A stretch of 64,000 bases of DNA from Lingula anatina (GCA_051362555.1 CM120648.1:10846587-10910586); one strand, 5' to 3'. Shown: positions 1 to 64,000, counted from the stretch's first letter. Numbers and translations are program-made. The notes: generated from the sequence alone by a model not told the origin.

Positions 1-1599
1 TTTAAGAAACCTGTATGTATAAACCCGCTGTATTTATTTTACATGCGAAGTTGAAACGACACACTTTTTTGCTTAGTTTAATAATTATGAATTTTCTATG
101 GCGTTAGGGAGTCATCTGTACAACCTCGGACAGGCTGTGCTCGGACGGAATTGTTTTGACACCCTGTCTCATTTGCTTTAACAATAATAGTTACTTTTTA
201 AAGTCCTATCTTATTAAGGTCGCGCGACAAGGTTATTTTCAGTTGCACCCTGGATTACGCACGCTTGCTCCGCAAGGTGTCGCCTGTGGTGGGGGGGCAG
301 CACAGCCCATATGGTTACTGTGGCGAAGGTGACAGGTACTTCCAAACATTTTTTCATAACTGTCATTTTTCCTCATTCTATTCATGAATTTGATATTTAC
401 GGCAATTGAAAATGTGTCAACGGCAAAAGTGAATCTTGGTGCGTTGACAGGCCGCACAGGTGTCCCTAATTAACCGCCACCAAAGAAGAGACCCCAAGCA
501 TTAAACAACACAACCTGTAGATATTGGAAATTTGGCGAAAGTTAAGCAACTGAGGCTTTATTAGATTTGGGCAGAAATCGAGAGGAATGTCCAGTGACAT
601 GCCAAACCCCAAAGTTCAAGTCTTGGCCCTTGACACCAGTAACGCACCCCTTAGTCAAGAATCTGAACAAATCGATGTTGGACAGGTATGCTCTATTTTC
701 TACAGGCGTTTTGTGATTTTATCAACTTGATTGCCAAGTGCCAGACCTTTTCTTCCCAGGTACTAGTAGCAAACTTTATCAGATAACAATCTGACACTAG
801 CCAAGCTGCACTAAAAGCGCTGTAAACTCAGTTATCAATGCTGTCATCTTTACCTGTATCTTTACCGCTATTATGCCAGTGGTACGTTTGATACATTTGA
901 GTAAGGAAATATGCTTTAATGCTTATGAAGTTATGTTCATTTGTAATACGTTAGCATCAACCTGTTAATAAAAACTTGGAAACTTTCAATGTTATTACAC
1001 AATAACAGTATAATGATGGGAGATGTTATGATTAAATGCTTAGAAGAATAATAAAAACAAATTATGTGAAATATAAAATGAATTGATTTTATTTGGGTTA
1101 TTTATTTATTTATTTCAAACCAATTAATTATCAAACATGAAGCTTATTTTTAGAAACATTCGCAGATATATGAAATATAACCCTGCTGGTACACAGATCT
1201 ACAGTTCTAAAATGCAAATACCAAGTACCTTTCACACACCACTGATGAGATGTGAATAATCATATGTATAAAGTAGTAAAAATATCACAAAATGTGTGTA
1301 AGCAAGATATTTCTGCAAGTAACCTCATTAATCAGTCAGGAAACTTCATAATGCACCCAATAAATGTAGAAATTTGAGCCAGAGAAATTCTAAATACAGG
1401 CATGACAGATTTACCATATATTGCCACCAACCCTTAACTGAATGGGCATTGAAAGAACAAAGTGAGTCTCCCTCCCATTAAAAATGAAAAATAAAAATAA
1501 ACAAATAAAAAACAGATACTGTCATTCTTAATACTGAAAAACAATGGCACCTTGCAGCCTTCACTGCCTCACTATTTGCAGACAATGTTCTAGTCACTG

Positions 1600-1720
1600 T
1601 AACTGCGTACTTTTGAGGCATAGATGCAAGAATAACTTCTTTGAAGTATATTGTGAAGGTCTCTTTTGTCATAAATCTGCCATGTTTAACCTGAATGTAC
1701 AACGATTCACACCGCAGCAG
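1600..1720 (-). mobile_element. Possible relic of a pogo/Tigger-like (DDE_1) transposase
   Basis: The translated stretch LYIQVKHGRFMTKETFTIYFKEVILASMP resembles the DDE_1 GWMTxExFxxWFxxVF motif. It is short and stop-interrupted, with no clear TIRs. Confidence 0.25.
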
Positions 1721-4700
1721 CTTGTCTTAGTAAGGACTCAACCAGTTTGAAAACTTGTGGCATAGCTTCAGGGACAAGATCACACCATCTATCCTTGCTG
1801 TGATGATGGATCTACTAGTACATTATCTATGTCTTGTCCTCCTAGTTTCTCTAATACCATTTCCCCTGATCTATGCTCACATCAATCTCTACAGCTTTAC
1901 CAACTGCTACACAGTTTTTACATCTGAAAGTATAAAGCAAATTTGTAATAAAGCACTATCAATTTACTTGTTAGATATTGATTTGAGGGCAAGAGAAAAA
2001 TGCAGAAACCTCATATCATAATCAAGATAATTGAAAATCAAATATGCATAATCAAATTAATAGCTTTAATTGTACATACTACTGATAATTTAATCTTTTA
2101 AACTTCAGCATAAATTTCTCTTGTTAAAGCATAGCCACTTTATCAAAATGTGTTTGAAAAAATAATAATAATAATGATAACAAAAATAAACAACCTGCAC
2201 ACAAGATGGAACATGGAGGTCAATTGCCACAAAATAAGTTGATTTGTACTTGGTAGCCTGAGAAATAGTATCAGGTATTAATTTGAGCAATAAATTGAGT
2301 AATAATACCACAGAGTTAACAATGACACAAGCATATGGTGTTGTGTAACAAAATTCATGCATTACTTGCTGTGGCAGTGTCCTCCTCAACCTATCGTGCA
2401 CCGCAGGTTTTGATTTTCAATGTCATCAAAAATTTTTATTGTTGTTAGTTTGATTTATGTATCTGCTATTCAAATAATATCCTTTGGAAAATAACTTACT
2501 GATTTAATTATGCTTTTGCAACATGAAATTATCAGTAACTTAGCCGGTTCACGTGTATACAGTACCTTGTTATCAGTGCTGCTCTTTTCTCCCCAACTCG
2601 TCACTGACAGGCTAATCACATCGTTTCAAAACAACGGTGGTATGCTCCTTTACTTTTGGTGTTGGCAGTTTCGCCCTGGGGACATCGTTTTTGGTTAAAA
2701 ACAACGTATCATTTTCACCCATCTATGCTTTGCTCGTGTACAAAATGGCCGCTTGCTGCCCCCCCAAGGGAAAAATCGTAGCACGTGGGTAGTTACGCAA
2801 GACCTGTGACGTATAACGCGCGCAAGGTTATTGACCACATAGCTGGAACGTCCTTTACCTGATGGTTAAGTGTCCTTCAACTTTAAGGTAGCCTTTGTCT
2901 TGAGTGTCTTGAATGGTTATTTGTGGAGACCTTAGTTCTAAAGTGGGTAAGGATTCCTGCACTGAAATGGATGACGTGATAGATAGGGATATTATAGAAG
3001 AGACTATAAATAACCACGGGCAAAATCTAAATGAATATTTATACATAGATTTAAATAGAAAAGAAAAATCAATTTGAATTTATTTTGGGCATTTTACATC
3101 TACATGTAGAAACAGGACGTTACACAAATACACCTGTTTGACACCTATTAAAATGAAAGAATATGCCAACTATGCAATAAAAAAAAGAAATTAGAAGATG
3201 AGGGTAATTTCTAACTTTGGTGCACTACATTATAGAGGAAAGGCATGTACTAGTATTTATAAAAATGGGTGTCAAAACAAATGACATACATAACATTCTA
3301 TAGAAAATTGACTGAAAAAAATTACGCAATTTGTAAATTTTATCGTTAAGATTTTGATTTAAGACAGGAAATATTGTATACAACAGGTGCATTATAAGCT
3401 TGTAGGGCTGGGTGGTTCCATACACATTGCAATATAACCCGCCAGTTAGTTATTCAGGTTCTTCGATTTCTCTTTCACCAGTAAGACAACTGAGACAGGC
3501 AAGTATATATAGTTTCCTGCTACATGATTTATTTAACTGACTGTAAAACTCAGGTCTCTGCTCTCTCTCTCTCTCTCTCTCTATGTCTCTATCTATATGT
3601 CCATCTATCTACGTATATGTCCCTCTGTGGCTCTGTCGCCTCTTTTATACCTGATCCTAATTTGCATTCCAAACTAACTTCTATAACTGGCATGCAACCT
3701 GACATGCTAAAATACATTTGAATAAATTAAAACTAGATAAAATCTGGACATAGGGTTAAATGAGGAGCCAGAGGAACAAAATATTAATTTTGACTTGACC
3801 CAGCCTTGGACATAATAACGAAGTCTAAGACCCAGCTTAGACAGACAAAAGAACAATATCCTACACCACTATTTCTAACTTATGTGAATGTTAACTTTCG
3901 GTCCCATGTCATCCTGCTCCATTGTTTCTCTTTTTTAAAACAGAATGGCAAAAGTGTTTTAACATTTTAAAAAATGAACAGGGCAACGTTATGATATGCA
4001 AGATCAGATATGGGTATTATGATTTCGACCAAGTTCACCTAACGCAATATTTGTGTCACAGTGGTTTAATATGTCTTATCCCCACAATGCTGCATTAAAT
4101 TGTGTTAAAAATGTGTATTTTTGCCCTTTACTTAAACAGTTTACCATTTTATAGGATACGGAGTGCTCATCCAAAATTTTAAAGGTAAACTTTGAACTGA
4201 GATCGCCAAATATACATATATTTGCACTTTCTCCCTCGGCATCATCAACTATGAAATAATTTTGAGATTACAAACAAGTATATTTTGTATTAAGATCTTC
4301 ACGCAATACTTAAAAATCAGTCTGTAACATGCATGTCCCTTACCTAAGGTTCTTCGGGTGAAATCAATTTTACTACCGGTGTGGATAGAAAAAAATGTTG
4401 TTATCATTATTAACAGGTTAGGAGCATTCTAGGCCTGGCTTTGTGATATCTAGCTGCTCTGTTACTTAGCTTATGTTCTGTGTACATACAAGTAAATACC
4501 TTTTGCTAACACATTTGCACAGTTTACCAAAGCGGCAAAAATATGAAAAGGTATTTACATAAAAGATTTTGCCACACTCATGCGCAACCAGTTCCTTGAC
4601 CCGAAAACCGTATGTAAATAACCATGCAAGTGTTTTGGAAAAGTAACGTCCTCTGTATCAATCTTAACAGGATATTTCAATTAAAAAATTGTGAGGCTAT

Positions 4701-5420
4701 TTCTAATGCACTCGGGAGATTTCATTGTGAGCGACCGACACGCCAGTGCCGTATTCTTCAGTCCGGGCATTTCCTGACAGATTTCCCCGCATTCTCCATG
4801 CCTTTATACTTTGATAATGCTTTTATACAACACTGACATAAAAACAACAATATGACTAGCCTTGGGAACATTTCTAAGGCACAAACAGAGCACCATTGTT
4901 AGCACCGTTATAAGTCTCTACTGAAAACCACAATGTGACATGATTTTTAATAACAACAGTTCAATTTACAGTTATACTCTCTTTATCTTAAGATACGCCA
5001 TTTCACAGTTAAACAGGTTCCGTACATGACTGGCCGATCAATGGCGATTTCTCTGAATGGCAATTCATTTTTATTTAAATATTTTAAGCTATATTCCGTG
5101 TAATTTTTCTTTTTACTGCTTTAGATACATTGAAACACCTATTGTAAAGAGAGCCGTATTTATCGTCTTTTGCTATAAACATGGACACAAGAACAATATC
5201 TCACAGGCAAATGGCCCTCCTAAAACGAATTGTAACTAACGGGTGATTTTGATTTTTATGTCCATTGTCATCATCACTTTTTTGTTTAAATTAAATATTT
5301 CCCAGGCCCGTTTGTAGAAAAGGTATTGGTTCATTATCATTCCAACATAACTTTGTTAAAAAATCAATAGTATTTATTAATTTATTTGACTCGCGTCTTT
5401 TCACTTCTTCAGGTATTATC

Positions 5421-7976
5421 ATGGCTGCTGCAGGGCCCAGCTCAACTACAGACTGGACTGAGTGTCTTGAACAATGCCGGGAAATCCTTCGTACAAGCAC
5501 ACTAAGTGTAGATATTCTCCTTGGTGCCTTGGTGTCCAACGATGTTGTGACGACTGAGGAGGCGGCAAATATCAAACAGCTGTCAACTGAAGCCCCTGCA
5601 CGGAAGGAAATTGATTTTATTTTAGACCTTCTTATTTAAAAGGAAATTTCAGCCTCAGAGATTTTTTTCCAAACAATCAAAGTTCATGAACTATGGATAA
5701 TAGAAAGATTGCAACTGGAAGGTTCGTATATTTTAGGTAATGGAATGAATTTACTGGAATCAGTAATCTTACTGTGATGCTTGATTGATGATATCTTATC
5801 TTTCCTTTCCGTTTGTTAAAGTTAAAGTTAACCCCTTTGCATGTGCGTATAACCCAGTTCTTTTTCTTGTAACATATAAGCAATTGCGAAAACAAACATA
5901 TTTTGTTTCAGGAATTCCCGTGAGTCAGTTTTTGGAATGTGACCCACTAACTACAGAAGCTGATAAAGTGAAAGAGACAGAGAGTGAAGCATCTGACAAC
6001 ACTGCTCCTCCACGATCGCAAACTGCATCTGAACTTGAAGAGGAGGAAAAATGGGACAAGCTACCGCAGTTGTGGTTTAGAGCCACGAAATTGCAATTTG
6101 GAGAGGGCGTTCCAGTTGTTCCTCTCGTTCAAGTTGCTTGTGATTCTACCTTTACGGAGGACGATCCTGTTGCAAAATATGTGAAGCAAAGTGTGCATAC
6201 GAACGGGCGTCTTTCAGGGGTGCGGCAATTTAGAACGTATGGGAATGTTGTTAACGAAACAAGAGGTGCAGTTGGCATTGTCACGCTGAAAAAGCTACCA
6301 GTGGCACGGGTAAATAGTTTTGGTTTAATTTTTTAAGATTATTAGGAATTTTGTTGTGTGTAACACTGAAACATATTAGGGCAATGTTAAAATAATATGA
6401 TTCATATCTCTGCACTTTTTTTTCAGGAATCGGAAGCTATAATCCAGATATATGAATGTTTTCGCAGTAAAGGCGGTTCGTTTGTGCTTGTGCTCAACTA
6501 CGATACTTTTTTTGTCAACCAGTCTGAAAAACCTCGTGTGCTCAGATGTCTACTTGAACACTACAGGGGTAAGACAACAAAGGACTACATAAAAGTCGCG
6601 CAAGGATTAAGTTCATCAATAGTATTCCCTCCACTCGGAGACAGTGAATTCGTTTACAAGTACATCAAAAAGTTAGGACTGCAAACTTGTAAGCGGATTG
6701 CGGAAAGAACAAGCCCATCATCTGTAAAGGATGTTGAAAACATGATAAAAGAGCTAGAAGAAAAAGATCCAAACACATCACCTTTGTCTGATACTGCAAA
6801 AAGTCACCTGTTTAAGTGAGTGTGTACATAAAGCTTTTCATCTTTTAACAGTCAAAATATGCAAAACAAACAAACAAACAAAAAAAAAATCACAGTGTAG
6901 CAGTGAAGAAATAAGATCACTTATTGTAATAGTTTGTTTAATCAATTTTAATTTTTCCTATTGATTTTCTACATGTATTTATGACATAAGTGTGTGGTAG
7001 TGTAAATTCAATAAATGCGAGTATGTTGCATAACTATAAGACTATTTTTGCACTTTTTTTCAGACTTTCCTTTGTAAAAGGGTTCTGTGTCATGGCCGAG
7101 ACACCTCATATCTACATCCATGAGGAACAGTTTGGTGACCGTGAAACACATAAACAGGTGCATGATATCGTATCGCCCTATTTTGGTGACCATTATTTTA
7201 TATTGGAATACTCTAAACAGTCCCGTTTTGTACCTCTTGTCTCACTTAAGCCAGGGGAGCCTATATTCCGCAACCCCCCTAATATTAGGAAATACGGAAC
7301 TCTCGGTGCTTTACTTGAAGTGCGCCAAGGATCTGCCCCCGAAGAGCATGATTGGTATGGCTTAACATGTGAGCATGTTGTGGGAGAGAGTGCTTCAATG
7401 ATGATCAGAACGGGGAGAAATTCGTTTTATGACTTTGGCGAAGTGGCATACAAGAGAGATATCACTAAAACTAAAAAAGATGTAGCCCTCATAAAGATTA
7501 ACCGTGGGTGTTGCCCCCTATTTACCCATGGGCACACTGATGTTCGTAGAGACCTTAAAGGAATTCAAATGAAGAAGGTCCGAAAGACTGGCGCTCAAAC
7601 CGGGGAAACGTACGGTATTGTGGCAGGCACTGATTGTGACTTCCCAGATCATGGTAAAGACTTTATATTACTTTGTTCGGAAACACGATCAGCTCTTTTT
7701 GCAGAGGGAGGTGATAGCGGTTCTATTGTTTTATTAGATGATGATTGTGAAGTAGAAGCATTGTCCATACTTGTAGGCAAATTCGACAGAAGGGACGACG
7801 TTCCTCAGTCGGAAGTAGAAGGGAGTGACCACACTTTTCATCCGGGGCTAGAAGAGAGCGAGCACCCCGTCGCTGGTGGCAGTTCAGCGTCTGATACGAG
7901 GGGTTTTTGTTTGCCGAGAGTATGCTTTCACCCTTCATTCCAAAGAACACACAAGTATTTTATTCCGACACATTAA
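5421..7976 (+). pseudogene. Disrupted paralogue of the CARD-serine protease gene; exons 5421-5721, 5912-6309, 6427-6815, 7064-~8035
   Basis: Exon boundaries match the intact copy. In-frame TAA at 5637-5639 where the paralogue has TTA (Leu). After ILVGK there are 137 nt versus 12 nt in the paralogue, which puts the homologous SMLSPFI..YSDTLT..LDQIKN segment out of frame. Triad motifs TCEHVV, DVALIKI and GDSGS are retained. Confidence 0.8.
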
Positions 7977-9411
7977 CAGTAACTCTGGATCAAATAAAAA
8001 ATAACCAAGAAAAAATTCGAGAGACAAAATTCTAGAATACATTGATGAAGTAAGCAGACACCACAGTCTCTTATTCGTTCGGCGTGTTGATCCAAGAAAG
8101 CCAGTTGCTACAACGCGGTGCATGCTATGTAGACAACTCCGTAAATCTGGGCTTATCAGTAGTGTTGTCTAAACATGCAAAATTGAACAATGGCGAGCAT
8201 GCGTGCCCTAAATCGATAAATGCCGTCACCTAAGAGTAAAGTATAAGTAGCTTACCTTATCGCATGCAGATTCTTGGACGGTTTGCATCTTCAAATGACA
8301 CCATTTTAGGCCATTCTCTAGGCTTATCAGCTTGTTAACATGAGTGTAGCATGTGACTGGAAATGTTTATAGATAAGACACCGCCGTGAGAGGACAGACA
8401 AAAAGCTATTATTCAGTGAAAGACACAATAAGACAGTCTGTGAAAACTTTGCAGTGTGATGGTAATGTAAGGCCAAATTAACCCATTTCTCGGTCTGTAA
8501 AATTTACTTGTATGCGCTACAGACTCCCGAGATGATTTGTCTTCTCCTTTCCATTCACATTGGATAAAGGTTTCCTATTTGCCCTATTTAATTTTGGCAC
8601 TAGAGCAAGTTCATTATTAAATGACAATGTTGGAAAAATTAAAAAGGACCGAAGAAATTTAGCGGGAAATAACTCCAGGAGTATTTCTTGGTTCGAAAAA
8701 AAAATGCAGCAATCTTTAGAATAAAACTTGGAATTCTGCCAAGAGGATGGCTAAATCTATTAATGCATGTTCTTGTTGACAAAAAGAAAAGAGAAAGCAT
8801 CTTCACCGAACAAAATATGTTGGCGTGTTTCCTGATAAATTTGGTCATTTTAGACAACAAGTGAGTAATAAAAAGCAACAATTTTCACACCAAAAGGTGT
8901 AAACAACCAAAAACATTGGTTGACGAAAGGTTAATGACAACGAGTAAGATTCTGTTCAGACATTGGCTCTATTAAATCTGACGCTCTCGGTGTCAATTAA
9001 AATCATAATTTCGTCCGCAAACTCTAATTCTATGTGATGCTTCTTGCCTTGTAATTGTCGTGGCGTTACCTATGACAGGGACGTTGGTGGTTCAAGTTAT
9101 ATGTCAATGTTTATACAGCAACATATCAATTGGATGATTGTCAACAAGGTGGTGGGGACTACATGACATTAGTCACATTCACCTGTTCAATAGATAAGGT
9201 AGAGAGAATTCCCATTAATCCAGGAGGTGCAATGTTTAATTACTGATCGTCCTTTTGACAAAATGTTAATTAAACCTTTTTGCGCTTATTCAAGGTATAA
9301 CGTGACAGTAATACAAATTATTTATTTGGATGTTAAATCCATTTGATATGTTCTGTAGACCTTTCAAATAAGAGACGGGGTAAAAGGGTTGTTTTAGATT
9401 AAAAAAGCCAA

Positions 9412-9458
9412 TTATATTATATTATATTATATTATATTATATTATATTATATTATATT
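9412..9458. repeat. (ATT)n microsatellite
   Basis: Direct reading of the sequence. Confidence 0.95.
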
Positions 9459-10050
9459 GTCCGGACTGTTAGTTTATTCCACAAAGGGGTTAACACAGTC
9501 ATGTCGCATTTGAGAAAAATAAATGACACATTAATTTTTAGTATAGTTGTCTATACACGCAAAATTGAAAAAAAAATGATACATTTACATGCAACGCTTA
9601 TCTCGCCCTAAGTCGATAAATGCAGTCGGCTTAGGGTTAAAAAAAAGATGAGAAGCGAACAAAAAGATTTGCGACACAACACCGTGCACCCATCATAAAG
9701 ACGACAGCGCCGTGAGAGACAGACCAATAACGTATTCTACAGCGAAGGACGCACCACAGGATAATCAGCACCAACAAAATAGTGTGCTGGTAGGGCAAGG
9801 CTAAATTGACATACACGATTTTTTTTTTTTTTTTTTTTTTTTTGGGGGGGGGGGGGGCATCCTAAGTGGCTACATGTTACAGAGACATTCCTATGACAGG
9901 TTACGGTAGGGAAAAATCAGTTTTCAGTTGGCGATCGTACGGAGCTCTTTAAGTCTTAGTGCAGTTGCCGCACTCGTTCCTTAGGGCTTCCTTGAAGATC
10001 GATACTTTGTCGGTACATTTCCCTTTGTTTTTAAGCACCCCTGTGGCTAA

Positions 10051-10847
10051 TACCCCCGTCGCACTTATTCGGAATCAGCAGGAATGAAGAAGAATGAGCC
10101 TGAACGAAGAATTTTTAAAATTCGCACCACATTCGGGGAAAAATTCAAATTGACCTTAATTATTGTAAGAGTACCGTTGGAATACTCAGAATGCGCTTGA
10201 ATTCGCCTGGAACTTTCGACTGTAATAGCTCTCAAAAGCAGTTCGAATGTAGTTGAAAAACTAGGAATATTTTTAATTCTGTTAGAAGGCAGTAAGAATA
10301 TTTAGAATATACTTTGAACGGCGCACTATTGTAGTTCGATTGCTGGCAACATTAATATTTCAGCTCATCCGAGGCACATTCGAAACATTCTGGTCGGGAT
10401 ATAAAACTCCCGTCACACTAGAGGCGGAATGATTAAGAATGGCGTCTGAAAAACAATTCTTTGTGCATTCCAGGATATTCGAAGAGCATTCTAAAACATT
10501 CTAAAAATTCTGGGTGCATTACAAATATTTTACCCATTCTTGTGGCCGGCTCGAGTGTTTTTGTCATGTCAAAAACTTTCGAAGTGCATTCCAAGAGGAA
10601 ATTAATCGCAATATTCCTACAGTATTCCAATTACATTCGAGCTGCATTTGAGAGGTAATATACCTGGAATGTGCAAGAATCATTCCAGGCGGGTTCGATG
10701 TGCATTCATAGTATTCCAGAGGCATTCTTACAAAGCCGTAATATTTTATGATAATCTGAAATTCCCTCCCAAATATGGATACGAATTTTTAAATTTAGTA
10801 ATTCCGGCTTGATTCCTACTGATTTCGAATAAGTTTGACGAGGGGTT
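10051..10847. mobile_element. Non-autonomous DNA transposon (MITE, PIF/Harbinger-like)
   Basis: About 40-bp imperfect TIRs (TACCCCCGTCGCACTTATTCGGAATCAGCAGGAAT / ATTCCTACTGATTTCGAATAAGTTTGACGAGGGGT) flanked by TAA on both sides. The interior is rich in GAAT/ATTC motifs. Confidence 0.6.
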
Positions 10848-11079
10848 AAGTCACTTGTCAGTTCGAATATTCCTCTAATGTGATCAGAATGTTTCGAATG
10901 CTGTCGGAATGCCGTGAGAATATTTAGAATGCAGTCATAGTGCAGTTAGAATACTGTTCAAATGCCATTCGATAAATTTCCACTTAGAATGCACTTCGAA
11001 AGTTTTTGACATGACAAAAAACATTCGGGATGCCACAAGAAAAGCTGTAAAGATAGATAAGGCAAAACAATTCAGAAGA

Positions 11080-12550
11080 TGCAAGGTTGGTTAATAATAA
11101 ACCCTTAATGAGACGTTGATTAAACATTATCTTATTTATTCAAGTTGTAACATAAGGCAGAATCAGTCCTCTCAAGCACTTAGATTGTATGGACTGGTCA
11201 CCTGATTTATATGTGAATTCGATAATGCGTTCGCCTTAGGGAAAGAAAATATGATTGGCGCATTGCTAACATGATCGCACCCAGATATTCCAGGACGATT
11301 TGTAGTCTCATATGACGTCATTTTTCGCTATAGTCTCGGCCTATCAGCTTGCTCGAACGTGATTTAGGAGACTGAAATGTCCATAGTTAAAAATTGCAAC
11401 ACATTTTTATGCACCCATTATAAAGAAGACGTCGTGAGCGAGAGACGAACAGACCAATATCGTATTATTCAGCGAAAGACACAACCTAAGACAATCTTGA
11501 TCAAGTCAACAGTGTGCTGATAAGGTAAGGCCAAATTAACTCATTTCTTGGTATGTAGAATCTACATGTTGGCGCTACAGACTTCCGGGATGATTCGTCC
11601 CTCCCTCTTTCCTTTAAATTGCATAATGGTTAGTTATTTGCCCAATTTCATTTTGACACTAGTGCAAGTTCACACTTTTAACTATTTTACTTAAAAGTAG
11701 TTTACTAATACTATTGGTAAAATTAACAAGGGCCTTTGAAAATCTCGCAGTTACATTATCGAGTAATTACATAATCGAGATTATTTCATTTGGTCTGAAA
11801 TAAATGCAGTAATCCTTAATGAAAATTTGGCATTATCAAGAGTGATAAAGAAGACTTTCTTGCAGAAAAAAAAAGGAAGAAAAAAGGACAAATCTAATGT
11901 GCTTGTTTCTTATTATAATCCTAATAAAATTTATTTATTTCGGCCAAAAGTTGGATAGAACATTTAAAATACTGAAATAGTTATTTTGTTAAGACATATT
12001 GGATATTTAAATATTTTCCGAAATACATTTTCAAGAATTGCATAAGAATTAAATTTTGAATGTACATGTATTTGGTCCTTGAGGCTATCTATGTTCTCAT
12101 TTTGCGACTTTAAATATCTGGGCACTTACCTTATAAAATTGTTCACTCGGTGTTGGTAAAAAGAGGTGCATTTGTGGTTATTAACTCCAAACTCCAATTT
12201 TTTTTTTTAAATAATTATCGTGGTGTTTATGTGTGCAATGATGGGAATCAGCATTGGTGTGTTAAGTTATGTCAGGTGTATTCAATAACATATACCGTAC
12301 CGTAACATGTACATGTATCAGTTGTCGATAAGGTGGTTGGTACAACATGACATTAGATACATCCATCTGTTTAGATAGGTAGGGCAAGAGATTTAAAAGG
12401 TGCAAGGTTGAACAATAATAAATACTCAAATAATAAATAATCAACCTTTAAGACGTTGATTAAACATTATCTTGTTTATTCAAGCTGTAACATAAGGCAG
12501 AATCAGTCCTCGCAAGCACTAGCACTGGATGAACTGGTCAGCTGATTTAC
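11080..12550 (+). repeat. ~130-bp direct repeat (about 11080-11210 and 12400-12550)
   Basis: GAGACGTTGATTAAACATTATCTT(A/G)TTTATTCAAG(T/C)TGTAACATAAGGCAGAATCAGTCCTC occurs twice. Confidence 0.75.
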
Positions 12551-14024
12551 TGACATACGGCTAGGAAGAAAATTATAGTTATACAAAATTAACACAATTT
12601 TTGAACATGTTCAGTAAAGTTCATTTAGATTTTTTACTTCAAACAACAGTACAATAAAAAGTTGTTTTTAGCCAAAATTTGGCTACCAGCAGATATTTCC
12701 TCAAGGCCAGAAATGCGCAGCATTCACGCGATACGCGAGGGCGCTACAGTAGGGCTTCACGTAACTCAACAAGCCAGTCACAGCACAACAATGGCATCGC
12801 ACACAGACTCTGTGATAAGTGCTCGAGGAGCCAAAGTTGACTACCAAAAGCTGGCAAATCCTACCTATTCATTCCCTGCAAAACGTATCAGATTACACAA
12901 AAAAAGCCCAGGTGACAAATTACACTTCCAAGAATGCATTCTAGATCCCCTCAGCATACCTATCTTAACTCTAGTGGTTATCATAACTAGGGCAGGTAAC
13001 TACCTGGCCGGGCTGGCAACTTTTCAGAGTTACCTGCCCTGTGGTCTGGCTAGTAATTTCCTTGAATTTCATACACTGTAATTACTAAATGATGAAAGGA
13101 ATTTTGGATTAAGAGGTTATAATTAGTTAAATAGTGATATTGTCAGTCAATTTATTTAGAATCTGGTAATATGATTGAAAATACTGATTGAATTATTGGC
13201 CTTGCACTGGGCAGTTTTACATTTGTGCCAAGTGTTTTATTTTTAAATCTTTTTTGGACTTCTTTGTACAGTGGTAAAAGTTCTTCAATTGCCATGAAAG
13301 TTTTTAATCAGACTCTGTATGGTGCTGCCATCTGCTGGTGCTATCGGCAACGAATTAGTTTGCCTTTGTTTCTGAGTGAATCTACCGTCTAAAATCACTA
13401 TTTCTGAAAATATTTGCGTTTTGCTGAGGGAAGGCTAGGCAATGCACGGCAAACTTCTTAGTACGTGTGTACAACAGAATTTTTTAAAAGCACTAACGAT
13501 ATTTGGTCAAGAGTTGCTTGAAGCATAGCACAGCGTTGCTGTCTATCGGCATCAGGCTGTTAGTTTGTCAATTCTCACGAATTACCCACGAATCGCGAAC
13601 CCATTCATTTTCATATGGCAATCTAGCAACCCATTAAAAATGCACGCATGCACAGTGGGCTAGGCGTGACGTCATGCAGTGCATTTCTGGGGATGTGATA
13701 TCTCAACACAGAGCAGGTTGAGGCTTGCTGGAGCGTGGTAGGACTGATGACATATTTAAAGGGATAATAACTCTTCGTATGAGATCTATATTTCACCATA
13801 AAAACATTGTGAACAACTCTTAGAAATATAATATATCCTGCTTTACCACAAAAACGGTAGTTATAGCTATTATTCTGATATTTGAGCTTGTCTTTAGACC
13901 ACGTTACCTACGTTGCTGGCTATACTCTGTTATAATCTCTTAAGAGATCATGACAAATAAGACAAACTTTCAGGAAAAAAAACAGGGACTAACTTTAAGA
14001 ATGATGTGAATTTTTCTTCAGTCA

Positions 14025-14092
14025 ACAGCTAATACTGAGATAGGTTTTACCTCCAATATTTCGATGTCTATCAGGACATCTTCTTCAGGGAA
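14025..14092 (-). ncRNA. Hammerhead ribozyme-like motif in the PLE pseudo-LTR (3' copy)
   Basis: Minus strand reads CUGAAGA-A-GAUGUC/CUGAUA/GACAUC (stem II)-GAAA-UAUUG..CAGUA (stem III)-UU. Minimal hammerheads are an established feature of PLE pLTRs. Stem I is not obvious. Confidence 0.6.
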
Positions 14093-14146
14093 TGAGGCTA
14101 TCCAGGTGAATAGCCTCTACTCAGGAGGTGTACTTGCCCCCCCCCC

Positions 14147-16609
14147 CTATTGTGTTAGGAAAGGGAGGTAGAGGTCAGGGAGGATGGCACCATCATTTCT
14201 GTTGAGACTGGCCTCTGTCTTTTTGATGTGGATGGCTTCTAAGACTTTTCTGTAATTTTCCCTTGGTTCACTATCAATCACCTTGATTTTGTCGATTATA
14301 GGACCATATGCTACTTTATGTCCGGATTGTTCTTCATGCTGGCTTAATGCTGACTTGCTGTCTCTATTATTGACCGATTTTTGGTGTTCGGCTATTCTCT
14401 CTGACACTGATCTTCCCGTTTCACCTATATATTTCTCACCACACCCCTCACATTCAATTTCATAGACAACTCCACACTTTTCATTGTTGTCTAATGGGTC
14501 TTTGGGACTAACTACTGCATTCCGGATGGTGAACCCTGCTTTGTTGTACAAGTTAATGTTGTATTTTTTAAATGTCCGTTGTAAGCGTTCCGAGACCCCC
14601 CTGGTGTAGGGTAATACAATGACTTGTTTTTTCTCTTTTTTGTCACTGTTTTGAGCTGTGGTATGGACACTTTTTTTGTTTTTGTTTCTTTCCCATCTTT
14701 TCTCCTTCTTTTAATCCCCATTCCGGATATCCACAATTTCTGAGAGCTCGTTTCACCTTTTCTTTTTCAATCGCCTGTGTCTCTCTATCTTTAACCAAGG
14801 TCTCAGCCCTATACATAAGTGTCTTTACAATCCCAAGTTTTTGATATACTGGGTGGTGTGACTCCCAATGTAGATATTGGTCTGTGTGGGTGGGTTTACG
14901 ATATATGTCTGTTGTGATGGTATTTTCTTTTCTGGTCAGTTTTAGGCCCAGCATGGGTAGGGATAGTTGTTCATCCTCTTTCTCCATAGTAAATTTGATG
15001 TTTGAATGTTGTTCATTGATATGTGCAAACAGCGCCTCTTGGTGTTGACTTTGGATGACCACTCCAGTGTCGTCTACATATCGTCCCCAGAACTTGGGAG
15101 GATGAACTGCTGTTGTTAGTGCCTTCTTTTCAAATTCTTCCATGAACAAATTGGATAACACTGGGGAAAGAGGTGAACCCATGGCCATACCATAAGTCTG
15201 TTCATATATTTTATTTAGGAATCTGAAGTAGGTGGTTTCTATTACCATTATTAGAAGTTCCCCAAATTCCATTGGTGTCATTTTAGTCCTTTCATGCCAG
15301 CTGTCATCATTTTCTGCTCTATCCCTGGCCATAATCACCACTTCATCTCCTGGTACACTGGTGAAGAGGGCTGTCACATCAAACGATACCAACACCTCCC
15401 CATCCTCTAACGTCACCTTTTCCAATTTTTCAATAAGGTGTTTAGAATTCTGAACATGGTGAATGGATTGGCCCACCAATGGTTTTAATAGATCCGCTAA
15501 GTGCCTGGCCAGTGAGTAAGTGATGGAGTTAATGCCAGACACAATAGGTCTCATTTTGAGGGGATCCTTATGGATTTTAGAGGTGGCATAGAATCTAGGT
15601 GTGACATCTGATGTTGGGTAGATCTTGTTGTATATGGCCTGGTCAAGGTGATCTGCTTTCTTCAGTTCTCTTAGTTTCCGCTGGATTTTTCCTTTCAAGG
15701 TCTTGGTTGGATTGGCATGTCCCTTTTCTCGGTACGTGTTGGTATCAGCTAATAATGATTCACACTGAAATATAATCTTTCTTATCCATGACAACCACTG
15801 CTTTGCCTTTATCAGCCGGAAGTATGATTATGTCTTTGTTGCCTTTTAATGATTTCAGGTCTTTTCTTTCTGCTGTTGTTATGTTGGACTTGGGGACTTC
15901 TGCATTTCTAAATATCCCCACTACTTCATTGCGCAGTAATTCTGCTGACTCTCTGTCTGATGTTTCTAGTTGTTGGCACATGACTTCTGTTGCTGTGATG
16001 ATTTGTTTAGCTGGTATCTTTGCAGGTGTTATGGCAAAGTTAAGGCCTTTAGCCAATACTGATATTTCCGCCGCTGTAGGTTGGTATGTGGACAAAACTT
16101 TTACCCATTTTTTAAGCTGTGTTCCACTAAGGTCTATCCTTTCTGGTTCTTGTTTGCTGGTGGTGTTTGGTTTGGGTTTAAGTTTTTCCAGTTTGTCCAC
16201 TTGTGTCTGTTTTGATTTGGCAAAGGTGGACTCATAAGTGTTGGCCATATGTAGTCTGATGTTACTGAGGGTGTCATCATTATTGTCTGTTTCATTCAAG
16301 TACTTCGATGCGAATGACTGTTCACATTCTTTCCTCTTGTTTTCCAGCTGTTTGACTCTATTATGTGTATTATGTTCCTTTCTTCTAATAGGGCTTTCTC
16401 TGCTTTGCTAATTATCTTGTTAGCTCTCTCTGTCCTGATAGTAGTTCTAAGCCTGAGGCTACAAGGCACCAAGTCCAAGTCTTTACACCTGAGATTGAAT
16501 CTGAGGTGATTTTTAAATCTTGCCAGTTGTTTTTCAGCTTTTCCCAAATCCTGACATGCCGTACACCTCCTTTTCCATACTTAGTATGTAAGTCAGAGAA
16601 AAATTTCAT
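14147..16609 (-). pseudogene. PLE reverse transcriptase / GIY-YIG endonuclease ORF split by several frameshifts
   Basis: ORF-track segments 16412-16609, 16296-16547, 15760-16299, 14643-15794 and 14147-14551 continue each other in different frames. Confidence 0.9.
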
Positions 16610-16654
16610 CGGCTGTGTTAAGTTATAAGAATGATGTGAATTTTTCTTCAGTCA

Positions 16655-16732
16655 ACAGCTTATATTGAGATAGTTTTTACCTCCAATATTTCGATGTCTA
16701 TCAGGATATCTTCTTCAGGGAATGAGGCTATC
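16655..16732 (-). ncRNA. Hammerhead ribozyme-like motif in the PLE pseudo-LTR (5' copy)
   Basis: CUGAAGA-A-GAUAUC/CUGAUA/GACAUC-GAAA-UAUUG..CAAUA-UA; one mismatch in stem II. Confidence 0.55.
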
Positions 16733-16896
16733 CAGGTGAATAGCCTCTACTCAGGAGGTGTACTTGCCCCCCCCCCCCCCCCCCCCCATTGTCTTAGGAA
16801 ACCTCTACCTCTACCTCCCTTTCCTAAGACAATGGGGGGGGGGGGGGGGCAAGTAACTTAACACAGCTGATGAAATTCTTCTCAGGGACTAACTAA

Positions 16897-18097
16897 GATA
16901 CAGGCAATTATCTAACTGTTATAGGTGTCAAGTTATTAACCTGAAGAGGCGGAATATAAGCAATGTCAGAATATCGATACAATTGTATTGTTCAGTCAGA
17001 ACCGTGCAGAGGGCCTGGTCTCGGTATAGAAACACTGGATCAAGAGACAAATTGCCTCTGATGGGTCGTCCAAGAAAAACTACTGGCCGTGAAGACCGAC
17101 GACTGATTTTGATGTCCAAGTTGTCAAAGTTCGACACTGCTTGTCAGTTGACAACACAGTGGAACAATTTCACACATAAGAATGTGTCTGTGAAAATTGC
17201 TAGGCGTCGGTTACATGCTCAGAGAGTGTACAGCAAGGTAGCAAGACTGAAACCTCTTATATTGTTACCAAACAGGCAACGTAGAGTGAACTAGGGTCAA
17301 CAGGATCTGGAACTGGACAGTCCATGACAATTGGTCCTATATATTTTTTTCTGATGAGTGTCGCTTTGGTCTGACCTCTGATGACAGACGGGTATGATGC
17401 TGGCGAACTGCTGGTAAAGCATTTGAACCACATGCACTGAATTTTCGAACCCGGAGCAGCATATTCATCATGGTGTCGGGCTGTATCACCATCCATGGCG
17501 TGGGCGAATTGATAGAGGTTGATGGAAACATGAATCACTAGAAATATATCCATTTTTTGGAGTCAGGCTTGCTACCATCTATTACTTACATGTTTTGTGA
17601 CAGGAATTATCCATTTGTTCACCAGGATGACAATGCTCCTTGTCACAGGCCCTGAGCAGTTGATGATTGGTTTGACCAACAGGACATTCGCAGGGTGATG
17701 TGGCCTGCCCAGATTCCGGATGCAAACATAATAGAAAATGTGTGTAATGATATGTCAAAACTTTTGACAAATGCCCGTCTAACCAGCAGAGAAACTCTGT
17801 TATATTCAGTGTTTCATGCTTGGGCCAGCATAAGCCCTGAACGCATCAGACAATTATATGAATCCTTGCCTCGTAGACTGGCACCTATTATTAGGTCACG
17901 TGGCTATGCCACTAAGTACTAATTTTGGACTTGAAACTGCATATTTTGGAAGAATGTATATTTTGTTCTCATTTTGTGATTTTTTGTGAAATTTGATGTT
18001 AATAAAATGATACCAGGAGCATATCATTCCACAGTCATTTATCTCCCCCATAGTATTGGTTCAGTAGGGGTGACACTTCTATTGTCCAGTGTGTGTA
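16897..18097 (+). mobile_element. Decayed Tc1-family (DD34E) transposon
   Basis: HTH region (CSVRTVQRAW..GRPRKTT), FSDECRF, HQDDNAPCH, WPAQIPDANIIENV and SRGYATKY*, with several stops and frameshifts. Probable right TIR ends ..TGTCCAGTGTGTGTA near 18097; left TIR not found. Confidence 0.85.
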
Positions 18098-19204
18098 CAT
18101 AGTGTGTTAATAAGGTAGGTCCTGTCATTTCTTGTGATCTGTAAATTTACATGGAGGCCTTTCAGACTTCGGGATGATTTCTTCCTTCCCTTCCTTCAAC
18201 TTGGATAAATGTTTCTTATTTATCTGATTTCATTTTGGTCATAGTGCAAGTTCATAAAGTTGACAACGTCTACTAAAAAGTACTTTACTGATACCATTGA
18301 AAACAATATAAGAAGGACCTATTAAATGTAGCGGGAGATTACTTCATCGACATTATTCATTTAGTCCGAGATTAATGCAGTTATCGTTAATGAACATTTG
18401 GAATTATAAAAAAGAGGTAGTATAGACGTTCTTGCAGACAAAAAGGAATCAACCTTCACCAAACAAAAGAAATGTGCATTTTTGTTGTATAATAATAATA
18501 ATAACAATGATAATGTTAAATGTTAATTGGCTGCAACCAAAAGTTGGATGGTATATTTATAACACTGAAACTGGATATTTGTACGAAAAAAATATATCGG
18601 ATATAAAACATTTTCTAAAACACATTTTCAATAATTGCATAAGTATTTAATTATTAGTACTTTTTTAGGTAAAATCATAAAATTAATTTTAAGTTGATAA
18701 TACCCATTGAAACTTATTGGACTCTCGCTGTACTTATTCTTTACTATCTGGATACTTCGTACCTTATAAAACTGTTCATTCCGTGTTGATAAAAAGAGGC
18801 GCATTTTGTGATCACTAACGCACAATTTGGTTGACTTTTTTTACACAACTCGTCGCGCCGAAATAGTTGTTCATTGTACTTACTCAACTTGACTATTAAC
18901 AAACCTAATATATAGCGCAACAATTTGCCCGTCAAAAGTGTAAACTAAAATATTTTTAAACATTTGTTGACAATATAGTAATTGCAGCAATTAAGTTTCT
19001 GTTTTGGTACTTGCATTATCCATATTATTTTAAAAGCTGATGCACTCGGCGTTTTCAAAGCACAAATGCGAAGACAAATTCTTTTACAAACTTATCATTT
19101 TTTTTTTTTTTTTTTTGTATTTTTCATCGTGTAATTGTCGTAGCATTCAAGGTTTTTACAACGTGTATGCAGATGATAAAATGTACAATGGACACCATGC
19201 TGTA

Positions 19205-19755
19205 AATACAGATTTGACATTTAATATGGAATATTTTCTCCAAATCATAATAAATCAGTTTTTTCCTATTTTGCTGACTGATAAATGAAAATAAGGATTA
19301 AATAGTGTTTTAAAAACTTTTTATAATCAGCTCGATGTCAGTGTGACATCAGTTTATTAATTGAATTCGCCAACTAAGTTACGATGCCTCAAATCAAATA
19401 ATATTTTTCGCGCAACAAATATATGCATAAACTTTATAATATAAAATTACTTTAAAAAATTGACGATGGTTATTTGCACTCATCCTTTTCATGATAATAT
19501 CTTACAATATTCACGAAATTTGCTGGGTTTATCATACCTGACCGAAATTACATGTGAAGTAGAGATTGCTGATTTAAATCCAACTTATTAAGTAAGTTAC
19601 CATATTCTGGCTAATGAATAACAGGCTTGACATTTACAGAGTTGACATTTAATATGGAATATTTTTTCCAAATCATAAATCATCAGTTTTTTCCTTTTTT
19701 GCTGACTGATAAATGAAAATAAGGATTACAGTCGTGTTTTAATAAATTTTGATAA
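19205..19755 (+). repeat. ~115-bp direct repeat (about 19205-19325 and 19635-19755)
   Basis: TTGACATTTAATATGGAATATTTT..CCAAATCATAA..GCTGACTGATAAATGAAAATAAGGATTA occurs twice. Confidence 0.8.
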
Positions 19756-21666
19756 TCTAGGTGTGTCGCTACCAATTAACTGACTACCCTTTAACAAATG
19801 TTGGGCAGTTGGCTCCAAGAAAATTCCTTTATTTAATCTGGTTCAGATATCTGAGACTGCATGACCACAAATGAGGTTTTGGCACCAAAGTGAATTCTTC
19901 CACCTAAATGCAGATGTTCCCACCGCTGCAAATTGGTCTGTGAGCGACACACACTTAGTTTGTGAACTCTTATTTGACTACCTTGGCGGTGCAGATGAAA
20001 TCTGACGTCATAAATGAAAAACGTATGTTTCCAGTATTGTGCCCAGAACCGTTAATGCTTCCCAACTCATTGCAGAAAGAAATGACGATGTTGCTCTGTT
20101 CACAAGGGTTCCTCAGAGGGCGCCTGGTAAAATGAGCTGCTAAAACCAGCCTGTTGATTACATAGGCTTTGAAAAATGCTTTTTGGTGGCACTTTGCCCC
20201 TCATTTTGAAGGGAAATTGTCTTTTTGTATACTTATAAGAACAATTGATCCTGTTTCCAGGTGGTAAGTTATGGATGCCTTGGACGTGGCCTGTGTATAG
20301 GTGCACCAGGTTGGGCAGTCAAAAACATGTGACACAATAATCTGTCTGGCAATTTCTCTTTCTATTCCACAATTCCGGCGCAGAGCAAAAATGCTTTTAC
20401 TCCGCTCGATTTACCTACGTTGACATCCTCGATGAGTGTGCAAAATGTCAAACTATTCTGGGTAGGATTGGCCAGATTTTGAGACAAAAATATTTAAAAA
20501 AACATTTTTATAATCTTGTTTAAGTTCGTTACAGCATTTATGTCTAGTTAATCTTTCCTGGAAGTAATGAACAGGAAAGACCATCAGGTGGTTAATTCAG
20601 TATAAAAGTTGATGTAAGTTTTTCATCACAGGTCCGTTGTTAAGGGAATGTACCGATAGTCCAAAATTCTGAGATCCTCGATGCTTTATTTGCCGACCAT
20701 CCCTAACCCTACTATGAACTTAACCGGTCGGTGTAGTTCAAAAAGCGTAAGTTGTTCGTAGCCCAATAATTTCTAATTTCATCAAAATTTACATACGTTA
20801 AAAGAACGTGCTGGCAACGTTTCTTAGATCAGTGATAATGTGTAGAATATATTATATTGTCAAATACACTGGATATCTACAGGACCTTACATTTATAATT
20901 ATTCTCTAAATGTTATCTAGTAACGATTTCCCATACACTTTCCAACAACACTGGCAAAACTAACGACTAACGACTAACTTTTTTATCCCATGTAAAACAT
21001 TATAACGTTTCCATGACGTTTTTGTTATATATATAAACGTTTTGAAAGTAGTATTATAATGTTGTTTCAGAACTTAAAAAAACACTAAAAGTATTATTAT
21101 GATGTTATTCCAGAAATATTTTAAAAAACGGAAACATTTAAAAAAAACTCCACAAAATAAGTCTTTTTTTTTTTTTTTTTTTTTGAACGATTTTTCTTTG
21201 ATTTTATTTTTGTTGATATGTAAATACACACAGAGTTGTCATTAGAGTTTTAAGTTTGTACCATAACCACATTAAAAGCAATTGATAACGTTGTGACAAC
21301 GTTAAGTGTTAGCGTGGCTGCTATTATCATACTTGGACCAGTCCAAAGTTTACTACCTAAAGAAATCACCACACATTACATAATGCAACATAGACAACAT
21401 AGACAAGACGGTAGGTCAATTGTTACTGATACACCTCACTAAGTATTTATCTATTATCATAATGCACATGAACATGAAATGCACGTTTTACAAAAAAAAA
21501 AGTTACATTTTAACCTTGACAAACCTTTGAAACTAAAACTTTCTACAATAAATGCCACGTCTGTATTTCTTTAAATTCTGTTTTGCGTTAGTTTTATTAA
21601 TTAAACGAGGACGTAATAGCCGCCTTACACACATGGGCGTAAAGACAACAGGACAATATGTTACAG

Positions 21667-21710
21667 TATAAATCACCTCGTGTTATTTAATTTTCATCAC
21701 GAGACTTTCC
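21667..21710 (+). promoter_or_regulatory. Putative TATA box and adjacent kappaB-like motif upstream of the intact CARD-protease gene
   Basis: TATAAAT at 21667-21673 and GAGACTTTCC at 21701-21710. A splice acceptor at 21870 just before the ATG implies a short upstream non-coding exon. Confidence 0.3.
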
Positions 21711-21878
21711 TTTTTCTGTCCAATGCCATCATAACATTTCCGCCTTTCTCGTCAAATCGTCATCTGTGTATCTGGTATTGAATTCCAATCAGCCCGACAT
21801 ATGAACCTTTCAAGAAACAATATTTTCATTTATTTATTCATTTTGATAATTAACTTATTTTTTTCTTCAGGTATTATC

Positions 21879-24800
21879 ATGGCTGCTGCAAGGCCCAGCA
21901 CATCCACAGACTGGACTGTATGTATTGAACGTAGTCGGGAAATCCTTCAGACAAGCGCACTAGGCGTAGATATCCTCCTTGAACCCTTGGTATCCAACGA
22001 TGTTGTGACGCCAGAGGAAGCAGCAAATGTCAAACGATTGTCTGTTGGAGCCCCTGAACGAGAGAAAATAAATTCTCTTTTAGACCTCCTTGTTTTAAAG
22101 GAATTGGCAGCCTCCAAAATATTCATCCAAACAATAAAAGTCCATGAACCATGGATAATAGACAGTTTGCAATCGGAAGGTTCGTGCATTTCTTTGTTTT
22201 TTTTAATGGAATATTTTGATTATTTTAGCTAATGAAATGAATTAAGTGAAATCAGTAATATAACGGCGCTGCTTGATTGACAATATCTCTACCTTATCTT
22301 TCTCTTTCGAAGAGCAGTTTGTTCGTAAAAAAATCGACAATTAAAGACAAAAAAATTAAATATATATTCCAATAATAGGTTTGGAAAAGAGAACCCCTTT
22401 ACAGGTACCGGTACGTATAATTTCCATCAAACCTCAACTTACATTTAAGTCTCATTTAATTTCTAATTATCCCGTAATCACCACTAACCGAGAGATTTCG
22501 TGAGATTTCAAACCCGTTGTTGACATCATTGTTTTCCTTAGGATATAAATCAAACAATGTAGTTCAATATACAACATTGGTCAAAAAGGTTGTCCCACCC
22601 CCATTTCCATGCACTTTTATTTACAAATGATCACCTTACAGGTGTATATTGTTATAAACGGTGCTTTTTATTCTAGATGCCATGTCTAACATGATTAATG
22701 GTTCAAAAAATACAAAATAGTGGTGTGGATATGCACATTTTATACCATTTAGTCAAATTTATATCAGGTACCCCCTCAAAACCAATGTTTCACTGTGATT
22801 TCCACAGATGTAAAGAAGTGTCTATTAAATTTAAAAGACGCCATCAAATGTCACTAAATTTACACATAATTAGCATTAGGATGTGCTCGTTAAAGGTCAC
22901 GTGCCTAATAGCGTGTGCGTCTACCGCATACTGTAATTATCTCCTGTAGATGGCGCGACAAGCCTCCAACAAGGGTTTTATTCTGTTTTGTGGGATATTG
23001 CCCCATCCATCCTTTAGAGCGTGGCGGAATTGGTCCAGATTATTTCGGAATTGGTTCTCCTCTGCAATGCACATTCCAATTCATGCCACAGGTGCTCAGT
23101 AGGATTAATATCAGGGCTCAAAGACGGTTGTCCCATCCTTAGAGCCCTGTGTTTCGGCAACAAATCACTTGCCAGACGAGAGCTGTGAGCCAGTGCGTTG
23201 TCACAATGAAGCCGGTAGCATCCCTGAAGTCACCTCTTGCAAATGGAGTGAGCTATCTGTTGAGAATGTTACCGTAAAATGGCCCAGTTACGTTTTGTTC
23301 CAGAAAAAAAATGTACTGATACCACGGGCTTGGAATGTTCCCCAAATGCCGACTGATCTATCACCTCAGGCGATATTATCCTGCACACACCCTTCCAAGA
23401 GGCATTTTTCAGCATGTCTATGGACCCTCATTTGACCATCGATGGGATACAAGAAATAATTTGATTCTGCAGCAAAACCGACTTCCTTCCAGTGATGGAT
23501 GTCCAGGTTCAGGTCCCTGTGGGATCACTGAAAGTAACATTCTCAGCTGATATCTCACTCCATCTTCAAGAACTGACTTTTGGGTTAACTCCAGGCTTCA
23601 TCATAACAGCACAGTTGCTCACACTTCTCGCCTGGCAAGTAATTTGTTGTAGAAACACAATGTTCTAATGATGGAACCACCATCTTTGAGCCCTGATATT
23701 AACCTTACTAATCACCTGTGACATGAATTGGAGTGTGCAATGCAGAGGAGAACCAACCCCATAAAAACGTGGACCAACTCCCCCAAGCTGTTTAGGAAGA
23801 ATGGGATAATATCCCACGAAACAGAATTTTTATCCTTGTTGAAGGCTTGTCGCGCCATCTACAGGAGATAATTGCAGTACGTGGTAGACGCAGGCGCTAT
23901 TAGGCACGTGACCTTTAACGAGCACATCCTAATGCTAATTGTGTGCAAATTTGGTGACATTTGATGGCGTCTTTTCAATTTAATGGACATTTCTTTACAT
24001 CTGTAGAAATCACAGTGAAGCATTGGATTTGAGGGGGTACCTGTTATAAATTTGACTAAATAGTATAAAATGTGTATATTTTCACCACTCACCATGTTAG
24101 ACATGATATTTGGAATAAAAAGCACTAGTTATAACAATTTACACTTGTGAGCTGATCATTTGTAAATAAAAGTACTTGGAAATGGGGGTGGGACAACCTT
24201 TTTGACCAATGTTGTACATGTATAATATTCCTTATTTCATTTAAAAGTTCAAAGTTCACAAATAAAATTCAATAACTACGCTTAAGTTCCACCTTTTTTT
24301 TATCTTATCCATAATTCTAACCTGATTCTAGGACAATTCCCCCGGTCATCCCCCCCCTGGGCAATCACCCCCAAGGAAAATATATATATAAATCAAAGGG
24401 TGTTTTAACTTAAATATGGAATGTTTTTTATCATTGTTATTTTTGAGTGCTGATTAAATTTTTATTGGCTTGGTTCATCAAAAAAAAAAAAAAAAAATTT
24501 TCACTGAGTGATAAAAAATATCCAGTCTTCTGTTGTATGATATTTTGGTTAATAATATCAAATCTGACATGAGATGTCCTTCAAAAGAAAATAACACCCC
24601 CAGAAAACCATATCAACTGTTTGATGTCAGTATTATTTTTAAGCTAAGATATTAAAGAAAATGATAGCCTGCGGACAGTGATATGTTACACAGTCAGAGA
24701 ACTCATTACAGTAAATCATGAAAAGTCATCAATAGCGGGTATGACTTCCAGCAGCCGCTTGCAGCGCCCTCATCCTACATGGCATACCCTGTGACAAGTT

Positions 24801-25598
24801 TTTTAGAGTTTGGAAGGGGATATCATTCCACTCAGTGATATTTGCCTGTCATATTTCATCACAATTTACCGGCCGATGACCATAGCTATTAATTCTGTGA
24901 GTTACTTCCGCCCACAGGTTTTCAATTTGGTTCATATCTGGGGAGTTTGCAGGCAGGCCAGGGCAGTTGCTGAACCCATTGGTTTCGAAGAAAAACAGTG
25001 ATTCTGCGAGCTCGATGTGCGCAGTTGTCTTGGTACACAAAGTTCCCAGCGGGCAAATTATGTTGTTTTAACGCTGAAACAACGTTGAACCATAACGTTG
25101 AGAAGACATTGGATAAACATTGGATTTGAAAGTTGTGTCAACCTCAGATAACAACGTTGTATCAACGTCAGAAAACAATGTTATATCAATCCCACCCAGC
25201 GGAAAATTATGTTGTTTCATCGTTGAAACAATGTTGAGCTTCAACGTTGACAAGTCGTTGGATTAACATTGGATTTGAAAATTAGATCAACGTCAGATAA
25301 TAATGTATCAACCCCAGTTGTTGGACAACATTCTTACATAAAAAGAAATTAAAATGACCTGAAATGTTTTTATTTTTGGTACAAAACACAGGTACACAAT
25401 TATAAAGTACACTGTAAAAACATCCAAGTGCCTGCTTTGTCTGATTTTTTCAACGCATTTAGCTCTTAAGCATGTTTTGCACCTAAGCATGGTACACCCT
25501 TTTAGTCTGGATGTGTTTAGCAGTAGGACATGTTTGATGGCTAGATATATGTAGGGTATAAATGTATGGCCTTTAAGTTAAAATTGCCAAGGTTTAGA

Positions 25599-25666
<68 letters not shown>

Positions 25667-28600
25667 AAGATAACTATAACTATATATAACAAAGTCACAG
25701 TATAGCTGACCTTGGAAGGAATTCAGTTTATTCGAATGTATTTCTGTATAACAAGTTAAGAAAATGCACTAGTTCACTAAATACACAAAACAACTGTCAC
25801 TTTTACTTTAAAACCCTTTTGTTATTATTTTGATAAATTTAGTTATAGTATTGATAAACAAAGTATCACGTTTTCAATAATTAATATTTTAAATTACAAT
25901 CCATAACTGCAAGGTTTTGTCAATGACCAAAATACAACGTTGAGCCAACGTCACATTATGACGGTGTTTTGACGTGGCTGGATCAACGTTGATTTTACGT
26001 GGAATTTAGGTAGATCAACGGCAATTCAACGTATCAACCTGTTTTCAACGTTGATCCTGGCCTGCTGGGTTGTTCCTGAAGATGACTCTTACGAATCGAA
26101 GCATTGTTTGCTGTAGAATGTCTCTGTGGGAACCCTGGTTGAGGTTGCCTCCTAGAAAAAACAACTGGTTCTGGGCACGGGCATGAAATGCTCCCCAAGC
26201 AGAGACGTTACCACCCCCTGCTTGCACCCTAGGCCGTACACAATCATCGTTTTATGCCTCTCGTACACGTCGGAGGACACGAATTCGACCGGGTGCCCCT
26301 GTTGTGGCATTTCTTTGGAGGACTTTACTAACGGTTCCTGATAAATGCTGAATTGCCTGGCAATGGCTGTCCGTTTCTGGCCATTTTCTCTGAGAGCAAG
26401 AATTCCATAGTAAGCTGCGTTGCTTAGCTGTCGAACCATATCTTCTATAAGTTACCTATCAAGTTTCAGAGCGATCCCTTCGTTGCTTCTCTAAATACAG
26501 TCCAAAGATTGGCCAAACACATGTGTTTTTATACAAGGGCAGAAATTGCCGAAAAGACCACACCTCACATTACTGACCACAGAACATGCAACTGCATGCA
26601 TGAATTGTTTCGAGAGTTGTGTGGTAATGAGGTGACACACCTGTCCAAACATGATGTGACTCTCCAGTTTTGGATTTAAAGTAGTTAGGGAGAAAATAAA
26701 TATTTTGTAGGAAATTTACTCGCCAAAAGATAATATTCCATATTAAGTAGTAACCCTGTATAATCAATTGCAAAGACAAACATATTTTGTTTCAGGAATT
26801 CCCGTGAATCAGTTTCTGGAATGTGAGGCACTAACTACAAAAGCTGATAAAGTGAAACTGACAGAGAATGAAGCACCTGACAACACTGCTCCTACGCGGC
26901 CGCAAACTGTATCTGAACCTGAACAGGAGGAAAACTGGGACAAGCTACCGATGTTGTGGTTTAGATCCACGAAATTGCAATTTGGAGAGGGCGTTCCAGT
27001 GGTTCCTCTCGTCCAGTTTTCCTTTGATTCTATATTTCCGGAGGTAAAGAACGATCTTGTTGTAAAATACGTGAAGCAGAGTGTGCATACAGACGGGCGT
27101 CTTACAGTCGAACGACAATTTGGAACATATGAGAATTTTGTTATCGAAACTAGAGGTGCGGTTGGGATTGTCACGTTGAAAAAACTACCAGTGGCGCAGG
27201 TAAATAGTTTTGTTCTTTTTAAAAGATAATTAGGATTTTTGCTTTGTATAACACTAAAACATATTAGCGCAATATTAGAGTAATATGATTCATGTTTCTG
27301 CGCTTTTTTTCAGGAATCTGAAGCTATAATCCAAATTTATGAATGTTTTCGCAGTAAAGGCGGTTCGTTTGTGCTTGTGCTCAACTACGATACTTATTTG
27401 TCAACCCAGTCTGAAAAACCTAGTGTGCTCAAATGTCTTCTTGAACACTACAAGGGGAAGACAATGAAGGGCTACATGAGAGTCGCGCAAGGGCTTAGTT
27501 TATCAATGGTATTCCCGCCACCTGGAAACAGTGATTTCTTTTACAAGTACATCAGAAAGCTAGGACTGCAAACTTGTAAGCGGATTGCGGAAAGAACAAG
27601 CCCATCATCTGTAAAGGATGTTAAAAACATGATAAAACAGCTAGAAGAAAAAGATCCAAACACATCACCTTTGACTGATACTGCAAAAAGTCACCTGTTT
27701 GAGTGAGTGTGTACATGTATATTTTCGTCTTTTAACAGTCAAAAAAAAAAAAAAAAAAAAAAACACTGTGTGGCAGTTAAAGAATACGATCATTTATTGT
27801 AATAGTTTATTCAATCAGTTGTAATGCATATTTTACTGTGATTTTCTATCCCATAAGTATGTATTATTGTAAATACAATAAATGCAAGTATGTTGCATAA
27901 CTATAAGACTATTTTGCACCTTTTTTCAGACTTCCCTTTGTAAAAGGGTTTTGTGTCATGGCCGAGACACCTCATATCTACATCCGTGAGGAACAATTCG
28001 GTAACCGTGATTCCCATAAACAGGTGCACGATATTGTATCGCCCTATTTTGGTGACCGTTATTTTATTTTGAAATATTCTGAGAAATTTCGTTTTGTACC
28101 CCTTGTATCACTTAAGCCAGGAGAGGCTATATTCCGCAATCCTTCCAATCCGGAAATATACGGAACTCTCGGTGCTTTACTTGAAGTGCGCCAAGGATCT
28201 GCGCATGAAGAGCATGATTGGTATGGCTTAACATGTGAGCATGTTGTGGGAGATAGTGCTTCAATGATGATCAAAACGGGGGACATTTTCTTTTCTGATT
28301 TTGGTGAAGTAGTATACAAGAGAAATAGATATGAAACAGAGAAAGATGTTGCCCTCATAAAGATAAACCGTTCGCTTTACCCCACAAACACCCTTGGACA
28401 CATTGATGTTTGTAGAAATCTTGAAGGAATTCAAATGCAGAAGGTCCGAAAGATGGGAGCTCAAACCGGGGAAACGCACGGCATTGTGGTAGGAACGGAG
28501 TGTGAATTTCCTGAATATGGTAAAGAGTTCATATTGCTTTGTTCAGAAAAACGTTCAGCGCATTTTGCAGAGGGAGGTGATAGTGGTTCTGTTGTTGTAT

Positions 28601-28944
28601 TAGAAGATAATAGCAAATTAGAAGCTTTGTCCATACTTGTAGGAAAAGTTGAAAACGGGAGTATGCTCTCCCCTTTCATTTCAGAGGACACACAGGTAAT
28701 CTATTCCGACACCTTAACAGCATCTTTGGATCAAATAAAAAACAGAGTGGCTTCCTTTTTGAGCGACATGGATCTAGGTGGCATTTACCTACCATTCATG
28801 GCTGATAGATACTTGCACCACAGATCCCTTAAACTGCTGAAGCATGCATCAGAAATCAGATTGCATGTTCAACCGAGCGAATTGAAAAAGCATGCATCAG
28901 AAATCGGATTACATGTTCAGCCGAGCGAAGTGAAGACGGGGTGA
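21879..28944 (+). CDS. CARD-domain + uncharacterised middle domain + NAL1/Ssy5-like (clan PA) serine protease, intact copy; coding exons 21879-22179, 26796-27199, 27314-27702, 27930-28944 (702 aa)
   Basis: All introns are GT-AG with matching phases 1,0,2, giving 2109 nt with no internal stop. Exon 1 (IERSREILQTSALGVDILLEPLVSNDVVTPEEAANVK..EKINSLLDLLVLKE..FIQTIK..PWIIDSL) has the six-helix CARD hydrophobic pattern. The last exon has GTLG..GLTCEHVV (His), KDVALIKI (Asp), VRKMGAQTGETHG and FAEGGDSGSVV (Ser). The paralogue at 5421 has the same exon structure. Confidence 0.85.
22572..24214. mobile_element. Tc1-derived fold-back element with ~570-bp inverted arms, in intron 1 of the CARD-protease gene
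   Basis: TA-flanked termini CAACATTGGTCAAAAAGGTTGTCCCACCCCC / GGGGGTGGGACAACCTTTTTGACCAATGTTG. Arms stay complementary to ~23135 and ~23673, and each carries a Tc1 transposase C-terminus (SPDIN..HL..EL..EEWDNIP..RGRRRRY*). Confidence 0.85.
24392..26760 (-). mobile_element. Decayed Tc1-family transposon in intron 1, interrupted by a MITE
   Basis: Minus-strand fragments MVRQLS..AIARQF, GGGNVSAWGAF, FRNNFVYQDN (rejoined across the insertion) and PANSPDMNQIENLW. Degenerate TIRs AGGGT..ACTTAA(A)TATGGAAT near 24397 and 26735-26760. Confidence 0.75.
25045..26069. mobile_element. EnSpm/CACTA-like (CCC-terminal) MITE nested in the Tc1 element; contains (AT)n at 25602-25664
   Basis: Termini CCCAGCGGGC / GCCTGCTGGG, 2-bp TT duplication and many subterminal CAACGTTG repeats. 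Removing it restores the Tc1 reading frame. Confidence 0.75.
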
Positions 28945-30764
28945 TGATGATGATGATGATGATAGTATAATGCGTAGATGTGAGGACGAATGCGAATCAC
29001 AAACGATATTTTCACTTTTTTCACGCTTTCTGGTCCCTTTTTTCATAGCATTCCTGACTTAATATTTAAGCACTGCAAGTAATATTTCAAACCCAATACA
29101 ACCTTGTATTCATACTGTGCAGTCCAACGGACACCGTTGGTCTTCTTTGCATTGGGTAAAACTGGTCGCTTCTACACTGACTGCAGTGCTGTCGCCAAGT
29201 TATCAAAATGAAATAGAAATGTTGACAGGAATAATGCTCCCTTGAATAGTCGCACTATAACACCATCTTAACGGCTAAGTTTTTCGTTATAAATATGGGC
29301 CTTATACCGTTTGGTCCATAGATTTGCATAGGCGTAGAAGTTGGAGGTTGTGCCACCCCACCACGTCATCTTTTTTAATCGCCTTTTTATCTCCATAAGC
29401 GCCTACATTATCATCTTAATCTTACATTCCACAATGTCAAAAGCAAATAGAAGTTGGTCAAACATGCATTGTTTGTTCCACCGATTAAATCCACGGGTTT
29501 AGAGTTTTTATCTCATTTTTGTGATAATTAATAATATATGTAAACCTCTCTTTTACACTCAAACCAAACCACTTAATTGTGCTAACCGTTAGAGACATTA
29601 GAGCGTTTTACGTTGATAACGTTTATTTAAGCGTTTGGTAAATTTTAAAATAGAAAAACTTTTATGCTGACCATAGATTCGTGATTCTGCCATTCTTTAT
29701 AGATATTATTTGAAGTACTTTGTAGGGATATCACTGTGGCAGTAAATCGGGATTTACTCCTCTTTTTTATCTTATAGAACATATTTCGTTTCAAATATGT
29801 ACACTTGATATTGGCATATTACATACGATGGCTTTAAATAGGACATTCGCCAGATAATTTTGCCTTCTCTCTTTATGGGTCTGAAGAATGGATTGCAGAT
29901 TAGGGAATAAAATTAAAATATTTTTGTAAATGTTTCAGAAAATAATGTAAAGAATATAGCAGGACTAAGAGAATTGGGTAGGGCAACCTAAGAAAAAAAC
30001 ACGCTTTCCAATCAAATTCTGGATAAGAAGTGTAGAAAATACGGAATAAGATAGATATGCTAATCTCGTGCCCTTATGTATGACTGCAACTGAAAGGGTC
30101 ACATGAGAAGCACATGGTATGCGCAACAACTTAATGGTCATGTTTTAAGAGATGTTTGTTGCCTTTAAGGAACAGGAAACATAGCTGCAATGAGATGGAA
30201 TTACATATTCAGGGTACTGGACTTGGCATTTATGAATAATTTTAAGAATATGGATTCGTTATAGTAAGTGTAAAAGTTTTGAACAACTGTGTTAATATCA
30301 AAAAGGGTCATAAGCCTTTTGCTTTAAGTAAAAGGTGTAGTTATGTACATGTAAAGAAATGCCGTGGGTGGTTTGAAATAATATCCTCATTTTTATGGAA
30401 TACGAAGTCTTGAAACCGTTTAATAACCAATTGATAAAGGATAAAGAAAAATGAAAGATATCTAAATTGGCCTTGTCAGAGATGCGATTTTAATACCACT
30501 TCTAGTCCTGTAGGGTAAATATTACACATCTGGAATCTTATTGTTTTAGAAAACAACAAGACAAAATTAAATTCATTAACAGTGGGATGCCATATGTAGT
30601 ACGGAATAAAATAATGTCTTGTAATCAGTCTGTGAGCAGAACTGAAGATATCGCATATTAATATTATAATCATAAAGGAAATATTTCTTATCCCTGAAAA
30701 GGCAAAAATATTAAATCTCACACTAGACACTCGTGTAGATCCGATAGACGTTATGCAGAACCCG

Positions 30765-30960
30765 AAGTTTAGTACTTTATCACAAGGTCATCTTCAGGTG
30801 ACACTGCTGGTGGTATTGCACTCGTCACGTGACAGTCGGCACGGAATCCCGCCAGGGCCCGGTCCCACACATGGTGTAGCTGGAAACGCAGCTCCCCGCT
30901 ACGGTTCAATGATGGTTTCTCGATTCTTTCATGAATGGCCTCCTTGACTTCTTGAGATAA
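30765..30960 (-). mobile_element. Truncated 3' end of a second Penelope-like element
   Basis: KEAIHERIEKPSLNRSG..L..VWD is the GIY-YIG C-terminal signature, followed by a degenerate CUGAAGA hammerhead-like core at ~30790. Confidence 0.65.
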
Positions 30961-31414
30961 AAGTCGAAACTTAGGAGTCTGCATGACATCTAGCATATTT
31001 TTATACGATCCTGTGTCAATCTACGACCCCCCCTCCCCCCCCCCCCCCCCCCCCCCCCCGCCAATTACGCTCTTCCGACCATTTACTTTCAACACTGTGT
31101 TTGCCTCGACTTCTCTCAGGCATATGAAGACTTAAAGTCTTTGCACCTAATGAATGGAAATTATTGCTACATGTACATTTACTGCGTAGAATATACTCTC
31201 CAGCTACTATTAAAGGAGAACTCAAGACTTATCTATTAAAAATAATTATAATTGTGATTTTATAATGACTTTTTTAAGTGATTGATCAAGTGACATTTTA
31301 ATTTCTAAATTATTTGTTTTAATTATTTTCCTGATTTGATTTTTTTACTTGCCTTTATTTTATTTCTTTCACGTTTTGTTGTCTACTGAACAAATTTGGA
31401 TTTTATACTTGAAT

Positions 31415-31454
<40 letters not shown>

Positions 31455-32230
31455 CTACGTGAGTGTCCAGTGTGTGATTAATACTTTTGGTTTTGGAGGT
31501 CAAAAGTGGATGAATCATAATTTACATTAAAAAAACATGGATGAAAAAAAGAAAAGAAATTATGTTAGTACTTCATTTAACTTGTATAAATATTAGATTT
31601 TATAGGCCTTCTTTGCGTTGTTAACGTCATAATACAGAAGTCTATTGCTATAGAGAAGAAACTGTAATTGCAGAGTATCAAGTGTTAATAGAATATAGTA
31701 AACCAAGGAGTTTTAACTAAGAAAAAAGTTTATATCATATAACAAAAGTACAAATAAGGCAATTTACAGAACATTTCTTGTGGTACCAATTGATGAATGA
31801 TATGAAATGTAGCTTACTTCTGTTACTATGCAAACATAAAACAGATATTGTTTATTAAATGCTAAAAGACAAATTTAGCATGTTTTAAATATGTAAACAC
31901 CATAGGCCTATGGCCTTTCGGTAGTACTGTAATAAAGGTTTTACCCTTTCAAAATAAACCCTTTTATATGCATCATTTTGCTCTGCAAGTAGAATAATCT
32001 TATCACAATGTATGGACATGCGGTAAATTGGGACGGTATAAAAAGAACAAAATGTTAGCCGTTAAATGTCCAAATCTGATGTCACATCCATATATTTGCG
32101 CATTTGCCCAATAGCCCATTATGATGTTGTGCGTAAAATCCCATCCTGTTTTCTCTAGCACAATATCATTATTCTTTTAGGACGGTGGGGTATTTATTCG
32201 ACTTATGAAACCTGAATACTTATCCCTATA

Positions 32231-32506
32231 CATTGGCGGATTTAGAGGGGGTTCGGGAGGTCCTGATCACCCCCCCCCCCCTTCGATTTCTGATCTACTC
32301 TTGTAATTAGAATGTTGACTATCTGAATCATAGTTCTGAACCGTACCAAATGGCACCGTTCGCTCTCTAAAATACCAAAATTTTTCAGTGCCCTTCAGCG
32401 GACCCGAACCGCACGCCAGGTGTGTGTGCGTGTGTGTTGGGGGGGGGGGGGGGATGTCGGCATTGCATCCTCGCCCCCCCTTCAAATAATCCTGGATCCG
32501 CCCCTG
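32231..32506. mobile_element. Short non-autonomous DNA element
   Basis: Imperfect TIRs CATTGGCGGATTTAG / CTGGATCCGCCCCTG with internal poly-C/G tracts. Confidence 0.45.
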
Positions 32507-33359
32507 CAATAACTAGATGTCAAGCATGATAGCTTAGAGATCGTAGATGCTTTAACAATCCTTATTTTATCAGACCCAAATCACTTCCTCGAGAAGGGGA
32601 TCAGTTGTTGTTCCTTATCACATAAGAAGACTCAATTTTGAATCGAGGCTACCGTAAGGAAAGAGGGTGTCCTAATTCTGGTGAGCATATTTGTGAGAAG
32701 TTTTCAGCAAGGACCAAGGTCACCAAAAAAAGGAGAAGCAGCAGCGAGGTGTAGGAAGTAAACTTCGTGCCACATTGCTACAATTTCCACGCGTATGCCC
32801 AAATTTTGGAGCCTGACAAGGGCAGAAATCTGTTGTAAGTAATGTGTTGTTGGTGTAAGGCAACATTGCTTTTTGCTACGTTGGTGATACTTGCTTAATT
32901 GCAAAATACTACATTTCACAATTTAAGCATAATGACCATGGGCCATTTTTCTGACTTGAACAATTCGTGATGTCTTAGACCCAAGATAAACTTGAAGGTT
33001 TGATAGTTTATTCTACAGGTATCTTATGTTATGAGTTTTTTTTTCAGGGAAAAGTAGGCCTAGTAGCTAAAGAAGTAATTACGGTGTTTATTCCAGCCTT
33101 CATGGCCTGATCTCGTCTTCCGTCCTGTTCCCCAAGACGACTAGCAGGTAACTACATACAGATAGATAGATTATTATTTTTTTACCAGTTACGAGCAGAA
33201 AACAATAGTTAAGTAGAAACCTCAACAAAGAAGCACATTACACGTACAATTAATCACTTGGCCTTTCCGTCTCCGACAACATCAAACATTTATGAACATA
33301 ATTGGCCACAGGTGTCACCCGTTTGCTGTAAAAAGCCGTAATGTCTGCATTCCCTTATA

Positions 33360-33683
33360 GGCCTGCTGCAAACTCTCGGGCAAATTCGCTGCAAGTTTGC
33401 TGCTCATTTGCTGCGAATTTGCAACAAATTTGTTGCAAATTTGCAAGAACTTGAATACTTTCTTGCAAACTTACTGCTAACTTAATATGTTCTTGCAAAT
33501 TTGCTGCTAATTTGCTGCAAACTTGCCACAACATAAAGACTTTTCTTGCAATCTTGATGCAAACTTATGTTACTATTGTAAAATGGTTGCAAATTAGAAG
33601 CAATACCATTTTTGCTTGCAAACAAGTTTGCTGCAATTTTACTGCAATACAGCTAGCTGCAAACTTTTCATTTTGCTGAGGGT
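33360..33683. repeat. Low-complexity TTGC(T/A)GCAAA-rich repeat, probably MITE-derived
   Basis: Dense array of TTTGCTGCAA/TTGCAAA motifs in both orientations. Confidence 0.55.
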
Positions 33684-34257
33684 TGTCAAAACTGTTGTAG
33701 TCATGTCTTAACTGTTTTCTTTTTGGGCAACAACAGATCACATGCTCTTATATCTGAATGCAATTTTCATTAATTCCAAATGTACAAAGTCTTGTATTTC
33801 TTGGACCTCGTGACCATCTCCCTGTTTCAATAGCAAAACTATGGGCACTCAGCCGTAACTTACAACATCTCATCTTGTCCACTGAGATTGTATTATGAGT
33901 ACATATCACTTACAGCCATACACAGCTCTTTGCTAGCACCATTTAATGGACGACTTCAGCGATTTGTTTTCCAAAGTATTTAAATACCCTGTTTATTTTG
34001 ATAAACCGACAGCAAACAAATGTTTCTCTACAGACCTAGCCCCTACCAGATAAGGAAAATGTTTTCTTGGCATTGTGTGACTTTAATTTTTATCGTCAAT
34101 TAACAGAAATTAAGGCGACATTATAAACTTAATATCAAAATTTCAAAAGTGTTTGCTAAAATGGTTATACAAAAGGAGTTACATGCAACAAGTACAGTAA
34201 TCAAATCTTCGTTAAAAACTAAGGGGCTGATCAAAATGTCACAAAAAACTCCCTTCT

Positions 34258-34470
34258 CCTTTTTAAATTTCAAAGATAATCATTTAACAAATATTTTTAA
34301 ACTTATTTTAGTGGCAATCCCCTTGGAGATAAGATTGACCCAAAGTTTGTCCGATAGGCTCTGTGAATGGTCTATATTGTAAGAACTGTGGATCGATCTA
34401 TCTCCAAGGGGATTCTCACTTAAAAAGTTTGTAAAAAATTTGTTGAATGATTTTCTTTAAAAATTAAAAA
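34258..34470. mobile_element. Hairpin-type MITE (imperfect ~210-bp palindrome)
   Basis: AATCCCCTTGGAGATA..GATTGA pairs with TCGATCTATCTCCAAGGGGATT, and the flanking AT-rich arms are also complementary. Confidence 0.6.
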
Positions 34471-37158
34471 TGCACCTAAAGATGTCAGTCACGCCTACTG
34501 AAACTGCCAGGGGGTAATCAATTGTCGTTTAGCAGCTTTAGTAGGCGTGCCAGACATCATTTAAATCTCAATGGAAAACAAGAAGAATATGTGACGACGA
34601 AAAGTAGATATAAGCACTCAGCATGACCCCAATACTTGTAAATGGCCCATCCTCCTTAAGATATGACAGAAGGAGAAGAAATGATAAAACCTAATCCATG
34701 ACCAAAATAGTTGCACCACCTCAAACAAAACAGGTGCAAAAAAACTATACCTATATCGCAAATTTTGTCACAAAACATATCTGAACACCAGTTCAATGTC
34801 AAAACCACAGCATTAAACTCAGAGAAAGAGAGAGAGAGAGAAAAAGAGAACAAACAAACTTTTGATGTAAAGTTTATTAACAATGATGACTTGATGCTGA
34901 ACAACAGCAAGACCCCAGATTAATTTTTTAATTGACCAGCAGAAAACTGCAAATCTAATTTCAAATCTGGTTGTTTGTCAGAGTGACCAAGCACCAACTT
35001 CTAGTAATCTTTTTTGAATCTATCAAACATGACAACATCATTCACTCTCTTATTTTTCATTGCCCTAAAAATAATGAAAGTCAAAATCAATAATTTGGAT
35101 TGTCAGATGTAGTCCTAAAATCTTTCAACTTAAAACTTGAACTCTTATATATTAACATTGGACTTTTAACATTACATCCATCATCTTGAACAACAGTGGA
35201 AAGTTAGATATTCCACTTTTTTCATATTCCAAAATATAATTGCATCACACCTGATGAACATTTTCAATAAAGGTTCGTTCATTTTTTTCTCTTTTAAACC
35301 AAATTTCTGAGCCTCTCTCCCTTTTCCTTATATTACTACAAATGGCAGTGATATGGCTATTATCAAAATCATCTATACGGCAAGGTTGTGACCTTGCTCC
35401 AAGGTGACGGTCAAAAGTTTGACCTTTGCTTCCCTAAACATGGGCAATATAAAACTATACAAATCTGCAGCTACTTCAGTAATAATGACTTAACTACTAG
35501 CAAATATATTCCCAGTCTCTAACATTAGTGTATTTGATAAATATTTACACTAAATCTGCAATATCTTTATTATCAAATAACTAAATGTGAAAGATAAAGC
35601 ACTGTAAAAGAAAACTAGTTCTTACTTAGGCACCTTTGTGTAAATAATACAGTGTACAACAAGTATGCATATTTGATTTTATAATGGTTAATATACATGT
35701 ATACCGCTATGTAAATACAACAATTTTAACATTCACATGATACCGAGTAGAACGATCTAAAGTATGCATTTTTTTAATTACTGCATATCATAAGGTACAA
35801 AATATCGGGATTGTATCACAAAGTTAAAACTTCATATGTACTGTTAATGTGATTTGTAAGTTCATAATAATCCTAACTTAAAATACATTGAGTGTAATAT
35901 TACATTGCTATAGGTGGGACAAAGTACATTTTTACTGTGACATACACAGTTAACAGTGACAGTGTATGCTACATTGTATCATTCACTGCTTCAGCAAAAG
36001 CTGTTTTGAGTTTTATACATTGTCACATTGTATATCACAATATTAATGGATCAAACCAATTAGCAAAGTATGATACAATGTACCACATACAGATACACAA
36101 AGTATAAATCTCCCCAGTATGTGATAGTCAATGATTATGTTAGCTTTTAGACATGTCAAGAACACATGCTTGAACAGGAAAAACAGCCACATGCAATGAC
36201 AGTCCAAATGGACCAAGCTGTTTATTTTAGATCATACATGATACCCAATGGTGTATAAGAAAAAAATTGAAAGTTGAAAAATCCATTATGTTTGTGAACC
36301 AAGATAATGACAGCTGATAATAATACTGCATTAAAGGTCACATCATACATCTCTGGTTCTTATGTTGGGAGTGGTTTAAGTGTGCATGTGTATGTGGGTT
36401 AATTGCAGTGAAAATGCTGACAGTGCCATCAATAAGAACATTTGTATCAAAAATCTCTCTGCAAAATGGCTGCCTTTCCCATCCAAGTCATAACCAGTGA
36501 TGATATAAGATTTGCCTGGGAAATTCTGAACCCTTAATGAGCTTGCAGGCACTGTTCTTCAATTCTGAGCACCAGTTGGATTTAACTCCATGCCAGGTCA
36601 CAATGGTTTACAAAGTTCTAAAATTCAAAGGAGGGAGCTACTCTTTGGAAAATAAATTTAATCCCTGGGCAACCTTATACATATGGTTTTAACCTACCCA
36701 CTGACCAAAGTGCTATTCAGAAGTATTTTTTTCCATTTGATTTAACTTATACTGGCAAAAAACATACAGAGGATATGTGACCATAGGCCAAGTGTCAAGA
36801 GTTATCACTTTTTTTTTTACTTGATTTAAGAAAAGCACACCTTTCCCTGCTGTCATTTACTGGTTGCTTATCTGACTTTTCTTTATTTGAAATATAACAT
36901 CAAGCACATTAAGTCAAGAAAAAGTATGACCATTCCAATTTAAAGCTGTGGTCCAATTAAGTATAAGATGCAGTTCCATTTCTGTATGCAAGTTTTCCAA
37001 TCACTTTCTTCCTTAATAGTTTAAGTACAAAGATACAGCCCATGCCAGTACAAATGCTTTTCAGTTATTACTTCCATAAAAATGAAAAAAGTATAAGAAT
37101 AAAAATAATCCCTGTTGCTTATATAGGTAATGTGTATATATATATATATAAAGATTAT

Positions 37159-40100
37159 TTAGATACATGGACTGACACTTGTTCCACCTATTGCCTCCTG
37201 AAAGTCTATTGGGTCTTCCTGGTTGAATTTTAAGTCTCGTAGACAGCCGTTGAGTCCCTGGAAGTATTTCCCTCCTGTCATGTAACTGAAGTCTGGAACA
37301 CCACCTGGGAGAAAGAAAAACATCATGTTATCTAAAACAACCTCTTTAGGTAAGTTGCACTTTAGTACAATATATACATGAGTGAAAGTTGTAAAAACTG
37401 AAAATCCTAAAAAAAATGTAGCTTGTAATTTTTCACTGCATTAAAAAGGGAAGAAGATGAAGACTGTTAATCCTGAAATCGGGCTTAATACTGAAAACTT
37501 TCATTCTTATATATAAAAATTAAGTCACTAATCACTTGGGCCCTTTTGCAAATTAAGTTATTAGCCATAAATTGGTAGCTAAGAATCCAATACATGTTCA
37601 ACAAAGACTTCAAATGCCCATTTGCCTTGGTTCTTTTGGATTCAAAACGAAAACCTTCAACCAAACTGACATTGAAGCAAAACAGCATTTTACTCATAGT
37701 GGCAAAAAATAGCCCAATTTCATAAGTCAGTATCATTTGTTTGGGATGAAACAAGATTAAGTGTGATCAGAAACTAGACTCCACACAAAGTTACTTATAA
37801 AACATGTCACAGATCCAAATTTTATGTCTTGGTTTGCAATAATTCACACTTTGTCCTGTTTTTCATACAGGCTTGAATGGAGTCTTGCATAAACTACAGA
37901 TAATGTTTGCCTCTGACCTGGTCTGGTATTTTTTCCAGAAGTTTTTTTTTTTTTACAAATCAGACAGGGAGTGACCCTATAAGGGTTGCTATAAACTGAA
38001 ACTTTTTATCATTTTAAGTTACAAATTTTGTTCAGTATCTAAATTTTACACTAAAATGATATAGAAGTGATCATAAAATCACAGATGTAGATATTATGAC
38101 AATTTCTATTGTATATTCCAAAAGTAACTTGATACCTACCAACATAAATATCTCCTTCTGCATTCAACATTTTCAACTGTCCGAGTGATTCTCCCTTCAC
38201 AATGGAGAAGTCATCTACTAATATTTCTCCACTTCTGCCTTGTCTAAAACAGATAATAGGTTTACCTTAATAGCTATATATATTAATATGCTCCTGGATA
38301 TACAATAAAATATTTTAAAAAAATATTAGAAGAACCAGATTAAGTTGAAATTGATACCCAATTCACATATTTATCTCCAGAATAACTGTCTATCCTGAAA
38401 TGATCATAATTTATGAGGAATTTGATTCAAATTTCTTGTTCACTTACCAGTGGCAATCCCACTCTTAAGAAAACTTAACCCCCTTTATGGGCTAGAGATG
38501 ATAAATACTTATGTACTTCAAAATATTAATGGGATTATAAGGAAAGAATATATGTTGCTAATAGCAAACATTAGAAAGGTGCCACCAAAGATTTCCTAAA
38601 AAAGCAAAGACATTGTGTATGAACACTTGCCTTTTTATTGTGATGGTATGCATTCTTCCATCATTTATTCTGTCTGAAGTTACTATGCTAGCTGGACCAC
38701 TGCCTAGTTCATAGCTGAAACACAGAGCATTTCACTAGTGGGCTGGAATTGGTCTTAAAGTGCAATTTAAGTTCACAAGTGATCTTACACGATCTTAAAA
38801 ATTACAGCAGTAGTCTTAAAATGGACTGAATCTGCTTTTAAGATCAAAAATGATCTAACATCTACTTAAGTGGTCAAGCAGTTTCCTCCCCTCACAATGG
38901 GGGATACCTCCCCTCACAAAAGAGGACACCTCTGCTCACAATAGGAGAATGTGAAAGGGGAGACAATTTAATTGGCTGTTAGACCAGAAATAGTCTTACT
39001 CATGGTTTAAGATCAAGTAAGACTATTTGTGAACTTAAATTGCACTTTAAGACCAATTCAAGCCTACTAGTGTTTGGTATATAAATATATCATATCTTCA
39101 CTCGACCAGTGGCATTATACAAAGATGGCAAACTCCATTACGTAGGTTTCCGTTATGTTAGAATCATAAGTGTGAGGGACTTTAAATATCAGACACCTTG
39201 GTGACTGATTAAGTTTCATCTTTTCCACAGCATTCTTTTGGCTGTTAGATCACACACACAACACGAATGCAAACACGCACTCCCACACATAGGCACGCAT
39301 CATTCACATACATTGTCTTACAAGCTCTTTGACTCTATATCAAACAGACACCACTTTCTTCCAACACACATATATAGACAGTGGTCATGGTACAAAAACA
39401 CACCTGAGTTCTATATGTCCATCTCTAAGTCCCACAGCCAGATAATCCCTACCCTGCCCCAGGGTGGTCGGCTCCTGTCCATGCCACAGAATCAGGCCAT
39501 CGTAATCATTGGTCATCACTTTGAACTGGACCATCTCTTCCAGTGTTGCAGAATGGGGCAGATGCTCTTTGGAGAATATCACATACTGACTGCCACTGAA
39601 ACGGACGGAGGAGCCGCCAACTTTCTCCTCTGAAAGAGAAAATTGCTTCAGTTTTGTTGTCACCCACATAATCAAGACTGGTGAATGTAGCCTTTAATTC
39701 AGCAGGCCTGTAGCCAGGGGGGTTCGAAAGAACTGCCCCTTTTGCAGGGAAAAGGTCCACTCTGGGTAAAATTTGATCTAGGTACATGAAGTTTTTATAG
39801 GAAAAGGTCCACTTTTTCAAAAAAGAATCCCCCTTTTGAAATTGCTGGCTACAGGCCTGAATTGTTATGTAAAAATGTGAAATTTAGGGACTTGAAATCA
39901 GGTAATTAAACTGCAATATTCACAACAGTTTTGGCTAGGGTTTACCTTGTTGTTAAAGGGAAAGTCCCTAAAGTTTCCATGAAAAATGTTTTTATTTGCT
40001 ATTTCATAGTCACATATGCATCACATGCACAGATGATTCCCAATTCTTGTGCATCTTCCTCTTTAGTTCTCTTCTTTCAAAGGGCAAAAAGTCTCTTAGC

Positions 40101-43100
40101 AGCCAAAGATCTGAGGAAGAAGTCTATATCTATGTGGTTTCAGAGCACATATATGATACTGTTTTCTTGAGATCTAGGAACAAATTTCTTACCCTGTTCA
40201 CAATTGGTTCCTTTAAAGCCCAGTTTGCACCTGCATGTGAAGGCAATGCCATTGAGTGGTATACACTCTCCCCCATTCTGGCATGGTGAATCGCCTCTCG
40301 TGCAGGCATTCAGTTGAAGCTCACAGTCAGCACCTGAAAAACAAAGACAGAACTGTGGTAGTTCTTCACTGCATTTTAACAAAGCATATTAAATATACAC
40401 CAAAATGATGACTGGAATTTCTTTAACACATGGATGGTTTATGTCAGAGAGTGCCTTTTACTGAGTGCCTAACATGATAAATCTTGTGTACAGTATACAT
40501 TGGTAAGATGATGCCAATCTAAGGTCCCACTTGTTCATACACTTGCACACATCAATTTCATTCATGAATGAATTGAATCTGTAGTAAATAAATAGTTTAT
40601 CTCAGTGGCAGATTATTCAATCCTTTGTTGTCCACCATCTTCTTTTTCTCTTATCCCCCTACTATTCAACAATCCTCCCATCTCTCTCTCTCTCTCTCTA
40701 CCTGCCTCCTCTCTCTTCTACCATTATCCATTCTCTCTAAGTGCATTCAGAACAGTGGACAGTGCAGATCAAATATGGCCCACCCACTTGAATGCTTGTT
40801 GTGAATTCTTATGGGAAATTCTTTTTCAGTGTCTAATTGGGAATTAAGCGACAAGCTTTTCAGTGGATCGCCATGTTTGATCTGTGGATCTGTTATTCGG
40901 CTGCTCTGAATGAGCTCTCTCTCTCTTCCTCCTTATCTCACTTTTTCTTCATTATCTATATAGTATCCCAACAAGCACCTGTGGAATCAGCAGGACAAAC
41001 ACATGTATAGTCTCCATTCTGGTTGACACAGGTGCCACCGTTTTTACAGGGGCGGATCTCACACGGATTCTTGGTGCCACAGTCCATGATATTGGCACTG
41101 TCCAAGACATTGGTCACAAGGTTCTTGGGACGGTCATTTATTTCAAACTGAAATAAGGAGGACAGTTCATGAACTTTTTCAATGAATAAGGCTAAAACCC
41201 ATTAGTCATTGTGTAGACTTGCATTTTCAAATCTATTTAACTGACTGTACAAGTGTAACTACCAAGAAAACATCAATTTTGTATGAATTTTGGAATTAGT
41301 GGTTGAAATAAAGTTACAATTCTTTACCAAGAAAAGAAAGGGAAATTTTTTACCTCACTTATACAGCCATCAAACCCTCTTTTAACTCCTACACTGGAGG
41401 AAATCATGCGATCGGGGTCCACACCTCCAAGATACAGGGGCAGGCGGAGGTTTAGGCCCTCTGTGTTACCCTCAGAGGTACCTGAGGAGCAAACAAAACC
41501 ACACTTAGTACAATACTAGAAATATGGATGTATATGGAGGAATATGGTTGGTTATCAAAGTTAAGGAGGGTGTCATAACTTGGAAAGATCACTCATTGGT
41601 TGTTTAGTCCTCTCATAGTTTAGCTTTGCTGAAATATCAAATAACATAAATGTGAATGATATAAAAAACTATCCAGTTGTTAAGATGAATCAGCCAGGAA
41701 CTTGAAACCAAAGCTGCAAGTAAAATTTTTCAAAACAATTATCATAATTCTGGATATTTTCTGAAAGTAATCACATAACCAATTTACCAAAGACAACCTA
41801 TATGCCGTTTTTTTTCCTTGGGAGCAGCACTGCCACCTGAGAGCAATGAAGAAAATGAAGGGAACACTACTGACACCTGGTGTGCAGTGACAAAAAAGTG
41901 TAAACTAACATACATAGTCAGCACTACTGTATCTAGCAGGTGCTCTGAAACTGCACTAGTTACATTTAAGAACATCCTTTCCTGTTAACTGTTGTTTTAA
42001 TGGTGCTTTTAATTAAAAAATATGCTTTATTTACACAGAGCAAGGCAAATATACCTTAGTTTCCGGGTGTAGTGTCGATTCTTATATTTTGGGCAACATG
42101 TTTTTGTCAGAAATTTGTTAACTTTTCATCTAAAACTGTGAAAACAGAGCTGTTGGAATCGTTACAAAAACAAAATTATAAAAACCTTTTTGATGGACAG
42201 TAAAGCAAGATGTTCACAGTTCTAAGAAAGGGCATTCTGAATAAGACAGTTCATAACATTTAGTGTCTCCAGTTTTAAAATACTTGGTTTACACCCATTA
42301 CATTTAGACCGAAAGACACTGACAGGAGTCAGAAAAAGTAGGATCATGTCTGTGATTGTATGAAAAAAGGTTGAGGGATTAAAATACTATTACTGGTCCA
42401 GGATGGGTTTTGGATGTAATATAACATTAATGCAATGTTCAGTTTTCCGATGGTCAAATAATTTTTAAGATTGCAAAAGTGTAAACCAAATAAAATGTCA
42501 AACGTGGAGGCATTTGAATTCAGTGTGTAAAACCTACAAATAAAATGACAATTTTCTATTAACACTTCAACAGAACATATAACAAAGTGACATGTGTAAA
42601 TCTATTAAGCCATACTTTCATCACAGCATTGTAACAGATCACATTTTGCCAAATCAATTCAAATACTGCTAAAAATTACTTAGTAAATAAAACAGTGAAT
42701 AATATAACACGTCCATGCTTACAAAATGTGTACCATTACTTTTGCATTAAGAGTGCAATTGACAAATCATTTACTAATGCAAAAAAATCTTTTCTTTTTT
42801 CATTATAGAAAATTAACATATTACAGGAAATAAATACTGCAGCCATCAAATAAATGTATTAGTGGGCTCTAAAAGTGCTGCAAACAAGCTTTTTTATCTA
42901 TGGAGAAGCAGATAACAGATATGCCCAATACAAGTACCTATTTCAAAGCCAAGCTAAGTTAAAATATCATTGTATTCAAAGCAGATTTCGGGGTGAAAGG
43001 GAATCTCAAATATTTGCACAAGCAAAGGGCTACTATCCAATGTGTATAAAAAGTCTCACCTCACCTCACTCAATGTTTAACAACTTTTGTTAGCAAATTG

Positions 43101-46100
43101 GTGTTAAATTGAAGATTAAAAAAGCAATCACATTAAGCTTAACACAAATGCACTGATTAAAGCATTTCAAATCAGCAAAATGCAACTGAAAAGCAAGCTT
43201 TTAAGGCAGGAAGTATATAATAGTATTGTTATGCATATGCAAAGTAACTATTTGGCTTCACACACCAACATGCAAATATAACAAGTAATGCAGCTATGCA
43301 CTTTCTTTTCAAATCACCAAAGGATGCATGCCCATTGTACATTTTGCTTAGATTCATACACATCGAAATGAAAAGGAAGTAATTTATATGGGGTTAAAGC
43401 TACCAAAAATGTTGACATTTTTAAAGATTTTCAGTGCTAAGCGAGGTAAATAATAAATGTAGCAAACTCAAATATGACAAATACAAATAAAATATCAGAC
43501 ACATAAACAATAACACTGGCAAACAAAAAGATTGCTAAGCAACAGATTTTCACAGCAACAAAAAACATCTGGAAGCAACTGAAAATGATCAAGATAATGA
43601 AATAATGAAAGACAGTGCCAATCTGCAAATTACTTTATGGGAGGCCCTGGTACATGTTCTTTCTAGTGAGGAGAAAGCCAATTACAGCACCCTCATGTAA
43701 GAACAAATTGTCTGTTAATAGGCTAAACTAGAATAAGTTTTAAAAATGAGATGTTCCTTTTATTTTCAAAGTAGTTTTTTTGTCATAAAATAAGATAATT
43801 TCCAAAAGTTATTTGCAGATACGATCACCTTAAACTTAAAATGAAGAGGAAAGTTTCTGTACTCAGTTGAGGCAGTATGAGAGAGAAGCTAACTGGAAGC
43901 TTTATGGCCACAAAATTGGGTCACAGTGAATGAGAGGAACTGGGTGAATTAAAAATTAGGTCATTAAAATTAGATCATTAAATTGAAACAGAATCACCAG
44001 AGCAATTAACAATTCACAAAAATGAACTAGGTAAAACTTTGGGTGGTTAGAATTAAGTGGATAATTTCAATAAACTTTAAAGAAACCAAGAACATAAATT
44101 ACATGTGCCTTGATCACAAAAAAACATTCTAAATAAGAAAAGAAACATTTTTTTTACCAAATGACAGTATACGTACAGTTGAATAAAGGGACACAAAGGT
44201 CTACATGTATATATAGTTTTAAGGATAATAGGATGATATACTGTAACTGGACAGGCTAGCAATAGTAATTCCATGGTGTTCACTTCAAAAATTGGAAAAT
44301 GGAGTAGACAAAAATCATAGATGCTCATTAGTAATTTAAGTCTAAGGGGAAACATCTTTATAAATAATTGTATCAGGGAGATTTAATCGGAAGAAGAATA
44401 AAATAACAAATGCCTGAGAAAATTTAAAGGTAATTAACTGTAGCGTCAAACCATACACTATTCAATCCGTCAATGTCAAATCACACTAGCTGGATATATA
44501 TTTCATACAATTCACAGAAATTCATGCTGGTTTAGTTCTGTTAAGGTCTTCTTAAAGTAGTCCCATTTCCTCTCTCACTGCAATAACCCTATCATTATAT
44601 TAGCATTGCACACTGCTTTTTGTTTGTTTTTTTAAATATATTTTTCATCATTTTTATACCTCCATCCGTGTTACCAAATATGCCAAATAAGAAACCACCA
44701 GATTCCTTTGGTTCCGAGGCTACAAAATAATAGGTCAAGGTCATAGAACAAGGTCAATACAATGTACTGAAATGAACAGCAAAATGTCCTGAAATAAAAC
44801 AGCACATAAAAAGGATATGCTTCCTTAAAACTGACAAAAAAATTTACTGATGTAAGTACATTTGAATATTAAACAGTAAATGTGAAATTCAAGCTCCACT
44901 TTAACATAAATTACTGCCCATAAATATATATTCTGTTGTGATCTATGAAGAAATCTAAAGCGCTCATATATAAAAACAGCTGCAGCACTTTTAAAGAGCC
45001 TATCTATAATACCATTCAACAATATTTTCTTATCCGTAACATCTTTTTCTCCTCCCTTTTTTCAGATCTTTGCATCCAACAGAAGAGTGAAAAAATACAT
45101 AGCAGCATACATCTTTAACACTGTGTAAGTCAACTAGTGCAGATCAATAAGGCAAAAAGTTTCACGGAGGGAAAAAGATGCTCCAGAGGAAAAAATGTGT
45201 GATATGGCCCTGTACTGAATAAGATGCAATGCGCACAACTATGCGTATAGTGGTGCAATATATGTATGGTCCATTATAATAAACTTTTATTCCTATTCTA
45301 CTTCACATTCTGCAGCTAGGCAATTTTCAAAAAATATATTTCAGACTTTTAACTAACAATTCTTTTGTTTAACATGTACAAAGTTTGAGATTCATAATAT
45401 TATACTTAGTTTGAGAAAGGGGTTGCACTGGGAAAGGGGTTTTTAGGCTTTGCCATTCTTGCAAAATACACACAAAGCGTATGGACATTTTCCTTGAGGC
45501 AGATCCATTTATTTCTTAATGTAAATCTTTTCAAAGAATTAACTCACTTCATACTGAGTTGCCAATGACTGGTTTCATTTTGCCAAATTTCACAATAAAC
45601 CCATCCTTAGTTTTAGACAAAAAAGTGAATAGTGGATCTGTCTTATAATTTAAGCAACTCAAAGAGACATTAATATTGACAGCACTTGGCATTCTAGCCA
45701 TCTGCAAAACTCTAGCATTCACATGTGCAAAAGGCCTTCAAACACAGTGCACAGGAATACAAAAACTACATAAATCATTAGAATTTGATTACTATAAGTT
45801 AAACCAATGGTTGAAACATCTACCACAGTTAAGGTAACATAAACAATAACTTAAAAATATACTAAGATTCAAAATTAGTCAACAACTTTTGATATATTAA
45901 CATATTTTCAACATATTACTAAAATCATTAGATATTTCCAAATGTATATATTGAAGGCTTGTCTTGGGTAAAAGTCCCTCTACAGTAGAGATTGATACAA
46001 GCAAATCCAGATGGTCACCTTACCTTTGACTGCTACACCATTATTCACAATAAGTGAGCCATCTTTTAGATTTCTCTCTGCTATAATTGTAGTCCATTGG

Positions 46101-49100
46101 TCTGCCTGAAGCTCATCCTCACTAGTTATCACTGCTGCTCCTGATAGCATGAAAGTTTATAAAATAAAACAGTATTGTATATAATTAATGCCTCTCTGTT
46201 ACCACATTGAAAGGTAAGTGCAAAACAGAGGCGACCACAAGAGTATTGATGGAAATACTTCGAAGAACATACATTAAAATGGCCAGTAAGATGTTTGAAA
46301 ACTATGGTTTATCACTTTTCAGGAGCATTCTAGCCTACAATTTTAAATGCAATTCTTTTATAAGATTATCTAAATCAAAACAATAGTTTAAAAAATTAAA
46401 TAAACTGAAATCCATTTGGTTCTAAATGAAGATTAACTCATCATTAAAAAACCCAAGACATCTAAATTATCTATGGTAGTCCTGAATTAATTTCAAACTT
46501 AAGACCCAAGCCCTACTTTTCCAAGACTACATACCTGACCCAGAATCAAAACTGAACTGCATCTTCCTATCCTTGATTGCCAGGGCTATGTAGTCACCAA
46601 CTCCATCCTCTCTCTGTCCATTGTACAGGAGAATGCCATCCTCCAAGCTGCGTGGCTTAAAGGTCATCTTCATTTTTGTCTGTCGTATGGCATCAGGTAG
46701 GGTTTCATAGGCAACGTATGAAGACTGATTGAAGGCTGGCTGCTTGATTTGAATGGCTGTGGCAAACAACGAGAAATATCCATCATGGATTGAAATATGG
46801 ACACACCAAGAAGTTGTTGTAGCAATTTAATTGTTGCAGATTATCATTATAACCATGTTATTTCAGTTAATTTGCAATTGCCTAAAGCTTTAACAGCACA
46901 AGGAGTTTTACTTTAGTACTAAGAATTACATCAGGGAGCTAACTATAATGTTATGAAATTAAAACCATCTGATCATTTCTACTCCTAAATATTAATGATA
47001 AACTACCAATGATTAAGAAATAGATGCTGATAAATGACTTGAGATGTCTTTTCAGATAGCATGTGATTGCTGGATCAACTGTGCATTTCTGCTGCAAAGT
47101 TCCTATAATTTTGCCTCATTCACATACCAATGACGTGACACTCTTGAGGCCACATGTGCATTGGTCAACTATTATTTTGATATCATTACTGGTCTATTCA
47201 TAGTCTGAATCATCAAAAATCTATGGTCCACCATCTACCCTTGCTGTTGGGTAAACTACATCACAGTAGAGCCCAATGCAAGAGCATTAACCACGTAATC
47301 TGGGTTCAAACCAGTAACAACATACAGGTTTCCATTTGGAATCTAAAACGCTTCTCTATATGACCACAACATGACATAATACCAACTGGGATTTATAGGG
47401 CCAAGACGCTTTAAATGACTATGAATATGACTATGTTTTTTTTCTACAAAATGTCTTTTCTATACATGACTCAAAAACTGGTTGCAAGTTTTCATAATCA
47501 TTGGCAGTAAACGTACTACAAATTATCAATTATTATTCAACTCAATTAAATTTCTGATTAAATTCTATATAAATACTAACTTATATCTAAAGCCCAAATT
47601 TTACATATTAAATAACACTTTTGGAAACAACTGGTAAACATATCTTTTAAGACTTCTTTTTATGTTAAAAAAAGTTAAGCAGGCTGTATGAGAGGCCATA
47701 TTTAAATAGTTTCTACTAAAAACTGCAATTTGAATGAAATATAGATATAAAGAATATTTATTTTCAAATTTTTATAAGTTAATAATTTTACTATTCAACC
47801 AAAAATGAATGAAAACATTCCTGTGAGCAACTACAAGTGGCCCCACATACTCATGGCAAACTGTTAAGAGGTATAAAGACAGTTAGTTGCTTGGTAATAT
47901 AGTGGTCATGCTATTGCAAATAAAACTGGTCAGTAAAAACAGCTGGAAGTAGTTCAAACATAGCTCACCATTGCTGGAAATGTCTCTTAGAAAGTGTTAT
48001 ACAGTTGCCTTGACCACACATATTATCATATATCCAACAACTAGTGACAACATCACATATCTTTAATGTTGTCATCACACACACTAGAATTGTGACATCA
48101 TACTTATTGCGTTGACAAAATGAAGTGCAGTATGCTTGTTTAATTCACAATCAAGGATTGAATACTCCCAGAAAGTGCACTTCAATGAACTGTCACAAAA
48201 AAAAAAAATAATAATAATAATAAAAAATAAAAATAAATAAATAAATAAAAAATACAGATGGAAGGTTAATTTTTTCCACAAAAGCTTTAAAGGTTGTGTG
48301 AAGGTTGTATACATATATATTTCTTATTCCTGCAAAGTGATATTATGGGGCCTTGCTTTTAATACCAGCCTGTGATATATTGTGGTCTTTGTTCATATCT
48401 TAGTGATTTGCAGTGATTCAGTTACACAAAGTGAGCAGTTAGAGCAAGTTATTCATGCAAAGATTTGATGGTGTCAATAAAATGGTACACGGTGCATAAA
48501 AACAACCAAAAAATGAAGGTGATGATTAATAAACAGAAGGGCCTGGGAACCAATACAAACATTCCATTCTTTTATTATTGGCGTTTTCTCCAAAAAATTA
48601 CTAGTCAAAATATTTGATTATAAATGTTCACTTACAAAACAACTTACAAAACAGATTTGCATATTCTGATGTCAAGTATTTTTACCATGATCTCAAGGTC
48701 TCTCTTCAAAGAGAAAAAGAGAAGCCATCATAAGCCAGCTAAATTGTAAAAATAGGAAAAACCTACTTAGTCATGAGGAAAAATCTGATATTGGCATTAA
48801 AGGCCAGTTTCCAATGTATAGAAGCTGAACTAACTATGACCCGTGATAGTGGGTTGCCTGATTATTTTTATGTCACCACTGGAAATTACCTGCCATCTAA
48901 TATGTCACAAATTACCTTAATAACCTGTGGCCCTGGTAATCAAAAGATTAGATTGCTCCAAACGATGAGCTAATCATAACAGATAACCTGTTGAGATGGG
49001 TTGTGCTAAGAAAGAACAACCTTCCTACAATGGAAACTGGCTGGCTTTATGGTGTCAATTCAGTTGACCTACACACAGATCTTGAAACTTTTTTTTCACA

Positions 49101-52100
49101 GTGAAAACACTATTAGAGGATTAAAAGGCTTATGGACCACTGGGGTGGGGGTGGGGGGTTGTTAATCAAGACAAAAATGCATGAGGCTTTTAAACAATTC
49201 ATGAACAGTGTGAAATTAAACATACAGATAAAGTCTGAACTTTTGACCATGGTTTTTAAAAGCTAAATTTATCATGTTTATAAAGTACTATATTGGTGCT
49301 GTACTGTAAAAAAAATTATCATATATAACTACCAATGACAATTGAAATAAATGTCAGAACAATATCTTTTTTAATGTCTTACTATCTTCTTTGTGCATCT
49401 CATAGCTTATCAGAATACTTTTTTTCCTGATAGCTACTGTAACAATTCTGAATCTAACTTTTTGTCATCAATGTATTACTAGCCTCACTAACAATGCCTT
49501 GAATTGTTCCAAGTCAATTCTTTAACACAAAATTATCCTTGTTTTTTCTGTTGCATAATTAGATGAAGACACCTTCAAACCTTCACACATCATAATGCTA
49601 TATATGTCCATGCCTCAGAGACAGAATATAATACCATGCATATACAGTTTACATATACTTAGTTCCATTCTCATAGGGAAAAGATCCTTTGACTCACATA
49701 ATTTTTGCCAAACAGCAGTTTCATTCTGTCTGTTAAATCATTTTAATTTGGCTCTGATAAGGCATTATAACCAATGTTTGGACAAATGCAAATGTTAAAT
49801 TACCAAAAGTATTGACTCATATAGGTAAACTCGACCCAACCTCATTTATAGATTAATGTGACTTTATTTGGGTACCTTATTTTATACAGGTGTTTTAAAA
49901 TTAAGTTTGTGGTCTGTCTTTCAAAAGCTGTAATGAAATATCCATTGCCAACCCAAATGTATCTTTTATTCAATGTTTGTCAAAGGATATTTATAAAAGT
50001 AAGATCCATGATATTTAAGTCTCAGCATAGGGCTACCCAGATAGCGCCCAGTTAGACTGACATTACCTAATAATGACCAAAAATTGATAATATCCTGACA
50101 ATGCCCCTCCCCAAAAGACCTAACCCTGAGCTGTCAATGACCTTGACATAGGCCTGCAGCAGTCTCCTTTTCCCCTCAACTTAGACAATGTTGGCCCAAT
50201 GTAATGGGCTATCTGGGTAGCACACGTATTCATATATATAATAGACCATACAAGCATATTTCATATGATAGAGAATAGGATTTTGTAGCATGCAGGCGAC
50301 TTGGGCTACACCTGAGGATCTATAACTACCTGCAGCCACTGCCCGCTTGGCAGGAAAAAAGCTCACTGCAGAATAAATTAACATAAATTAGAATAAATTA
50401 ACATAATATAGTAAAGAACAGAAGAAACTCATGATCATAAAATTATAGTTATTGGTCAATATGAAATTGATCATGAGGAGGGGCATACAGAGCTAGTATT
50501 CAGCATAGGGTGGAAGGTAGGGGGAAAGCAAATATAAAACAAATATGGATCCCATATTAAAAATGAAATAAAATTTAATATAAAGCAAATATTTAATGAA
50601 TTTAACAGAAAATTTGGCTTAAATATAAAACAAAATGTGCTTTATCTTTTAAAATGTACAATAAATATTTGGTCATTTGGGTCTCTGAATGAAAATGGAA
50701 TCGATTTTTTTTTTTTTAGAATTTTTTACAAATTCTTTTTGGGTATACCATTAACAGAACTACAACATTCAAGAAATAGATCCTGATAGAGCTATTCACA
50801 TTGCATACAAAGATGTTTTCTCCTTTGGAGAGTGCTGACTAAACAAATGTCTTGAAAATACAAAGTGAAAGTAGAAAAAGAATTGCACCAGTGAATTCTT
50901 GTAATAACCATGCAGGCATGGCAACTTCACTGACATACATGTATATGCAAGTGAAGTGTGACTCTGCAGATAGATGCAAATTGACCTAGATTTTGGTTGA
51001 CTTTTTAAGTTTTAATATTTTTTGTTGTTTGTGAAGCAGAAACTGCTACTTCTAGTGTGTGTATGTTTTTTTTTTTTTGTTAACTTTGTATGTTTAACGT
51101 TCTGAACAGTGTTAATTTCTGAAATAAGTCAAGGATATTTTAATCAAATTTTTTTTGTATTCTGAATATCATTTCTGGTTCAAACAAAAAATACTGCCTG
51201 TTTGTCATTATTACCTACTGTAACAGCAGAATTTTGAAAAATTAAAAATAATAAATCCTAAAAGTGGTAAACAATGAAAAGCATAAGGCACTTTCTTTCC
51301 TTCTGGCAGGTAGAGGTAACACAAACATCGATAAAAATCTATGGCTCTCTATATCATGTTTGGTCTTATCAAAAGTTTTAAGTGAGAATAAACTCCAATA
51401 CTGAATCTGTGATAAAACTGTTTTGGCCAAATGAATGAGTCCAAAGACTCATTTTAACAAAAATGAATAGTTTTAGCCATTTAGCAAAATCAATTATTTA
51501 AGTGATATAAAAAAGTTACCAATCAGAACAAAATGTGTACTTTGCGTTTCTTTGACTGAAACAATGTTTTTTTGCTGCTAGGAAGAACCAATAAGCCACA
51601 AATGTTGTACCAATACTTTTTTACACCCATTTTTGCAGAATTTAGAAATTACTGACATGTGTATAAAGTAATTTTGAATCAGCTTACAGTCATGATATCT
51701 GAAGTCATAAACTACTGAAAGATAAAACATCAATATATTGAAAGTGATTTCACACAGGTTCTACCCCTACTCCTACCTCTTTCACAGTTCTGTCCAGTTC
51801 TCCCCAGAGGGCACTCACATCGGAAACCATAGTCTCCTGGCAGGTTGATACAACGTCCACCCTCACAGGCACCTTATGAAAGTAAATCGAGTGTTTTCTT
51901 TCTCTTTTTATAGCAAGTTACTCTAAATCAGTTTTATTTCAATAAAATTCCCTTTACCTCTTCAAAAAAAAAAAAAAAACTGTAAAATATATCATGATTA
52001 TATTTACAGTCTTCTATAATGATTCCATTATAGCATCCTAATGTTTTAGTTGGTTGCAAGAAATAAAGATATATCATTATGATCATTACATCTATTTTCA

Positions 52101-52986
52101 TTATCAAAAACTATCCTATACCTGGATAACACCTTTCTCCCACCAATTCGCAGTTGCTCCCTGCAAAGCCACGTGGGCACGTACACTTGTAGCCAACTCT
52201 CGTGTTTGCTGGCTGACACTGCCCTCCATTTTGACACGGTGAGTCACGACAAACTGGATAGGGGTCAATGCCCACAAATTCTAATGCATCTTCTCCCAGA
52301 CTGACTGGAATGTTCCTGATGACCAGGCGACTGACACCACCTAAAAATTGCCAAAAGATGTCAGTTTTTAAAGAACTTCAATCATTCTGTCATGGATATA
52401 TGGACTTGAGAAGCAGCAGTAGGTAGCTACTTGTCTTAATTCATATGTTTTCACTCTCAGCCACAATTGTCAGACTAACTGTGAAGAAAAGACTAGGGAT
52501 ATGCAGCTAATGAATACACTAACATTACAGAAAGTTAATTCATATAGTTAAAATCTATAGTTAAAATCTAGAATGAAGTCTTTAGATTTATACAGCAAAC
52601 TATGAAATGATCAGTCATTTAAGTTCTTAGCAAAATGAAAAATTGCTGCAAATTATACTGCTTGCTGCAAAAAATCTCAATGAGTTTGCAAAAAAATTTG
52701 TTCAGCTGCAACTTTGCAAGAGCATCTTAAGTTTGTGGCAAGTTTGCCAAAAAGTCTTCAGATCTCATTTGCCTGGTATAATTCCTTCTTGCAAATTGCT
52801 GAAATATTCCCTACTTACCCACAAAGCCTGTCTTGAAGCCTGCACCATCTGGTATCTGTGTGAAATCTGGGACACCACCTAGGTACAGCTTGTCTGAGAG
52901 ATCAAGACCCTGGAATGACCCACTGGAAACCCCAGTATAAGTCTGGGTCCCATCAACCACCATAGTACCTGAGAACATAAGTTATT

Positions 52987-53027
<41 letters not shown>

Positions 53028-56000
53028 TACTGAAAATTGTTATTTTTTGTTGACATCATTATCATTAATAATAGTAAATGTAACCTAGAGTGAAAGAGAC
53101 TCCCAAAAATTCAGCTGAAGTACAAACTAATATAACTAACTTGGCAAGAACAATTTTGTGCAAAGATGAAAAGTTGTCAGGAAGGTTAAAATTGGAATTT
53201 TAAGTGGTAGTTTACAAAGTACTATAACTATATTGAAAACCAATGTTGGAGGTATGAGCAAATTTACAAATGACAGTACCATTCAAGACAAACTGCACAT
53301 TTGTACTGCAATGTCACACTGCAGTAGTTATGTTATTTCTATACAATTTATAGGCATTTTTACAAGAAAAATATGAAAGCTAGAATAAGTGCCTGGGTAC
53401 CTCCAGAAGAGGGGTGCCACTGATTTAAATTTACATTTTTGTTTCTAACGTTCTCGTGTGTACGTTTATATGTGGGTGCATGTGTGTGTGTGCTTTCATG
53501 CCTGATGTATATGTGGTTTCCATACATGTGTGTTTGCATGTATGTGTGTACGTGTGTACAGACCTCTCTTCGACGATCTCTCTATACGAACAGTGTGCCA
53601 TTGGTCCAGTTCGACGGGTCTATCAGCCTGAATGACTGTCACGCCATCTCCCATGTCAAAGCGGAACTCTGGCTTAGCTTGACGAAGACCAAATGACATG
53701 AAGTCCACAGAATCTGATACTCCATTGCCATTGTACAACAGCAAACCTGTGGAGAGATTTAACAATATATATATGATGCTTATGCTGGCTCTTGGCATGT
53801 TGCATGGGAATTTTAAATACAATGTAACCACAATGCATGATTTGGAAAAAAAGGAAGATTCAATTTCACTGATTTCTGCATACTTTAATGATATTAGCAA
53901 CCAGTTTACAGTGTTAAGTCAGGTATTCTCAAATAATGCTCATAATTATGTATAATTGTGCATTATTTTTACATTAAATTAGGCAAATGATATTCAAACC
54001 TAACAATAACTTCAGGAATATTGCCATCTACAGTGTTCAAACTTTACATGACCATGAGACATGATCAAATCAGACAGAACACCATAATATTTTACAACAA
54101 AATGTATCACATCATTTTCCCCACTTGTCATCTGTGTCACAGTGACCCACTTACCATCTGTGGCCTCTGGTATGAAGGAGATTTCCAAGTCAAACTCCAG
54201 GTAAGCATCCCGCAGAGATTCAAATCCCATGTATGACCTTGGATTCTGGGTCATGTACGGCACCAATTCTGCAATATCATACATGTATGTGTGCAATAAA
54301 TTCAAACAAGGTTTCAGCATTTCAAGTCAGTTTTAAAGTGAAAATTTAGTTCCCTTATTGTGGGATTACCTAATACTATTGGCAATTCTCATATTCCTGA
54401 AATGGTGGAACTGCCTCTTTGTGAATCAGCATATCCGAAATGTGCTAGCTCTCCCAAATCAAGTACATAACAGTGGAACTGCCTGTACTTTCAGCAGTAC
54501 TCTCCTAGTATGCATAGTATACATCCCTGTGTTTTATTTCTACTCACCTTGAACAAGCAGCTGATATTCCTGTGTGGCTGTTCCATACTGATTTTTAACA
54601 GTGCATACATACACACCACTGTCTTCTGTCTTCACATTATTGATGGTCAGGCGGCCACGGTCTACATTGCGGTCCCTGGAGATATTGTCGATAGATAGTG
54701 AATTGTAAGATAATTATTGTCCTTTAGAGGCATCAGGAACAAATATAATTTCTATATGCAGTACAGATTTTAGTTACAAAACTAGTCAGCATTAAGGGGG
54801 GTTTTACTTTGCAAGCAAAGTGCAGACATCAAAAGGCTTTTATTCCTACATTTCTCTTGACTCACCTAGGTAGCTCTGCCCCCTTTTTGTTCCGCACTTC
54901 AAACTGTATCTACACTTTCCTAGACTCCACTCCTTCTTGTGCCATATTTTAAACTATCCCTACATTCCTTGACTCACCTAGGTAGCTCCGCCCCCTTCTT
55001 GTCCCACATGATGTCCAGAGGTGGGGCACCGAAAGCCTCACAGGTCAAGGTAGCTGATTTCCCCAGAGCCACACTGTACTTGGGGTCAGCTGGGGCAGTG
55101 ATACTGGGTATGCCTGGTTAGAAAGCAATATAGGGCAATTAAGAACAGCTGAATTTGGGGAAATGGGTTTTTCATTCTCTCTTGTGCAAGGATGGTGAGA
55201 AAGTAAATTTTTCTAAAGAGATTAAATGTAGTTTAAAAAAAGTAATGATTATCGTTATTACATTATTATTATTATTGTTACTATTATGTTTATTATCATT
55301 ATATTTATAATATATATTTATTACATAAATTATTATATTTTTATCATTTTTGTTTATTATTAATATCATTTTTATCATTATAAAGCTGACCTTCTATCCT
55401 GAGTGTAAGTGTAGCATTGGCCACTCCTGCCACATTAGACGCCACACAGACATACTCTCCAGCATCTTCTGGCTGGACATTGGTGATGACCAGCTCTCCA
55501 TCATAAGTGGTGGTCCCAGGGGGTAACTGACCACCTATCCTCTCCCAACGTAGGTTGGTCGCTGCAACCACAGCAGGGTCAGTGCCTGGAGTAAAATCAT
55601 TTTCACATTGTTATTGTCTACTGTTAGGTACTTTCTGTATATTGTGTATTTTATTCAATACTGATGAATACTGTATTGATTGTTATCACTTACACCATTT
55701 TAGTTTACAGTTTCTCATACACTAGTTTTGTTTTATTTTGTTTCTCTCTTTCTCTTTCTGTGAAACCTAAATAGAATTTTATCAGAAGTTAATTTTGTTT
55801 TTATTACAGTATGATACATTTTTGATTATATGTAAACAGATTTTTCTGATAAATGTAAAAGAGTATAATGAATTGTGTACATATTTTGCAGTAAGTTATG
55901 CAGCTTAACAGAAAAGATAAGCAGCATCCTTCTTTAATAATCAAAACTGAACATCCAGTGTCCCTTTTCATCAATTAGATTAAGTGTTTCTTCAATATCC

Positions 56001-59000
56001 AAGAACATTTGTTTTGGTGGAGATTTGATTTTATACCCCCACCCCCCCACCCCCACATATGATGACCCTGCACCCACCTGGTCTCAGTAGACATCTTATC
56101 TGGACAGTAGCCCCAATGGAATAACGTTCGTTCACCAATTCTAATACTGGGTAGGCCACAGAGATTCTCCCTGAAATCATAATAACAAAATGCTGGTCAG
56201 CAAAAATTAATATGGAGCTTTTGTGCCAAGTCTACTTTTCCTTAAAAAAAGCAATTTTCACCTGACAAATCACTGTTCAACTCTTGGTATGGATTGGACA
56301 TTTTATACTATTTCTGATTAAATAAGTTAGCTCTAAATAAATCACTATTCATTTCAACTACTTCCATGTCTTCTTGGTAACTCAAAAGAAATCAAAATAA
56401 GGCAATTTTACTTGAAATGTTTGATCAAGGCCTAGATTGGAACAGATAAAAGTATAGTTTAACAAGATGTTTAGACATAGCAATATAGTCACAGCATCGT
56501 AAATCAAGAGATATAAAGAGTCCAGAAACTGAAATTCAATATATTTTCCTCACAGGATAGCCAATTATCTTCGTAAACTAAAACGTGACCACTTACTTGC
56601 AATATTAACAAACCAGTAGTATGTTCCCTGTCCAGCTTCATTGACAGCAGTACATATATAACGCCCGGCATCTTCCTCCCGAGGATTGTAAATTCTAGGG
56701 AATTGTACATAAAGAAAAATTACTACAGATGGCAGCGATTTTGTGGAAATGTTCATGCCAATAAGAAAATTAATGAAAATGATATATATTATTGGTGATT
56801 CCCTACATGTGTTCTCCAGAAAAAAAAATTCTGAAAGTTTTCTGCTTTATTCATGTTTTAAAAATTTGTATCTGATTATATCTCCATCTGTCTCTTTGAC
56901 AATCCCTCTTCCCTTTTTCTCCACTCTCTCTCTCCCTCTCTCTTTTTCTCTCTCTCACACACACATAAACACTTTCTCTTTTACACTCTCTCTTTCCTTT
57001 TTTCTTCCAGCTCTCTCTCTATCTCTCACACATCAAACGAACACATATGCATGCACACAAACACATGCTTTCTCCCCATCCCATCCTTGCCTTCCATACC
57101 TCAACACTCCATTCATGACAGTGTGGTCCACAGGCAGGCTTCCTCCCTCTTTACTCCAGGTGACACGGGGCGGCGGGTTCCCCCTGAAGTCACAGCGCAG
57201 TTCAACAAGCTGACCTACATCCACAGTGACCCGATTACTGGAAGGAGGAATGATTTGTGGGGCACCTGGTGTAATTAAAAGAAAATGTATATTTATACTG
57301 ACAATACATTAAATAATATTTACAATGAGAATACATTAAAGAACTAAACCTAGCTTTGTCATTTATAATATAAATTGTTGCTGTGTAACTTATTTATGCA
57401 GGTTCAAATATGATTTACTTGATTATGAAGGGTTTTTGATTCCTACTAATGGCCAGCATGCATTTGTATTCAGCATCTTTGTTCTTTGAAAGAGATTCTA
57501 TACATTTAAAACAAATTCCAATGTAACACCTCTGACGAAAGACTGATAAAACTACAGCAATTTTCAGTGCAAAACAACTTTAACAAACAAATAGGTTTAC
57601 TACAAGTGCATTTTCTGATAGGTGGAAAAAAATTTCCCATTGAAATTCATAACAAATTTGCATCTAAAATATCACAAGCCAAATAATTTAACAATTCTAT
57701 AATGGAAATGTTAGGTAGGATGTCATATAGTGTTACTATACCACTTACTTATAACTCTGACAGTGACATAGGCATCACTTTCTCCGGCCCTGTTTCTTGC
57801 CACACAACGGTAGCGGCCTGCATCAGCCAGGGTCACGGGGAAAATTTCCAATACTCCGTCTCTCTGCGTGGCTGATGACGACAAGACACCACCATCCTAA
57901 AGCAGCCAGGATGCAAATCATTTATTAATAATTGTCTAGAGAAGATGAATACATTCAAATCTTTGAAAAATCAAGAATATTATGTTTCAATGTCATGAAT
58001 GCCAAAATAAACAATAAATATTTATTTAAATGTAGACAGTTAAAATTCAGCTGAGACTGGCAATGAACAAACACAGCATGTCAAAATGTAAGTACAAACA
58101 TATTATTACCTTAAACCATTCAATTGTGATTGGTTGCGTTCCCTGAGCTCTACAAATCAGCCTCATCCTGTCTCCTGTCCGCAATGTCTGATCAAAGGTG
58201 GTCAGTGACACTTGAGGACGTCCTTCATGACAAATAAATAAATAAATAATAAATTAATTAATTACTACATAGACAGACATACATAGTGGATAGATAACAT
58301 CTAAAAGGCATTATTAATTCAACTAAAGAGTATATAAAATATTTTGGTTCCTGAATTTGCCTCTCTTTTCAAAAAAATATGTTTAAAAATCAAAATGTTA
58401 GACTGTTTTCTATTCTGGCCGAGTTCTTTCACTAAATTTCCATGTTGATAAAGTATCTATGCATGAGGCTTTTAAAAATCTTCTTCACTTTTCCTCTGTA
58501 GAAATATTCTTCCTGGCCACAATCTTAATAATATTTTAATTGGAGCCGAGTCCACGAAAGAACTTGTCATGACCAAAGATATAATAACTAATAACCAAAA
58601 ATCTTAATTCTACCTCACCTTAGGATTAATCTGGTACCCACTACACATATTTTTAAGTTGATATTGGATTAAAATGTGAGCAAATTTACCTTTCATTTTA
58701 CAAAGCTAACATAACATCACTTTTATACTTATATTGATTCATCAACAGTCAAGGAAAAATAAACTGGTCCATGATAAATTATTTTCCTCACCTGCTACAA
58801 TGAGTTCCACCGTGTGCTCTGCACGACCCCACTGATTAGAGGCGATACAGACATAATTCCCAGCATCCTCCAGCCTGATGTTACGCAGCTCAAGCACACC
58901 ATTTACAAGAGAGTGTTGCTGTGGCAACAAACCACCTCGTTTGATCCACTGGTAACGGGGCTGTGGGTCACCTGAAAAAATATTTGATTCAGAAATTCAG

Positions 59001-62000
59001 ATTTAGTTTTAAAAACAGAAATAAAATCATTAATTTTGTTTTAAATTTCATAATTAATCACTTCCATTTACTCAAAGTTAAATTCTATTTTTATCTTTGC
59101 TCAATACTCAGATTTTTTTTAACATCAAAATTTAACAAGTGAAACACTCTATATGTAAACTGCTTAAATTTGAATAGTAGGATTGTTAATGAGAGTTTAC
59201 AAAACATTCTGAATTTCACATTTATCGTTTTGTTGAAAGTATGCCAAACTTCATCAAGTGTAACATCAAAACTATGAAATCAATTCTAAAATGAAGTATT
59301 TTCATACGTTTAGAGAGGCAATTGCTTTCAAATAAGTGGCAAGAAATCACTGTCATATTATCAAAAATAGCACTTTTCTACAGGCGTTCCACTGAAGGAA
59401 ATTTTTTACCAGACCACCTTTGAATGTAGCACTTATCATACATAATCACTGAAACAATGGTGCACTAACCTCTTGCAACACAACGCATGGTGATCCTGTC
59501 TCCAACGTTGACTTCATAACGAGACTGGAGAGATCCCGGTACAACTATGGGTGGTTCCCGGCCACCCTCGACTAAAAAAGAAAATTATACACTTCTCACT
59601 TTCCCAAACAATATACTTCTTTATATTCCAATGGAGATATCACTTCATTACATCCATCTTATATGCAACAAATCCTAATCATTTTATCTTTCCCCTAATT
59701 CAGCTATTTCCTTCTAGCCTTATTTATCTAAATACAAAACAGTTTCTGTTTGGTGCATATAAGGCAAAGATCAAAACCTCTACTTCTACTGAATTTTCAC
59801 AATTTGTTTTTGTATATCTTATAACTAACAGATTTCTTTTCCTAAGTGATAAATGTATACCTATTAGTCGCACACTGCCTTCTGACCTCCCTGCGGCATT
59901 GAAAGCTATACAGTAATATGTGCCAGCATCAGCGAAAGAGACAGACTCAATTTTGAAAATGGCAGTGTTCCTTGGCTGAATGGAAGGCTGGACTGAAGAG
60001 GGTCTCCGCCGTTGTTCCTCTGTCTGCCAGTAGACACTTGGTACTGGGTCACCGCTGGCTGTACACTCAAACTCCACTCGTTGGCCAACACGTACTCTGA
60101 CAGGTTCAGTTGGTAGGTTTCCAATGGATGGTGCCGTACCTGCAGAAAAGTGATCATTGAACTCAATACACATTTAATTCTAGTTGATCACTTGGTTAAA
60201 AGGGGTTTGAGTGGTTATTTCTGGGGGCCTTAATCAAATTCTACTTTCCTTAAACCTACAAGTAAGTTCTAGAAAAGGCCAGAATTCAGTCAACATTTAA
60301 AATGAGTCTTCACAGCTTCACTTCGCTACAGGACTCATCACAAAATCTGGTAATACAGATTTAAAACCTGAACTTGCTTGTTTCTGTGTCTAATTACAAC
60401 TGTGGGAAGATTTCCAATGATGTGGACCTACCAGAGAGAGTGACAGAGACCCTTGCTGTAACAGTCCCAGCGCTGTTAGATCCTGTACAAACATAGGTCC
60501 CCTGCTCTGCTTGAGTGATACGGAAGAACTGCAGGTCTCCATTAGGGGTGACCCGGGTATTGGCAGTGAATGGCAGTCCACCAGCCCTAATGTAAATGTT
60601 ACTGTTCTTTTAACATGATGACTATCCCAGATAAAAGTTTTTTAAAACTTTTATAAAATATGTTCATAACTTTTGTGGTATATGGCTATGATCGTTGTAG
60701 AGGAATGGACCACCAGATTTAAACAATATCATGAAAAATAATAATATAATAATAATAATATAATAATAATAATAATAATTATGATAAAATCAGAACAGTG
60801 AGTATTGTAGATAAAACAGCAGTAAAATAATATCAACAACTGTAATAAGTTTGTTAAAAAACACTTCTGTAACACTCCTAACATAAGCACAGCCTGACAT
60901 GTAATTTCAAAAAGACACAGTCACCTGGTCCATCTGATAGACGGCTGGGGGTTGCCTCCCACTGCGCGGCACCTAAAGAGGGCAGTACCATCTGGTCTGA
61001 TCACCTGACCTGATGATGGAGAGATCTCAATCCTTGGTGGAATGCCACTTCCTGTAAGTAAAAAACAAAGGATGGATTAATGTATCCTATCTGTGTTTTT
61101 CCCATCCAATCAGCTAGGACAGGGAAGGTTGGGACCAAAACCATGAGCCTGCCAGCGCTCGCACTGGGGGTACTAATGGACCATTTATAATTTATATATT
61201 AAGAGGCGAGTGAAATTCCCTTTAATACAAACACCATGTAGTAAAATACATACGCTCCACTGTCACGCTGATGGAGGCTTGAGCAGTGCCCCCACGATTC
61301 TCAGCTGTGCATACGTATGTCCCAGCATCCTGTGGGGTCGCCCTCAATATCTGCAATGTGTTGCCTAGACGCTGGAAGACAAAGTGGACTTATCAGCACT
61401 TGTTTTCAGTTTTTCCATATAGACTGTAGCAAAAGTGAAAGGATTTGCAAAGAGATCAAACATAGTCTCTGACTCTTAATCATCCTTAATAATTCTCAGT
61501 AAATTCTGTTGCTAGGGAACATGTTACAAATTGACAAACATAAGTTTAATTTATCACTTACAGTTGTTTTGCCTAAAGGTGACAGATTAAGAAACTTTGG
61601 TTCTTTTTCCATCAAGCAATGTACTCAACTGATGCAGTCCACATGGCTTTAATTTACTATGAGAGACTGACAACTAAAAGAAACCTGACAATTAAACCAC
61701 TGAAGTCTTAACATGACAAGCAGGCAGGTATAAAAATAAAAAACCAAACAGGAGTCAGATCTGAAACTCTGTCTAGATGTCTCTCACCCTGTGGTTGCTG
61801 GTCAGCTGTCCTCCCACCCTGCTCCACGTCACCGTAGGCTGTGGTGTTCCTACCACATTACATCTCAGGATAACAGAGGAACCCTCAGTGCCTCTAACTG
61901 TGCTGGCTTCTACAGTGATCTGGGGGGCTAGGGAGAACAGAAGTAACCATTGTATTAATATTTTGTATTAATCACAGACAATTAATTCCTTTTCTTTTGC

Positions 62001-63675
62001 TGTGCTGGAGTCCGCAGTAACATAGAACAAATTTGGGCTTCATGTTATTATTTTCTAAATAATCACCTTACCCAGTACAATACAGATAAGGTACCAGAAT
62101 CATGATGTAGCAGTAAAAACTTATCAACAACAACTACAGCTTAATCCTATTAAATAAATTTTTTCAATTGCAACATTCTTTTCTTGGAGGTCAATTTTAG
62201 TGATAACACATCATAAAACAAAAATAACTTACCAATGACAGTGCTGACTTTATAAAGAGACTTTAGAAAGTTCCTGAAAGTTCCTGAGCAAATTCCACTA
62301 TAAGTTGCAACATATCATGGAACAGTAAAAGTACATACCAGTGACAAAGCCAATTTCTACAGTAGCAATGTCCCCACCTCAGATGCCAGTATCAGAAAAA
62401 AACATTTCATAACACATTAAAAAATACTTACCAACCACAACGTTGCACCCTGAGCTTCAGAGCTGACTTGACACTAACCTTTTCACTGTAGCCTATCTCC
62501 ATCGTGTCAAGTAACCTCTGACCAGATTCGAGTGCTCCCGCCGCCCGCCAATCAAATTTAAAGCCCGCACTCAATGACTCATTGAACGATCTAGCCAATG
62601 AACGCGAACGAGTCAAAGCGCGCTTTGTTCAAATCCGGACCAATCAAAGATAAGGCTGAATATCAGGGACTTGCCGTAACCTGTGGGCAGCACGCAAAAT
62701 ACATCATCCCTCAGTAGATAATGATGCAGGGCATCATACTGCTCTGGTTTCAATTCCGATATACTCCATGCTTTCTTTGTGTACGGTTATGCACTCGGAA
62801 CCACTCGGAACTACTCGGATGTCTCCGCACTCGACAATAACTATGTTGTTAGTATGGAGCTTGCGGAATCAGCCGAGGATTGCCGATTGACGATCAACCA
62901 ATCAGCGTTTTCACCAAACTTTGGTGAAAAATTTTGAAACATGGATTCGATTGGCTTATATAAAATAGGTCAAACTATTTTCGTCAGAGGTTACTTGACA
63001 CGATGGAGATAGGCTACAGTGAAAAGGTTAGTGTCAAGTCAGCTCTGAAGCTCAGGGTGCAACGTTGATTTCTACAATAGCAATATTCCTGCCTCGGATG
63101 CCAGTGTCAGTAAGAACATCTAATATAAATTTTTAAAAACTTACCAACCACAACGCTGACTTCTACAATAGCAATATTCCTGCCTCGGATGCCAGTGTCA
63201 GTGACCACTTCACAGATGTATTCTCCACCTGCATCTGGCTGGGCATTAGGGATGACCAGTTGACCATTGGACTGTGTGGAACCTAAGGATTAATACAGGT
63301 CAGTCAATATGAAAAGATAATGGCTTCAAACACAGGTGGACTCTTGCTGGGCATTTGGGCGGATCCAAAGGAAAAATGTGAAATTTTAAAATGCTGAAAT
63401 ATTTTCCATGAAATCAAAAATATTTTTTTAAATTAGTTTCATTAATTCAAAATGATAAAAGTAACCTTGGAGAAAACAGAACAACAAACACACACGTATT
63501 AACACTTCCTTAAAATTTGGTTAATAACAATTACCTTAAAATATTCAAATAAGAATTTTTTACTTTGCATTTTGTACGGATGTTTCAGGGCCAAGATTTC
63601 CAAGGCATCTATGTCTAGTGCAGTATACAAGAACTGACTTTTTCTTTCATTCAACCATCTTGCTGACAAAAAGAA

Positions 63676-63722
<47 letters not shown>

Positions 63723-63884
63723 AAAGCTCACCAATGGGCAAGGATCCCTGAGCTCTGGTCCACCGGATGGTTCCAGCCACATTATTCCTGATATAACACT
63801 GTAACACCACCCTGCCTCCTACAGTTACCCTGATTCTCGGGTTGTTGATCACTGCGTATGTGTTGTTTACCACCAGTGGTCTCT
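37159..63884 (-). CDS. HSPG2: Perlecan / basement membrane heparan sulfate proteoglycan core protein, 3' part (gene continues beyond the window)
   Basis: 31 phase-consistent exons: 63732-63884, 63145-63282, 61788-61927, 61254-61371, 60925-61051, 60432-60586, 59861-60139, 59470-59571, 58792-58971, 58110-58222, 57749-57896, 57100-57265, 56597-56694, 56078-56170, 55391-55585, 54978-55113, 54548-54675 (9 I-set Ig domains), then 54155-54268, 53564-53746, 52819-52968, 52122-52340, 51777-51872, 46535-46756, 46024-46140, 41354-41481, 40979-41147, 40193-40333, 39404-39629, 38631-38714, 38140-38243, 37159-37304 (LG-EGF-EGF-LG-EGF-EGF-LG, ending ..GGTSVSPCI*). Tandem Ig domains followed by this domain V architecture are diagnostic of perlecan. 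Confidence 0.92.
38733..39072. mobile_element. CACTA-type MITE in a perlecan intron
   Basis: TIRs CACTAGTGGGCTGGAATTGGTCTTAAAGTGCAATTTAAGTTCACAA / TTGTGAACTTAAATTGCACTTTAAGACCAATTCAAGCCTACTAGTG with TTT on both sides. Confidence 0.85.
39703..39859. mobile_element. Short MITE in a perlecan intron
   Basis: 15-bp TIR CAGGCCTGTAGCCAG / CTGGCTACAGGCCTG; internal duplicated GGAAAAGGTCCACT. Confidence 0.7.
52989..53027. repeat. (TAA)n microsatellite (similar tracts at 31421-31454 and 60737-60779; (AAAT)n at 63677-63722)
   Basis: Direct reading of the sequence. Confidence 0.95.
62446..63059. mobile_element. Recent non-autonomous DNA transposon with perfect 77-bp TIRs, 8-bp TSD and an internal RecQ-like helicase fragment
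   Basis: 62446-62522 is the exact reverse complement of 62983-63059. TSD CAACGTTG at 62438-62445 and 63060-63067. Minus strand 62655-62771 translates ELKPEQYDALHHYLLRDDVFCVLPTGYGKSLIF. Confidence 0.85.
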
Positions 63885-64000
63885 CTGAAAATAATATTTT
63901 GTCCCGTGATATGAAGGGTGATTTGGGTTATCAAATTACTGTCTGAGAGAAGAGAAAACATGTTTTATTGATGAATGTTTTAAGTATTTCATGCTTTCTC

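What the first reader, a model, noticed from the sequence alone, without database searches (positions are those of the whole stretch)
21879..28944. Animal gene fusing a CARD to a NAL1/Ssy5-like intracellular serine protease: candidate caspase-analogous signalling protease
Seen: a spliced 702-aa ORF with a CARD-pattern N-terminus, no signal peptide and a complete chymotrypsin-fold triad. The motifs (GTLG, LTCEHV, DVALI, KxGAQTGETxG, FAxxGDSGS) are of the plant NAL1 / fungal Ssy5 / bacterial type rather than the disulfide-rich animal S1A trypsins. Established: animal CARDs normally recruit caspases, kinases, helicases or NLRs, whereas CARD-like domains fused to trypsin-like proteases are known from bacterial gasdermin anti-phage systems. 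Inference: this may be a proximity-activated immune or cell-death protease that uses serine-protease instead of caspase chemistry. Tandem duplication, pseudogenisation and TE-rich surroundings fit a fast-evolving immune family.
Basis: partly seen in the sequence, partly recalled or inferred. Interest (0 to 1): 0.9.

Follow-up and report, generated by a model that had tools for sequence, protein, structure and literature searches.

The report
CARD-tipped NAL1-type protease in a brachiopod
This marine-invertebrate gene joins a cell-death recruitment domain (CARD) to a serine protease of a type best known from rice, a pairing so far described only in bacterial anti-virus systems, and it likely acts as an immune signalling protease, though no substrate or pathway has been shown.

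Summary
The gene is real. Four GT-AG exons give 702 aa. Exon 1 passes Pfam's CARD cut-off. Exon 4 holds a His-Asp-Ser triad, and its family profile matches rice NAL1 at 1.5e-14, next best DegQ at 5e-3. The closest proteins are from Lingula anatina. Five RNA reads from related copies splice the CARD exon to exon 2; no joint was seen on this copy itself.

The protease belongs to a family spread over a brachiopod and at least seven bivalve species. CARD was seen only in Lingula, on 2 of 40 relatives scanned. One of them is a single-chain CARD-STAND-TPR-protease model, an NLR-like sensor fused to the same protease.

Likely mechanism: a cytosolic zymogen, recruited through its CARD and switched on by clustering. 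Activity, substrate and immune role are untested. This copy has lost a conserved C-terminal helix by a frame change, and the 200-aa middle domain is unassigned. Ten literature searches found no animal CARD-NAL1 protease; the main Lingula immunity paper could not be read.

The parts
21879..22179 (+). Exon 1 (coding part): CARD, aa 1-100, ending in a phase-1 intron; splice acceptor 8 nt upstream of the ATG
   Evidence: Pfam CARD 29.3 bits, above cut-off; splice sites
22180..26795 (+). Intron 1, 4616 bp, filled with repeats (inverted pair 22567-23272 / 23534-24219, 83% alike); the same intron is 190 bp in the other copy
   Evidence: self-blastn; reads of 90-99% likeness pile up here; 190-nt skip on the other copy
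26796..27199 (+). Exon 2: acidic low-complexity linker (aa 101-146) and first half of an unassigned middle domain
   Evidence: no Pfam hit above cut-off; low pLDDT in the paralogue model
27314..27702 (+). Exon 3: second half of the middle domain (predicted alpha/beta, then long helices) and first helix of the pro-domain
   Evidence: paralogue model; no assignment
27930..28108 (+). Exon 4 start: alpha-beta-beta-alpha-beta pro-domain, in the place of NAL1's ATP-binding domain or the alpha-lytic protease pro-region (aa about 352-425)
   Evidence: pLDDT 83-92 in paralogue P0001; shared across animal relatives; atlas structure rows carry Pro_Al_protease and NAL1_N (leads only)
28111..28753 (+). NAL1-type chymotrypsin-fold protease; His469 at 28240-28242, Asp504 at 28345-28347, Ser583 at 28582-28584
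   Evidence: profile against PDB, NAL1 E 1.5e-14; Foldseek top ranks all NAL1; VIA Z 18.0, rmsd 3.2, 204 aligned; positions
28754..28944 (+). Shortened C-terminus: keeps the strand that aligns with the last strand of NAL1, twice (tandem duplication), then stops
   Evidence: tblastn with paralogues; VIA alignment reaches P0001 residue 684
28946..29062 (+). Out-of-frame remnant of the terminal helix that paralogues P0001 and P0006 keep in frame
   Evidence: 50% identity over 36 aa to P0006 in another frame
5421..8170 (+). Tandem copy A, a pseudogene in this assembly: exons 5421-5721 (TAA at 5637-5639), 5912-6309, 6427-6815 and 7064 onward (frameshifts after about 7900)
   Evidence: tblastn and blastn; exons 81-92% identical to copy B; RNA reads of related copies lie on its exons

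Best explanation
The gene encodes a CARD joined to a NAL1-type serine protease with a complete catalytic triad, and it likely works as a cytosolic zymogen that is pulled by its CARD onto an immune or cell-death signalling scaffold, where clustering would switch it on to cut a specific target. Shown: domain order, triad, family, and CARD-exon splicing in related copies. Inferred: (1) cytosolic location, from no signal peptide and no S1A disulfide pattern; (2) latency, from the pro-domain, as in Ssy5 and SltB; (3) CARD-CARD recruitment, the established role of CARDs; (4) activation by oligomerisation, as in NAL1 and FAM111A; (5) an immune context, from the sister gene that fuses the same protease to CARD-STAND-TPR. 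The substrate is unknown.
For: CARD above Pfam cut-off. Triad His and Asp invariant in 12 of 12 aligned family members, Ser in at least 90%. Family profile to NAL1 E 1.5e-14 against 5e-3 for the next fold-mate. Exon 1-exon 2 joint in 5 reads of two runs; UniParc model P0003 also joins the CARD to exon 2. dN/dS 0.41 in both CARD and protease between the two copies. The two in-frame deletions of this copy fall in parts modelled below pLDDT 50 in the paralogue and spare the core helix and last strand. Lingula XP_013402192 is CARD (45.1 bits)-NACHT/NB-ARC (below cut-off)-TPR-Nal1_C. NAL1's triad is misplaced in trimers and correct in hexamers (PMC12012508, passages). FAM111A is dimerisation-dependent and antiviral (PMC10920703, abstract). 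Bacterial CARD-trypsin LypA binds its NLR partner through the CARD and needs its catalytic Ser (PMC13236601, passages).
Against: No activity, partner or substrate was tested. 38 of 40 relatives scanned by Pfam have no CARD, so the family works without one. The characterised eukaryotic relatives NAL1 and SltB process transcription regulators and are not immune enzymes. No PADLOC model matched the four exons. Expression is low: depth at most 1.6 on exons 1, 3 and 4, and no exon joint on this copy in 4 runs. The reads are mostly 80-95% alike, so they come from other copies or alleles. This copy has lost the terminal helix. The CARD of P0014 gave no blastp hit to this CARD, so they are not a recently co-evolved pair. 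P0014 is an automatic gene model and could be a false fusion.
Confidence: 0.55

Rival explanations
1. A non-immune signalling protease like NAL1, Ssy5 or SltB: it processes a transcription regulator after a stress or developmental cue, and the CARD is a grafted docking module with no link to pathogen sensing.
For: The characterised relatives do this (PMC12012508, PMC4985261; passages). Most animal members lack a CARD. No positive selection.
Against: The same protease is fused to a STAND-TPR sensor and, in another relative, to three Ig domains, both typical of invertebrate immune shuffling (PMC8998645, passages).
Confidence: 0.2
2. This copy is a decaying member of a birth-and-death array; the architecture is real in the family but the product of 21879-28944 is unstable or dispensable.
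For: Neighbouring copy already broken; this copy has two deletions, a tandem duplication and a frame change near its end; a repeat-filled 4.6-kb intron 1; very low read depth and no joint.
Against: The 2109-nt frame is open with all splice sites and the triad intact; at 22 of 34 checked sites the expressed reads carry this copy's letter rather than copy A's; deletions spare the modelled core.
Confidence: 0.15
3. A brake rather than a trigger: the CARD docks the protease on caspase-Y, CRADD or RIG-I-like receptors and cuts them to damp signalling.
For: CARD docking gives no sign of direction; Lingula has six caspase-Y paralogues and CRADD, and lacks APAF-1 and caspase-2 (PMC11463336, passages).
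Against: The fusion to a STAND-TPR sensor in P0014 fits an effector role better than an inhibitor.
Confidence: 0.1

Closest known systems
Rice NARROW LEAF 1 (NAL1; Pfam Nal1_C PF25819; PDB 7y77, 8pme, 8pn2)
   Same: Best solved relative by sequence profile and Foldseek; same motif set; a small alpha/beta domain before the protease; intracellular.
   Different: No CARD; hexameric cage that degrades transcription regulators (PMC12012508, passages). About 22% identity. ATP binding and cage formation are untested here.
Bacterial CARD-like + trypsin-like proteases of CARD-NLR / gasdermin systems (Lysobacter, Azospirillum, Caulobacter LypA)
   Same: N-terminal CARD-type domain on a trypsin-like protease, working with a STAND-TPR protein (PMC10312443, PMC13236601; passages).
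   Different: The CARD here matches animal CARDs and sits on its own exon; LypA has a C-terminal ATPase domain that this protein lacks; no PADLOC match. Likely convergent, though the bacterial protease sequences were not in hand to compare.
Fungal Ssy5 (Peptidase_S64) and Aspergillus SltB
   Same: Cytosolic chymotrypsin-like signalling proteases with a long N-terminal regulatory part; SltB cuts itself before cutting its target (PMC4985261, passages).
   Different: Only sub-threshold Pfam match for this protein (E 0.0012); regulatory part is a pseudokinase or pro-domain, not a CARD.
Animal CARD caspases (caspase-1, -2, -9, lophotrochozoan caspase-Y)
   Same: CARD-linker-protease layout, suited to induced-proximity activation (established knowledge).
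   Different: Cysteine protease of another fold; no homology beyond the CARD.
Human FAM111A
   Same: Intracellular animal trypsin-like protease, dimerisation-dependent, antiviral (PMC10920703, abstract).
   Different: No CARD (recalled); not among the 42 PDB sequences matched by the family profile at E<=1.

Membership tests
CARD (death-fold) domains | Pfam CARD profile above gathering score | tested here: met
   29.3 bits against 23.9, residues 15-99 over 82 of 85 profile positions
CARD (death-fold) domains | Six-helix death fold and homotypic binding | not tested
NAL1-type proteases (clan PA) | Protease domain closer to NAL1 than to other solved trypsin-fold proteins | tested here: met
   Profile E 1.5e-14 against 5e-3; Foldseek leading ranks all NAL1. 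VIA ties NAL1 (Z 18.0, 204 aligned) with alpha-lytic-type L5 protease (Z 19.2, 173 aligned)
NAL1-type proteases (clan PA) | His-Asp-Ser triad in register | tested here: met
   H469, D504, S583
NAL1-type proteases (clan PA) | Pfam Nal1_C above cut-off | tested here: not met
   20.6 bits against 26.1 for this protein; relatives P0012 and P0014 pass
NAL1-type proteases (clan PA) | ATP-binding domain and trimer/hexamer cage | not testable with these tools
   A folded domain lies in the same place; the complex predictor was not available
Ssy5 / Peptidase S64 | Pfam S64 above cut-off | tested here: not met
   17.8 bits against 23.6, catalytic half only
Animal S1A trypsins | Signal peptide, IVGG-type mature N-terminus and conserved disulfides | tested here: not met
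   No hydrophobic leader; Glu where Cys191 would stand; only 4 Cys in the protease domain; Pfam Trypsin not hit at E<=1
Caspases | Peptidase C14 domain with His-Cys dyad | tested here: not met
   Protease part is chymotrypsin-fold
Bacterial CARD-NLR / gasdermin proteases | CARD-type domain N-terminal to a trypsin-like protease | tested here: met
Bacterial CARD-NLR / gasdermin proteases | Sequence kinship with defence-system proteases | tested here: inconclusive
   0 PADLOC hits for the four exons at E<=0.05; the library dates from 2023 and may lack these models
Bacterial CARD-NLR / gasdermin proteases | Activation by a STAND-TPR partner and cleavage of a death effector | not testable with these tools
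   A candidate partner type exists in Lingula (P0014); no functional test

The most novel reading that the evidence does not exclude
Lophotrochozoans run a caspase-independent arm of intracellular immunity built on NAL1-type serine proteases: CARD-protease initiators such as this gene, one-chain CARD-STAND-TPR-protease sensors and Ig-protease forms, which cut a death or signalling effector (a gasdermin or IL-1-like protein, for example) and so re-create bacterial CARD-NLR-trypsin logic in an animal.
Probability: 0.3. Interest if true: 0.92.

Novelty: new variant of a known kind. Interest (0 to 1): 0.74.

Why it matters
In animals the protease recruited by a CARD is taken to be a caspase. A CARD on a NAL1-type serine protease, with a sister gene fusing that protease to an NLR-like sensor, would give animals a second chemistry for the same job and mirror bacterial anti-phage systems. 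It also points to an unannotated protease family in oysters, pearl oysters and freshwater mussels, all labelled 'uncharacterized' or 'hypothetical' in the records seen. Molluscs, annelids and brachiopods lack APAF-1 (PMC11463336), so how their CARD signalling is wired is open, and these genes are directly testable candidates.

Tried and rejected
No whole genome is held for this window, so copy number and the P0014 locus could not be checked. The run search listed no RNA holder; nine same-species raw-read runs were offered, of which six were laid (X1, X4, X5, X7, X8, X9); X5 gave 0 reads and is no test.

Middle domain (aa 147-350): I guessed a degenerate P-loop GTPase from a weak AIG1 hit in relative P0045 (E 0.0024). 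A profile of 8 relatives' N-terminal parts scored the window's middle domain below shuffled copies, and hhalign gave 0.1% probability; the atlas gave no feature hit and only TM under 0.5. Rejected as unproven. It was not folded alone.

The single-sequence fold of P0001 failed (pLDDT 34.6).

Tree of 34 protease cores: only 5 of 31 inner branches starred; animal sequences cluster more than shuffles (0 of 500) but need 5 changes; one animal clade is not rejected (p-AU 0.376) and not shown. No plant or fungal sequence was in the tree, and some bacterial hits without the cut-out motifs were left out, so no donor or transfer can be named.

Bacterial context: the nearest bacterial hit lies among two-component genes. 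7 of 401 genomes of its phylum match; 2 of the 6 new loci have a KAP-NTPase or SIR2 neighbour, none a CARD. Too thin to call the family defensive in bacteria.

The two 'longer protein' searches are insensitive (one search missed P0014), so CARD fusions outside Lingula are not excluded. Earlier findings of this scan: three look-ups, nothing.

Full report
Observation. The four exons named in 'parts' splice by GT-AG in phases 1, 0 and 2 to a 702-aa frame. Exon 1 is a CARD above Pfam's cut-off, and its only PDB neighbours are NOD1 CARDs. Exon 4 carries GTLG, LTCEHV, DVALI, KMGAQTGETHG and FAEGGDSGS, with H469, D504 and S583. There is no signal peptide if the ATG at 21879 is the start; an acceptor 8 nt upstream and three reads running into an unlocated upstream exon leave a longer N-terminus possible.

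Source. The nearest proteins are Lingula anatina XP_013391972 (66% over 580 aligned residues) and XP_013402590 (75% in the protease part). The window is therefore most likely Lingula or a close brachiopod (inference). The window's own protein was not returned by the searches.

Is the CARD joined to the protease? Reads laid on this copy at 90% likeness gave depth of at most 1.6 on exons 1, 3 and 4 and no exon joint among 13 joints listed (four runs). Laid at 80% on tandem copy A, whose intron 1 is 190 bp, three runs gave 52, 41 and 52 reads, confined to exon bins, and the one joint listed is exon 1 to exon 2 (GT..AG, 5 reads in two runs). The other two joints were not listed. At 22 of 34 checked sites the reads carry copy B's letter (34 of the 40 rows shown, 6 outside the aligned exons dropped, 96 more rows not shown). 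A UniParc model, P0003, also joins this CARD to exon 2, while the current RefSeq model of that gene starts at exon 2. So the joint is shown for the family, not for this exact copy.

The protease. A profile of 12 family members finds rice NAL1 at E 1.5e-14; the next entry is DegQ at 5e-3. An AlphaFold model of paralogue P0001 (31-row alignment; pLDDT mostly 81-97 over residues 261-510) ranks NAL1 first in Foldseek and ties NAL1 with alpha-lytic-type proteases in VIA. A compact domain precedes the protease, where NAL1 has its ATP-binding domain (PMC12012508, passages) and alpha-lytic proteases their pro-region. Animal S1A features are absent.

The family. Searches returned 17, 3 and 27 proteins. 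Named animal members come from Lingula, Saccostrea echinata, Crassostrea gigas and angulata, Ostrea edulis, Pinctada imbricata, Potamilus streckersoni and Dreissena polymorpha; the atlas adds two mollusc clusters of 65 and 69 members, plus fungal and bacterial ones, as leads. Pfam finds a CARD in 2 of 40 relatives scanned, both Lingula-type: P0003 (below cut-off) and P0014, XP_013402192, a CARD-STAND-TPR-protease of 1786 aa. Another relative has three Ig domains. In one unnamed cluster near the oyster proteins, the unspliced and spliced forms part within one codon of this gene's exon 3/4 boundary; another pair parts about three codons earlier. That hints at an old shared intron. The tree is unresolved.

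State of this copy. Against paralogues it lacks an acidic insert and a Cys-containing segment, both in frame and both modelled as disordered; it has a short tandem duplication and then a frame change that drops a conserved terminal helix. dN/dS against the pseudogene copy is 0.40 over 597 codons, 0.41 in CARD and protease: constraint, no sign of positive selection. The middle domain is unassigned.

Mechanism. Best reading, 0.55: a cytosolic zymogen recruited by CARD-CARD contact and activated by clustering. It rests on the domain order (shown), on NAL1's need for hexamers (PMC12012508, passages), on SltB's self-cleavage (PMC4985261, passages), on FAM111A's dimer dependence (PMC10920703, abstract), on bacterial LypA (PMC13236601, passages) and on the STAND-fused sister model. 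Recruitment, activation, substrate and immune role are inferred. Rivals: non-immune processing of a regulator (0.2), a decaying copy (0.15), a brake on CARD signalling (0.1).

What is known. CARD-like domains on trypsin-like proteases are described in bacteria (PMC10312443, PMC13236601; passages), as are bacterial death-like domains fused to trypsins (PMC8195603, passages; no animal case in the 12 of 17 passages shown). Domain grafting of CARD, DED and Ig is common in lophotrochozoan RLRs (PMC8998645, passages). Ten searches of the held library (and 63 for NAL1; listings and abstract starts) and term look-ups in PMC12799240, PMC12642450, PMC13736523 and PMC11463336 (passages) showed no animal NAL1-type protease and no animal CARD-serine protease. 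One search was badly framed and adds little. Subscription papers are not in the library; Gerdol et al. 2018 on Lingula immunity was not held, and no supplements were read, so a listing there or in domain-architecture tables of PMC8195603 is possible.

Verdict. Observation confirmed, interpretation plausible and strengthened by the NLR-like sister gene, function untested. A new variant of a known kind; interest 0.74.

Noticed in passing
P0014 = Lingula XP_013402192 (not in the window): CARD-STAND-TPR-NAL1-type protease in one 1786-aa model with the triad motifs intact: an animal NLR-like sensor with a built-in serine protease. Needs transcript proof that it is one gene.
   Followed up: partly
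P0038 cluster (unnamed Logan contigs): Same protease family behind three Ig domains, 914 aa, in 11-member cluster; nearest named relative is an oyster protein.
   Followed up: partly
P0045 (Potamilus), P0012, P0011, P0044, P0047: CARD-less members share a long N-terminal alpha/beta region; P0045 has a weak AIG1 GTPase hit (E 0.0024). Kinship to the window's middle domain was not shown.
   Followed up: partly
P0003 (UniParc UPI00078A32CC): 1552-aa model that seems to fuse two or three tandem copies, with a second partial CARD at 933-965: another tandem array of this family.
   Followed up: partly
window 37159-63927, minus strand: Many small exons with Ig, laminin G and EGF domains: likely the 3' part of a perlecan-like gene, tail to tail with the protease genes.
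   Followed up: partly
window 13996-16777, minus strand: Reverse transcriptase plus GIY-YIG, frameshifted, with a 152-bp direct repeat at 97% at both ends: likely a Penelope-type retroelement between the two copies.
   Followed up: partly
window 16893-17922, plus strand: Tc1/mariner transposase remnant (HTH_Tnp_Tc3_2 and DDE_3, below cut-offs).
   Followed up: partly
window 22567-24219: Inverted pair of about 700 bp, 83% alike, inside intron 1, well covered by RNA reads from other copies: likely a non-autonomous DNA element.
   Followed up: no
L004 (2386-3424) and L005 (2724-3539): Bacterial NAL1-type proteases next to a KAP-family NTPase and a SIR2-domain gene, both defence-type neighbours; 2 of 6 loci.
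   Followed up: partly
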